Source: Octopus vulgaris
Lineage: Eukaryota
Assembly (NCBI GenBank): GCA_951406725.2
Contig: OX597822.1
Location: 43,772,001 to 43,836,000 of the forward strand
Direction of reading: 5' to 3'
DNA length: 64,000 bases
In this document: positions 1 through 64,000 of the stretch, in pieces
Layout: each line of letters starts with the position of its first letter
Position numbering within the stretch: the first letter of the stretch is position 1
Program-made: the position numbers and the translations under genes
The notes under the pieces: generated by a model
The model's input: the letters and a program-made list of their open reading frames with translations, nothing else
What the model was told of the DNA's origin: nothing
The model's database searches: none

Positions 1-1340
1 ATCTATATATATCTATATACATATATATATACATACATATATACATACACACACACTCACGTGCACAAAAAACACACATACTCGCACGCATACTCACACG
101 CGCAATGACACACACACACACACACACACACACACATTAACACACGCGCACAGACATATATATAGGCATGCAGTACGCGCATGCGTTTCAAAATTAATAA
201 AGAGGAACTCAAAAACAGAATGACATCCATACAGATACTTACTAATTTTGAGACGAAGACCGTGTATGTTAAATGGCAAAGATAGCGGTGGCGAGATTTG
301 ATCTTAGGATGTAAGTTCCGGGAGAACTGCTCCCTCATCATTTTGCAAAACGTTCTCAAGATTTGATAAAAATTCATAATAATAAAGGCAATAATACTGG
401 TTTCAAATTTGGGGACAACGCCAGCAATTTGGATGTGTGGCGGTGGGGGTGGGATGGATGTGTGAGTCGATTAAATGGGGCCTAGTACTCGACTGGTACA
501 TATCTTATAGACCCCGAAGAGATGACAAGCATTTGAACCCAGAACGTAAAGACGGATTAAATACTACTAGGCATTTTGACCGGCGTACTAACGATTCCGC
601 TAACTCACCGCCTTAATTTTTTGTCATAATAACAGAAGTAACACTCATAATATTTGCTCGAAACTTGGGCAGTATGTCTAGTGTTTTAGATTTCAGCGTG
701 GGGCACTTACATGGGTGGGTTTTTTTTATCGACAAGATGTCGCAAAACAGATGCCATTAGACAACAGATAACTGTACCCGTTTCTATTTAGCCATCAACC
801 ATCTTTATTTTTACCACGCTTCAGTTAATTTCAGTCGGTATCAGGGCCAATTCGTTCCTCTTCTTCTCCGTTTCCGACGGAACTTTCACGTCAGCCGTTC
901 CGCATCTTCCATTTTAGCGACGTAGGTTTTGGTCTCCCAGATTGGTTTTTAGAAATATTTCTATACGGGCATTCGTCCTTCTTCCCTCCATTCGGTCAAA
1001 TACAATTATATATAGTTGTTTTTTACTTTCTGTCTAATCCTGATTTGAAGGCCCGTGGATTTGTGGTTAAGAGTATTCGGCCCACGATTGTAAGCTCGTA
1101 ATTTCGATGCATCCACGTTCTGTATCAAGCTGAATCTCCTTTAGAATTATATTTTGGGTGCGCATGTCTGTATAATGCTCAGTCACTTGCCCGTTGATAT
1201 CACGAGCATGATGTTCCATTGATCGGATCTTCTAGAACACAGCGTCGTAATCAGCGGTGGATCAGCCTTCTCCTGAATGGAGTAAATGTCTTTGAAAAGA
1301 CACATTTTCGCATAATGTTCTGCAGTTTTTATTATATCAA

Positions 1341-2800
1341 TAGATTGAACCGCAAAAGAAACTCGATTTTTTTTGAAAATGTGATTCTTATATGGTAAAT
1401 TCTAAAAATTCATTTCGGGGATGTAAGTGTAAATATTTCAAGACATGCTGGTTTATGGCTGAGACCCAAATTGCAGGTAACATTTCAACTTTCCCTGAAA
1501 CGAGACACGAAAACGCAGCTGCGTTGAATGCCGTGGGTGGCAGTAGCAAACAGTTGTCATGAAAACCGAAATGCACGTGCGTCTCGTGGAGGGTATGGGT
1601 ATAAAACTCAACTTGAACCGCGTTCCTGGCATTTGTAGTTTGGATGCATCAGGTATAACCCGATTGTCAGCAGCGCGGAGAGACATGCTATCGGCCGATT
1701 TCAAGCAGGGTAGCGTTCCCTGGTTGTTGCGAAAGCTTACAATGTCCATGCCATCACAATCTATCGCCTGCAACAACGATACAACAACACCAACAGCACT
1801 GGGGACCGTGCTCGCAGATAGCGTCCCCGCGTGACCACGCCCAGACAGCTCGCGAGACCATTGGCATTAGAGAGCGACCCATCAGCGACGACACGGTACG
1901 ACGTTGCCGTTGTCCTGCTTGAGGGCCTGTTTTCACCGCCTCCGCTGTCAGACATAGTCACAGTGGGCTACACAGCACCGGCATTGGCGGCGTCAACAAT
2001 GGGGTTGATAGTCTTCTCTAACGAGAGCCGGTACTGCGTTTCCACCTCGGATGACATAGTGAGGGTGTGGCGTAAGAAGGATGAACGCTTTGTCGTGACG
2101 AGGGCTGCGAGGTGTGGCCAAAACATCATGGTATGGGGTACTATGAGCCTGAATCAGAGAATTGGATCCTATATGTTGCAAAATGTTGGTGGAGGCAGAG
2201 GGAATGGCATCGCAGTGCAGCCCTACATCGACCAGATCCTAAGAACTCACATCATGCCCTTCTTCGTGAGTCACCATAGCCAAGTGATCCAGCAGGACAA
2301 TGCTCTCTTCCACACGGCCAGGGTCACCATGGATTTCCTGCGTCAGTACAACATCAGAACCATGCCGTGTCCGACTCTCAGCCTGGATTTGAACCCAATT
2401 GAACACACCTGTGGGATGAAATCCCAAAACGACTGAACAAGGTGGTTCCAAGGCCCGCCGACAACTCGTGTGGAACTGGAGGTAGCTTTTCTCAGGGTGT
2501 GGGTACAGTGCCAATGTCTTTTGTGAACCACCACGTGCACTCCATGTACCGACGATGCATGGTTGTTTTGAACACCCAGAGCGGGGCCATACACACTATT
2601 GAACAAGTCCCGACCTACGATCTCGAAGTGCTGGATCCGTCCACTACCAGAACACATGACAACGACCAGTAGACTGTGGTCAAAGTGCATCCAAGAAATT
2701 GACTTTATCAGATTTATCAAAATTCATCTCTGACATAATGAAGTTAAAACATATTCTACAGTTACACACGTCTCGCGTTTCTTCTGCTGTTCAGAATATA
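1341..2800 (+). mobile_element. Tc1-like DNA transposon fossil
   Basis: Transposase motifs FSNESRY, IMVWG, QQDNA, SLDLNPIEH in ORF 1831-2436. Imperfect TIRs at ~1341-1366 and ~2773-2800. Frameshifted. Confidence 0.88.
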
Positions 2801-2951
2801 TTGGCTTTCTTTAGACCTTAGACTCTAGGACCTCTAGGACCCAGAGTGATAGATCTTCTGGATCATGTATGTGAAATATATCGGAGAAAACAGCTTTTGG
2901 TTTACAAATCGCGTTGTTTGCGTTGTTGAATGTACTGGTATTAACAGTAAG

Positions 2952-3184
2952 AAAGGCGGCGAGCTGGCAGAAACGTTAGCACGCCGGGCGAAATGCTTAG
3001 CGGTATTTCGTCTGCGTTACGTTGTGAGTTCAAATTCCGCCGAGGTCGACTTTGCCTTTCATTTTTTCGGGGTCGATAAATTAAGTACCAGTTACGCACT
3101 GGGGTCGATGTAATCGACTTAATACCTATGTCTGTCCTTGTTTGTCCCCTTTGTGTTTAGCCCCTTGTGGGTAATAAAGAAATA
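2952..3184 (+). mobile_element. SINE family S1, full copy with TSD
   Basis: B-box-like gagttcaaattcc and central gcctttcat..ggggtcgataaattaagtaccag. 15-bp TSD GGTATTAACAGTAAG at 2937-2951 and 3185-3199. Confidence 0.88.
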
Positions 3185-3544
3185 GGTATTAACAGTAAGG
3201 ATGGTGGTTTCATTTCTTTTAATGATGCTACCGTTTTCACGTGATTCTTGAATATTCTAATTGGTGTTGTTTTTGTTGCTGTTGATTTCGTCCATGTTGC
3301 TGTTACCGTCGTGTTTGTCGTCTGAACAGTTAAATATACTGGGTCACCTATCTGCTTCTGTAAGCCCTGTGGAAGTGGGGTTTGAAAGCCTTCTATTTCC
3401 GATACCCCGAAAGGAATATGTTGGAATTCGTTAGGTCTGGAGAGCTGGTAGAGTGCAGATGGCAGACCATCAACGGCAAATCGTTCATCTCAGCACAGCT
3501 TATTCAGCGTAGTGAAAGATGCGAGTTGAGGTAATCGCATACGT

Positions 3545-4410
3545 ATTTATACAAATGTGACTGAGCCCAGTCTTGCTGCATAATGAGGGCGGTTAACTCT
3601 TCTTTCAACTAGGGCAACAACCAAATGGACATTATGTCAAGTTATGTACATGCTGTACCGGTAGAGATTCCGTGAAGAAATAGGGCCTAAACACTCTTCG
3701 ATTTGTTATGGAGTACAAAATCATTACCTTAAGGGAATCATGTTTATGTTTCAGTATCACACGCTGTGCCCCCCAAAACTCAAACTGTATCTATTCATTT
3801 TGCCCCCTTAGATGAAACATGGCTTCGTCAGGAAATAGAAGTCTTTTGGCGAAATGATCCACCTCCAACCGTGCTTGCAAATCCATAGGGAACTCTCTCC
3901 GTTTTGGGTTGTCCTCCCGTTTTAGCCCTTGTATCATGTGAAATTTGTTGTAAGACTTGAATCCCAGCTGCTTGCGTAACACACACCATACTTTTGCCTG
4001 CGGCACTTTAAGTCCTCTGTTAGAATTATGGGTCGACTTCTTGGGGTTTCGTAGGTGTCTCGTGGCTGTCTTGTACTGTTTCTCTTCCATAAGCAGCCCG
4101 GCTCCAAAAACTGCTTTATCAGCCTAATGATGTTGTAACGAGGAGGTGCTTCTTTGCCAAACTTGTTGCAAACATGTCTCTGAATATAGGTTACCGATGA
4201 AGTTTTGGGGTATTCGAGCAAACGAAACGCTTTCCTTCTCGCTGGTACCACTATCTTGAATAACAGCAACTCTAATGAACAATTAAAAAAGGTGAGATCA
4301 TGAGTATTGCCACAGAAAACAGTGAGAGTTACCCTTCCACGTTACATTAGTATTCTTGTAATATATTCATTACAGAGCTCCTAGACATGTTTTATTTAAA
4401 TACCATTTAT
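3545..4410 (-). mobile_element. Tc1/mariner-superfamily transposase fossil
   Basis: HTH-like N-terminus in 3934-4269 and first catalytic motif LFPDEAMFHL in 3791-4090. Frameshifted; ends are approximate. Confidence 0.72.
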
Positions 4411-4481
4411 TCTGAATTATCCAGAATTAATGCCCAGTTGCTCTTTGAACCTGACTGTTAAATACTATTCTATTTGTTTGC

Positions 4482-4569
<88 letters not shown>

Positions 4570-5837
4570 ATATATATATATATATATTGACATTTCTATT
4601 CCTATATTTATCAACCTTTCATTCGTTTTGCGCCTCCTATATTTATCACGCATAACCCTTTACATGTAATCTTTATTTATATGTGACTTTATATGCATTT
4701 TTATATGCTTTTATGTTTCTTCTATACTTTTATGTATGCTTGGTTTTATTCTTTATACCCTTGGAGAATCTTCACGCCCTCATATACATGATTTATGTTG
4801 ATGTGTATAAATATATGATTCAATTACATTGATTGAATATCTTCATCTATGCATTTGCGTTTTCAATTTCCTCTACTTTGTAATTTTTCGCATTGGCTCT
4901 CTGCGAGAACTCCGTAAATAGCCCATACTTTCTATAACATACTTAATATGTATACATATATATATATATGTAATACAAATTGAAAATGCACTGGTTTATT
5001 TCAAAGATATTTTGATTGTTAAAAGTTGTGTTAAAAAGATGTGGGGTTATGTAGCAACTTATATGTCGCAATTTATAAAATTGCAACATAACTAGTAAAT
5101 AATCTATGGCAGTTATTGCTATCTATATCTGGACAAAATTTTGGCGGTCGTTTTTACTGTTCTTTGATATCACGTTCAAGTTATTTTGGAACCGGTTATT
5201 TATTTTACTAAACTTGAATATTTTTTTTAAGTTAGAAGAGCACATCTTAAAAACATTGAAGAAATCTTTAAAAGTTAGATATCTCTCAGTTCTGAAGCCA
5301 TAGTACCATTGAATGCTACCATTTCTTGTGCCTTGTCTTCACTGTAGATTTTTAAAAACGTTTCCGGTTTTTGCCTCTGACATTTGAGTAAAATGCTTTC
5401 CCATTAGCAATTGCAAATTTTTTACTCGATAACTTTAGTTTCTACGTCTGTCTGTTTATCAATAGTAATTTTAAAAACTGCTCAGTTATAAGGGATGTTA
5501 ATATCTGAAGATTTATTAAGATGGCGAGCTAGCAAGCTCATTAACATGTTGTACAAAGTTATTAGCGGCATTTCATCTGTCATTGTGTCTTGAATTCAAA
5601 TTTTGCCTTTCATCTCTTTAGGTACTTGATGCGTTAAGTACCAGCTGGGTACTGGGGTTCACGTAGTCTACTTACACTTCCCCCTCAGCCTTTTCTGGCC
5701 TAGTGGCAAAATTTGAAATCAATCACTGAAGGTTTGGTAGGATCGTAAGTTGACCTTCCTTTCGATGTCTTGTTAACCAAGTCATTTCATTATCGTAGTG
5801 ATTCTGCCAAACACCTGTATATGTATAAATATATATA

Positions 5838-5874
<37 letters not shown>

Positions 5875-6128
5875 CGCGTATATGTATTTACATACTGGGA
5901 ACCTTGGGTAAAGGTCTTCTACTATAGTCATGGGCCGACCAAAAAATTGTGAACAGATTTCGTAGATTTCAGCGGACGACAGGTAGCCTGCACCACTCCT
6001 TCGACAGGAAATCCATGTCGAGACGCTGCATTGAACCCACTCTGTGACTGCAGTGAAGGAAAATAACTGCTACAATAGAGGATGAGTAACATCTGTGCAT
6101 GTGATATGTCCGTCTGTCTATCTGTCTG

Positions 6129-6237
<109 letters not shown>

Positions 6238-6245
6238 TTATTTAT

Positions 6246-6281
<36 letters not shown>

Positions 6282-6563
6282 AGTTATCTGAGTTTATATA
6301 TATATATATACATATATGTGATGCATAATATATATACACACACGCAAGAATATATCTATATATATTATATATATAAACATATATGTACATACATATATAT
6401 GTATATATGTGTGTATGTGTTTATGTGTGTGTTTGTATGTGTTTATATATATACATATTTATAGATAGATAGACAGATAAATACATAGATATATCACATT
6501 ATATCCAACTATCTATAGTTATCTGATTTTATATCTACATATATGTATGTTTATATATATATA

Positions 6564-6610
<47 letters not shown>

Positions 6611-7789
6611 TATATGTTTATATCGCATCATATCATATGGAAAAGTTTCCATGCACATGATTATTCGTAAGCCACATCACGTTGCAGCCCTACTCACGTC
6701 ACACTATTCGTTTAGCTTACCATATCAGACCATCAACCTCCTGCCATACTGCCATACTCTAAAGCCAGACTGTGCCAATCACATCTACATTTATAAGCAG
6801 AACTAAGCGATATTTAATGAGATGAAAAGGAGTGGAAACTCATCGGTTTAGTTCCCATAGCAACACCAGGGAGCTCCTTCTATGTAGGTTAACCTTTGGG
6901 GCATAATAATCCAGCGATATTAAATATAGGTTCATTAAAAATATACATAAATGTTGACCAAATATTTCACCGTACATAGGTGTATATGAATTGGTAGCGT
7001 ACACATATAGAGACGCATATGTGTGTATAAGCTTTTTATATGTTTATACATTCTGATACATGTCAGCACACTACACAAACACACTTTCGTGTATAATACC
7101 GGCACAGATGTGTCTCTGTGGTGAGAAGTTTGCTTCCCAACCACATGGTTCTGGGTTCAATCCCACTGCGTGACCCCTTGAGTGAGTGTCTTAGCGGTAT
7201 TCATCTGTCGTTACATTCTGAGTTCAAATTCTGCAGAGGTCGACTTTGTCTTTCATCGTTTTGGAGTCGATAAAATAAGTAACAGTTGCTTACTGAGGTT
7301 GAACTTATCGACTGGTCCCCTTCCCCAAAATTTTGGGCCTTGTGCCTGGAGTAGAAAAGAACATATATTGAAATGAAAGTGTTCTTGGCGACTAGCTTTG
7401 CAAACTCCTCATAAATGATCGTTAGAGATTCTCGTTCTCTTTCTCCTCTATTTTTCTAATCACATTGGCTTTCTAAATAGTATTTGATTTCTACGAGAGA
7501 GCAAAATCTTTTGTGTATGCCATTATTCAGTTTTATTTCAAGATTCCTTGCCAATCTGAGGTTCCTTCATTGGGATTTTACCAAAATCAACGGGATATTT
7601 TGTATGTCACTCATTATTCAGTTTATTTTAAGATTTCTTCCCAATAGAGAATGAACCGGTTTCTGACCTAGATCCAAGTTCCTTCACTGGTATTTCACAA
7701 CAGGGTATTTTTGTATGTATGTATCATGTTTTTTCGTTTGTATGAATGTATCTACGTATGTATGTACGTGCAGATTCGTATGTTATATG

Positions 7790-9680
7790 TTTGTATTCTC
7801 ATGCATATAGTTACATATTTAGACATGCTCATATATATTTAAATGATGAAATTCTGGAAATTTTTACAGATTTTTACAGTTTCAATGATGGATTGGATCC
7901 GTAGTCTTCGAATTAGCTTTCTCCTTTCTGGTTTTGAGAAGCTTAATTTCTTAATATTCGTATTTAGGCAGTGTGTTACATATCCCAGGGCTCCAATAAT
8001 TACAAGTATAAACCTGAACTTGTAATCAGGATAAAGTAATTGCATATTTCTCAATAGTTCAGCGTAGGTGTTCTGTTTTTCACTGATTTTCAGCTTTATG
8101 TTAACATCCGTTGTGCATGTTCTCTTCTCTATCCCAAATCATCATATCAGGTCTCTTGCGCTTACATTTTATTTAGGTCTTCACTAGTACATTCCACCAG
8201 TATTTCTTTTTATTATGGGTTTTTATTTTTTTTTGTCCTAGGGATTATCCTGCCGACGTATTTCATTATAGAGTGTCCTAGCTACAACGGTATGTGTCAT
8301 CGGTAGATAATACAGCGGTGACATTTTCGGGCAACTGCTTATGATGTGGGTGATTTCTTCAGTGTGATTTCCATAAAGTCTGCATCGGTTATCACATATT
8401 ACGGACTTTCCTGCAACTCTATCTCTTTTGTGCATCAGTTACTTGGTTGATATTTCCTGTTTCTGGATTGCAAAAGCATACCCTTCAAAGTGGGAAGTAG
8501 TAATCCAGCTATTCGTCCATGATAAACTGGTTTGATGATCGATGTTACTATCATCACGGAGCTTTCTACTAACAAATCATGCATAGCCTTCTGCTCATAT
8601 AGGCGCATCATTTCATCTGATGATACGTTGCGGTAGAGTCGTTGCGACTTCTTTGGGCTTGGATTCTAGGTTATCAGACAAAGAGTGTTGCTCAAGGAGC
8701 TGCCTTCCATGTCTTATGAATTTATCAGCTCTATGTATGCAAACTTGGTCAAGGGATGCACTACGACACTTAGTGGTTAAAAGATCTTGCCTAATGGATA
8801 TGATGCGACATTCAAAGGCATTTTGGATCGATATTAAGCCTCTGTCACCTTGTTTTCGTCTGAGGTAGAGGCGATCTATGTCCCTGTTTATGTGGAAATT
8901 ATGTGTGCTTGTTACTTTTTTGGAGTTTTCACATCAATAGCTTGGATCTCATCAAGCGGTCAATCAAGCAGCCCAAATGTTCACTTGAGTACTGGCACTG
9001 AAAACACACGGGCCACTGTTTTATTGAATGCAGAGAGTTCTGAGGTTCAAATTTCCTTTATTTGGTTGTATATTCTTTAGTGGCATATGTTTTATTACAG
9101 GTGTCATTGTAAGATATGTCTTCATCCACACCTAGACACCTGTAACATTCTTCATCAGATACAGGAGAAACAGTCAAGTCATTGCTAGTCTGGTTTACAG
9201 TTTTCCCCCTTTTCACAATCATATAATAAAACTTATCATGACCAAATTCTAACCCTGCACATTTGAGAAAGATGTAATCAGGTCAAGGCTCCTTTTCATC
9301 TCGTTCATATTCTTTGTGTAAAGTTTCCACAAAGAAACAAGTGTGTAATTTTGGTACTTCGATCTCCTTGTGAACTAATAACATATCTTTCCGACTTCCT
9401 TAACACAAATAACAAAAGGTTTACAGAAAGTATGAACAACATACCAGAGAGGCTGTCCCCATGGAATATGCCTTCGCTATACTGTATTCTATCAGTGATA
9501 ATACAATCACTCTTTATTTTTAATTTTATAATGGTGGCCCACGATGAAGTCGGAACAGCTATGAGTTTGACTATTCCCACTGGATCTTTAGCAAGTTGAA
9601 AAACTTTAGCAAGTTGAAAAGCATCCATGTGTAGGGAGCAGAGTCAAAGGCTTTCTTGTAGTCTAGCCAGAATTCTGACT
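7790..9680 (-). mobile_element. Non-LTR retrotransposon fossil with C-terminal REL endonuclease (R4/Dong-like)
   Basis: RT motif GIFHGDSLS (9305-9628), zinc-knuckle remnant CRL...EEITHIISSC (8238-8435), C-terminal VIIGALG (7839-8054). Many stops. Confidence 0.8.
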
Positions 9681-9884
9681 TCAAAGGTTTGTTGATTAAC
9701 AATTGCTCGGCACATCTCCATTCTTCTATGTATGTATGTATGTATGTATGTATGTATGTATGTATGTATGTATGTATGTATGTATGTATGTATGTATGTA
9801 TGTATGTATGTATGTGTGTGTGTATGTATGTATATGTATGTATGTATGTATGTATATGTGCAGATTTGAATTTTTTTGTTTAAT

Positions 9885-10030
9885 TTGGGTATTCTCATGC
9901 ATATAGTTGCATATCTAGACATGCTCATATATATTTAAATGATAAACTTATGCAAAGTTTTACAGATTTTTATAGTTCCAGTGACAGCTTAGATCTGTAG
10001 TCTTCGAATCAGCTTTCTCCTTTTTGTTTT
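9885..10030 (-). mobile_element. Second 3'-terminal fragment of the same R4/Dong-like element
   Basis: Similar to ~7793-7935. Flanked by (TATG)n. Confidence 0.7.
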
Positions 10031-12300
10031 ATGTATGTATGTATGTATGTATGTATGTATGTATGTATGTATGTATGTATGTATGTATGTATGTATGTAT
10101 GTTTGTATGTTTGTATGTATGTATGTATGCATATCAACAGTTCACAGTCTAATCTGAATTCCGTATATGATTGTTGCCAACAGAAAATTGGTGAACAGTT
10201 GAGGGCGAAAGACATTGTAGGCTGTAAAGTTTTATCCACTCTTACCAAAGCATTAAGTGATATAGAAGAAAATATCTATGTCTAAGATACAATTCTTTTT
10301 ATATATCTTACAGCATTGAGTTTAATCTATATACGCCTGTATTTGTGTGTTTTTGTTTGTGTGTGTGTGAGTGTGTGTGTAAAAGACTGTCTCGACCAAA
10401 ATATTAATATTGTTAATCTCTTCTATGGCAATCAATAACCTTTCATCCGACAGTGAACACGAAACGATGTATGTACGAATGATTGCATGCATGTATGTAT
10501 ATATGCATGTATGTACGTATGCATGCATGCATGTATGTATGCATCTATGCAGGTATATATGTATGTATGCATTATGCATGTATGTTTATTTCCACGTGTT
10601 CCTTTCTGTTGAAGAGCGTGGGCTCGAATCGTAAAAGTCTTTCTCATTTTCCCGAGCGTCAAACTAAGACACGTGCTTGTTGTTTATACACCTGGTTTTG
10701 TCTTGTTTTTCTGTAAATTTCAACTATATATGTATGCGTGTATGTACAGATGCATGTAGGTATGAATGTATTTATGTATACATGTATGTATGGATGTATA
10801 TATGTATGCATATATGTATGTATGCATGTATATATCGATGTATACATGTACGTATATATATACATGCGTGTATGTATGTATGTATGTATGCATATATGCA
10901 TGCATATAGCCATGCATGTATGTATATGTACATGTATGGATGTATATATGTATGCATATATATATGCTTGTATATATGTATGTATGCATGCATGTATATA
11001 TGCATGTATGTATGCATGTATACATATATGCATGTATGTATGTATATTACCGTGCACCCACAGGCCTGAATACTCTGTGCAGCATACCACCATGAAGATA
11101 CTGTACAGCCAATGGCGAAATATTATCTATCATGGTAGCGAACATTCTTCCTCCCGACATGTGTGTGTTTGAGAGTGTGTGTGTGTGTACGTTAGTGTGA
11201 GTATGTTTGTGTGTGTGTGTGAGTGTGAGTGTGAGTGTATATGTGTGAGTTTGTGTGCGTGTCTGAGTGTGTGTTTGTTTCAGTGTGTGTGTATGTGTGT
11301 GTGTATATATGTGTGTGAGTATGTGCGTGTGTGAGTGTGTATGCGTGAGTGTGTAGGTGCGTGTGTGAGTGTATGTGTGAGTGTGTGTATGTGTGAGTGC
11401 GTGTGTGAATGTGTTTGTGTGAATGTGTGTGTGTGTATCTGTGCATGTGTCTATAGGTGCGTATGTGTGTGTGAGTGTGTGTTTGTGTGTGTGAGTGTGT
11501 TAGTGTGTGTATAAATGTGTGTTTGTGTGAGTATGTGAGTGTGTGTTTTTGGTCAATGTGTGTGTGTTTGTCATTGTGCATGTGTATGTATGTGTGCGTG
11601 CGTGTTTGTAACTGTGTGTGTGTGTGAGAGCGTGTAAGTGTGTGTGTCCGTGAATTTGTCTGAGTGTATGTGAGTGGACTGTGTGTGTGTGTATGTGTGT
11701 GTGTGTGTGTGTGATTGTTTCATTGCTATAATTTATTTTTTAGATTATATGCTCTATATTTGGTACAAATTCGTTAATTTTTGACCAGAAATGGAACTTT
11801 GCCTTCGAAGTCACTATGAATAATTGTTATTCTTATTATGTGTGTGTATGTATATGAATATATACATATATGTGCGTGTGCGTGTGTCTATGTATTTATA
11901 CACACACTCACATAAATAGATATAGGTATATATGCATATAACTATATACATATATATGTACATATATACAAAGATATATAAATAATTGTATATTATGTAT
12001 GTGAAATTAATACTTTCCATTTTTTACTTTACGTAGATATGATCATAGCTCCAACAAATTTCAAATTGTTTGTGGAGCATTCCAAATGAGTAAATTTTTC
12101 GCAAGAAAAATTAAGATGTGACTTATGTATTCCATGTGTATCTAATCACCACACAAGCATACGCACACATACACGCGTTGTATATATATATGTGTGTTTA
12201 TATATATATACATATATATACACGCATATATATGTATGTATATAAATGTATATATCTATATGTATATATATATGTATAAATATGCATATATATATTAAAA

Positions 12301-12620
12301 AAAAGACTCCGCCGGTTACGACGACGAGGGTCCCAGCTGATACGATCAACGGAACAGCTTGCTCGTGAAATTAACGTGCAAATGGCTGAGCATTCCACAG
12401 ACACATGTACCCTTAACGTAGTTCTCGGGGATAATCAGCGTGACACAGAGAGTGACAAGGCTGACCCTTTGAAATACAAGTACAACTCATTTTTGCCAGC
12501 TGAGTGGACTGGAGCAACGTGAAATAAAGTGTCTTGCTCAAGGACACAACGCGTCGCCGGGAATCGAACTCACAACCTTACGATCATGAGCCGAATGCCC
12601 TAACCACTAAGCCACGCGCC
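12301..12620 (-). mobile_element. tRNA-derived SINE family S3
   Basis: Minus strand A-box tggcttagtgg and B-box gttcgattccc. Decayed copy at ~1049-1260 (+). Confidence 0.8.
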
Positions 12621-12623
12621 CTC

Positions 12624-12831
<208 letters not shown>

Positions 12832-12886
12832 GGTCCCGGGTTAACCACAGTAAATAAGGTACTCAATACATAGCAGAGTAAAATTA

Positions 12887-12994
12887 ATTTATTATATAGA
12901 AGGAGCTTCTACAGGACTAGAACTGTTTCATTCAAAAGATTTCTCTTGAATGAAACAGTTCTAGTCCTGTAGAAGCTCCTTCTATATAATAAAT
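12887..12994. repeat. Fold-back, ~49-bp arms
   Basis: 12887-12935 pairs with 12946-12994. Lies between TA tracts, next to the family A array. Confidence 0.9.
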
Positions 12995-13172
12995 AAATAT
13001 ATATATAACGTGACGTATTTTTGCCATTTCAATATGGCTAACCCCTAAGGGTGGATGCTACTGTAGTTTTTTAGCCCCAGGGCACACTCCTCCAGCTGGC
13101 CATAGACACACTTTCTGTGTCCTGTCAGTATTTGCAAAGGGAAGACATCCTTCCCGTCTTCAACTTATGATA

Positions 13173-13217
13173 CACACGGACTCGAGTTTCGAGGTATTGA
13201 CCTCTCGTCAGCGTGTG
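13173..13217 (-). ncRNA. Type I hammerhead ribozyme, family A, inverted copy
   Basis: Exact reverse complement of the same motif. Confidence 0.9.
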
Positions 13218-13454
13218 ACAATCATAGTTGTCGCCGAGAATTAGATTTCCTTCACAAATACTTATACTTTTTCCAGCGTCCACTGTCGCTGATATTGAAA
13301 AAGTGAAATCAAACAATGATAAATATCAATGTGAGTTATATACAGTAGCGGTAACACAACGTGACGTATTTTTGCCATTTCAAAATGGCTAGACGCTGGA
13401 AAAAGTATAAGTATTTGTGAAGGAAATCTAATTCTCGGCGACAACTATGATTGT

Positions 13455-13499
13455 CACACGCTGACGAGAGGTCAATACCTCGAAACTCGAGTCCGTGTG
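13455..13499 (+). ncRNA. Type I hammerhead ribozyme, family A, copy 1
   Basis: cacacg-CTGACGA-GAGGT(caat)ACCTC-GAAAC(tcga)GTC-cgtgtg. Canonical core, 6-bp stem I extendable by tatgat/atcata, 5-bp stem II, palindromic stem III ACTCGAGT. Predicted cleavage after C13493. Confidence 0.92.
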
Positions 13500-13807
13500 T
13501 ATCATAAGTTGAAGACGGGAAGGATGACTTCCCTTTACAAATACTGATAGGACACAGAAAGTGTGTCTATGGCCAGCTGGAGGAGTGTGTCCTCCTGGGG
13601 CTAAAAACTACAGTAGCATCCACCCTTAGGGGTTAGCCATATTGAAATGGCAAAAATACGTCACGTTGTGTTACCGCTACTGTATATAACTCACATTGAT
13701 ATTTATCATTGTTTGATTTCACTTTTTCAATATCAGCGACAGTGGACGCTGGAAAAAGTATAAGTATTTGTGAAGGAAATCTAATTCTCGGCGACAACTA
13801 TGATTGT

Positions 13808-13852
13808 CACACGCTGACGAGAGGTCAATACCTCGAAACTCGAGTCCGTGTG
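13808..13852 (+). ncRNA. Type I hammerhead ribozyme, family A, copy 2
   Basis: Identical motif 353 bp downstream of copy 1. Predicted cleavage after C13846. Confidence 0.92.
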
Positions 13853-14225
13853 TATCATAAGTTGAAGACGGGAAGGATGACTTCCCTTTGCAAATACTGA
13901 CAGGACACAGAAAGTGTGTCTATGGCCAGCTGGAGGAGTGTGTCCTCCTGGGGCTAAAAACTACAGTAGCATCCACCCTTAGGGGTTAGCCATATTGAAA
14001 TGGCAAAAATACGTCACGTTGTGTTACCGCTACTGTATATAACTCACATTGATATTTATCATTGTTATATATATATATATATATATATGTATAGCTATAT
14101 ATTTATATGTGTATATGCATGTATAAATATGCGTATATATATCTGAATATATATATATATATATATATATGTATAGCTATATATTTATATGTGTATATAC
14201 ATGTATAAATATGCGTATATATATC

Positions 14226-14270
<45 letters not shown>

Positions 14271-14625
14271 CGTACAGGCATCCTCATTCATATCTATTCT
14301 ATATATTTATCTATCTATCCTTCTTTCTTTCTTTCCATACGTTATATAGGCACGTATTTTTGTGTACGGATAACTGCATATGCTGCACCGATCAGCACGG
14401 CCCAGTGAGTCTTTAGGAAGTTCTTATGGAATTAATAGTAGTCGATTAATTCTGCTTACCAAGAAGTCATAATTGGTACATCGACATTCTGTTCTGTTAA
14501 TTTCGTAGAGGAAATTATGCTGCGATGTATACGCTACGCTACGAATCTCAACGTGTTTACATATTATGTGAGTTTGATATTTGTATGGATTTGTGTCTGT
14601 ATACATACATTTCATGCATACATTC

Positions 14626-14719
<94 letters not shown>

Positions 14720-14800
14720 TTATATATATACATATATGCATGTATTCATAGAGGGATAGATTTAGAGATAATTACACATATATCTATGTCTATATCTCTA

Positions 14801-14864
<64 letters not shown>

Positions 14865-15052
14865 CATACATACATATATATATATATACATACATATATT
14901 TAGATATACATATATATACATATATACGCATATACATATATTGATATATACTCGGACGCATACGTATATATAGATGTTTCTATGTATATGGCTATGTATC
15001 AGATATATCTGTATATGTATATATATATCTGTGTTTCTTCGCGTGCGTGCGT

Positions 15053-15114
<62 letters not shown>

Positions 15115-15371
15115 ATGTGCGTGTGTGTTTACCGTGAAAGCCAGTCTGATGACTCTAATATTTATGCGGCAAGCTTGAATAAGAAATGTGTGAAGCTGAG
15201 AATAAAGTATCTACTTTATATATGTCTGCTGTGATGTTTTCTGCTTTAAAAGCCTTGTCTTAATGAGAGAAATCGTGTGAAGTAGGATTTTTCCGCCATG
15301 TTTTTACATCGGAATGAATTTGTTGCTTCTCCCTCCTCTCACTCTCTATCTCTGTCTCTCTTCCTCTCTTC

Positions 15372-15408
<37 letters not shown>

Positions 15409-15610
15409 ATATATATATATATATATATATAACAACCACATGTGTATATAAACAAACTTATGTTTGTTTTATAGAAGCGTCGAATGTGTAGCGTACGATG
15501 CAAACAAAAGTGACATCTCGAGCTCAGTGTTACCGTTAAAACAGCAGAAAAATTGGGCATTATCACACTTACATATACATACATACATACACACACACAC
15601 GCGCGCGCGC

Positions 15611-15646
<36 letters not shown>

Positions 15647-15650
<4 letters not shown>

Positions 15651-16705
15651 GTCATCCCATAAATAATGCTGTTTTTTAACTTTTATTTTTCAAAATTAAC
15701 ATTTTTTTAATATAAAACATTCTCTCCTTCGTCTTCTATAATACTCTTCTATGTATCTGGTAGACTAGCAAGGCTCCTCTTTCAAAATTCACTTTTTTGT
15801 GACGAAATAAGCACCTCCAGCACCTCATCTACAGAATATTTTTTCATATTTTTTTTCGTCCAAATGATTTTGAAGGCTCAGACACTGTCCGACGAATATG
15901 GTGCGTGGGGCATCGTTTCCCATTCAAGCTGCTTCTGCCGTTGGAATGTCATCCTTTCTCTATGTGGCCAAGCATCATCCTGATGGAATTACACCTTTCG
16001 TCTTGAAACCAAAGAGGGATGTTTTTCTTCTAGCGTTGACTTCAGTCACTCAAGTTGCGCGAAATAGATCTCCTTAGTTATCGTTTGGTTTGGGTTTAAA
16101 GGTTCGAATTGGGCTAAACCTTTCATATCAATCACTCTCTGTGCGCGATTAGATTCGAGAAGTTTCTGAGGAACCCACTGACCCAACTTGATGACTTTTG
16201 CGATGGCACGCAAGTGTCGACGAATGGTTGAATGACCAAATCCCAGAGTCTCTGCTAGGTCCTCAACAATTACGACGGCGTTTTGTTCCACTAGGGTTTT
16301 CCAGGACGTCTTGGTCGAGCTCTATAGATCTTCCAGGACGAGATTCATCTTCTAGATTTTATTTTCTGCCTCGGAATTTCTAGAACCACCGTTGACACAG
16401 GCATACGCTTATTGTCCGATCCCCATATACTGCATTAATTTTCCTTGCACTTTCCAATGTGATCATGCCTTTATTGAACTCATGAAGGAAAATATGCCGA
16501 ATGTGCTCCTTTGCCACTTCCATTATAGCTTTGAAAATATAACTTTCAAAATCGAACTGCACTCTTCAAAACTTGCATTAAGACTAAATGCAAAGTAAAA
16601 TTACTACCTGCTTTTACAGCAAGTTGATGCAGATAGTTTATCTCAGCACCTTCCGACTTTTAGTTCATGCAATTGAAAAAACCCCGCATTATTTATGGGA
16701 TGACC

Positions 16706-16708
<3 letters not shown>
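15647..16708 (-). mobile_element. Mariner element, internally deleted
   Basis: 23-bp TIRs TTGGGTCATCCCATAAATAATGC at both ends inside (TA)n. Transposase pieces KEHIRHIFLHEF and LGQWVPQKL. Confidence 0.92.
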
Positions 16709-16744
<36 letters not shown>

Positions 16745-17214
16745 AAAAAATACAAAATGGGACAAGAACGCAAAACATTTAGAAGACGATACAAAAAATA
16801 CGGACGGGACATTCGAAGCCTTCAATCTTCAGTCAAGAACCGGATCATCCGCAATTTCGGCTGATTTGGGGACGGTCATTTTGCCAATAGACACATACAC
16901 TATTCCTTTGACCTTCAATTTAGCTTTATTATTATCCTTGTTTATTTACTTGTCGGAGTTCTTTCATCACATATTCCGTGACCTTTTCAACGACTATCAA
17001 TTCTTCGTGTCTCCCCTCCGGTCTTGTCCTGCCTCTTCCATCTTGTTTTTCTCTCAGTTCAAGCCATGAAAATAATTGTCGCTTGATTTGAAACCTTGTG
17101 TTTGTGTGTGTTTGTGTGTGTATGTATATATGTATATAGTGATTGGAAACACTTAAGGAAACTGAATAGGCAGGTCTTCAGAGAAGAAACACACCGTTAG
17201 GCAAGTGTTTCGGC

Positions 17215-17255
<41 letters not shown>

Positions 17256-17261
17256 TATATG

Positions 17262-17307
<46 letters not shown>

Positions 17308-17396
17308 TATAAAATTAATTAAGGCTAAAAATTGATATTAGTCAATTAAAACCAGTGGTCTAGCATATTAAAAAGAATCCGAAGATTAAAATATTT

Positions 17397-17631
17397 ATAT
17401 ATACCAATTAAGGACTGAGCAGGAAAAGTGGACAGTCAACATGCTAGATATAGACGTCAAATCGCCATTCTCCACAAAGAGTATGTTCTCAAATAAAACT
17501 CAGCACAAAACCAAAGCATTAAACAAGACAAGTGGTGAGCTTATTTGAGAACATACTCTTTGTGGAGAATGGCGATTTGACGTCTATATCTAGCATGTTG
17601 ACTGTCCACTTTTCGTGCTCAGTCCTTAATT

Positions 17632-17640
<9 letters not shown>
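17397..17640. repeat. Inverted repeat, ~100-bp arms with ~44-bp spacer
   Basis: 17397-17496 is the reverse complement of 17541-17640. Ends in (TA)n. Confidence 0.92.
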
Positions 17641-17683
<43 letters not shown>

Positions 17684-18337
17684 TATATATGTGTGTGTGC
17701 CCGTGTCTGTGTATGCATGTATATATCCAATTAAATTGGTAGACACATTTTCAGATCTGCGAAAAGAGAATTAATATTTAAAAAAATGAAAAAAATAATT
17801 TACGTCAAGATTTTTGCCGTGCAATTATTTCTGAGATTATTTTCTCTTCTTTATTTTTCAATAAATTCTGATTTAACAGTGCACATTTTCGAACCGGCAA
17901 CAATACGTCAGGCAAACAAACATAGCAACAATAAATGTGACCAAAATCTTCATATTGGAATATATATCTAGATAGGGAAAAATGAACAATAAATGAGTCT
18001 TTGATTTCTTGAAATTCCTCAGAGTCACACATTTAGAAAATGATAAATATTATCAACTCCCTCCGGACCAGCAATTATTAAGGTATTTAAGTGTTACCGT
18101 TTCCCTCTGACAGACGATGTACTAGTAGGCCGTTACAGGTTGAAGGTCTATCTCTCAACGTTAAGAAACATTGGGTTTGGTGGTGGGGCTGCCGTGGGAG
18201 GAAATATTAGCTCTAGTTTTGGACATCAACATGGAATTCGAACTGAAAACGTAAAGCTCTGGAATAAACACTCATAAGATATTGCATCAGAACTCCCAAG
18301 TACGTCGTCAAACCACTGCAAAGAATTGCTAATATAT

Positions 18338-18569
18338 ATTTCTTTACAACCCACAAGGGGCTAAACACAGAAGGGACAAACAAGGACAGACAAAGGGATT
18401 AAGTCGATTATATCGACCCCAGTGCGTAACTGGTACTTAATTTATCGACCCCGAAAGGATGAAAGGTAAAGTCGACCTCGGCGGAATTTGAACTCACAAC
18501 GTAGCGGCAGACGAAATACGGCTACGCATTTCGCAAGGCGTGCTAACATTTCAGCCAGCTCGCCGCCTT
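18338..18569 (-). mobile_element. SINE family S1 with TSD
   Basis: 17-bp TSD AAGAATTGCTAATATAT at 18321 and 18570. Confidence 0.88.
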
Positions 18570-18742
18570 AAGAATTGCTAATATATTTATTCATTCCAGT
18601 AAAGAGCAACAGTCAAAGTTGATTTCAGCTGAATTTAAATTCATGTTCAGTGAATCGGGATGAATACCACGAGGTATAGCTGTTGTAGGTATTTTATCCA
18701 ATGCTGTAAAAATATTGTCAACTCAATTCCTTAAACAGTATT

Positions 18743-19378
18743 CTTTTCCACTCTAGGCACAAGACCCGAAATTTTGGAGGAGGGGACCAGTCGATTAGGT
18801 CGACCGCAGTACGCAACTGGTACTTAGTTTAACGACCCCAAAAATATGAAAGGCAAAGTCGACTTCGGTGCAATTTGAACTCAGAACGTAACGGCAGACG
18901 AAATACCACTAAGCATTTCGCCCGGCGTGCTAACGTTTCTGCCAGCTCACCGCCTTTTAAAAATATATTCTTTTCTACCTTAAGCACAAGACCCGAAATT
19001 TTTGGAGATGGGGTCAGTCGATTAGATTGATCCCAGTACGCAACTGGTGCTTAATTTATCGACCCCGAAAGGATGAAAGGCAAAAAGTCGACCTCGGCAG
19101 ATTTTGAACTCAGAACGGAAAAGACAGATGAAATACCTATTTCTATTTCTTTACTACCCACAAGGGGCTAAACCACAGAGAGGACAAACAAGGACAGACA
19201 AACGGATTATGTCGATTACATCGACCCCAGTGCGCAACTGGTACTTAATTTATCGACCCCGAAATGATGAAAGGCAAAGTCGACCTCGGCGGAATTTGAA
19301 CTCAGAACGTAACGGCAGACGAAATACGGCTACGCATTTCGTCCGGCGTGCTAACGTTTCTGCTAGCTCGCCGCCTTA
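18743..19378 (-). mobile_element. Three head-to-tail SINE S1 copies
   Basis: Three successive S1 bodies. CCTTAAACAGTATT is repeated at 18729 and 19382. Confidence 0.82.
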
Positions 19379-19907
19379 GTGCCTTAAACAGTATTAGCAT
19401 AGAACTAAAACTACATTTTGCGGGTTTTCTTTATGTATATATTGTTCTATGCGTTGCTCTGTTACTTCTAAGAATTTCCATTGTTGATTGATAGGAATTA
19501 ATGCGGTGGCTCGCTCGGCAAGAAATGGAAGCGTTATTTCACGCAGATAACAACCTACCGTTAAAACAATAACAAAAGGGCAAACCTGGAATTGGAGAGT
19601 TGGATATATTGGGAGAAAACAGAAATATCGTGTTGGGAATGACTCTGATCACAAATCTCGTCGAAGTGCGAAGTTATGGAGCAAAGCATCACCAAAAATA
19701 GCAAGAACAGCAACAACAACAACAACAACATCAACAATATCACCAATAACAGCAGCAGCAGGTACAGACGGAACGACATCAAGAGTAAAAGATGTAACAA
19801 CAACAACGAAAACTGCATAAGAAGAATGAATATCTTTTCCAAAACAATAAATATATATATTTTAAAGTAATAGCGCTTTCGCAGAAAACGGTAAGTGGTG
19901 TGATAAT

Positions 19908-20382
19908 CAGTATGTATGTATGTATGTATGTATGTATGTATGTATGTATGTATGTATGTATGTATGTATGCATGCATGTATGTATGCATGTATGTATGTA
20001 TGTGTGTAGGTGTGTATGTGTGTATGTGTGTATATATATATGTATGTATGTATGCATGTATACGCGTATTTGTGTACGTATGTATGTGTGTGTATGTATA
20101 TATGTATGTATGTGTGTACATGTATGTATGTGTGTGTGTATATGTATGTATGTATGTATGTATGTGTGTATGTATGTATGTATGTTTGTATGTATGTATA
20201 TATGTATGTATGTATATATATATGTATGTATGTGTGCGTATGTATATATGTATGTATGTGTCTATGTATGTGTGTATATATGTGTGTAGATGTATGTGTG
20301 TCTGTATGTATGCATGTGTGAATGTATGTGTATGTATGTGTGTATGTGCGTATGTATGTATGTTTTCTGTATGAATGAGTGC

Positions 20383-20477
<95 letters not shown>

Positions 20478-20585
20478 CATATATACATATATACATGCAT
20501 ATATACATATATGAATGCGTGCTTATATCTGCATTTATATGTATGCATAAGTGCGTGTATATATATGTGTGTGTGTGTGTGTGTG
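19908..20585. repeat. Compound (TATG)n/(TA)n/(TG)n microsatellite
   Basis: Direct reading. Similar tracts occur throughout, e.g. 9727-9860, 10725-11710, 12628-12828, 54209-54343, 61385-61672. Confidence 0.97.
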
Positions 20586-20912
20586 AAAACTACCAGTTCA
20601 AAGTAAAATCTATAACGAAGATATCTATCCAAATGAGATAGGGAAAAAATCACAAAGAAATTGTTGAGAAGAAGCCATATATAAAACAAAGAATGGAAAG
20701 CATTCTACGTTAAAGTAACAAAAAGTTATGGAATTGAGGGAAAAAAAAAACTTGTGTTTTAAGGAAAGAGAAACCCGTGATAAAAATGTTTTATAGAAAA
20801 ACTTTTCGGAAAGTTTTTAAAAGTTTCAAACTTCTAGAGGAGGGACTATAATTCATAATTATCACTTTAAAGCATCTCTAAGCAATATTAAATAATGTCT
20901 AGACGTTGCTCT

Positions 20913-20939
20913 TGTAGTAGTAGCAGAAGCAGCAGTTGC

Positions 20940-20986
<47 letters not shown>

Positions 20987-21212
20987 CAGCAACATTAGTA
21001 GTAGTAGTAGCAGTAGTAGTAGCAATAGTAGTAGTAGCAGTAGTAGTAGTAGCAGTAGTAGTACTAGCAGTATTAGTACAAAGATTAGTAGTAGTAGTAC
21101 TACGAGTAGTAGTAGTACTACGAGTAGTAGTAGTAGTAGTACGTGTAGTAGTACTAGTAGTTGTAGTAGTAGTAGTAGTAGCAGCAGCACTATCAGCAAC
21201 AGTAGTAGTACC
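20913..21212. repeat. (GTA)n/(GCA)n trinucleotide repeat
   Basis: Direct reading. Confidence 0.97.
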
Positions 21213-21799
21213 AGTGGCAGTTATCATCATACATGGAGGTTTTGGTTCTATTAGAAGAGTGATAAATATTGATTTCAGATTTTTGGCACAAGGCCAGCAA
21301 TTTCGAGGCTAGGATAGGTCGATTTGATCGACCTCCGTGTTCAAGTGGTACTTATTTTTTAGTCCACAAAAGTTTGAAAGCCAAAATCGAATTTGGTAGA
21401 ATTTGAACTCAGAAGACGGACAAAATGCCGCTAAGTATTTTGTTAAACATGCCAACGATTCTGCCAGCTCGCTGCTTTAAGATCCGTAAATATTAATGGT
21501 AATTATGGTCAACTTCATACTTAATGAGAACATTTGTAATTTGAGTATTTTATAGTGTATGGTAGTCGTATAAATTTTTGTGTTTTACAAGATTTTTGAT
21601 AATTCATTCATCTCTTATGCATAGCTATTGAGGAAGAAGCTTCCTTAGCAATCACAGGGTTGCGGGTTTAAATACTAAGCTTTGAAAATAAGTGATAGGC
21701 AGTCGATTTGATCGGACAGATCCCTTCATGGTTGCTCCACCATGGCGGCAGTCCAATGACTAAAAGAAGTAAAAGATAAAACATAAAACATTTTTGGTA

Positions 21800-22660
21800 A
21801 AGTACATTTCTATTTACGAATCAATTCTTCATAATAGAAGTGGCTACTTGCTGACAAAAGACGGGAAGACACGCTGGACAAATTGTGATTTTATAGTCAA
21901 TTTTCCTTAAAATTTATTACCACATCCGAAATTTAAATCAAATACCAGCCGAAAAGAATGGGAAATCAGAATTGATTTTAACAATGATTAAGATAAAGTT
22001 ACCAAAGAAGCTGATAAGTTTAGTGCTGAAGTTGTTATGAACTTGGAATACTATATAAACACATTTCACTAATTCTTCGTTGTGAGAACACTTACAATGA
22101 AAAGGTTATGAATTACTAGTCCTAAGTAATGAATAAACTTACTACCTTCATCCAACTTTCCCAAAAGGAACTAATGTGATACGAAAATGACTATTTAACG
22201 AGATAGGACTGTAAAACCGGCAACGAACTTCCAAATGGCCATAAGAGCAAAACAATAAACCAAGAGTGTAGATCAGCCTTACAGGTTAATAATATACCCC
22301 GTTCAAAGATCTCATATTACGACGAAATACAGTAGGCCTGTTCTGTGGCAATAAGTAAGTCAGGGCAAACATTCAACATCCAAGGACATTTCAAGGTGAA
22401 ATTTAAATTATGTCATCGAATTTGGTGGAGACTACATAGGACAAACGAGCTTGACTATGAGAACAGAATAACGGTAAACTGGCAACCGATTCGAGACTCC
22501 ACGACTTGGAAAATTTCTGAGTAAACATTTAGATCTGTTCTCCACGAACAAACATCCTAGATACCAAATCTCTCCTGTATATGAATGCATCTCAAACGCT
22601 TCAACTCAATTCCTATTAAATAAGGAAAATATATTTATTAAGGAATATAAACAACCATAA
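21800..22660 (+). pseudogene. Highly decayed Penelope-like ORF 3' end
   Basis: YIGQT motif (TAC ATA GGA CAA ACG at 22433) in A-rich broken coding-like sequence. Boundaries are approximate. Confidence 0.5.
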
Positions 22661-24425
22661 AATATTCTATGACAACACAGGAGAATAACGACAAAAATGA
22701 AACTAAAGGTGATGTAACAGATTTCCTTTGGGGATTTGAAACCCTAATTTCAAATTCTTGTACAATTATATCTTGCACGTTCTGAACACTCTGACTTTGT
22801 CCTATGTTTTAAAAATTAGGTTTTACGTCTGTAAAAAGAAAATTATGATACCAAATCATGTAACTGCTTCAGAGAATCACCCAACCAGAAAGCGGTACAA
22901 CCAACAGAAAAAAAAAGTTAAGAAGGCATTTCACAAAGAAATGACGTATACAGAGAATCGACCGACAAGAGCCCTAGATCACTATTGGTCAAAATCAAAT
23001 GAACAAATGACGCCATCAGGAAGTCAAACAACGAGAACGCTGGGTTACTGACAAAGCAAAATATGTGAACAGAACATGCAAGAAACAAGTGATGCCTCCA
23101 GACCGTCAGTCAACCAAAACACAAGCTCACAGGAGGGAAAAAAACAAGTTGTGTCGTTAAGTTTATAACCAATCACAACTTAAAACTATTTCTTAAAACC
23201 TATATATACAAGCAATTTCAACTAAAAACAGTTTAGGTTCTCAACAGTAAGACAAGCGACGAAGGATTCTCCCTCATGTAAAGCGTAAATAATACTCTTT
23301 TTTCTACTTTTCCTAGATTGTTAAAACTTCATCGTATCTAATTATTAATATAATTTATTGCTTTCAATATTTCAAAACTGAATCATGTGTGATTGTTACG
23401 AGATTCAACGAACGTTTGAACTTCTATTTTATTGTGTTACTGTGAAATCTTTTTAATATTATAATTTGTTTAAATCTTAAATGTTATTAAAGCATGTTTT
23501 ACCGAATATTGTCTTATAACTTCAATCTCAATTTAAGCATTATTTTTTTTATTTTACCATTGAAAAACAAAGTTGACCTTTTTAATAATTTGTCAAGAAA
23601 ATTGAAAACTATAATGCGTTTTGATACACTTGTGCATATTCAACTCCAAATCTAACTCTCCAATACTCTTTCTTGAGTGAGAATAAACCACCTCTCTCTC
23701 CCCCCTCTCTCTCTCTCTCATACATACATACAAACATACATTATATATAGTTATATTTATCTTACGAAATATATAGATTGCTTAAAAGATCCCAAGTCGA
23801 ACCTGAAACGTTAGGCAGATGTAAATAATAAAATAAAAACTATAAAAGATAAAAGGAAAAATGTAGATTAGGTAAACCACGACCAACACATACATTTGCG
23901 GATTTGATCAAAATAAAAATCGTTCAAAATTAAAACATATATTAAGGCATCGAACATGGAAAATATAGGATTATCAAAAATATACATAAATATAGTTGTA
24001 TATAAATATAAATGTAGAAATATAATAATAATATAGCAAAAGATAAGAACGTTTTAAAAAGATTTGAAAAGATTTCAAAATTTAATAATAAGCGTCTAAT
24101 AAGGTTTCGGGTTAATTTCAAAACTCCGCAAAATATAACCAGTTAGACTATCGGTCGTGAATTTTTCAGTGTGAACAACCTACATGGTTCACACGAAAGA
24201 GGCTCAAGGATTAAATATCCAAAAGCTAAAACCTGGGTATGTGGATATCCTAAACTGCATAATATTATATTTTATGCTGTTCAATGTATCAATTTTTTTC
24301 CGTTTTCGTCGCATAATGTTTGTCTCTGTCATCTTGGAGTTGCACGGTGGATTAATTTAAGAGTTTAGCTCTTATTTCTAGCCGGTGTATGCTTTTAAGC
24401 ATCATTACGCTTCGTGAAAATTTAT

Positions 24426-24456
<31 letters not shown>

Positions 24457-24465
24457 AAATATATA

Positions 24466-24496
<31 letters not shown>

Positions 24497-24499
24497 GTA

Positions 24500-24803
24500 T
24501 ATCACGGGATCACGGGACCGACTAGACCATCAGATGTTGTTACACATCGCAGGTCACAATGCGTTCGCATTGTTTTAGCCTTCAAATGACGTCACCCCGC
24601 TGGCTAAGCGAGCAGGCCAACAGAAGAAAGAGTGGGAGAAAGAGTGGTGAAAGAGTACAGAAGGGATCACCACCCCCTGCCGGAAGCTCGTGGAGCTTTT
24701 AGGTGTTTTCGCTCAATAAACACTCACAACGCCCGGTCTGGGAATCGAAACCGCGATCCTGCGACCGCGAGTCCACTGCCCTAACCACTTGGCCATTGCG
24801 CCT
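24500..24803 (-). mobile_element. tRNA-derived SINE family S4
   Basis: Minus strand tggccaagtggttagggc...ttcgattccc. 3' fragment repeated at 37478-37597. Confidence 0.8.
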
Positions 24804-24804
24804 C

Positions 24805-24858
<54 letters not shown>

Positions 24859-24943
24859 TTAGAAACAAAACCACTATTTTGCAAAACAAACAAGGAAAGA
24901 CTTAATCAATACATAAAATTTTAATAAAAAGTCAAAAAAACCG

Positions 24944-24986
24944 CCACTACAATTGTTTCTTGTCCTGATCGACAATCTTCAGGTGG
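24944..24986 (-). ncRNA. Type I hammerhead ribozyme, family C
   Basis: Minus strand: ccac-CTGAAGA-TTGTC(gatcag)GACAA-GAAAC(aatt)GTA-gtgg. Palindromic stem III ACAATTGT. Lies in a ~170-bp insert between TA-rich tracts. Confidence 0.85.
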
Positions 24987-25040
24987 ACTTCCCATTTTCA
25001 AGTCAGTTTCAAATTATGAAGTATATATATATATTATGTA

Positions 25041-25071
<31 letters not shown>

Positions 25072-25147
25072 ATATATGCAAATATATATATATAAATTAT
25101 ACATATATGTATATATATATATGTAATTGTATAGGTACATGCAGGTA

Positions 25148-25207
<60 letters not shown>

Positions 25208-26064
25208 ATGTAATATATACCTTCGTATGAGTCTCTACAGTCACAGAAGTTCGTGATATGACGAACATATTAAACGACAAAGATAATGACAATTGTTTTT
25301 CACGTTAATGACAACTACAAGTTATTTACTATCTGCACAATTCTCTTTCCTCACGACGATCCACTCGTATATGTATTTAATGATTGTTCCGCAACTACTT
25401 CGTTCTCAAGTACTTGCCATTTCTCATGTACATGGCAAAATAATTTGAAAAATATGAATTATTGACCGGAATATTTTATATGTAATCATCTAATTATTTT
25501 TAATTGGCTTTTTAATATCGGCTGCATAAAATAAAGCTGCCTGTTTGCTTGTATATCTATTGTCTCATTCACCACAAATTCGCATTTAATTAACTTTTTA
25601 CTGAATCATGTATGATGTATGACATGTATGCATGTATGTACGTAAGTACGTACGTATGTATGTATGTATGTATGTATGTATGTATGTATGTATGTATGTA
25701 TGTATGTATGTATGAATCTATCTATCTATCTATCTATCTATCTATTTATCTATCTGTCTGTTTATCTATCTGTCCGTCTATCTACCTATCTACCTATATA
25801 TCTATCTATACCTCCATCCATCTCCTTCTCTATCTGTTTCCCTGTCTGTATTTATCTCTCTCTAACCATCTATATCAATACCGATGTATACATTTATGTA
25901 TGTATGTCTTAATCAAAAGTTTGTTTATTCTCTCTCTCGTGTTCATTCCTGTTGAAGAGCGTAGGCTCGAAACGTAAAAGATTTTCTCACCTTCCCGAGC
26001 GTTAAACAAATACACCTGTCTTCGCCTTTTCTTTTTCTGTAAATTTCAACTATATATATACATA

Positions 26065-26119
<55 letters not shown>

Positions 26120-26326
26120 AATCTTAACAAGAAATTATCAGGTAGTTAGCGTGAAAAACCTCATAAGAGATGCGTTAATTGTGAAATCACAGGTGATATA
26201 GAACTAAATTCAGTTTTTTAAATGTCTTGCTTCGGGAACTGCATTAGGTATGATTAGTTAAATTTTGGTAGTAATGACTTATGTCCCTCTTAGCGTGAGG
26301 CATTTATGTGTAATAATGCCCTCTAT

Positions 26327-26376
<50 letters not shown>

Positions 26377-26672
26377 CACATATATATAAATATGCATATA
26401 AACAGGGATACGCAATAACAAAGACTCACCCCCTCGCACACATACCCGTGTGTGTATAGTTGGTGAAAGACCAACTGAAAAACACAGAAAAAGCACGATG
26501 AGATAAGTTAATGTCTAAAATAATTATTTTAGAAACCAGATAAATGCAAGGAGTTGTTATGTTATTTACAGTGTTGTTCTTGCTGAGAATGGGGGTGTAA
26601 AAACAGAAAGAAGAGGATGAACGGTGAGGAATACCGTAAACAGAAAAAAAAATAGCCATGAGTATGGTTATT

Positions 26673-26718
<46 letters not shown>

Positions 26719-26884
26719 GATTATTCACTCTTTGACAAACCATATGATGGTATAATTGTTTTGAAACTTGGATTTTCTACACCAAAAGTATTCCGTCCTT
26801 CGCTTGGATCTCGATGGTGTTGATATCCCAGTATTCGGTTTGAGTACTTTGGTATTACCACAATTTTGCACCCAACTGACTTTA

Positions 26885-26961
<77 letters not shown>

Positions 26962-27282
26962 CAAATATATATGTGTGTGTGTGTGAGAGTTGTATATATA
27001 TATACAAACATACATTCAAATGCACACATGTTTTTGGGACGTCTTGAGAATTTTATAAACTATCGAAAGAACGTGAAAGGATTCGTTTTCATTATTCTTA
27101 TTTGATGACTGAATCTCGAGGCACATCACATGAATCTAGTTAATACCATATAAATATAGTCTTGGGAAATCCTTCTGGACTTCTGGACAGAGAAGTCTGA
27201 AGGCATTTGGACCCAATATTTATATGCTATTGATATCAATCTATTTATTATCTATCTATCCATCTATCTATACACTCACATG

Positions 27283-27344
<62 letters not shown>

Positions 27345-27520
27345 CGGGAAGCTTACGAAAATAAACAAAAGACGAAGGCAGGTGGAGTTCAAACAAACAA
27401 TTGTATTAGTATGGCGCTCAGGAATAGAAATAAAACAAGTCTTTTACGTTTCGAGCCTACGCTCTTCAACAGAAAGATATACAGAAAAGAAACTTGGAGA
27501 GAAACAAGGAGAGAAAAAAA
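27345..27520 (-). mobile_element. Short microsatellite-associated dispersed repeat (copies at 10590-10725 +, 25930-26050 +, 54352-54530 -)
   Basis: Shared ttgaagagcgtaggctcgaaacgtaaaag core. Each copy abuts a TA-rich tract. Confidence 0.8.
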
Positions 27521-27565
27521 TGGGTGCAGGACCTAACGATTTAACATGGCGGTCATATATATATG

Positions 27566-27793
27566 GCCGAGCTGGCAGAAACGTTAGTGCGCCGGGCGAA
27601 ATACGTAACCGTATTCGTCTGCCGCTATGTTCTGAGTTCAAATTCCGCCGAGGTCGACTTTGCCTTTCATTCTTTCGGGGTCGATAAATTAAGTACCAGT
27701 TACGCACTGGGGTTGATGTAATCGACTTAATACCTATGTCTGTCCTTGTTTGTCCCCTCTGTGTTTAGCCCCTTGTGGGTAATAAAGAAATAG
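27566..27793 (+). mobile_element. SINE family S1
   Basis: Close match to 2952-3184. Older copies at ~398-613, 5521-5720, 7190-7360, 21272-21477, 45008-45390 and 54760-54958. Confidence 0.85.
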
Positions 27794-27794
27794 G

Positions 27795-27863
<69 letters not shown>

Positions 27864-28269
27864 TGTCTTACTCGTTTCATCTCTGTGCACATGAGTTCGA
27901 ATCTCGACTACTCTCACCGGATAAAAATGCGTCCTTTGCAGTGCGGCGAAAACGGTAATAGAGCGCTTAATTATCAGTATATAACTTCCTTCAAACCATT
28001 TAAAAGGTTTTTATTTGTTTCATCTCCTATACCGGACAAAATTCTAACACAAGAACTGAAATATTCATGCATTGTTGAACAATGTGCAGACACACCAATT
28101 TTGAAATTTCCAACTTCGTAAAAATTAAAACATCTTTTGTTTACAAATTCCTGTGGAATCGCAAAATTCTGGTGGTTATGCTTTAAATGTGTCAAACAGT
28201 AAAATAAGCATTCTAAACTTACTAACACTATAAGACACTGCAATTCATCTAACAAGTTAAAAGTTATCT

Positions 28270-29130
28270 ATTATGACCCCAAAAGTAAATAATGGCCATT
28301 GCCAAAGAACGTCAGCTGTCGGAACTGTACTCAGGTTTTTGGTGCACGATGGCATTCCAAGTTGTATATACAGAGGAAAGGTCTATTCATATCTCCCAAT
28401 ACAGAGAGACCGTTTGCTCCATGGGAAGCGATTACTTAACAAGAGTAAAACCCCTCACGACCACCACAAGCTTTGGTTTTCTTACATGAGAAAAACTACC
28501 AAGCCCAAAGATATAATTGGGGAAAAGGCAGATAATTATGTTCATATACTAAGATTCCAGCAACTGTGATAGCTTTAGGAATGGTAAGTAACGAAGGTCC
28601 TCTCAGTTCACCTCAAATCTTTCTGCAGGGACTTAGATATTAGGCTGCCGAATAAGTTGAACTGCTGCAACAATTGTTAAGCCTTGGACGGAGGGAATAC
28701 GCATTTGAATGACATATATGTTTCAATAGGACTCGGTAATTTGTCTCAAAACCCACATGGCCCAAGAATGGGTGTCAGACAATCTTTACGATTATGTAAC
28801 ACCTAACGTGAAGCTTTCAAACTCACCAGATTTAAATCTCCAGGACTACTATGTTTGGAGCTTTGCTGAAAAGGAGATTAATCGGCATCCTCACAACATC
28901 ATAGCTTCACAGAAGGTCACCGTTATTCAGGTGATGTCCAAATGAATATGGACCATTCAATGCCGGCATATCGGCGATTCCGCTCTCGTGTTGAAACAGT
29001 CCTCGAAAGTAAAGAAAAATTCATAGAATAATCTTATCAAGAACATGTGCATATATTTGTATTAAAATACATTTGGTCTTTCGCAGGTTAGCTGTTGCAA
29101 AAAATTGCCAAATATGTCCTCAAATATCTC
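28270..29130 (+). mobile_element. Tc1/mariner-superfamily (DDD-type) transposase fossil
   Basis: NSPDLNLQDYYVWS motif in ORF 28757-28945. Many stops; ends are approximate. Confidence 0.72.
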
Positions 29131-30204
29131 TCTCACCTTTTACACATACATATGTGTACACATGGTCACTTTCATATATATTTCTCTATTTATAATTATT
29201 TGCTGTTACCTCGATTGTAGATCATCCAATAAATATATGAACACTAATTTGTCTTAGTAACGGTGATATCATCATTTAACTCCAGGCAATATGATCCAAA
29301 CACAGAGCATCTGCTACCTGTGTGATTGTAGTAAATATATTTGATGGCTATCTTTCTTTATTTCCGGTTCATTTGATTGTTAATCATTCAGTTATTAATC
29401 TTAGATTTATGTCTATCGTTTACTTGTTTCTGTCAATAAACTGCAGTCGTACTGGGGAACCGCCATGAAAAGTATAGTCCTGCTAATCGCCCCGTCAACA
29501 TATTATTTTATAATCTGGTACTTATTTACTGGTCTCTGTTGTCGGACCGGTAGGTTACAGGGAGATAAGTCACCACTGATTGTCAGGCGATAGTGAATAT
29601 ACATACAGCATATATATAAATGTGAGAATATACTATTTGTCTAAACCATGTTTTCTTAACTTTGCCTTCTCCCTTTTGTTTCTATTGCATGCTCTTGTTT
29701 TTCACTCTGATGAAGGCCTGTTACCTTAATTCGAATGCTCTATGAAGATGAAGAATTCTATTCTCGCACTTATGCATAGACTGCATTCTGGGAATTTTGA
29801 TCGGAAACAGCTGTTAGCTTTGTTATGTCTTGCTTTGTATCAATAAACAAGCTTCAAACGTTGTCCTATCGATGGTTAATTTATATTTTTCTCCCTTTTC
29901 TAGTTATCTGCATTGGTTCCTGACAAAATTTTGTTTATCCTCTTGTCATCTGGGCTCGACGTATATGGTGTCCCTGCACACCATTGCCCGGGGATAACAC
30001 AGGTAACGAACACTGATAATACATACGAATATTTTATCCCTTAGGCGGTTACTAAAACTGCTTAATCTCTCTTTCTCTCTCTCTCGCTCGCTCACTCCCT
30101 CTATATATATACTCACACATTCACACACATATATATATTTATATATACACACATACATAAATATACTTTTCTTTTTTATGTGTTTGAGCCCAAAGGTTTT
30201 GACC

Positions 30205-30590
30205 ATGCTGCAGCATCGACGTTGCCGCACTTGCCTCTACCTTTCCAATACCACCATCCCCACAGGCACCCATCATTGTATTTATCATATCACCGACTCC
30301 TTTACCTGTACTTCTAGAAACGTCCTTTACAGCATCTGCAGCCCTTTCTGTACATCGGTCAAACAGGATGCCGCTTGGCTGACCGGTTCGTGGAGCAACT
30401 CTGAGACATCAGACGCGGCAATGACACCCCGGTCTCGCGCCAATACTGCTCTGTCGGTCATTCACTACAATACTTATCTGTGTTCCGATTGTCTTTGTAC
30501 AGGGGCCATCCGGACTCCCATCTTCACTGTGAACAGGGATTAGTCTTATCTCTTCGCTCCTTTGCGCCACATGGACTCAACTCCCCTCCT
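30205..30590 (+). pseudogene. Penelope-like element GIY-YIG endonuclease remnant
   Basis: CRTC...SFTCTSRNVLYSIC, then a frameshift to LYIGQTGCRLADRFVEQL*DIR (TAC ATC GGT CAA ACA at 30351). Confidence 0.82.
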
Positions 30591-31257
30591 CTCCTCTCTT
30601 TATCTGACACCTACTTACTCTCTTCACTGCTACCCAGCTTCTCTTTTCATTGATATTCAATCCACCCACACCCGTCGCCACACACCCCACTTCCACATCC
30701 TGCTTCAGCTCCACACCACACGTCACAACACCGTCACACCACATCACACCACCCCACATCACTCCACACACACTAGCACTGACCACTTTCCAGCACCCAC
30801 ACCACACATCATCATCCGCACACCCACAGACCATCATCCACATACTCACTCATTACAGACACACACTTCTACATGTCAAAGTCACTAGCCTCTATCCGCG
30901 CCCACAAACTTACACATGCTTACATACACACATACTAATGCACACCTTCATTTTGGGATCACCAATACTTTATTATCTCCCTTTCTTTCTACCACTCCTG
31001 TCAAATCGTTTTTCCCAACCAGTCGCCCTGCTTGATCTCTAAATCTCTTTTACTTCTTTCAGTCATTTGAGTGCGGCCATGCTGGATTATCACTTTTAGT
31101 CGACCAAACTGACCCCAGGACTTATTCTTTGTAAGCCTAGTACTTATTCTATCGGGCTCTTATGCGCGAACTGCATCGGTTGTCAACACATCAGCATCGG
31201 TTGTCAAGCGACGCTGGGGGAACAAACACAGACACACAAAGGTATACACACACATGA

Positions 31258-31321
<64 letters not shown>

Positions 31322-31444
31322 GACGGGCTTCTTTCAGATTCCGTCTTCCAAATCCACTGATAAAGCTTTGGTCGGCCCGAGGCTATAGTAGAAGACACTT
31401 ACCCAAGGTGACACGAAGTCGGACTGAACCCGGAACCATGTGGT

Positions 31445-33792
31445 TCGTAAGCAAGCTACTTACCACAGAGGCAATCCTACGCCTATGAAAGAAATTCTGG
31501 TAGGCATTTTTGCCTGACGTTTTAATGATTCTGCCAGCTCACCCTTCTTTTTTAAATGTACAAGTTTGAAAAAAATTTTTATCTCTGTTTATTTTCGCTT
31601 ATTCCTTTGTATTGAAGAGCGTAGGATCTTCAGAATGAAATAGAAATTGAGGTTGTACGAATAATGTATATTTTGATGTGATTCACATTGACAAATACAC
31701 GATTGATTTTGATTGGTTGTTTCCACTAACGTTCTTTCAAAAGTATCAGACTGAGACAGAAAATACACAAATAGAAAATAGAAAATAAAATAAAATAAAA
31801 ATGGAAAATAAAAATAAAATTGCGTTAATATCGTGTTGTATAGAATCGAAGAAAACCTTGAGACAAAAAGAAATTTTAATTTGAAAAAGAAATCATTCAT
31901 ATCCAGAGTAAATTTATTAATGGTAAAGAAATAATTAATATAGAGGTAATTTTGTCTTTAAATATTTTTTTAAAAACTTTTAACGCGTTTGTTTGAGTAA
32001 GCTCGTAGATATAATTTTAAAAAATGGATTTCATTTTATATAAGCAACGCATACACACATACATATAAAAGGAGACGTGTAAAAAACTATATATTTATAC
32101 TAGCAGTATCGCCCGGCATTGCTCCGGTCTGTTTCCTTTAGAACTGGAATTTTTGAAACGTAAAAATGTTGCATTATGTAGCTTGTTATTCTCTTTAAGT
32201 GAACATTTTCCTGGTTGAAATACACCGAAAAATGGCGACACAGCAGTAAAAAAAAATCGTAAGAAATAGGGATTTTCATAGAAAAAAAGCAACTTTTTGA
32301 TATGACAGATGTCCCGCCAACTCCTGCTCAATCATCTGCTTGGAGAAGACGGTAATGTTGTCGAGAACCTTCGAATACGTTCTCAACACCACCATTCTCT
32401 CCTCTTGCTGTCTTAGCTACTCCCACTCTACAATCTTATCCGCATTCTTTTGCCATTTTTAAAATTAAAAAATAAAAAAGTCCAAAACAATAGTTCACAA
32501 AAAAGAAAAGAGAGAATTTAAAAGGAAACAAATGTGAAGAAAAAATAGCAAACAGTTCAATAAAAAGTCACAATAGAAGTAGAAAACAACAGTTAAAAAA
32601 AAAGGCAGCAAGAAATTTTCTGGGCACTTAGGTACTCCAAGCCTTATGGTACTCCAGTTTGAACGTGAACTGACCAACGTGAATTACAGCTTTCCAACGT
32701 AGTTGTAAAATACACGCTATTTACAAACAGCAAACGACTTTTGGTGGCCGGATACGTTACCAAACTATATTTCTCACAATAAGAACAAATTTTCACTTCA
32801 TGTGAACACTTCAAATATAGTTTTCCAATATTGGTAAATGTTGTTGTAAAAACATACACTGTTAAAAAGTGAACAATTTTTGGTTGAAGGATAACGCCCA
32901 CCAAACTACTTCTCACAATGAATATAAATTTTCATTTATTATGGACCATGTTGCTGAACCGCAAGTAGACCAACATCTTGAATCCAGTGAGGATTCCCTG
33001 TTTGTAAAACATATAATCGCAGACAACGACCCTCACTGGGTCCAAGAGAAAAGTCTTACCATGCAACAGCTTCTTTTGGCAGGCTAAACACTGCCGGCTA
33101 TCTTCTTCAGTGCATAACACAATGACACATGCGCACACAGACAACAGAGACTCATGGAAAGTAGGTAAGCTACGTACTTACCAAACAGCCATTCCTACAC
33201 CTATAAAAGAAATACTGCTAAGCATTTTTGCCTGACGTTTTAATGATTCTGCCAGCTCACCCTGTTTTTTTTTAAATCTACAAGTTTAAAAAAACTTCTC
33301 TTTTTTATCTTCTCTTATTCCTTTGTGTAGGATCTTCAGAATGGAATAGAAATTGAGGTTGTACGAATAATGTATATTTTGATGTGATTCTCATTGAGAA
33401 ATAAACAATTGATTTCAAAAGTATCAAGTTGAGACAGTAAATACACAAACAGAAAATAGAAAACATAAAATAAGATAAAATAAAAATGGAAAATAAAGAT
33501 AAAAATAAAATTGCATTTAATATCGTGTTGTATAGAATCGAAGAAAACCTAGAGGCAAAAAGAAATTATAAGTTAAAAAAGAAATCATCCACGTCCAGAG
33601 TAAATTAATTATTGGTAAAGAAATAATTAACATAAATGTAAGTTTATCTTAAAATATTAAAACAAAAATTTTAACCCGTTTGGTTGAGAAAGCTCGTAGA
33701 TATAACTAAAACAATAACGGATTTCCTTTTATATAAGCGACGCATACACACACATACATATAAAAGGAGACGTATAAAAAAAACTATATACT
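31445..33792 (+). repeat. Old direct duplication (~31445-32095 and ~33165-33792)
   Basis: Colinear diverged copies ~1.7 kb apart. Partial inverted third copy at ~33900-34070. Confidence 0.85.
32098..32330 (+). mobile_element. Possible Helitron/Helentron-type non-autonomous end
   Basis: TACTAGCAGTATCGCCCGGCATTGCTCCGG resembles ACTAG plus GC-hairpin termini. Resemblance only. Confidence 0.35.
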
Positions 33793-34220
33793 TATATATA
33801 CGAAATACATGTGCATATATTCATATGAATGCATTAATACGTGCATATACATAAATATACGTATACCCCCACAAAGGCATACATGCAGACACACATACAC
33901 AATTAATTCTTATTTTTTATTTTTATTTAATATTTTATATTTCTATATTTACCGTCTCAACTTGCATACTTCGGAAAAAACCTTAGTGGAAAGAGCTAAT
34001 GAAAATCAAATGTGCATATGTTAATGTACTCTATACGCACAACCTCAATTTTTTATTCCATTCTGAATCACAACTACTCGATGAACGGGAACGTGAAGCC
34101 CGGGGTAGCAGATTTTTATGTTTTTTGCGGCTTTAATAACAAAGAAATTTTTCGAACTTCCGGTATCCGAGAGTTATTTTTCCTACCTAGCTTCACGTTT
34201 ATGTGCTTACTCGGGTGTAT

Positions 34221-34278
<58 letters not shown>

Positions 34279-34631
34279 TAATAATAGGGAGAATAACTCT
34301 AAACTTTCAAGGAAAAAATTCAGTTTAGTAAAATCAAATTTCACAATATACAATTTATTATTGTGTACTTTATTGTGATCTAGGTAAATGTTTTATTATA
34401 AATATATTATTTTTTCTATATGGTATGATTTACGCCTATCATTGTTTGAATTATATAATGCTGGTTTTTCTCTAATTTATATTTCAGTTTCCGTCTACGA
34501 AATTCACTCACAAGGCTTTGGTAGGCCCGAGATTATAGTTGAAGACATTCACCCAAGGTGACAGGCAGTGGGACTGAATCTGGTACCATGTGGTTAGTAA
34601 GCAAGCTACTTACCACACAGCCACTCCTAAG

Positions 34632-34723
<92 letters not shown>

Positions 34724-36399
34724 CATATATACATACATATGTATAGATATATTTATATACATATATATATACAGAAATATACAAATAGACATATATATAT
34801 ATATATACATATATATACATATATACATATATATATATGCATATAAATATATATGCATATAAATATATATGCATACATATATATATATATATATACATAT
34901 ATATAAGTATATATATACGTACAAATATTTAAGAAAAAGGGGAAATACAATTGACATATCAAAAATGTATTTACATTATAATATAATATGATTATTCTAT
35001 AAAAGGATATAATATAATATAACAAATAATTAAAACTAATATAAACCCAACAATTTTTTTCGATTCATATCCACTAGTGAATTTATAAAAGTCACATTTA
35101 TGGATATGAGCCTCCTCAGAGTAATATTTGTTCACAAAACCGACAAAAATTGCATGCGAGGATTACTAAATCATAAAAGAGACTGATATAAAATATACCT
35201 ATGATTACAAGCGTAAGTGTTAATAATTGAAAAATATAATAAATATTATAACAACAAAATTCAAATACATAAAATACTTCAGTAAAGAAAACGATATTAA
35301 TCTAAAGTTATTTTAAACGAAAATAATCACTGCCAATTTTTATTATTTAATAATATCTGTATAGTATGTTAAGAAATTATCGTGGAGTAGGTATTATATT
35401 TTATTTACAAATACTAAAAGCTACGATGAAAAAAAATAAATAAGGATATATTTTATTCATACACTAAATTCATTAAAAGTTTTTTAATCAACGATGCATT
35501 CACTCGAAAACTTCTACTAAATACGCCGATGTTAGACAAATGTATAAAGCTACGTTTGTTATAAACTATGCTATTTCTTACATAAAAATGATGATAATAT
35601 ATAAATAAATAAAGTATCAGAATTTTATTTAGTTTTATAGAAGGAAACAAATTAGAATAAGCCAATAGTTTTACCATTCTATAATTTTTATGTGTATACA
35701 AGTTCGAATATGATGATATATATTAAATATTATAGGGTTTACAAGAAATATTCATATATGCATAATTATTCAAAAACATATAATTATATAATATAATTAT
35801 TCTAATCTATTTATTCGTACTAATGTAAACGTTATCCTAAGTAAATAACAAGTAAAAAATCCCACCGCAAATCAATGGTTATATATTTATATATTCATTG
35901 CTTACGGAAAAATAACCGGAAATACGTACTTATGATAGAAATGATTTTAATCACGATAGGGCATTTTATAAAATTATTTATGTTATTATTATTAAATACA
36001 ATTTATATATTTATAATAATTTTATATAAAGGTGATAGCATAATTAAAATTTATATCATAAATTTAACTGCGAAAATAATGATATAGTTTACACCGAAGA
36101 CAAATATACTTTATGGTACTAAATATATAAATTAATCCACTGAAATATTATAGATATCCTCATTAATATACTAGTTCAAAGCTACAAACCTTTCATTTAA
36201 AATAAAAACAAACTTACAAATCATTCATTATAATAGGTAATTTTTTCCCTAAAGCTACAAACCATTCAGTTTGATAAAAAGAAATTCAAATCGTTCAGTA
36301 TAATAAAATTTGGGCAAAAATACAATTACGTTGAATAATGTTGACACTTTAGAAAGTTTGGGGAAATATAACAGTTAATCATTCAACGTTTCCTGAAAC

Positions 36400-36447
<48 letters not shown>

Positions 36448-37174
36448 CATGCATATCTACATATACATATATATATATATACATACATATACATATATAT
36501 ACTTACATATACGTATATAGGTATATATATGCATACATACACACAGACAGACAGACACACACACATACACACACACATATATATGTGGGGTTTAGTTTAC
36601 TGATGATCTAAACCAATATGTACGTGCGTAATTACTATAATTGAATATCGGTTAGGTTCCAAGTTCACAGCTGAGGCTGAAATTAGGGATTCGTAGTAGT
36701 TTCCTAGTCAACTGTTATATATTCAAGGAAAAGGGGAACAACACTAAGTCAGGGTGAGTAACTCAGGTCATTTAGAATATTAAATTGTAGTAAGATGAAT
36801 CAAAAATGGAGAAGTAGAAGTTATTAATGTCTTACAGCTCTTTCTGGGATATCCCAATTGATGGGTCAACATCTTCATACACTGGGTATTTCGTCATCAG
36901 ATTAAATATTTTAAATTTCTTCAGACACTCGTCCTGCCTTGGTTTTGCTTTCCTTTTCTTTTATACATATATATCACTATTAAATACAAAGAAGACAATA
37001 AAAGCAAAATTTGAAATACGTGTATATATATATATATAATTTTAAAAATACGCGTAGTAAATAAACAAACGACAACGTACTGAATACAGAGACGAACATA
37101 AGAAACATAAGATCACCAACTCCTCATCAGTTATCAGCCAGATAATATTGTTTCCGCTCTGGAAGTAAAGTAAA

Positions 37175-37219
<45 letters not shown>

Positions 37220-37353
37220 GAGTAGCACAAATGTACCCCGAGAATATCTCAACAAATAAGTAAAAAAAAATATATATGTATATATATATATATATACATA
37301 TATATACATATATATATACATATATGTATGTATATATATATACATATATATAC

Positions 37354-37385
<32 letters not shown>

Positions 37386-37446
37386 CAATGTATATATATA
37401 TATATATATATATATGTATTTATATATATTCATACATATATGTATG

Positions 37447-37477
<31 letters not shown>

Positions 37478-37593
37478 CACCGTGATCACCGTGACCGACC
37501 AGGCTATCAGATGTTGTTACACATCGCTGGTCACAATGCGCTTCGCATTGTCTTAGCCTTCAAATGACGCCACCCCGCTGGCTAAGCGAGCAG

Positions 37594-37631
<38 letters not shown>

Positions 37632-37680
37632 CATATATATATGTATATATATATACATACATATATATATATGTATATAT

Positions 37681-37733
<53 letters not shown>

Positions 37734-37959
37734 TATATATATATATATGTATATATATATATTCATTCAAAATTTCATTTTTTTTCATTTTTTCATTCGT
37801 ATTTCATATCCGTTTTCATTCCTTAAATTTTATATGTCTTAAATCTATAAGGTTCATGAAGTTATTTATTTACTTATTTATACTTATATATTTGTAATTT
37901 AGTATGACAAACATTGTGATATATAAAGAGTAGTTATATTTATAAATTTGGGGAAATTA

Positions 37960-38055
37960 GACCTGACGATTGGGAGTGCGTTAACATAATGAGTTTTGAA
38001 ATGAGATGTTGTGTCTCAACAATACCATACGTACCCTCACGAAACACGTGTAGTC
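37960..38055 (+). ncRNA. Type I hammerhead ribozyme, family D (long stem II)
   Basis: gac-CTGACGA-t-tgggagtgcgt...acgtaccctca-c-GAAAC(acgt)GTA-gtc. Stem II pairs 10 of 11 positions. Palindromic stem III ACACGTGT. First stem II pair is mismatched. Confidence 0.72.
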
Positions 38056-38181
38056 CATAATATGAAAATTTGGATATTATGAATATAAATAGTAAGTATG
38101 TTGTTTAACATTTAATGGCTTGGTTGAGTTAATATCGTTTGGAGTTGATGATGAAGTTGTGAGTGTTTCTATCTCTAACCG

Positions 38182-38240
<59 letters not shown>

Positions 38241-39393
38241 TAGGTGCCGGCGTGGCTGTGATGTAAGAAGCTTTTATTCCAACCACATGTTCCCAGAGTC
38301 ATTCCGACTGCGTGGCAAGGGCCTTCTACTATACACTTAGGCTATCCAAAGCATTATGAGTGTATTCGGTGGACGGAAACTGAAAGAAGCCCATTGTATG
38401 TATATATATAAACACACACACATAGAAGCATACAGACATACACACACATAGACAAACATGTGTGTGTGTGCAGGTCTTCGTGTCTCTGTGTTTATCTATC
38501 ATCACCTTTTGGCAACCGATGTTGGTGTGTTTACATCCCCGTAACTTAGCGCTTCTGCAAAAGAGACCGATATAAATACGTTTTTTTTTTGTTGGCATCC
38601 TTTTGTCTCAGGAGACAATGGATTTGTGCATAAACTAATCCAGTCTGATTTTTACATTTCATGTTCTCTCTAGTTTCCTCTCCAAATTTGTGCAGGCCTG
38701 GGCTAGATGTAAGAAAATCCTGGGTAGCCCAATCGTCAGGATTCTTCTCTCGACCTTGCTGACGTAGTCTAAAGGCGTGCAGAGCATTACATTTGTCACC
38801 AGCTTGGTTACAGGAGCTGCCGGAAGAGTGTCGAGACGAACGCTAAACCGCCGACGCGGCTCCACTCCGGATTTCTTTGAGGGTTGTCTCCTTTCCGTAA
38901 CCCTAGATAGGGGCCCATACCGGGTACTGTTAGCTGGAGCCAGCTGAGCCTGAGGCTCAGCAGGCGATAAAAAGAAACCATTGTCGATTCGTATGACTAC
39001 AAATTGTTCAAAGCGGTGCCCCAGTATGGCTGCAGTTTAATGCTTGAAACAAGTAAGAATAAAATAATATAAAACAAAATAAAAGATACAAGACGCCGAT
39101 AAAGTATAGATATAGGCAGAGGCATGGCACTGATCCAGCATGGCCATACGTGTAGTCATGACTATGTGTCTATCCATGGCTGTGTTAAGAAGATCTCTTG
39201 TTTAACATGAAGTTTTGCGTTTAGCTAAACCGTGCGGCAATTTAGCCCCATTGCCTTCATTCATTCACGGAATTCTCGGTGTAGGTAAGTTGTAACGGCT
39301 TGCGCTTCACTTGTCCCTCAGCAAAACTGTTAGCCTTTGTATTTCTATTTTAATACATACATACAATACATTTCTATGTTAACACATACGTGA

Positions 39394-39810
39394 AGGGGAC
39401 GAGCTGGCAGAAACGTTAGCACATTGTGCGAAATGCGGTATTTCGTCTGCCGTTATGTTCTGAGTTCAAATTCCGGCGAGATCCACATTGCCTTTCATCT
39501 TTTCGGGGTTGATAAATAAAATACCACTTACGCACTGGGGTCGATGTAATCGGCTTAATCTCTTTGTCTGTCCTTGTTTGTCCCCTCTATGTTTAGCCCC
39601 TTGTGGGCAATAAAAAAAATAAGAAACGTTGGCACGCCGGGCGAAATATTTAGCGGTATTTCGTCTGTATTTACATTCTGAGGTCGAATTTCGCCGAGAT
39701 CAAATTTGCCTTTCATCCTTTCGGGGTCGCTAAATTAATTTCCAGTTGCGTAGTGGGGTGACACTAATCCACTGCCAGCCTCCCCCAAAATTTCAGGACT
39801 TGTGCCTAGA
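39394..39810 (+). mobile_element. SINE family S1 dimer
   Basis: Two successive S1 bodies. Confidence 0.8.
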
Positions 39811-40019
39811 TACATACATATTTACATAGATTCATACATACATACAAGCATGCATACATAAATACATACATGTATACACACATATATACATACATTCTTA
39901 CGCACATACAAATGCATTTATAGCAATAAAGAAATGAATCTATCTATCTCTCTGTCTGTCGGGCTGTCTGTATCTATCTTTCTATCTATCTGTCTATCTA
40001 CTTATCCATCCATCCATCC

Positions 40020-40094
<75 letters not shown>

Positions 40095-40994
40095 GTCAAT
40101 CTATCATCTATAATCTATCTATTAATACATGTTCTTTAGTCGAGCAAACCGCCCCCGGGACTTATTCTTTGTAAGCCTAGTACTTATTCTATCGGTCTCT
40201 TTTGCCGAACAGCTAAGTTACGGGGACGTAAACACACCAAAACCGGTTGTCAAGTGATGTTGGGGGGACAAACACAGACAAACAAACATACACATACATA
40301 TATATACATATATACAACGGGCTTCTTTCAGTTTCCGTCTACCAAATCCACTCACAAGGCTATGGTCGGCCCGAGGCTATAGTAGAAGGCACTTGCCCAA
40401 GGAGCCACGCAGTAGGACTGAACCCGGAACCATGTGGTTCGTAAGCAAGCCACTTACCACACAACCACTCCTACGCCTGTACATTCTTGTATATGGGGCT
40501 GTGTAATATATGTTTTTCATGTTTGAAACTAAATCTGCAAATACTCTCTCGTGGCCGATTCGTGAAGAAGCAATCATTGCTCTCAAACGTTATCTGATTA
40601 ACAAAAGTCGGACATTTAAACCAAGTCAAGGGAAAAGTGAACAACCCATTGAGCTGCATATAGGGAGCTTATCGAGAAGAAAGAAAACGTGTTAAGAAGC
40701 ATTTATGTCCAGTAATTTAACTGAAAATAGTTTCACTTTAAGTTCTTCCAAAAATATTCCAGTCATTCAAGAAATGGATAGATTCAGAGAAGACCTACTT
40801 TAATTAATCAACAACTGCGAAAGTTTTTGCCTGAGACATACGGTACCAGGCTGCTGATTTCTATTAAAAGAGCGTTATTCAAAGAGATACTACTTCCTAG
40901 TTTGTTCTTAAATGCCTGCCCACGCGCACACATGTTTATATAGGAGACTGTCTGTGATATGTGTACTGATGCATTAGTCTATCTATCTGTTTGC

Positions 40995-41066
<72 letters not shown>

Positions 41067-41127
41067 ATATCTATCTATCTCTATAATACACACTCAAATA
41101 TATATGTACGTATGTGTACATTTATAT

Positions 41128-41512
41128 ATGGCTGTGTGGTAAGTAGCTTGTTTATCAACCACATGGTTCCGGGTTCAGTCCCACTGCGTGGCACCTTGGG
41201 CAAGTGTCTTCTGCTATAGCCTCGGGCCGACCAAAGCCTTGTGAGTGGATTTGGTAGACGGAAACTGAAGGAAGCCCGTCGTATGTATGTATATATATAT
41301 ATCCGTGTGTGTGTTTATGAGTCTGTGTTTGTCCCCCTAGCATTGCTTGACAACCGATGCTGGTGTGTTTATGTCCTCGTTACTTAGCGGTTCGGCAAAA
41401 GAGACCGATAGAATAAGTACTGGGCTTACAAAAGAATAAGTCCCGGGTCGAGTTGCTCGATTAAAGGCGGTGCTCCAGCATGGCCGCAGTCAAATGACTG
41501 AAACTAAAAAAA
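41128..41512 (+). mobile_element. SINE family S2 (tRNA-like head, internal microsatellite, LINE-like tail)
   Basis: ggctgtgtggtaag...ggttccgggttcagtccc head. Other copies at 31050-31485 (-), 34485-34633 (-), 40135-40477 (-), and 38240-39060 (+, interrupted). Confidence 0.85.
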
Positions 41513-41856
41513 AAATATATATATATATATGTACGTATGTATATGTTTGTGTGTGTGTTTGTGTGTGTGTGCGCGTGAGCAAAAGAACATCAAGAAGTGA
41601 TACGGCACGACCTTTTCAAGCGGCTCCGTGTAATTAAACAATCCAATTACTACATCAATTTAAATGCAGAGCTATCATCAGCTGCACAAATAGAATTTTA
41701 ATCAGTTAGCCACATTAATATTTTTTCTCAAATACTTTAACAGAGCAAAAAGATTAAAGATATCTATGTTGTCTCTATTGTAGCTAAGAATAGCCAACAC
41801 TTCCAAGAAAGGTATGAAGTCCACAGGGGTCATAGTTTGTAAAATTATATACATAG

Positions 41857-41989
41857 TTGCAGCGTGGAAGGTGTTTGTAAGCCATTTAAGAAACACACAA
41901 AAGCCGTTCGATTCACTTCAACGTTTAAGTTTAATTTGTCAAAATATTTTCGTCGTTTAAATGGCTTACAAACACCTTCCACGCTGCAA
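41857..41989. repeat. Inverted repeat, 33-bp arms; same family as 53788-53905
   Basis: ttgcagcgtggaaggtgtttgtaagccatttaa and its reverse complement. Confidence 0.88.
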
Positions 41990-42050
41990 TCGTTTTCGTT
42001 CCAGCAAACGATCTCAGATCAAATCACTTGCTAAGCGAGTACATCTCCGT

Positions 42051-42081
<31 letters not shown>

Positions 42082-42090
<9 letters not shown>

Positions 42091-42587
42091 AAAATAGTAA
42101 AGTGTGAAAAAACGACAGAAGGCTTAAATGTTAAAAAATATATATATTTGTGTCAAAATGTCTGGAGAATATTGGAAAAATTTTTTTTCCTTTCCTTAAA
42201 ATGACATAATTTTAAAATTTTTAAAGAAATTACCGGTTTCGCGTGTAGCTTTTCAAATTTCTTGTGACGTTATGTTTATATTGCATGGAATTATCGTTGT
42301 TTTTATTTCCAGGAGATTTCTAAATAAGGGAGGTACCTCCCCTTATTTAGAAATCTCCTGGAAATAAAAACAACGATAATTCCATGCAATATAAACATAA
42401 CGTCACAAGAAATTTGAAAAGCTACACGCGAAACCGGTAATTTCTTTAAAAATTTTAAAATTATGTCATTTTAAGGAAAGGAAAAAAATTTTTCCAATAT
42501 TCTCCAGACATTTTGACACAAATATATATATTTTTTAACATTTAAGCCTTCTGTCGTTTTTTCACACTTTACTATTTTCTTATATAT
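42082..42587. repeat. Near-perfect ~505-bp palindrome
   Basis: ~250-bp arms centred on GGAGGT|ACCTCC at 42334/42335. (TA)n on the left; another TA tract ~35 bp beyond the right arm. Confidence 0.95.
42407..42446 (+). ncRNA. Type I hammerhead ribozyme, family E (U3-A8 core variant)
   Basis: aagaaat-TTGAAAA-GC(tacac)GC-GAAAC(cg)GTA-atttctt. 7-bp stem I, palindromic ACCGGT. Mirror copy at 42224-42263 on the minus strand. Confidence 0.72.
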
Positions 42588-43204
42588 TCACCCACGTGCT
42601 TTACCAAACAAACTTTCTTATCTATATATATATATATATATATACATATTTATATATTAAACCTTTGACACACTTGTATATATATATATATATATAACCC
42701 TAGTTAAATTTTGCAGGTGGTCTGAAGATCGACACCTTACTTAGCAGTTCCCCTTCAAGACACAAGCCTGAAAAAATTTTCTCGGCGGAGAGCGAAAGAG
42801 CTTCAGTTGCTCTTGCGTACACAAACCTCCTTCACGCCATTTATGTCAAGTGAAGGATTATGGCAAAATAAAGATTGGCAACATTCCGTCTCAGGTGTTA
42901 GCATCAGAACTAAGAGAACCGGATCAGAACCAGCATTATACCAATTCATCGGTCTCAGCTGCTACTCCCTTTGTAAAATTTTTAATGATCTCGAGAAGAT
43001 AAAAGGCAAATTTTATCTAAGCTGTACTCGAACACGGATATCGGGGTTTGTTATTCGAGTCGCTAATGATTCTTTCAATGCTTTGCCTGTGTGTGTACGT
43101 GCGTGTATGAGTGTGTGTTTGTGTATGACTCTTTGGACACATCCATATATGTAGATGCATTTATACATAATATATAGGACACATACGTGTATATGTGTGT
43201 ATAC

Positions 43205-43241
<37 letters not shown>

Positions 43242-43644
43242 CAGCGTATATACAGCTATAGTAAACACTCACGCATACATATGCATTGCTGTATACACAC
43301 ATACACACACGCGCGCACACACATACATACTGAGGCATACACAGAAACGCACACATATAGATGTACACACATATGTATGTACACAACAAAGACATTTTGC
43401 ACGTTCTAGCACAAATCTGAGCACGAATTTTAATTTGATTGTTGAGATAGACAGGGAAAAGGAAAGAAACATGTGATGTGGTAGGAAGGGGAAGAGAGAG
43501 ATAGAAGTAGAGATGCAGGGAGAGAAAGGGCGAGGAAGAGAGAGAGGAAAAAAGAGTAAAAGATAGCGAGATGATAGGAGACAGTGAAATATTAGGAGCG
43601 ATGACATCGGATATGATGTTATATCCACGATTTGACATCTATAA

Positions 43645-44650
43645 CAGGTGGTGGTTATGATGGTGGTATATAGAATAGGGGGAGGAGAAGGAGGAGGAGG
43701 GTGAGATGATTATTGGAGTGAAAGTAACAGCAGCAGCAGTAGTGGTAGTAGTAGTAGTAGTAGTAGCAGTAGTAGCAGTAGTAGCAGCTACTTAGAAGAT
43801 ACTAAACAGACTAGTTTCAATAAATCTCTTATACTGTGGCACGAACTGAGTAAATTCCTTGAAGAATTTTTAATTTCCTCATTCTTCACAATAAGGGACG
43901 CCCACTGTTGAAGCGGCGGCGGTGGCGGTAGCGGTGGCGGTGACGATGGTGGTGATGTTTGTGGTGGTGGTGGTGGTGGTGTAGGTGGTGGTAGTGGTGT
44001 TGGTAGTTTTGGTGGTGGCATTGGTAGGAGTGGTATTGGTTGTGTTGGTGTGGTAGTAATGTTGGTGGTAGTAATGATATTGGTAGTGGGGTTGGTAGTA
44101 TGGTGTTGTTGTTGTTGTTGGTGGTGTTTTTGTTCTTGGTGGTGGGGGTGATGTTGTTGGTGATGGTGATAGAAATGTTTGTTGTGGTGGTGGTAGTGGT
44201 GGTGTTAATAGTGGTGGTGGTAGTTGTGGTGGTTGTAGTTGTGGTGGTGGTAGTTTTGGTGTTAATGGTGGTGATAGTAATAGTGTTGGTCGTCGTAGTT
44301 AATGGTGGTGGTAGTGGTGGTGGTCGTAGTTAATGGTGGTGGTGGTGGTGGTGGCGATGGTAGTATTGACGGTACAGCTGGAAGAGCTGGTGTTGGTTGT
44401 GGTGGGGGGTGTAAGTGGAAGTGAAAGCGTGGTGCGCTGATGGGTCGTTGGTGGATTTATGATGGTGGCGAGTGTGTGGTTTAGTGATGGTGATGGTGGG
44501 AGAGGGATGGTGCCTAGGTTAGTGATGACAAAAATGGCAAACGCTCTACTGATAGTGATATGGGAGACGGCGAGAGTGTGGTAGTTTTGATTTGGGGGGT
44601 GGTTTGCTGTTGGGGAAGGTTGTGATTATGTAGTGGTGGTCACGGTGCTA
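43645..44650. repeat. Degenerate (GGT/GTA/GTT)n low-complexity tract
   Basis: Direct reading. Confidence 0.92.
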
Positions 44651-44730
44651 GTCATCTTGATTGCAAGGGTGTAATAATAGTAAGCATAATTAAATCTCAG
44701 AATGAGATTGAAACAGTCATCGTTCGATAA

Positions 44731-44996
44731 TGTAAAGTATAGAAGCCATCTTATCATGGCTAACCACACTGGGGAGGGGGTGTTACTGTAGCTTTATAGC
44801 CCCAAGAGATCGTCGTCTCTAGCTGGCTTTAGACACAATATCAGTGCCCTTGGAGTATTTGCAAATACTCCAAGGGCACTGATATTGTGTCTAAAGCCAG
44901 CTAGAGACGACGATCTCTTGGGGCTATAAAGCTACAGTAACACCCCCTCCCCAATGTGGTTAGCCATGATAAATAAGATGGCTTCTATACTTTACA
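44731..44996. repeat. Near-perfect ~265-bp palindrome related to the family A unit
   Basis: Centred on GAGTATTTG|CAAATACTC at 44861/44862. Confidence 0.92.
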
Positions 44997-46217
44997 ATAA
45001 TAATAAGCCTTTCTGCTAAATCCTGTAATTTGGAAAATGAAGACTAGTCGATTGAATTGACCTCGGTGTTTCACTGATACTTAATTATCGACCCTGAAAG
45101 GATGAAAAGTAAAGTCGATATCGGCAGAATTTGAACTAAGAATGTACAAGACGAATGAAATGCTGCCAAGCTTTTTCCCGTTGTGTTAATGATTCTACAA
45201 GCTCACCTCCATAATGGTTTTCAAATTTTGGCACACGGCTAGCTGTTTCATGGATGTGCGTGAGTCGATTACTTATTTTATAGGGCCACACAAACGATGA
45301 ACGATAGAGCTGACCCTGGCAGAATTTGAACTCAGAACATCAAGGGTTGAGAGAATTTTTCCAATTTTCTAACGGTCCTGCCAGTTTAATGTACTCGGTG
45401 CCTTTATTACTGGAACATATGGAGCATTCACTGTCATCCAAGTTCAATTCCTACAAAAGCAGAAGACATTGTGCTTTATGAATATATAATTATTCTAAAA
45501 CAATCGTATCTTCTGTGAAAATTTTTAATCATGTGTCATCTCCGTTCTGTGACAAACTGAGATCAAACCCTACTAAGGTCGAAGACACTTCATTTCATTA
45601 ATATCTAAATATTCTGTACGCAACCTACATCTCTGCGAATGATCTTAAACTTGCCACAGTTTGTGAAATCATTAATTATACATGCAGATTTTCTATCAAA
45701 TATATCCACGCACAGGGATATAAAATATTGACCACATACTTATACAAAACAATTTTACATTAAATATCTGTGTGTGTGTGTGTGTGTGTGGCCATATATG
45801 TTTATGTGTGTGCGTATGTGTGAGTGTGTGTATGTGGGTGTGTGCGTACATTTGAGTGTGTATATGCGTGTTTCGCAAACAAGGTTCTTATCTTATATGT
45901 AAAGATTTCAGGTGGTTGACGTTAAACAAAACATAATCACTAGTAAGTTACTTATGATGATGATAACGATGATGAAGATGAAGATGAAGATGATGATTAA
46001 TAAGATGAAGTTTATGATGATCATAATTTCTTTTAAATGCTTATATTTCTGTACATACGTATATAATGCATACCTCTGTGTGTATATATGTATGTGTGTG
46101 TGTTTATGTTTGTGTGTCTGTGTTTGTCCCCCTAGCATCGCATGACAACCAATGGTGGTGTGTTTAAGTCCCCGTAACGCTTCATCAGAAGAGTACAGAG
46201 AGAGTATATATATGCCC

Positions 46218-46275
<58 letters not shown>

Positions 46276-46316
46276 ACATATATATACATAAATGTACATA
46301 TATATATGTGTGTGTG

Positions 46317-46377
<61 letters not shown>

Positions 46378-46604
46378 ATTAATCAATATAGGGTGTCAAA
46401 AAAAATTTTGTAGAATTCTTTTGCCACCAGCGGCCTAGTAGGAAAAAATTAAAATAGTCATAGACCATTTTTAAGTTCAACATCAACAATAAAGGAACGG
46501 CCATAATAGGCCATTCACCCACTAGAAATAACAGCCAAAGCTTCAACCGCAAATAAAAGTCAATTCAGTAAACCAGGAGAAAATTTAAAAACATTTACCC
46601 TGTA

Positions 46605-46711
46605 ATTTCTTATACGATATACCGTTTCATCTGCTGATTAATGGTAAACTAACCTGATTAAATTAAATCAAGCCAATCTTCCACAGGCCCTCAGATTCAT
46701 CAGTAAGAAAT
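46605..46711 (-). ncRNA. Type I hammerhead ribozyme, family B
   Basis: Reverse complement of 48569-48675. Confidence 0.88.
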
Positions 46712-46721
46712 AGCCCAAGAC

Positions 46722-46902
46722 GTAAAAAGCACCCACTACACTCTCGGAGTGGTTGGCGTTAGGAAGGGCATCCAGCCGTAGAAACACTGCCAGACTTGAC
46801 TGGGCCTGATAAAGCCTTCTGGCTTCACAGACCCCAGTAGAACCGTCCAACCCATGCTAGCATGGAAAACGGACGCTAAACGATGATGATGATGATGATG
46901 AT
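46722..46902 (+). mobile_element. 5'-truncated retroposon 3' end with (GAT)n tail (RTE-type tail)
   Basis: Absent from sister units of the array. Contains ggttggcgttaggaagggcatccagccgtagaaa and ends in (gat)7. Confidence 0.75.
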
Positions 46903-47278
46903 GGAACAGATATTTTCACGAGGCATTTCCGACGTTGCCAAGTTTATATCTGACCTAAAATTTTCAAATCGTCGCACTCGCGCCAAATTTATCGGCAGCA
47001 AATAAATATAAGCCGTCGATTCCATTACGGAATTAACCAGAAAATTCATAATTAATCAATATAGGGTGGCAAAAAAAATTTTGTAGAATTCTTTTGCCAC
47101 CAGCGGCCTAGTAGGGAAAAAATTAAAATAGTCATAGACCATTTTTAAGTTCAACATCAACAATAAAGGAACGGCCATAATAGGCCATTCACCCACTAGA
47201 AATAACAGCCAAAGCTTCAACCGCAAATGAAAGTCAATTCAGTAAACCAGGAGAAAATTTAAAAACATTTACCCTGTA

Positions 47279-47385
47279 ATTTCTTATACGATATACCGTT
47301 TCATCTGCTGATTAATGGTAAACTAACCTGATTAAATTAAATCAAGCCAATCTTCCACAGGCCCTCAGATTCATCAGTAAGAAAT
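47279..47385 (-). ncRNA. Type I hammerhead ribozyme, family B
   Basis: Reverse complement of 48569-48675. Confidence 0.88.
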
Positions 47386-47769
47386 AGCCCAAGACGGAAC
47401 AGATATTTTCACGAGGCATTTCCGACGTTGCCAAGTTTATATCTGACCTAAAATTTTCAAATCGTCGCACTCGCGCCAAATTTATCGGCAGCAAATAAAT
47501 ATAAGCCGTCGATTCCATTACGGAATTAACCAGAAAATTCATAATTAATCAATATAGGGTGGCAAAAAAATTTTGTAGAATTCTTTTGCCACCAGCGGCC
47601 TAGTAGGAAAAAATTAAAATAGTCATAGACCATTTTTAAGTTCAACATCAACAATAAAGGAACGGCCATAATAGGCCATTCACCCACTAGAAATAACAGC
47701 CAAAGCTTCAACCGCAAATAAAAGTCAATTCAGTAAACCAGGAGAAAATATAAAAACATTTACCCTGTA

Positions 47770-47876
47770 ATTTCTTATACGATATACCGTTTCATCTGCT
47801 GATTAATGGTAAACTAACCTGATTAAATTAAATCAAGCCAATCTTCCACAGGCCCTCAGATTCATCAGTAAGAAAT
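47770..47876 (-). ncRNA. Type I hammerhead ribozyme, family B
   Basis: Reverse complement of 48569-48675, 491 bp from the previous copy. Confidence 0.88.
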
Positions 47877-48568
47877 AGCCCAAGACGGAACAGATATTTT
47901 CACGAGGCATTTCCGACGTTGCCAAGTTTATATCTGACCTAAAATTTTCAAATCGTCGCACTCGCGCCAAATTTATCGGCAGCAAATAAATATAAGCCGT
48001 CGATTCCATTACGGAATTAACCAGAAAATTCATAATTAATCAATATAGGGTGGCAAAAAAAATTTTGTAGAATTCTTTTGCCACCAGCGGCCTAGTAGGA
48101 AAAAATTAAATAGTCATAGACCATTTTTAAGTTTAACATCAACAATCAAGGAACGGCCATAATAGGTATATCGTATAAGAAATTACAGGGTAAATGTTTT
48201 TAAATTTTCTCCTGGTTTACTGAATTGACTTTTATTTGCGGTTGAAGCTTTGGCTGTTATTTCTAGTGGGTGAATGGCCTATTATGGCCGTTCCTTTATT
48301 GTTGATGTTGAACTTAAAAATGGTCTATGACTATTTTAATTTTTTCCTACTAGGCCGCTGGTGGCAAAAGAATTCTACAAAATTTTTTTTGCCACCCTAT
48401 ATTGATTAATTATGAATTTTCTGGTTAATTCCGTAATGGAATCGACGGCTTATATTTATTTGCTGCCGATAAATTTGGCGCGAGTGCGACGATTTGAAAA
48501 TTTTAGGTCAGATATAAACTTGGCAACGTCGGAAATGCCTCGTGAAAATATCTGTTCCGTCTTGGGCT

Positions 48569-48675
48569 ATTTCTTACTGATGAATCTGAGGGCCTGTGGA
48601 AGATTGGCTTGATTTAATTTAATCAGGTTAGTTTACCATTAATCAGCAGATGAAACGGTATATCGTATAAGAAAT
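48569..48675 (+). ncRNA. Type I hammerhead ribozyme, family B (long stem II)
   Basis: atttctta-CTGATGA-ATCTG(about 58-nt structured loop)CAGAT-GAAAC(ggtatatc)GTA-taagaaat. 8-bp stem I. Predicted cleavage after A48667. Confidence 0.9.
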
Positions 48676-48794
48676 TACAGGGTAAATGTTTTTAAATTTT
48701 CTCCTGGTTTACTGAATTGACTTTTATTTGCGGTTGAAGCTTTGGCTGTTATTTCTAGTGGGTGAATGGCCTATTATGGCCGTTCCTTTATTGT

Positions 48795-48843
<49 letters not shown>

Positions 48844-48894
48844 AAATATTGAATTTCTAAATCTCTCGTAGAGACATGTACGGTGGTGGGGCGA

Positions 48895-49027
48895 TAGAAT
48901 GGTTGTATACTGTCAATCTAACAAGAACGTGACAGTAGGGGGTACACCACCACTTCCTAGGGCTATACAGCGGTGGTGTACCCCCTACTGTCACGTTCTT
49001 GTTAGATTGACAGTATACAACCATTCT

Positions 49028-49028
<1 letters not shown>
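48895..49028. repeat. Fold-back, 57-bp arms with 20-bp spacer
   Basis: 48895-48951 pairs with 48972-49028. Insert is TA-flanked. Confidence 0.92.
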
Positions 49029-49074
<46 letters not shown>

Positions 49075-49313
49075 AATACATACACAATAAGGAGTATATG
49101 TATATATAATCAATTCAACAATCAGTTATGATAACGAATAAAAAACGAAAAGAGGAAAAACAGAGAAAAAATCGAACGAGAGGATGTGCACAAAATTAGA
49201 TTTATGCTCGGTGAAAGGAGAGAAGTCTTAACGTTTTGAGCATAGCTCTTTGTCACAAAGGAGAAGGTAAAAACTCCAAAGAAGGAAAATTGCCACATAT
49301 ATGGTAGATAAGG

Positions 49314-49347
<34 letters not shown>

Positions 49348-49419
49348 TGTATGTATGTATGTATGTATGTATGTACGTACGTATGTATGTATATATTTAT
49401 TTCATTTTATTTTTATTTC

Positions 49420-49940
49420 ATCTAGTTTTAGCCCACGAGCTCTGTCCATGCTGGGGCACCGCCATTTGGTGTTGCTACATAATTTTACTTCACGAATGCT
49501 TTTTAGCAATTGACATTTGGTGCTTGAGAGAGTTTGATGCAGTTGCCCTCATCTGAACCTCATGCCGCGAAGTTGGTTCATCTTGGACACCTGACAGAAA
49601 GGGATCCAGCTTTATTTTGAAGATACCTACATCCACACCATGCAGGTCTCTCAGGTGCTTCGGGAGGATATTGAAAAGCTGTGGACCTCTGATGACCAGG
49701 ATATTGCAGTATCTTGTCCGACACCTTGATGGCAAATTTAGAGTCCTTGGCACTATGCAGTGGCGCCCAGTTCTAGTATTTCTGTAACTCTCGATGCCAA
49801 AGTTTGGGACAAGTCCCTCCAGGATAATTCAGACGTATATTATGGCATATCATTCTCGTATATGCTCTAAGGAATAGAGTCTTAATCTCTTGAGCCTATC
49901 CCAATAGCTTATATCCTGCATAGAGTCTATCTTCTTCGTG
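49420..49940 (-). mobile_element. Second, shorter 3' fragment of the same LINE family
   Basis: Diverged copy of ~50204-50724. Confidence 0.85.
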
Positions 49941-49944
49941 AATG

Positions 49945-49984
<40 letters not shown>

Positions 49985-50203
49985 CATATTGTCTCAACGT
50001 TCGAAACGCGGAGTAGATGAACCAGAGACAACTGATGAAGGATTATTCTTTATGTTCTCGTTTCTCTATTTGTTTCTTTCGTTATTCGAAAAAAATGTCC
50101 GTTTCCATGTTTTTGTTTTTTGTTCTCGTTTTTAATTTTGTTCCAGTTTTATTTTTACCTCCTGTACCCATATATTTTATTTTTTTATATTCATTTTATT
50201 TTA

Positions 50204-51775
50204 TCTAGTTTCAGCTCACAAGCTGTGGCCATGCTGGGGCACCGCCATTTGGTGTTGCTACATGATTTTACTTCACGAATGCTTTTTAGCAACTGCCATT
50301 TGGTGTATGAGAGAGTTCGATGCAGCTGCCCTCATCTGCACCTCCTGCCGTGAAGTTGGTTCATCTGGGACACCTGACAGGAAGAGATCCAGTCCTACTT
50401 TAAAGACATGTGCATCCACCCCATGCAGGTCCCTCAGGTTCTTGAAAAGAGGATATTGAAAAGCTGTGGGCCTCTGAAGCCCAGGCTATCACAGTATCTT
50501 GTCCTACATCTTGATGGCAAATTTGGAGTCCTTGGCACCACGCAGTGGATCCCAGTTCTGGCATTTGTGTAACTCTCGATGCCAAAGTTTGGGACAAGTC
50601 CTTCTAGGATCTTCCAGATGTATATTATGGCATATCTCTCTCGCCTACGCTGCAAGGAATAGAGTCTTAATCTCTTGAGTCTTTCCCAGTAGCTTATATG
50701 CTGCACAGAGGCTATCTTCTTCGTGTAGTTTCGTTGGATCGCCTCAAGTTCTGTCAACTTGACACTGGGTGGTGACCATAGCTGAGAGCAATAGTCAAAG
50801 TGGCTTAGGACAAGTGTCCCCCAGAGGACCATCATGGTTTCTTGGTCTCTTGTTCTAAAGGTTCTAAGAATCCATCCGGCCAGCCGCCTACATTTAATTG
50901 CCAATTTAGCAACATGTACATGAAAGGTTGCGTCATCACTCATGTAAATACCCAGGTCACGCACTGATTGCAATCCCTCCAGATCCAGTGTATTCATTGG
51001 GTATTGCATTTAGTTTTGCATGCTGATAGCATAAAGCTTGAAACTTTTCAGCATTGAACTACATGCTATTCTTTTCAGCCCACTTGTATATTTTGTCCAG
51101 ATCACATTGCATGTGCTTAGTGTCTTCAGGGTTCTGTATTGCCTGTGAAACTTTTGTATCATCTGCATAACTTGTAATCGTGGCTCTCTGCGTGGCTGAG
51201 GGCATGTCTGAAAGGGCCATTATGAACAGTAATGGTCCCAAAACAGTGCCCTGCGGAATACCGCTTACTATTTGCGTGTTAATGGAAGTGGCCCCATTGG
51301 CTACTACCACCTGACTTCTATCCTTCAGAAAGTCATGAAGCCATTCTCCCAATTTTCCAACTATGCCAAGATCACGCAGTTTGTGACATATCATTCCATG
51401 ATCGACTATATTAAAGGCATTTGCAAAGTCGAGATATATCACTTCCACATTTGAGTGGTTGAGCAGTCGTTTCAGCACCCAGTCATAGTGTTGTAGGATC
51501 TGAGTTAAGCAGCTTCTTCCTGGTCGAAAACCATGTTGGGTGTCAGGCAACAAGTCATTTTCTTCAAGGAAGGTGATTAGTTTCCTTCTGACTATTCGTT
51601 CCATGACCTTGCTGATGTGTGAGATCAGAGAGATAGGTCTGTAGTTCTTGGCCTCCGCTCTGCTACCTCCTTTATGAATAGGGCATATTTTACCTTCCTT
51701 CAGTTTTATTGGAAGTTTGCCAGTTGCAAGGAAGCTCTGAAAGAGGAACTGCAGTGGTCTTGCTAGGACTCTCTA
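50204..51775 (-). mobile_element. 5'-truncated CR1-group LINE (RT and 3' end)
   Basis: QHGFRPGRSC, YLDFANAF, SGIPQGTVLGPLLF, YADDTK in 51059-51604. C-terminus in 50434-51009. A-rich tail. Confidence 0.9.
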
Positions 51776-51859
51776 TGCATGTATATATATGTAGGTATGT
51801 ACATATATGTATGTATATATAAGCATATACATATTATTTATTATCTATATTATACATAG

Positions 51860-51891
<32 letters not shown>

Positions 51892-51907
51892 GTGTGTGTA
51901 CATACAC

Positions 51908-51957
<50 letters not shown>

Positions 51958-52024
51958 TATTCATATATATTCACATATATATGTATATATATATATATGT
52001 GAATATATGTGTATATATATATGC

Positions 52025-52087
<63 letters not shown>

Positions 52088-53163
52088 CATACATATTTTT
52101 ATACAGACAAAAACACATATGTATATATACATAGACATACAAAACTATAAACACGTTCACACACACTAACACACACGCACGCACACGCAGGCAGGCAGGC
52201 ACAAATACAGTTATGCATGTACGTATATCATCCGTTCGGCTTATTTTCAATGCTATATAGATTAGCAATACCAAACCTCATGTATTATTAACGATGTAAT
52301 TCATAGCAATATATTTCCATTTCCAATCTTAAAACTTACTGAAACAAAACCGCTTAATGCCTCCAACCTTGACCGGACAAGGCTTTATATATTGGGGAAA
52401 AAAATGAAGACACAATGCAAGCTACACATCTGCAAAGTGAACGACCGAAAATCGACTAAGCTATGCGAACAACTGGAAATCGACTATGAATCAGGAGGTT
52501 AACGATTCGGTTCAGAAGCACGGCTCTTAAGGGTATCGCGAAAGACTTGTTTCGAGGCCCAATCTTCTGAGTTCATTTACAGGACTTAGAAAAACTGCAC
52601 GGCTGTGTGTGGATCTGAGAACGGAATATGTTGAATAAAATCATAATCACTTTCTTTTCCAGTATTTTCTTTTAAACCAAACCAGGAACTTTCCAACTAC
52701 TTCTCTCTCACCGATACAATGTACATTCGTGTATACGCTTCTTTGTTGTAGTTTTAGTAAAGTTAGTCTTTAATCCTGCCTATATATTGATTGATTCATT
52801 CATTGAAATAATGTGGTTTTTAAGCTTTTGCTTTTATATTATACTACGGAAGGCGGTAGGGATTATAATTTTGCATGACTTAATAGATTTGTCGCTGTTT
52901 AGTTACGTATTTAGGAGTGGTTGTGATTTACTAATGGAATTTATTTATCGATACGGTTGTACATTGGGTTAAATGTGTTTGAAAGTTGTGGCTTCTTTGA
53001 TTTGTTTGTTCCCGAACAACACTAATGTTTGTACTGTAAACACCACCGAATTGAATGGTACTGCCCAGGTGTCGAAACCGTAATGATATCCGAAGGGCAG
53101 CAGATGATGGAGGTATGTTGGATTATTGGTATGGCTGTGGAATAGTGCTATACCACATCCTTT

Positions 53164-53234
<71 letters not shown>

Positions 53235-53706
53235 TGTCTGTCTGTCTATATATATATATATAACGAAAAAAGTTCTAATGACAAATATGCCGGAATTGGA
53301 CATATTGTCCATAACCATATAATTTTTCATAATACGCACGCTACTCGAAAAAAGATCGACAGAAATTTCTAAAAAATTCCATTATTACCATATCGGACCG
53401 ATTTCAGGGTTAGTTCATTAGAACCCTCCCTCCGTCAGTGATAAATGTGGCAAAGAAATAAATGAGATACTTACTCATACCCATACTCATTTATAAGTTG
53501 TTTATAAATTTAACCTTTAAAGGTATTTTTTAATATGCCGGCCGTTGACAAAATTTTTTTTCCCAAAAAAAGTTTATCCTACATTAGATATATATATATA
53601 TATATATATTTTGATAAGCATAACAAATGTGCAACCGGTAAAAAGAACCTTCACCTTATTAAATTACTTAAATTACTTCAATTATTTGTCAGCATTTTCT
53701 TCATTT

Positions 53707-53783
<77 letters not shown>

Positions 53784-54205
53784 ACAATTGCAGCGTGGAA
53801 GGTGTTTGTAAGCCATTTAAGAAACACACAAAAGCCGTTCGATTCACTACAACATTTAAGTTTAATTTGTCAATATATTTTCGTCGCTTTAAGACCGCGA
53901 CCTGTTTACTGACAAAAATCCAAATCCATGCTGCATCACGCATTTTTTTCTTTCCTTGATTTTACTCCTCTGCAAAGGAATTTTATTTAATGCTTTTGCA
54001 GGAATGACTGCTTCGACGGGTCGTGTTCTGTCCTTATCTTCGAAACACGCATTGAGTCGAACCAGGGACAGCTGATGAAGGGAAATATTCCTTGTATTGT
54101 TTGTCTTGTACTCTGTTTTTTCGTTGTTAAAACAAGTCCGTTTCCTAGTTTGTTTTTATGTTTTCGTTTCTCGTTGAGTTCTACGTCTATTTGTGGTGTC
54201 CTGTA

Positions 54206-54350
<145 letters not shown>

Positions 54351-55689
54351 ATTTACGAAAATAAACAAAAGACGAAGGCAGGTGGAGTACAAACAAACAA
54401 TTGTATTTGTATGGCGCTCAGGAATAGAAATAAAACAAGTCTTTTACGTTTCGAGCCTACGCTCTTCAACAGAAAGATACACAGAAAAGAAACACGGGGA
54501 GAAACAAGGAGAGAAAAAGAGGAGAGAAAAAAATATATGCATGTATATATACATGTAGATATAGGTACGTACATACATGTATGTATGTATGCATATATTT
54601 TATTTATTAAATTATTGTATGACTGAGCGCCCTCGCGTCGTTTCGTTTCGTTTCTTTTCTTTTCTCCAAGTAAGTTTATATATATATATATATATATCCA
54701 CGTTCACATACACACACACACATATACAGACATTTACGCATATAGTCCTTTCTATGATATGCACAAGGCCTGAAATTTGGGGGAAGGGTTCTAGCTAATT
54801 ACATTGACCCTATTGTTGGAATGGTATACATTTTATTGACGCCGAAAAGACAAAAGTCAAAGTCGAACGCGGTGGCATTTGAACTCAGAACCGGAAACAC
54901 ACAAAACGCCGTTTAGTGTTTTGGCCGGTGTGCTAACGATTCTGCCAGCTCTTCACCTTATATTGCATACATAATATGTTTGTGTAATACGCCTTTTGTT
55001 CATCTAGATGGCCGTATGTTTGCGTGTATTTGTGTTTAAATGTTTCATGTAAGATTGATTATTTGTGTAAGAAACATATTCTATTCTTGCATTCACACAC
55101 GGACGTGCACAACTCAAACACACACACACACATACAGATATAAACACACAGATACACACGCACACACATACACGCACAAATATACATGCACACAAACATA
55201 TATGCACACAAACACGCACGCACGCACATACATACACACACACATATATATTCACACGCACACAAACAAGCAACCACACAGAAATATACATATACATACA
55301 CATACACAAACACACACGTACGCACATACATGCATGCATACACACAGAGACACAAACACGCACGCGCCCACATGCATACATGCACACACACGCACAAATA
55401 CACACACGTACACAAACACACGTACACACACGCCTACACACAAACACACACACACACGCATACACACACACAGACACACACACACACACATATATATACA
55501 TGCATACGCACACACATCACACAAAGAAACTTAGAGCAAATTTGAACGTGAAAGATATGAGGAATCTACACGAGAGAGGAAAATAGAGAGAATGGAAAAC
55601 AGAGGGAAAGTTTGAAAGAGAGAGAGGATGGAAAAAGAAAATTTATACAAGAGGGAGAGGGAGAGAAAGATAGATAAACAGATAGACAC

Positions 55690-55744
<55 letters not shown>

Positions 55745-55977
55745 CGAAGTAGTGGAGAAGGAAAAAGAGATGTAGAAAGGGATAAATTTGACAGCTGAAT
55801 GGTCTTTTAATGGAATGCTTTCGATATTCCAAATGAAAGGTAAGCTGTGGAATGGAATTGGCGTTATTGATCTACCATAGTTTACAATAAGAAATCTATG
55901 GAAGCCTCTTCCATTTTCTCCTCGTTCATCTAATACATATATTTATAAATCTATCTATCTATCTATCTATCTATCTA

Positions 55978-56022
<45 letters not shown>

Positions 56023-56311
56023 CTCCATCTATCTATCTATACAAACAAAAAATATATATTATATACATAGACACACATATAAATATATGCGAGCATATAC
56101 ATATGCCTATGCACACAAGCACACACATACACACACACACACATATATATATACATATATATGTACATACATATGTATATACATATACATGTACATATAC
56201 ATACATATATATATATATATATATATGTACGTATGTATGTATGTATGTATGTATGTATGTATGTATGTATGTATGTATGTATGTATGTATCTATCTATAT
56301 CTATCTATCTA

Positions 56312-56343
<32 letters not shown>

Positions 56344-56376
56344 CTTTATTTAAAGCAGCAGAAAATTCAACAAAAC

Positions 56377-56414
56377 CTGTTACTCTGAGTTTCACGTTGC
56401 CGTTCATAGGACAG
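56377..56414 (-). ncRNA. Degenerate hammerhead, family G (other copies at 61087-61124 minus and 34074-34111 plus)
   Basis: ctgt-CCTATGA-ACG(gcaa)CGT-GAAAC(tcaga)GTA-acag. The three copies are mutated at different core positions, and their consensus is canonical. Confidence 0.6.
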
Positions 56415-57065
56415 TTTTTGCTAGAATAGAACCGATATGTCAATTCTATCCAGACTAGTATAAACGCTACACCTTTAAAAAATGGACTTGTTTGATTGGT
56501 CCTTTAAAAAATAACGGTCAATTTTCGAGCGATAAACAAAAATGAGCTCAAAAAATATATATATAAATATATAAAAATTATAAAATTCGAGGAAAAACCT
56601 TACATTAATAAAGGAAATATAATTAATACATGGAAATTGAAATTAAAATGTTAAAATACATTAAAATATTACACGGCAGTACATATTCATATTAAACTAT
56701 ACATATATACATCAACATACACAGATAGATTCGTGCAGACCACATACATATAGAGACGTATAAATATAAAGCTAAAATATACACACAAATGCATGTACAC
56801 ATATTCATACGCAATGTAGTTCGCACGCAAAACCACTGTATCTATAAACTAAAATCATGAATGGGGAAGGGGCGTTCTTATTACGATATAAAGTTGAAGA
56901 CATGGGTAAGGGACGTAAAGTTACATGACTCTAGAGTTTAAAGCCTCTAAGGGAGAGATATATCCAAAGGCACTTCTGGTAATTACTTCAGTGGGTACAT
57001 TCCTTGGTAAAATGTATGCGGCAGCAGGTAATTTAGTGGGTAACCGTAGTTTAATTTATATAGAT

Positions 57066-57175
57066 GAGGAAAGAAATGGTGGACAAACAACAAACAGAAG
57101 TGTGTTTTTTGCGCTAATGGCTTACTAGCGCAAAAGACACACTTCTGTTTGTTGTTTGTCCTCCATTTTCTTCTC
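57066..57175. repeat. Imperfect fold-back, ~50-bp arms
   Basis: gacaaacaacaaacagaagtgtgt..gcgcta pairs with tagcgc..acacacttctgtttgttgtttgtc. Ends at a TA/TG tract. Confidence 0.85.
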
Positions 57176-57177
57176 GC

Positions 57178-57215
<38 letters not shown>

Positions 57216-57726
57216 ATACAATCATGTATGCTTGTATGTGTGTGTATATAATATATAATGAGTATATAACGAGGCTACTTCCGGCAGACTTTCTCTATAT
57301 TAAATGAAGGCCAGTAGCAAGCCATTACACACGTATATTGCAATTAATATCTTCTGTAAGAAGTGAAACCGGTTTGAAATTATTTACTTTGATGTATCTG
57401 TGTAATTATGAACTTTGAAGAATTTAATAAGGTATTTTGAAATGATCTGAATGTACAGTGGTATCCGTAATCTTGAAATGATTCGATTGTAGAATCGTAT
57501 TTTGGATATGATATGCTATTTCGGAATATCTAATAATGTCTTTTGAAATAATTTGATTGTGATAATCTGTTTTTCAATGCATATTATTGTATTCTGAAAT
57601 GATTTGACTGTAATAATATATTTTGGAATTAATTCACTGCAATATAAGAGGATAAACGTATTTTCTTCCTGTTATTTTCCCATGTCTCCCTACTTGTAAA
57701 GAATAATTTTAACATTCTCTCTCTCG

Positions 57727-57788
<62 letters not shown>

Positions 57789-58211
57789 TCATACATACAT
57801 ATATACATCCATGCATATATTTATGTATATGTGTACGTGTGCGTGTGTGTGTAGTGAAAAATGCTGCAATGGTTTTCTTTACACTGTTCAGTGAGCGTTT
57901 CCTGATATCACAACTTCGTCATGAAAATTATATTATAGTTTCAGAGTCACACCGGATTTTAAATCTCGCTCCGCAACTAGAAATCCATTGAAACAACACC
58001 AACAATCCAACTCTAATACAATTTATATAGAGCCACTACGAGAAAATACTTGACAAAAGGAGTAATATATGGAGCAGATATTCAATCTGAAAATCGAAGC
58101 GGAAAAAAAATATAACCTTGAGCGTGTTTACTGTGTATAACTTAACACATGTTAGAGGAACACACTGTTTTAGCTGCAGCGACTGTCATCTCACATCCGC
58201 TTTGAAATATA

Positions 58212-58776
58212 TTGGGTTGACCGGAAAGTTCGTGCCGATTTATAGTAGCTTAACTTTCGACGTATTTTAGAACATGGTTGAGCCCATAAAATAGGATTTG
58301 ACAATACCTCCATTTAGAGCATAGTTTAAGCTGTCTTTTCGTGGAAGGAGATTTATGTTCCTATAACCCGTATTAATTCTGTAACCCTTTAAAATGAAGA
58401 TAAGAAAGTTCATTTTCGGTACTTGATGCTTTGGGAACCAGACAAAAATTGCTGCAGCTCGGCTGGGATGTGTTACTCTGCCCTCCATATTCACCAGATA
58501 TTGCCCCTTCGGATTTCCATTTATTCAGGTCTCTGCAGAATAATCTTAATGGTAAAACTTTCAATTCCTTGGATGACATAAAAAGATACCCTGATGAATT
58601 CTTTGCCACGAAACCACCTCAATTCTGGGAAGAGGGTATTTTCCAGTTAAAGGAAAGATGGAGACGCATTGTACAACAAAATGGTTCATATTTGATTGAT
58701 TAAAAATGTAATAGCAATTATTTATTGACCTTTTTCTTTCCTTTAAAAATCAGCAGAACTTTCCGGACAACGCAAT
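58212..58776 (+). mobile_element. Mariner deletion derivative
   Basis: PPYSPDIAPSDFHLFRSLQN motif in ORF 58431-58703. Imperfect TIRs ttgggttgaccggaaagttc and gaactttccggacaacgcaa. Confidence 0.9.
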
Positions 58777-60234
58777 ATTTTAATTCAAAAAGAGGCAGAA
58801 GAGGACAGCGTTACTGTAAAGTAAGTATTGGGGCAAATTCGAACCAGCGTGTGTGAAATGTCATAAGTAGTGATATTAACTGTCTACATCATGTACATGA
58901 GAGGAGAAAGATGGTTGCCTTGCATTCAAGTGAAGAAATATACGCTGCAAGCATTCACATTTCTTCTTGAACTCTAGGAATTTCTATAACGAGGGAACTT
59001 GCAGCCTAATCGTTGGGTATCAGGATATATTACCTGTTATTTAAGCGAAATTTTGAGGCTCATTAACAAGTTGAATAACCTCAAATTATTAAGCCAGATA
59101 TGTTCTTATGTTACTTGGGGAATAGGGGAAGTTATTGAGTTGCTCGAGAGGAAAGAGATTCGTACACCGGTATTTATCAAGCACGAAATGAATCCGGTAA
59201 GTGCCAATGCACAAAATTCTTGGTTCTGAATCATTGATAAATGCCAGTTCATGAAATTCTCTGCTGTTGGGTCTCTCTCCAACTTCTGTCGAGTAATTAA
59301 TATACATACATGCATACATACATAAATACATACATACATACATACATACATACATACATACATACATACATACATACATAAATACATGCATATGAAACGA
59401 GAGGGAAAATAGAGGAAAAGAGATCAGGCATAAAACGCCTCTCGTCAGCCATCTACTTCAGAATCAGGGTAGTTTCGGCGCACTTAAATTCGAATACATA
59501 ATAATATATAACCACTTTTATGCAAGCGCTAGTGGTGGTAAACTTCATCGACATAGCGGTCATTACAAGTTTAAATATGAGGGCGGAAAATACGAGTGTG
59601 ACAGAAACTTAAGGACAAATTTTATATATGAGAGATTTTATAAATAGAACGAAAAAAGAAAACTGTATTAACTTTCGAATTTATATGCAAAAATAAATTG
59701 GTGTTATTGCTAATCCGAACAAAAGAACCGAGATGTAAGGTATTTCGAGATGGTAGATAGATGAGAGAAAACGTGAGCGATGATCAGAAAAAAATTAGAG
59801 GCTGTAAAAGAATGCGCAAGAGGAATTAAGAGTAGGTAACAGAGAATGCTTGCAGTGTATATTTGTATACCTGAAGGCAAGACAACTATCTTTCTCCTCT
59901 CCTGTACATGATAGAGCCACACGCATTTCACAAACACGCTGGCTGGAACTTGCACGTTGTTGGGTAAGGTGTTAATGCGTTTTCAACAATATTTAATTTA
60001 CTGCAAGATTGCCCTCTTCTGCATCTTTAATAATTACAATACAGGACAAGGTAACAATGCGAATAAGATTATGGGAATATAACTTACCTCCTGTAAAAAC
60101 ACCAGGAACGTGTGAACTGGATGAAACTGACCGTGAGAAAGGTCGAATGACCACGAAGCATTTTCGATCTTAAGTAAGATACGCAGTAGATCAAGTAGAA
60201 TATATGATAATATAAATATATATATGCATATATA

Positions 60235-60295
<61 letters not shown>

Positions 60296-60299
60296 ATAA

Positions 60300-60996
60300 A
60301 AATGGTAAGACCAACATACGCACAACATCGTTTTACGCGGATGAAGATCTTGTTTAACGCGCGGTGTCGCATGTACAGACACCATTTTACGTCGCCAGTA
60401 ACGATTTGGTAAAGAAATCGTTGCTTGTGTCCATGAGTTGAGTGGTGACGAGCAAGCAAACCAGCGGAAATGTGGGTCGTTGAATTTTGTTGTTGTCACT
60501 TAAAGCATGCGGAACCATGCTCCATACTTCTGTACTTTTCACATCGAGTAAAGATGCTTCTCTATAGCAGTGTGGGAGCATTCTATTCTCTCTGCCTGTT
60601 GCTTTGATGAGAATTTTTGTGCAAAGTTGGTTTAATCACACTTCATCGAACTCAACTGGGCGGCCAGAACGAGGTGCGTCTTTGAGGTCAAAATTTCCAT
60701 TTTTGAACTTGGCATACCGATCACGAGCAGTTCTTTCAGCTATGGCACCCTCTCCATACACAGCAATAAATGTCGCGAGCAGCTATTGCGGCCTTAGAAC
60801 CCTGAGTAAAAGCAAAAAGGAGGTGTCGAAAATAATCGTTATTCTTAACTTGACATTCCATTTTAATGATCTGAAAATAAACGAAAATTAACTAAAATTA
60901 ACTAGAAAAAAACCCCAAAAAACAAAATAGATTCCAAAATTCAAAAAGGCAAGAAATTCCAAAATTTTAAAAAACCGTGGAAACTTAATTGCCAAC

Positions 60997-61000
<4 letters not shown>
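60300..61000 (-). mobile_element. Mariner 5' fragment
   Basis: Motifs MVPHALSD and FLYQIVTGDVKWCLY. Truncated at a TA tract. Confidence 0.82.
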
Positions 61001-61048
<48 letters not shown>

Positions 61049-61386
61049 ACGTGTTTTTTTATTACAGTCAAGCTAAACTCCACCCTCTGTTATTCAGAGT
61101 TTCACGTTACCGGCCATCAGACAGTTGCGATAATAAAAACTAGTGAACAAATTTTATAAATTGTGAATATATATAAGCGTTTATGGGTGTTTAGATTCAA
61201 TATTTTATTCTACCCGGCGTCATTACTTGTGTGTGCGTGTGCATGAGTGTGCATATATTTATATATATACAAGTATGACTTACACAGGTATATATATATA
61301 TATGTATGTATATGCATATATATGCGTGTATAGAAATTTTGAAGTAGTGTACAGATATATACATATATTTACTATATATTTATTTG

Positions 61387-61457
<71 letters not shown>

Positions 61458-61476
61458 CTATATATATATATATGTA

Positions 61477-61525
<49 letters not shown>

Positions 61526-61627
61526 ACATATATATATATGTATATATATATGCATATATATATATGTATATATATATATATGTATACATATATATATGTA
61601 TATATACATATATACATACATATACAT

Positions 61628-61675
<48 letters not shown>

Positions 61676-62269
61676 CAGAGTTAAGCATATTTCTGTTTGT
61701 GAGTGTAGAATGAATTAATATTATACCTCATAACATAACTACTTATTTTTCGCTTCATTTCAGCCAATATACATACAACAGTTTCATTTTCTCGAAATTT
61801 CATACTTCAGTACATTTTACAGGGCCTACATATAGCCGAATGGAAACTTATATATTCACATCCACGTGCTTTAAATTATATACTTCTTGTTTACGCATAA
61901 ACACGTTTACAGACAAGCCCACACATGTGAACATAAACATAGTATTTGTATACATATATAGTGTGTGTATGTGTGTGTGTGTGTGTGTTTGCGTGTGCAG
62001 GTGTGAGTAACTGCGTGGATGCATGTGTGTGGATGTATGCCACTGAGTGTCTGTGTGCGTGCGCATGTGTTGTATGTGTTTTTGTTTTCTTTTTGTGTGT
62101 ATGTAAATATTTATTTCTGTTCTGCATGTATCTATTATCTGTCAGAGCATATATCCATATACACACATGCGCACACTCGCACACACATTACACACACACA
62201 TTAACACATGCGTGTATGTGTATACATATGTATATGTATATGTATCTATTTATCACTCTCTCACTCTCT

Positions 62270-62307
<38 letters not shown>

Positions 62308-62355
62308 CCGTATATATAGATCGTTCGTGTATGTATATATATAAATATATATATA

Positions 62356-62406
<51 letters not shown>

Positions 62407-63445
62407 GTCTATCAATTTCTCTACCTTATCTACCTGCACATGTATGTACGTCGAACGTTAGAGATACCCTAATGTTCTGCCAAAATTTTAACATCCAGTT
62501 CGCTCAGCTACCCAAATATTACCGACTGGTTCACGAAGCCAGCCCGATTTTGACCATAAATTTCGTAAAATCTTACCGTTTGTCAATAAAATATGACTTT
62601 ATGAATATAATATTAAAATACCCTAATATCTAGATTCAAAATAAGCCGGTGTCGAAATGCGCCTGAAGGGGAAAAAAGAGCGAATATTTTATATGTATAG
62701 TATACTGGCAAAGTTTATTTGATGCTACTACGGATTACACAATATAATGTTTCATTGGTTTGAGAAAGTGAGAGAGGGAGAAGGAAAGGGAGGGAGACGG
62801 AGAGGTGGTAAGAGGCTGACGCGATATGGGGAAATGGGCAATATGATGGATGTTAGAAAGACACATCCTTCAAACAGCCCCCAAAATATACGGTTTAGGT
62901 GACAGTGTCAATGTATTGTAGAGAGAGGGAAAATACCCATAAGAACAACGCAGGGGTGTCCGTTTCATATATATATACATATATATACAAAGACATACAG
63001 GAAGTAAACAGATACCTATAATTTTCAAAATCTTATTTAATTCGCAAAGCGAACAATTGAGATGTAATTTATAGGAAGGACTACATACTTCAGCATTTAG
63101 TTGAAATTCACTTTGCAGTTTTTAATTCAGAAACTCTTTTTGGCATTTAACTGATGAACTTTGTGATTGTCGCTTGTGGAATTTCTCCCCAATTTTGACG
63201 CAACAATCGAAACAATTCATCTTTAGATTTAGGTTTCTCTCGAGTTTTTTGTATAGCTCTATCTAGTATAATCCAAAGATTTTCAATTGGGTTCATGTCA
63301 GGAGTTTGTCTCGGTCAAGGAACCCTTTTGATCCCATTTTCAGCCAGCCATTGTTGAATCTTTTTCGGTGTGAGACATGGAGCCCCATCTTCCATGAATA
63401 AAAACTCATTTTTCGTTATGTTATCGTGTGAATATATCGGAAATA

Positions 63446-63881
63446 ATAGAAATATTAAAATAACTAAGTCTCTCTAAAAGAGAACAGCGGCAGCGTTCCC
63501 GGAAAATAATAGTTATCGCCATACTAATATGGCATTCTTATAAAAATAAGAAAAAAGCTGTCCGCTTATTAGCTCCATGAGGCCATCGCCTTAAGTTAGC
63601 TATTTGATACACAAACTGTATCCATATAACCTTCGAACAGAGATTGTCGGAAGCGACACCTACTGGCTGGCTACGCTGCATTGAAAAGGGGCAATACCCC
63701 GAAACGCGTCTGTAGCTGCCGGTCAAGTAGTGTGGAGCGACTGACCTCCCTTGTTCGAAGGTTATATGGATACAGTTTGTGTATCAAATAGCAACTTAAG
63801 GCGATGGCCTCATGGAGCTAATAAGCGGACAGCTTTTTTCTTATTTTTATAAGAATGCCATATTAGTATGGCGATAACTAT
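63446..63881. mobile_element. Fold-back insert carrying HHR family F, with 13-bp TSD
   Basis: Inverted arms 63506-63639 and 63752-63884. Direct repeat TATATCGGAAATA at 63433-63445 and 63882-63894. Interrupts a Tc1 reading frame. Confidence 0.85.
63675..63716 (+). ncRNA. Type I hammerhead ribozyme, family F (U3-A8 core variant)
   Basis: gctgca-TTGAAAA-GGGG(caata)CCCC-GAAAC(gc)GTC-tgtagc. 6-bp stem I with one G-U, palindromic ACGCGT. Predicted cleavage after C63710. Confidence 0.82.
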
Positions 63882-64000
63882 TATATCGGAAATAGTTCTT
63901 GCTTAAGTATTTCGATGTATTTTTCAGAGTTTATGATTCCAAAACATTCGATCAGCTCAGAACGACCATTGCTGGTGACAGCTCCCCATACCATTATCGA

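Follow-up and report, generated by a model that had tools for sequence, protein, structure and literature searches.

Hammerhead ribozymes occur in Penelope-like elements (PLEs) and in retrozymes, and their in vivo role in both is described as unclear in the literature (PMC8557442; PMC11167929). According to a preprint, retrozymes derive from pLTRs (Li, Clavereau and Pollet, 2026, bioRxiv 10.64898/2026.07.22.740005); circular RNAs of retrozymes have been shown in coral, mussel and axolotl, with rolling-circle copying as a hypothesis (PMC7229834). PLE insertions target microsatellites, include a 5'-truncated copy in inverted orientation and have a tail on one side only (PMC8557442; PMC3846280). 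How the head-to-head inverted copy arises has not been settled; antisense self-priming is one proposal (PMC3846280). In the anole PLE (PAc), the tail corresponds to the stretch between two internal start sites of reverse transcription 3' of the hammerhead, and the protein, a predicted dimer, nicks and extends both DNA strands in vitro (Frangieh et al., 2024; PMC11167929). According to the available text of this study, the hammerhead is dispensable for in vitro insertion, the start sites do not differ between the two strands in vitro and no RNA reads end at the cut (PMC11167929). As for the ribozymes, pseudoknots between stem I and stem II accelerate hammerheads (Perreault et al., 2011; PMC3088659), and hammerheads with palindromic stem III from newt and PLEs are active as dimers (PMC4209133).

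Here, we analysed a stretch of 64,000 nt of Octopus vulgaris DNA (contig OX597822.1), referred to as the window, which contains an array with two head-to-head arms, joined via a 2-nt overlap, between (TA)n tracts (Table 1). The array is a single insertion of a young non-autonomous family and carries four type I hammerheads, three on the minus strand and one on the plus strand. Each consists of an 8-bp stem I, a CUGAUGA/GAAA/GUA core and a 5-bp stem II around 58 nt, in keeping with the canonical CUGANGA/GAAA/NUH core and its three closing helices, and stem III is near-palindromic in all four. The unit measures 491-492 nt, with a TRF period of 491 and 492 nt from cut site to cut site, and is numbered from the base after the predicted cut. 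Homopolymer length varies. The outer end of the minus arm is priming site B and carries a 107-nt tail, and the outer end of the plus arm is priming site A.

A preliminary description of the window had reported these four hammerheads, with their stem I, canonical core and folding stem II loop of ~58 nt, as well as a unit of ~491 bp, and both were found as described. It had considered the unit unrelated to family A of the same window (13007-14066), which agrees with a best match of 9 nt (E 3.6), and had noted a common layout, which is indeed identical: two inverted arms, with ends 46 nt apart within the unit in family A and with (TA)n around the array studied here. Its idea that a shared insertion mechanism acts on different RNAs was borne out by a PLE signature, consisting of an inverted 5'-truncated copy, a one-ended tail and (TA)n targeting, in the 492-nt family, its subfamilies and family A. 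The description had passed over the 174-nt insert in the minus arm, the location of the outer ends at fixed family sites (unit 238 and unit 131) and the identity as a retrozyme or PLE derivative, together with the evidence for it in other genomic copies (fixed ends, run-off). The 174-nt insert, which we take to be SINE-like, has no clear TSD. No ORF of at least 150 aa starts inside the array. Rfam returned 0 matches at the gathering score across the whole window, a blank that is uninformative on novelty since the short hammerheads of family A were missed as well.

Table 1. Features of the array and its flanks (window positions; unit positions refer to the 492-nt unit)
Feature	Position	Strand	Remarks
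Left (TA)n-rich target flank	46218-46374		
Minus arm, ~3.3 units	46375-48166	-	outer end unit 238, inner end unit 103
Type I hammerhead copy 1	46605-46711	-	
174-nt 5'-truncated piece with (ATG)n tail	46726-46899	+	interrupts minus arm
Type I hammerhead copy 2	47279-47385	-	
Type I hammerhead copy 3	47770-47876	-	
Plus arm, ~1.3 units	48165-48798	+	inner end unit 482, outer end unit 131
One full unit, cut to cut, 492 nt	48176-48667	+	predicted monomer or circle
Conserved tail module	48238-48413	+	long-range helix unit 63-183 with hairpin B (97-118) inside; hairpin C (185-221) follows
Stem I internal-loop 5' strand	48564-48568	+	predicted pseudoknot with 48591-48595
Type I hammerhead copy 4	48569-48675	+	predicted cut after 48667
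Copy 4 core	48577-48583, 48652-48655	+	
Extended stem II, 68 nt	48584-48651	+	5-bp proximal helix 48584-48588/48647-48651
Stem II 7x7 internal loop	48589-48595/48640-48646	+	
Stem II 19-bp distal hairpin	48596-48639	+	6-nt loop
Copy 4 stem III	48655-48666	+	palindromic
Right (TA)n target flank	48799-48841		

The DNA search of the genome (2.8 Gb, 227 contigs) gave 1072 candidates, 39 of which were scored and resulted in 215 matches, with 98-100% identity in the 150 matches listed. A search for the exact unit 131/(TA)n junction gave 182 occurrences genome-wide and 0 in the control. A looser pattern for the same hammerhead type matched 3725 times compared to 3 times in a reversed control, so the hammerheads of the array are not a product of chance. 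Among these 3725 matches are subfamilies ranging from 93% down to ~72% identity with units of ~475-490 nt, and a further diverged E-type subfamily that forms tandems of 470-487 nt. The family is dispersed, multi-copy, recently mobile and free of LTRs, and its tandem non-coding units of a few hundred bp carry one type I hammerhead each. With these features it falls under the structural definition of a non-LTR retrozyme, and it shows the insertion marks of PLEs, which agrees with the origin of retrozymes from pLTRs put forward in bioRxiv 10.64898/2026.07.22.740005. The subfamily copies were retrieved with patterns that required an intact core, and their core conservation therefore exists by construction. 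Across 75 loci, N7 was the most variable core position (18 loci versus 0-1 for the 12 other core positions), which would fit selection; the signal is weak, as position 341 is equally variable and the loci share ancestry.

Insertion ends were analysed in two sets of loci. Set 1 comprised 37 loci from the DNA search and the window (L035 was dropped as a duplicate of L034) and was chosen for full-length arms; short inner inserts were ignored, L063 was taken to have a single arm, and manual corrections were made in L046 and L048 (1-nt overextension, small deletion). Set 2 consisted of the first 40 listed site-A junctions not examined earlier (7 skipped) and was selected on site A without length as a criterion; L170 (chimeric) and L179 (junction duplicate of L175) were dropped, and the 16-18-nt arms of L149 and L153 were judged by eye. 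Among the 68 outer ends of set 1, 35 fell at unit 127-134, 32 at 231-243 and a single one elsewhere. Two-armed loci combined one site-A with one site-B end in 30 of 31 cases (p 9e-10 versus random pairing). In set 2, site B was located opposite site A in all 32 two-armed loci, and 6 loci were one-armed. Diverged subfamilies, down to ~72% identity, have their outer ends at the same two sites. The inverted 5'-truncated copy and the tail at one end are thus those expected of a PLE-mobilised element, and so is the AT-rich microsatellite target: with the exception of L054, nearly all loci with examined flanks have (TA)n on one side or both. Of 7 loci checked, 3 contained TSD-like repeats, with lengths of 10, 12 and 14 nt.

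Site A is located at 48306 (unit ~131), 13 nt 3' of hairpin B, and site B at ~48410-48413 (unit ~235), ~15 nt 3' of hairpin C. The fold of the tail module around these hairpins rests on conservation and G-U changes, since only 2 of its 39 pairs changed on both sides. We rejected a plain satellite spread by unequal crossover in view of dispersed loci, fixed ends, TSD-like repeats and independent junctions. Similarly, a DNA transposon (MITE) with terminal inverted repeats was rejected, as the ends differ by a fixed 107 nt and the inner ends are variable. An artefact of the assembled contigs is unlikely given many independent junctions and the conservation of the ends in diverged subfamilies.

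The inner ends provide a link to the hammerhead itself. In set 1, 12 of 68 inner ends were found at unit 1-20 (2.8 expected; scan p 0.002). In set 2, 29 of 70 fell between -2 and +24 of the cut, an interval set after the data had been seen, and only 3 in the 26 nt preceding it. The stop rate per nt within the interval was 10.4-fold that elsewhere (hazard ratio, p 6e-17), and the pile-up has its boundary within 2 nt of the predicted cut. On the first pass, 57 arms extend as far as the cut, and 28 of them stop at it. Moreover, the two arms of a locus behave alike: in the 21 set 2 loci in which both reach the cut, both stopped in 11, both passed in 9 and only one was mixed (Fisher p 3e-5); the mixed loci are L187 and, from set 1, L059. 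The loci in which both arms stop are independent ~350-bp palindromes whose junctions differ from one another and often contain templated inserts or fall at short self-complementary words. In L167, the arms match 2-3 nt beyond the cut. The simplest reading is a sense RNA template, with one molecule serving both primings and with the hammerhead generating the 5' end of roughly every second template. Pile-up and concordance together form a strong, if indirect, footprint in the genome of in vivo cleavage and of a sense-strand template.

Clonality of the arrays was assessed in a sample of 75 loci with at least 3 covering units and with homopolymer-adjacent sites masked. Most non-singleton variants (40 of 44) had reached fixation among the covering units of their locus, in general on both arms, and 3 of these 40 were private to a single locus. 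The other 4 of the 44 were partial variants (e.g. in L067 and L149) and point to local duplication or conversion in some arrays. Units of the same locus diverged by 0.26% and units on opposite arms by 0.27%, compared to 0.74% for units of different loci. Shared singletons showed no common rank of recurrence between loci, a comparison of low power. Arms reach 8-9 units (L067 and L149, the latter with 9). The arrays are clonal for one haplotype, in keeping with rolling-circle copying of one monomer. Contigs from 4 of 24 listed sequencing runs (X1, X4, X18 and X19) contained the 492-nt back-joint in three cases, and tandem DNA would look identical; no ORF link was found among the loose contig ends listed for these runs.

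The second distinctive feature is the stem II of 68 nt. What the preliminary description had called a 58-nt loop is a 7x7 internal loop followed by a 19-bp hairpin. The region 48555-48690, with the extension as a 19-bp hairpin, folds with a z of -2.7. In 21 subfamily copies, 93.7% of cells were paired compared to 29-43% in slid controls, a contrast among related sequences that is not a probability. Covariation across genomic copies, which the description had named as a check, was found: 13 of 34 ribozyme pairs changed on both sides in the 21 copies, which indicates that the 68-nt stem II is a real RNA structure. These changes affected 4 of 5 pairs in stem I, 4 of 5 in the proximal stem II, 4 of 19 in the distal hairpin and 1 of 5 in stem III; 9 further pairs of the distal hairpin changed on one side. 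RNAalifold on the 21-row alignment recovered stems I and III and part of the distal hairpin, and did not recover the proximal stem II, where indels occur.

Stem II is not a short helix whose terminal loop docks on the loop of stem I; instead, the putative dock is the internal loop. The 5' strand of this loop contains an invariant CC that can pair with a GG of the stem I loop. Next to it, B and E copies have a C-G pair and C copies a U-A pair, and the position after that is occupied by U-G, C-G, U-A or G-C. The predicted pseudoknot comprises 3-5 bp with modest covariation (3 bp in three E copies, a mismatch in L142); its register was picked by maximising pairs, is off by one in three C copies and includes few independent changes. 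From this covariation, we lean towards a contact in which the internal loop of stem II, in place of a terminal loop, pairs with the loop of stem I. The distal hairpin closes the internal loop and may also bind protein. Hence, the earlier suggestion of a tertiary module held in part, namely for a structure that covaries and for its proximal internal loop that, in the subfamilies examined, can pair with the stem I loop.

The unit as a circle has an MFE of -133 kcal/mol in sense and -88 in antisense orientation (z -4.3 versus 40 shuffles). In the predicted monomer fold, stem II is kept, stem I is mostly absent (p 0.02-0.15 as a circle) and stem III has a p of 0.01. Throughout, stem III is palindromic or almost palindromic. 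Together with the predicted fold, which mostly lacks stems I and III, this suggests that dimerisation or a protein may gate activity.

In the search for a mobilising enzyme, GIY-YIG domains (148 matches from 6136 candidates) revealed a young PLE family with many open frames of 781 aa. One full copy (L189 type) has direct pLTRs of 456 bp, an upstream ORF of 359 aa, an RT and GIY-YIG ORF of 781 aa, a CX4CX2C linker as described for Neptune and Nematis (PMC8557442) and (TA)n at both ends. In 30 GIY-YIG loci compared by BLAST and an nhmmer profile, the unit and the PLE shared no sequence; the sole match was an unrelated 57-nt insertion of the unit in L071. This Neptune-like PLE is therefore a candidate enzyme only. 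Of the long ORFs listed for 20 subfamily and 40 validation loci, none of PLE type borders the unit, and no RT and GIY-YIG ORF between pLTRs was present in or beside the arrays examined. A 3-6 kb same-strand spacing was not found among the first 100 of 284 E-subfamily matches, and E-subfamily copies were rejected as pLTR pairs, their spacing showing tandems of 470-487 nt. A pattern with the same stem III and a short stem II had 1 match, a rearranged copy.

Based on these data, we consider it likely that the array family is a non-autonomous non-LTR retrozyme mobilised in trans by a PLE. In this model, transcripts of the arrays would have the hammerhead orientation and be cut after GUA by the type I ribozyme, as the genomic run-off indirectly suggests. 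A PLE protein would then introduce nicks, staggered by about 10-14 nt, into the two strands of a (TA)n tract, and two cDNAs would be primed on the same RNA at ~131 and ~235, each just 3' of a GC-rich hairpin. The cDNAs would converge and be joined by microhomology or short templated inserts, as seen at the junctions, giving rise to the head-to-head layout. On a cut linear template, both cDNAs would run off at the cut and leave the observed ~350-bp mini-palindrome without a hammerhead. On a continuous template, copying would go round and generate clonal arrays of up to 9 units, the clonality being observed; the continuous template is probably a ligated 492-nt circle. Despite its long stem II, the ribozyme would be an ordinary loop-loop-stabilised hammerhead with the contact via the stem II internal loop. 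As a tentative extension, a dimeric PLE enzyme might prime both nicks on one RNA, each at one of two structurally paired start sites, with the state of the hammerhead deciding the outcome and with the internal-loop contact as a new architecture; the arrays would then be a natural record of the complete retrozyme/PLE cycle.

The same two-site priming could also have copied the arrays from uncut linear multimers of homogeneous sources with no circle, which we regard as rather unlikely. Cleavage that is slow and depends on dimers or protein is frequent among PLE and retrozyme hammerheads in the accounts available, the active form is disfavoured in the monomer fold, unprocessed RNA was the main PAc substrate in vitro (PMC11167929) and partial variants show local array growth. 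Yet unit-private variants have no common rank between loci (at low power), arms comprise 8-9 units, and a conserved ribozyme yielding only dead mini-insertions would be costly unless cutting feeds circles; moreover, the retrozymes of coral, mussel and axolotl do have circles (PMC7229834). Fold-back self-priming of one cDNA or an antisense template (PMC3846280) might account for the inverted arm, and concordant stops would follow automatically from fold-back. The mini-palindromes are near mirror-symmetric and joined at short self-complementary words in unit 1-30, and a few read-through loci have mirrored junctions (L036, L151, L157, L175). A fold-back copy, however, cannot exceed the first arm, and the longer arm was that of site A in 12 and that of site B in 20 of 32 two-armed set 2 loci (hand count), so fold-back is not the general rule. 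Most read-through loci have unrelated junction positions, only a sense template gives run-off at the cut, and PAc extends both strands in vitro (PMC11167929), which makes this origin very unlikely.

We find it scarcely probable that the hammerhead is a passive relic and that the ends at unit 1-24 reflect transcription start, RT stalling or AT-palindrome junctions. PLE pLTRs have been described to contain promoters, unit 1-30 is rich in the AAATTT and TTTAAA words used at junctions, and a smaller end cluster lies in the stem II hairpin (unit 425-482), all of which speaks for such a view. It is difficult to reconcile with a pile-up edge within 2 nt of the predicted cut (29 ends versus 3), with a concordance in 20 of 21 loci, unexpected from independent stalling, and with two-sided changes in stems I, II and III alike. 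The stem II extension, in turn, might be a neutral inverted-repeat insertion with no catalytic or transposition role: in C-type subfamilies its inverted repeat is almost perfect and AT-rich at the centre, and its two-sided changes are confined to 4 of 19 pairs, some in out-of-register rows. Against this, it is retained in all B, C and E subfamilies examined, the 9 one-sided pairs vary mostly via G-U, preserving pairing on the hammerhead strand alone, and unrelated hammerheads of the genome also have stem II rods of 39-60 nt (L072, L076, L077, family D). Neutrality of the extension is therefore improbable in our view.

If the tentative reading with a dimeric PLE enzyme holds true, an RNA that is cut and stays linear would lead to a dead ~350-bp mini-palindrome, and one that is cut and religated to rolling-circle arrays. 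This would give the hammerhead a role in vivo. The inverted copy and the one-sided tail of PLE insertions in general would be accounted for by a sense template, many small palindromes within (TA)n tracts could be reinterpreted as run-off products and the new hammerhead architecture would recur in the genome. Above all, the family is valuable as a mechanistic record, in which each end has its own start site, both arms share a sense template, copying runs off at the cut and the arrays are clonal. About 200 independent young insertions turn the role of the hammerhead, the inverted copy and rolling-circle insertion into countable genomic patterns, and the insertion footprints help to explain how Penelope-type elements move. 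The family also represents a defined in vitro substrate, namely a 492-nt RNA that combines one cut site with two start sites and for which the Neptune-like PLE supplies a candidate enzyme. Since short-helix descriptors would miss hammerheads with a long stem II, counts of similar families elsewhere may be too low.

In LINE-1 twin priming, both target nicks prime on one RNA, which results in an inverted 5' part. The array family would share with it the two nicks, the single RNA template and the inverted 5' part, and differs in its internal fixed RNA sites, in an outcome that is the rule and in its multi-unit arms. With endonuclease PLEs (Penelope/Poseidon, Neptune), it has in common a hammerhead upstream of two internal RT start sites, an inverted 5'-truncated copy, a one-ended tail, an AT-rich or microsatellite target, microhomology junctions and a TSD of ~10 nt. 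In contrast to these PLEs, as far as they are described in the sources cited, it has no ORF and a tail of ~107 nt instead of 30-40. The strict rule of one site per end differs from PAc in vitro, where the available text reports no strand difference, and a clear genomic footprint of the cut stands against anole RNA reads in which none was seen (PMC11167929).

Animal non-LTR retrozymes are likewise dispersed, multi-copy and non-coding; their tandem units contain a single type I hammerhead, are low in GC and highly self-paired, and their TSDs are larger. A PLE-driven mobilisation via a circle has been proposed for them (PMC7229834; bioRxiv 10.64898/2026.07.22.740005). With 492 nt, the octopus unit exceeds the typical 150-450 (Cervera and de la Pena, 2020; PMC7229834) and lies within the range of 51-972 given in bioRxiv 10.64898/2026.07.22.740005. 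Circular RNA has been shown for animal retrozymes (PMC7229834), whereas the octopus family is known here from genomic DNA. Head-to-head arms, two-site ends, (TA)n targeting and cut run-off have no account in the available text of the retrozyme papers, and the words "inverted", "microsatellite" and "octopus" occur 0 times in the main text of PMC7229834. A search of the accessible literature retrieved no description of the array family or of such a stem II.

Palindromic stem or loop III is shared with the dimer-active hammerheads of newt and PLEs (PMC4209133), and a predicted base-paired contact between the loops of stems I and II with pseudoknot-stabilised hammerheads (PMC3088659). Unlike in the latter, as described there, stem II would contribute to this contact through a single strand of an internal loop, which the 19-bp hairpin caps. 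Stem II of animal retrozymes is described as ~4 bp plus a loop, and the "long helix II" in the hammerhead descriptions consulted (e.g. PMC4209133) comprises 6-8 bp, compared to 68 nt here. It is this ribozyme architecture, together with the long tail, that is new in the array family.

Besides the 492-nt hammerhead family that forms the main array, the window contains a second retrozyme, family A, which is unrelated to it. It combines a short stem II with a palindromic stem III, and its arms are joined head to head, as in the main family, with their outer ends 46 nt apart in the unit. A near-perfect palindrome looks, by eye, similar in sequence to family A's tail region, and its probable origin is an insertion by a relative, either truncated or ended by run-off. 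Two small palindromic elements within (TA)n tracts carry about 50 nt of extra sequence at one end only, the shape expected for run-off products of other Penelope-like element (PLE) or retrozyme families. One end of the downstream element recurs as a flank of another genomic locus, L050.

Coordinates of the features (window positions unless another locus is named)
Feature	Position	Strand	Length of unit, arm or repeat
Small palindromic element	12830-13000		
Family A	13007-14066		353-nt unit
Near-perfect palindrome	44751-44972		111-nt arms
SINE-like piece	46726-46899		
Cut-to-cut unit, main family	48176-48667		
Small palindromic element	48843-49028		
Broken RT-containing frames	50434-51772	minus	
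Family D	L115-L118; L101:5959-6078		~585-nt unit
Neptune-like PLE	L189 (G000:C16:20834800-20840600)		456-bp pLTRs

The minus arm of the main array is interrupted by a SINE-like piece with no clear TSD, which was either inserted later or picked up when the reverse transcriptase switched templates. The broken RT-containing frames belong to an unrelated non-LTR retrotransposon.

Elsewhere in the genome, identical inner junctions were found within each of two locus pairs, L034/L035 and L175/L179. The flanks are common to both members of the first pair, which is either a segmental duplication or an assembly duplicate. In L175/L179 one junction occurs with different flanks, and this might reflect a copied insertion.

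Long stem II elements were also seen in other hammerheads. The tandem family D has a rod-like stem II of 58-69 nt, different from that of the main family, and one copy adjoins an array of the main family's diverged B-type in a single TA tract. Three further, unrelated type I hammerhead loci (L072, L076 and L077) have a stem II of 39-59 nt, and those of L077 form an inverted pair.

When sequencing runs X1 and X4 were compared with the genomic subfamily copies over the cut-to-cut unit, some letters at joints and loose ends differed solely by A>G changes, densely clustered in the hammerhead strand, which also affected the GAAA core. The density reached 5 in 27 and up to 10 in 30 letters by eye, based on contigs only, without matched DNA and with the RNA nature of the runs guessed. 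If the runs are RNA, as presumed, these clusters resemble ADAR hyper-editing of dsRNA from the inverted arms, which we regard as a hint and not as evidence.

Finally, L189 harbors an intact Neptune-like PLE with two ORFs, likewise sited in (TA)n, and its repeat (pLTR) contains a hammerhead-like motif, read by eye, with a variant first core box.

Follow-up and report, generated by a model that had tools for sequence, protein, structure and literature searches.

Two head-to-head partial copies of a 362-nt hammerhead repeat form a fold-back insertion in an Octopus vulgaris Tc1 element

Non-LTR retrozymes are described, in the accessible text of Cervera and de la Pena 2020 (PMC7229834), as non-coding units of 150-450 bp (350-390 bp in mussel) that are dispersed in thousands of copies, carry one type I hammerhead each and are flanked by target-site duplications (TSDs) longer than 4 bp; retrozymes and their circular RNAs are also treated in PMC7761336. 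Penelope-like elements (PLEs) are named there (PMC7229834) as no more than a “strong candidate” for the mobiliser of animal retrozymes. Further, a preprint has argued from co-occurrence and pLTR phylogeny that animal retrozymes derive from PLEs and are not autonomous (bioRxiv 10.64898/2026.07.22.740005).

Several features of PLEs are pertinent to the locus studied here. In rotifers, copies can bear an inverted pLTR, a tail and a TSD of 8-10 bp, and one copy has a 15-bp overlap at its junction (PMC3846280). A tail at one end is general in PLEs, and the origin of their tandem and inverted structures and their microsatellite bias have been listed as open questions (PMC8557442). For the Poseidon element PAc, in vitro work traced the tail to two reverse-transcription start sites, found both target strands cut and extended, and led to the prediction that the enzyme acts as a dimer; priming in that system needs neither target homology nor hammerhead cleavage (PMC11167929). 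The hammerheads of Schistosoma PLEs have a U3-A8 core and occur as pairs of motifs on opposite strands, 100-700 bp apart (PMC4209133).

In this report, we examined a 64,000-nt stretch of the Octopus vulgaris genome (hereafter, “the window”), in which a Tc1 fossil is split by a 449-bp insert. The identical 13 bases at the two ends of this insert, noted in an earlier sequence-only reading as a TSD, are indeed present (Table 1). The insert comprises two partial copies of a 362-nt hammerhead tandem unit, arranged head to head. We number the unit from the first base 3' of the predicted hammerhead cut site (position u1). Because the antisense copy runs from u238 to u42 and the sense copy from u276 through u362 to u175, both outer ends of the insert correspond to RNA 3' ends, and the 5' ends meet centrally. 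The sequence-only reading had described 134-bp inverted arms around a 112-nt spacer. The pairing and the gap are as it stated, but the right arm has 133 nt, the 63-nt tail had been overlooked, and the “spacer” is no loop; it is the portion of the sense copy, the longer of the two, that is left unpaired. Outside the left arm, 60 nt (63446-63505) between it and the left TSD have no pairing partner. The fold-back is the product of an insertion; what moves is the 362-nt repeat.

Table 1. Features of the insert and its host element (positions in the window)
Feature	Position	Strand	Remarks
Host degenerate Tc1 copy	62998-64000	-	Ends ~700 bp past the window; ~1.25 kb without the insert
Left TSD, 13 bp	63433-63445		Last 3 nt common to the tailed end of the element
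Tailed (T) arm	63443-63639	-	Antisense, unit 238 to 42
63-nt tail, unit 176-238	63443-63505	-	T arm only
Left inverted arm, 134 nt	63506-63639
Short-ended (S) arm	63624-63884	+	Sense, unit 276-362 then 1-175; crosses the predicted hammerhead cut site
Head-to-head junction, 7-nt exact microhomology	63633-63639		Within an imperfect inverted repeat of 16 nt internal to the unit (u42/u276)
Type I hammerhead motif	63675-63716	+	Descriptor scan and conservation across copies; Rfam-negative
Right inverted arm, 133 nt, one base deleted	63752-63884
Right TSD, 13 bp	63882-63894		First 3 nt common to the short end of the element

The host element has terminal inverted repeats of ~55 nt, is 82-90% identical to its sister copies, and retains its left TA, the right one being altered. 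Its D-to-E spacing, counted on the translation, is 34 (DD34E); a sister copy (L037) matches DDE_3 with an E-value of 6e-16. Excision of the insert had been said to restore a transposase reading. On the minus strand, the separately translated flanks are indeed in register across the TSD (the right flank ends in ...KQELFPI, and the left resumes with FPIYSHDN...MEDGAP), but the left flank contains further stops, so the host copy is dead either way.

The mobility claimed for these units is borne out by the sister copies, the comparison that the sequence-only reading had proposed. Among the 11 that we inspected (of 39 other matches listed), ten have a single copy of the 13 bases, one is broken off at the site, and the insert is absent from all. 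The copy that breaks off (L042) does so inside the 13-bp site and continues into unrelated sequence, perhaps because of another insertion there. The insertion in the window is recent. Copies of the repeat outside microsatellites are rare, and this is one of them; its TSD and empty site are readable for that reason. The combination of a TAT start and an ATA end at the window site is found in none of the 11 sister copies, which fits a site chosen through homology to the element's ends.

The placement of a hammerhead within the spacer also stands. A descriptor scan of both strands of the window detected a type I motif there, with a 6-bp stem I, the core TTGAAAA (63681-63687), a 4-bp stem II, a GAAA and a palindromic CGCG loop III. 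The core is the U3-A8 variant, and the predicted cut falls between 63710 and 63711. An Rfam search, at the gathering score and at E-values up to 10, returned no hammerhead, and therefore the assignment rests on the descriptor and on conservation across copies. In the minimum-energy folds of the spacer and of the unit, the strands of the hammerhead are buried in a long stem. Of 114 copies, 110 have an intact core, with position 7 varying freely, and loop III is palindromic in 110 of 114 (CGCG in 95 and CATG in 15). Both features are retained across subfamilies that are 15-20% apart. To judge from this conservation, the predicted hammerhead is under constraint. The switch of loop III between two palindromes is as would be expected for cleavage as a dimer, although, because the copies are related, it may represent a single event.

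The 362-nt family has thousands of copies in the genome (2.8 Gb in 227 contigs), mostly in (TA)n. An exact 22-mer near the S end gave 3109 matches and the hammerhead 903; reversed controls gave 0. Tandem arrays reach at least seven units. To describe the insertions, we used an unselected sample of 48 loci (every cluster except one in the first 100 matches listed), which contained 52 clusters: 35 were fold-backs and 17 were in a single orientation, some of the latter perhaps being fold-backs with an arm shorter than 25 nt. With two duplicates set aside (L024 of L015 and L030 of L006), the ends of the 35 fold-backs follow a strict rule. Twenty-seven join one short and one tailed end (S+T), none is S+S or T+T, and eight have one unclassed end. 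Another 28 loci, picked by their likeness to the window copy (26 of them S+T), are a biased set and were left out of this rule. Among the 3' ends of the unselected sample, 77 of 87 could be classed as S or T, and 70 of 87 abut (TA)n.

The outer ends of these insertions are fixed, S at u175 and T at u238, 63 nt apart, and both end in CTATTAT. Two fixed ends that bound a 63-nt tail are the Penelope tail signature. The interior, by contrast with these ends, is variable: the arms range from 26 to 1827 nt and contain tandem units, and the central junction moves. Such a tabulation of arm and TSD lengths had been suggested by the sequence-only reading. Since flanks in (TA)n render automatic TSD calling meaningless, TSDs could be read in just eight distinct fold-backs among the 31 loci tried; they measure 6, 12, 12, 12, 13, 14, 14 and 14 bp, those of L192 and L193 having been read by eye and those of L058 and L199 lying in low-complexity flanks. 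Two fold-backs with readable flanks (L187 and L200) have no TSD. At one locus (L075 882-2357), a whole fold-back insertion, microsatellite flanks included, is duplicated 1.1 kb apart.

These data bear on whether the insert could be a fold-back DNA transposon or MITE in which a hammerhead-like motif arose by chance. The arms are long and near-perfect inverted repeats, the outer ends have seven terminal bases in common, and the TSDs have a narrow range of lengths, all of which such an element would display. However, the 63-nt tail makes the ends asymmetric, and neither symmetric terminal repeats nor a uniform structure was found: the arm lengths vary as above with tandem units inside them, a third of the clusters (17/52) are in a single orientation, and an RT-encoding family with the same anatomy (family A, below) exists in this genome. 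We therefore give next to no credence to this origin, and the insert is neither a MITE nor a simple hairpin. The sequence-only reading had likewise favoured retrotransposition over a MITE. It was right, there being no fixed terminal inverted repeats and no TA TSDs, and neither of the two outcomes that it had named as refuting was seen. We refine it in that the TSD lengths fall in a narrow range and the outer ends are fixed.

How the two arms of an insertion came to be inverted is addressed by their haplotypes, which we compared with the homopolymer at u122-131 excluded. In young copies, the arms of one insertion were discordant in 1 of 52 polymorphic-site comparisons, versus 1322 of 3274 between insertions; in older copies, the figures were 17 of 317 versus 2771 of 5942. 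The old arms carry 126 unshared changes in 2688 columns, so conversion between arms is incomplete. Units within one array also have uncommon variants in common (L052, L091, L185 and L194).

A shared haplotype is what one would expect if the inversion had arisen by self-priming, i.e., by the folding back of one nascent strand rather than by two priming events. Self-priming has been argued for rotifer PLEs from palindromes at their junctions (PMC3846280), and the window copy has its junction on the unit's internal inverted repeat (u42/u276), a junction seen again in other copies of the family. Yet for 16 of the 25 S+T insertions compared in the unselected sample (from which the second L075 copy and the rearranged L080 were left out), and for the window copy as well, neither arm could have served as template for its partner. 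The T arm (198 nt) and S arm (261 nt) of the window copy each lack the sequence needed for that role. Further, most junctions lie away from the internal repeat. A simple DNA fold-back origin of the inversion is thus largely refuted, and we consider self-priming in general to be quite improbable. Because the arms have the same haplotype and yet neither could template the other, each must have been copied on its own from a shared template or source. This combination favours a model in which the two target strands both prime on a single RNA, which is probably circular; alternatively, the single-haplotype arms could reflect one homogeneous source array or conversion between arms.

The junctions themselves are informative with regard to the template. 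None of 50 junction ends lies within 5 nt of the predicted cut site, so the template was a circle or an uncleaved multimer and not a cut monomer. Exact microhomology could be assessed for only 13 of the 27 unselected junctions; seven of these 13 have at least 2 nt, versus 16% in random joins.

We propose that the insert in the window probably represents one insertion of a non-LTR retrozyme, the 362-nt non-coding repeat with its hammerhead, carried out in trans by a PLE's RT/GIY-YIG enzyme. First, tandem transcripts would self-cleave as hammerhead dimers and then circularise. The PLE enzyme would next make two nicks, one in each target strand, offset by 12-14 nt. The 3' end at either nick (here ending in ATA) would then pair with the UAU of one start site, and both paired ends would prime reverse transcription on one template, probably a circular RNA. 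Finally, two cDNAs of any length, which may extend through the cut site into multimers, would be joined head to head over short microhomology. The self-cleavage and circularisation, the pairing at the start sites and the final joining are the least certain of these steps. Priming homology is scant at one locus (L071).

Another possibility is that the same PLE enzyme used a linear template, either an uncleaved multimer transcribed from a genomic array or a pair of RNAs made at a single source locus, with the hammerhead and circles uninvolved in insertion. Insertion by Poseidon in vitro was unaffected by hammerhead mutants (PMC11167929), eight of nine frog retrozyme dimers showed no cleavage (bioRxiv 10.64898/2026.07.22.740005), and family A, with a unit of ~4.6 kb, yields the same inverted S+T structures; the absence of junctions at the cut site fits a linear template equally well. 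Against it stand the retention of the core and of the loop III palindrome across divergent subfamilies and the uncommon variants shared by all units of an array, which would be the direct outcome of a monomer circle. On balance, a linear template seems unlikely to us, and we continue to favour a retrozyme circle mobilised by a PLE enzyme.

The 362-nt unit contains no ORF with the RT and GIY-YIG domains of an autonomous PLE, and no RT/EN match was found in or attached to its copies, neighbouring matches being separate insertions. We infer the class of the helper, a PLE, from the insertion signature. Such elements are present in this genome. Family A is autonomous (RVT_1, E-value 4e-7; GIY-YIG, E-value 0.0016) and has a U3-A8 hammerhead; two-ended copies occur at six of its 12 loci, every one of them S+T and with a ~45-nt tail. 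As represented at L138 (4286-8830), family A is very young, with many identical copies and an upstream frame of 367 codons before the RT-EN frame. A second young family, B (L204 and L232-L235), has frames of up to ~1200 codons, a tandem unit of ~4.5 kb and the hammerhead core TTGAAGA, a U3-G8 wobble. The unit has no blastn similarity to the active families A and B or to an older GIY-YIG family around L032, the three PLE families sampled from ~15,000 candidate matches per search. A match of 13 nt to family B is in the other orientation and was put down to chance. Two pairs of matches, 6.6 kb apart, resembled the flanks of a full-length element but enclosed no ORF in common. As regards transcripts, no RNA records containing the unit were among the matches listed, which were all contigs; four contigs of conjectural RNA status were left out of the evidence.

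Other repeats in the window deserve mention. Three further fold-backs within it have the same asymmetry of short and tailed ends. At 13000-14066 lies a second hammerhead family with a canonical CTGACGA core and a period of ~353 nt, present as an inverted copy plus a tandem in (TA)n, with short and tailed ends and a tail of ~46 nt. A third tandem family, at 46370-48800, has a period of ~490 nt and forms a fold-back with a tail of ~110 nt; by eye, its core resembles that of a hammerhead, stem II being very long, and one of its units is broken by a SINE-like insert at ~46723-46905. The short fold-back at 12830-13000 has an unpaired extension of ~55 nt, and its end sequence recurs beside a PLE copy in L138. 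Decayed PLE RT/GIY-YIG fragments occupy 21818-22651 on the plus strand (tblastn E-value ~1e-8). Finally, two opposed SINE-like repeats at 40268-41328 are 89% complementary and do not form a fold-back of the retrozyme type.

An intriguing extension of these results is that two-ended priming may be obligate: a PLE dimer, with both nicked target strands as primers, would start once at S and once at T on one RNA, here the retrozyme circle, and join the two cDNAs head to head. We offer this idea tentatively and rate its chances at somewhat under even. Obligate two-ended priming with S and T starts was not found stated in the literature searched, which included few subscription papers and no supplements. 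If it is true, the 362-nt family would be evidence, taken directly from a genome, for the mobilisation of retrozyme circles by PLE enzymes, and fold-backs would be explained without antisense self-priming. The family adds single-haplotype arms and a strict one-short-one-tailed rule, and thereby makes two-ended priming testable. As a young, large family with a strict end rule and a few readable TSDs of 12-14 bp, it predicts what a PLE system in vitro should show as to the stagger of the nicks, the two starts and the use of a circular template.

With regard to known systems, the insert in the window is a non-autonomous Penelope-like element of an already known kind, and it is ordinary within that group. 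The unit resembles the non-LTR retrozymes in the accessible text of PMC7229834 in its size range, its single hammerhead per unit, its dispersal and its TSDs longer than 4 bp. It differs from them in its U3-A8 core and in that the majority of copies are fold-backs, joined head to head and bounded by two fixed ends; the word “inverted” does not occur in that text. Our conclusion on origin and helper is the same as that of the preprint (bioRxiv 10.64898/2026.07.22.740005), whose available text does not contain the word “tail”; the octopus evidence is the insertion signature.

As for the PLEs themselves, the octopus copies share with the EN+ elements covered in the consulted parts of PMC3846280 and PMC8557442 an inverted, 5'-truncated, head-to-head copy, a tail at one end, a short TSD, a microsatellite bias and a hammerhead in the repeat. 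Unlike those elements, the 362-nt unit has no ORF, its tail, at 63 nt, exceeds their 30-40 nt, and its TSDs are 12-14 bp, not 8-10 bp. The Schistosoma PLE hammerheads, as presented in the portion of PMC4209133 at hand, show the same covariation in the core and a palindromic helix III suited to dimer cleavage, whereas the octopus helices are of canonical size (6 and 4 bp) and lie in a tandem non-coding unit. Poseidon PAc, to the extent that PMC11167929 was accessible, likewise has two internal start sites that bound a tail and inserts into AT-rich targets. In contrast to PAc, which primes without homology, the octopus start sites have CTATTAT in common and often match the target end by ~3 nt.
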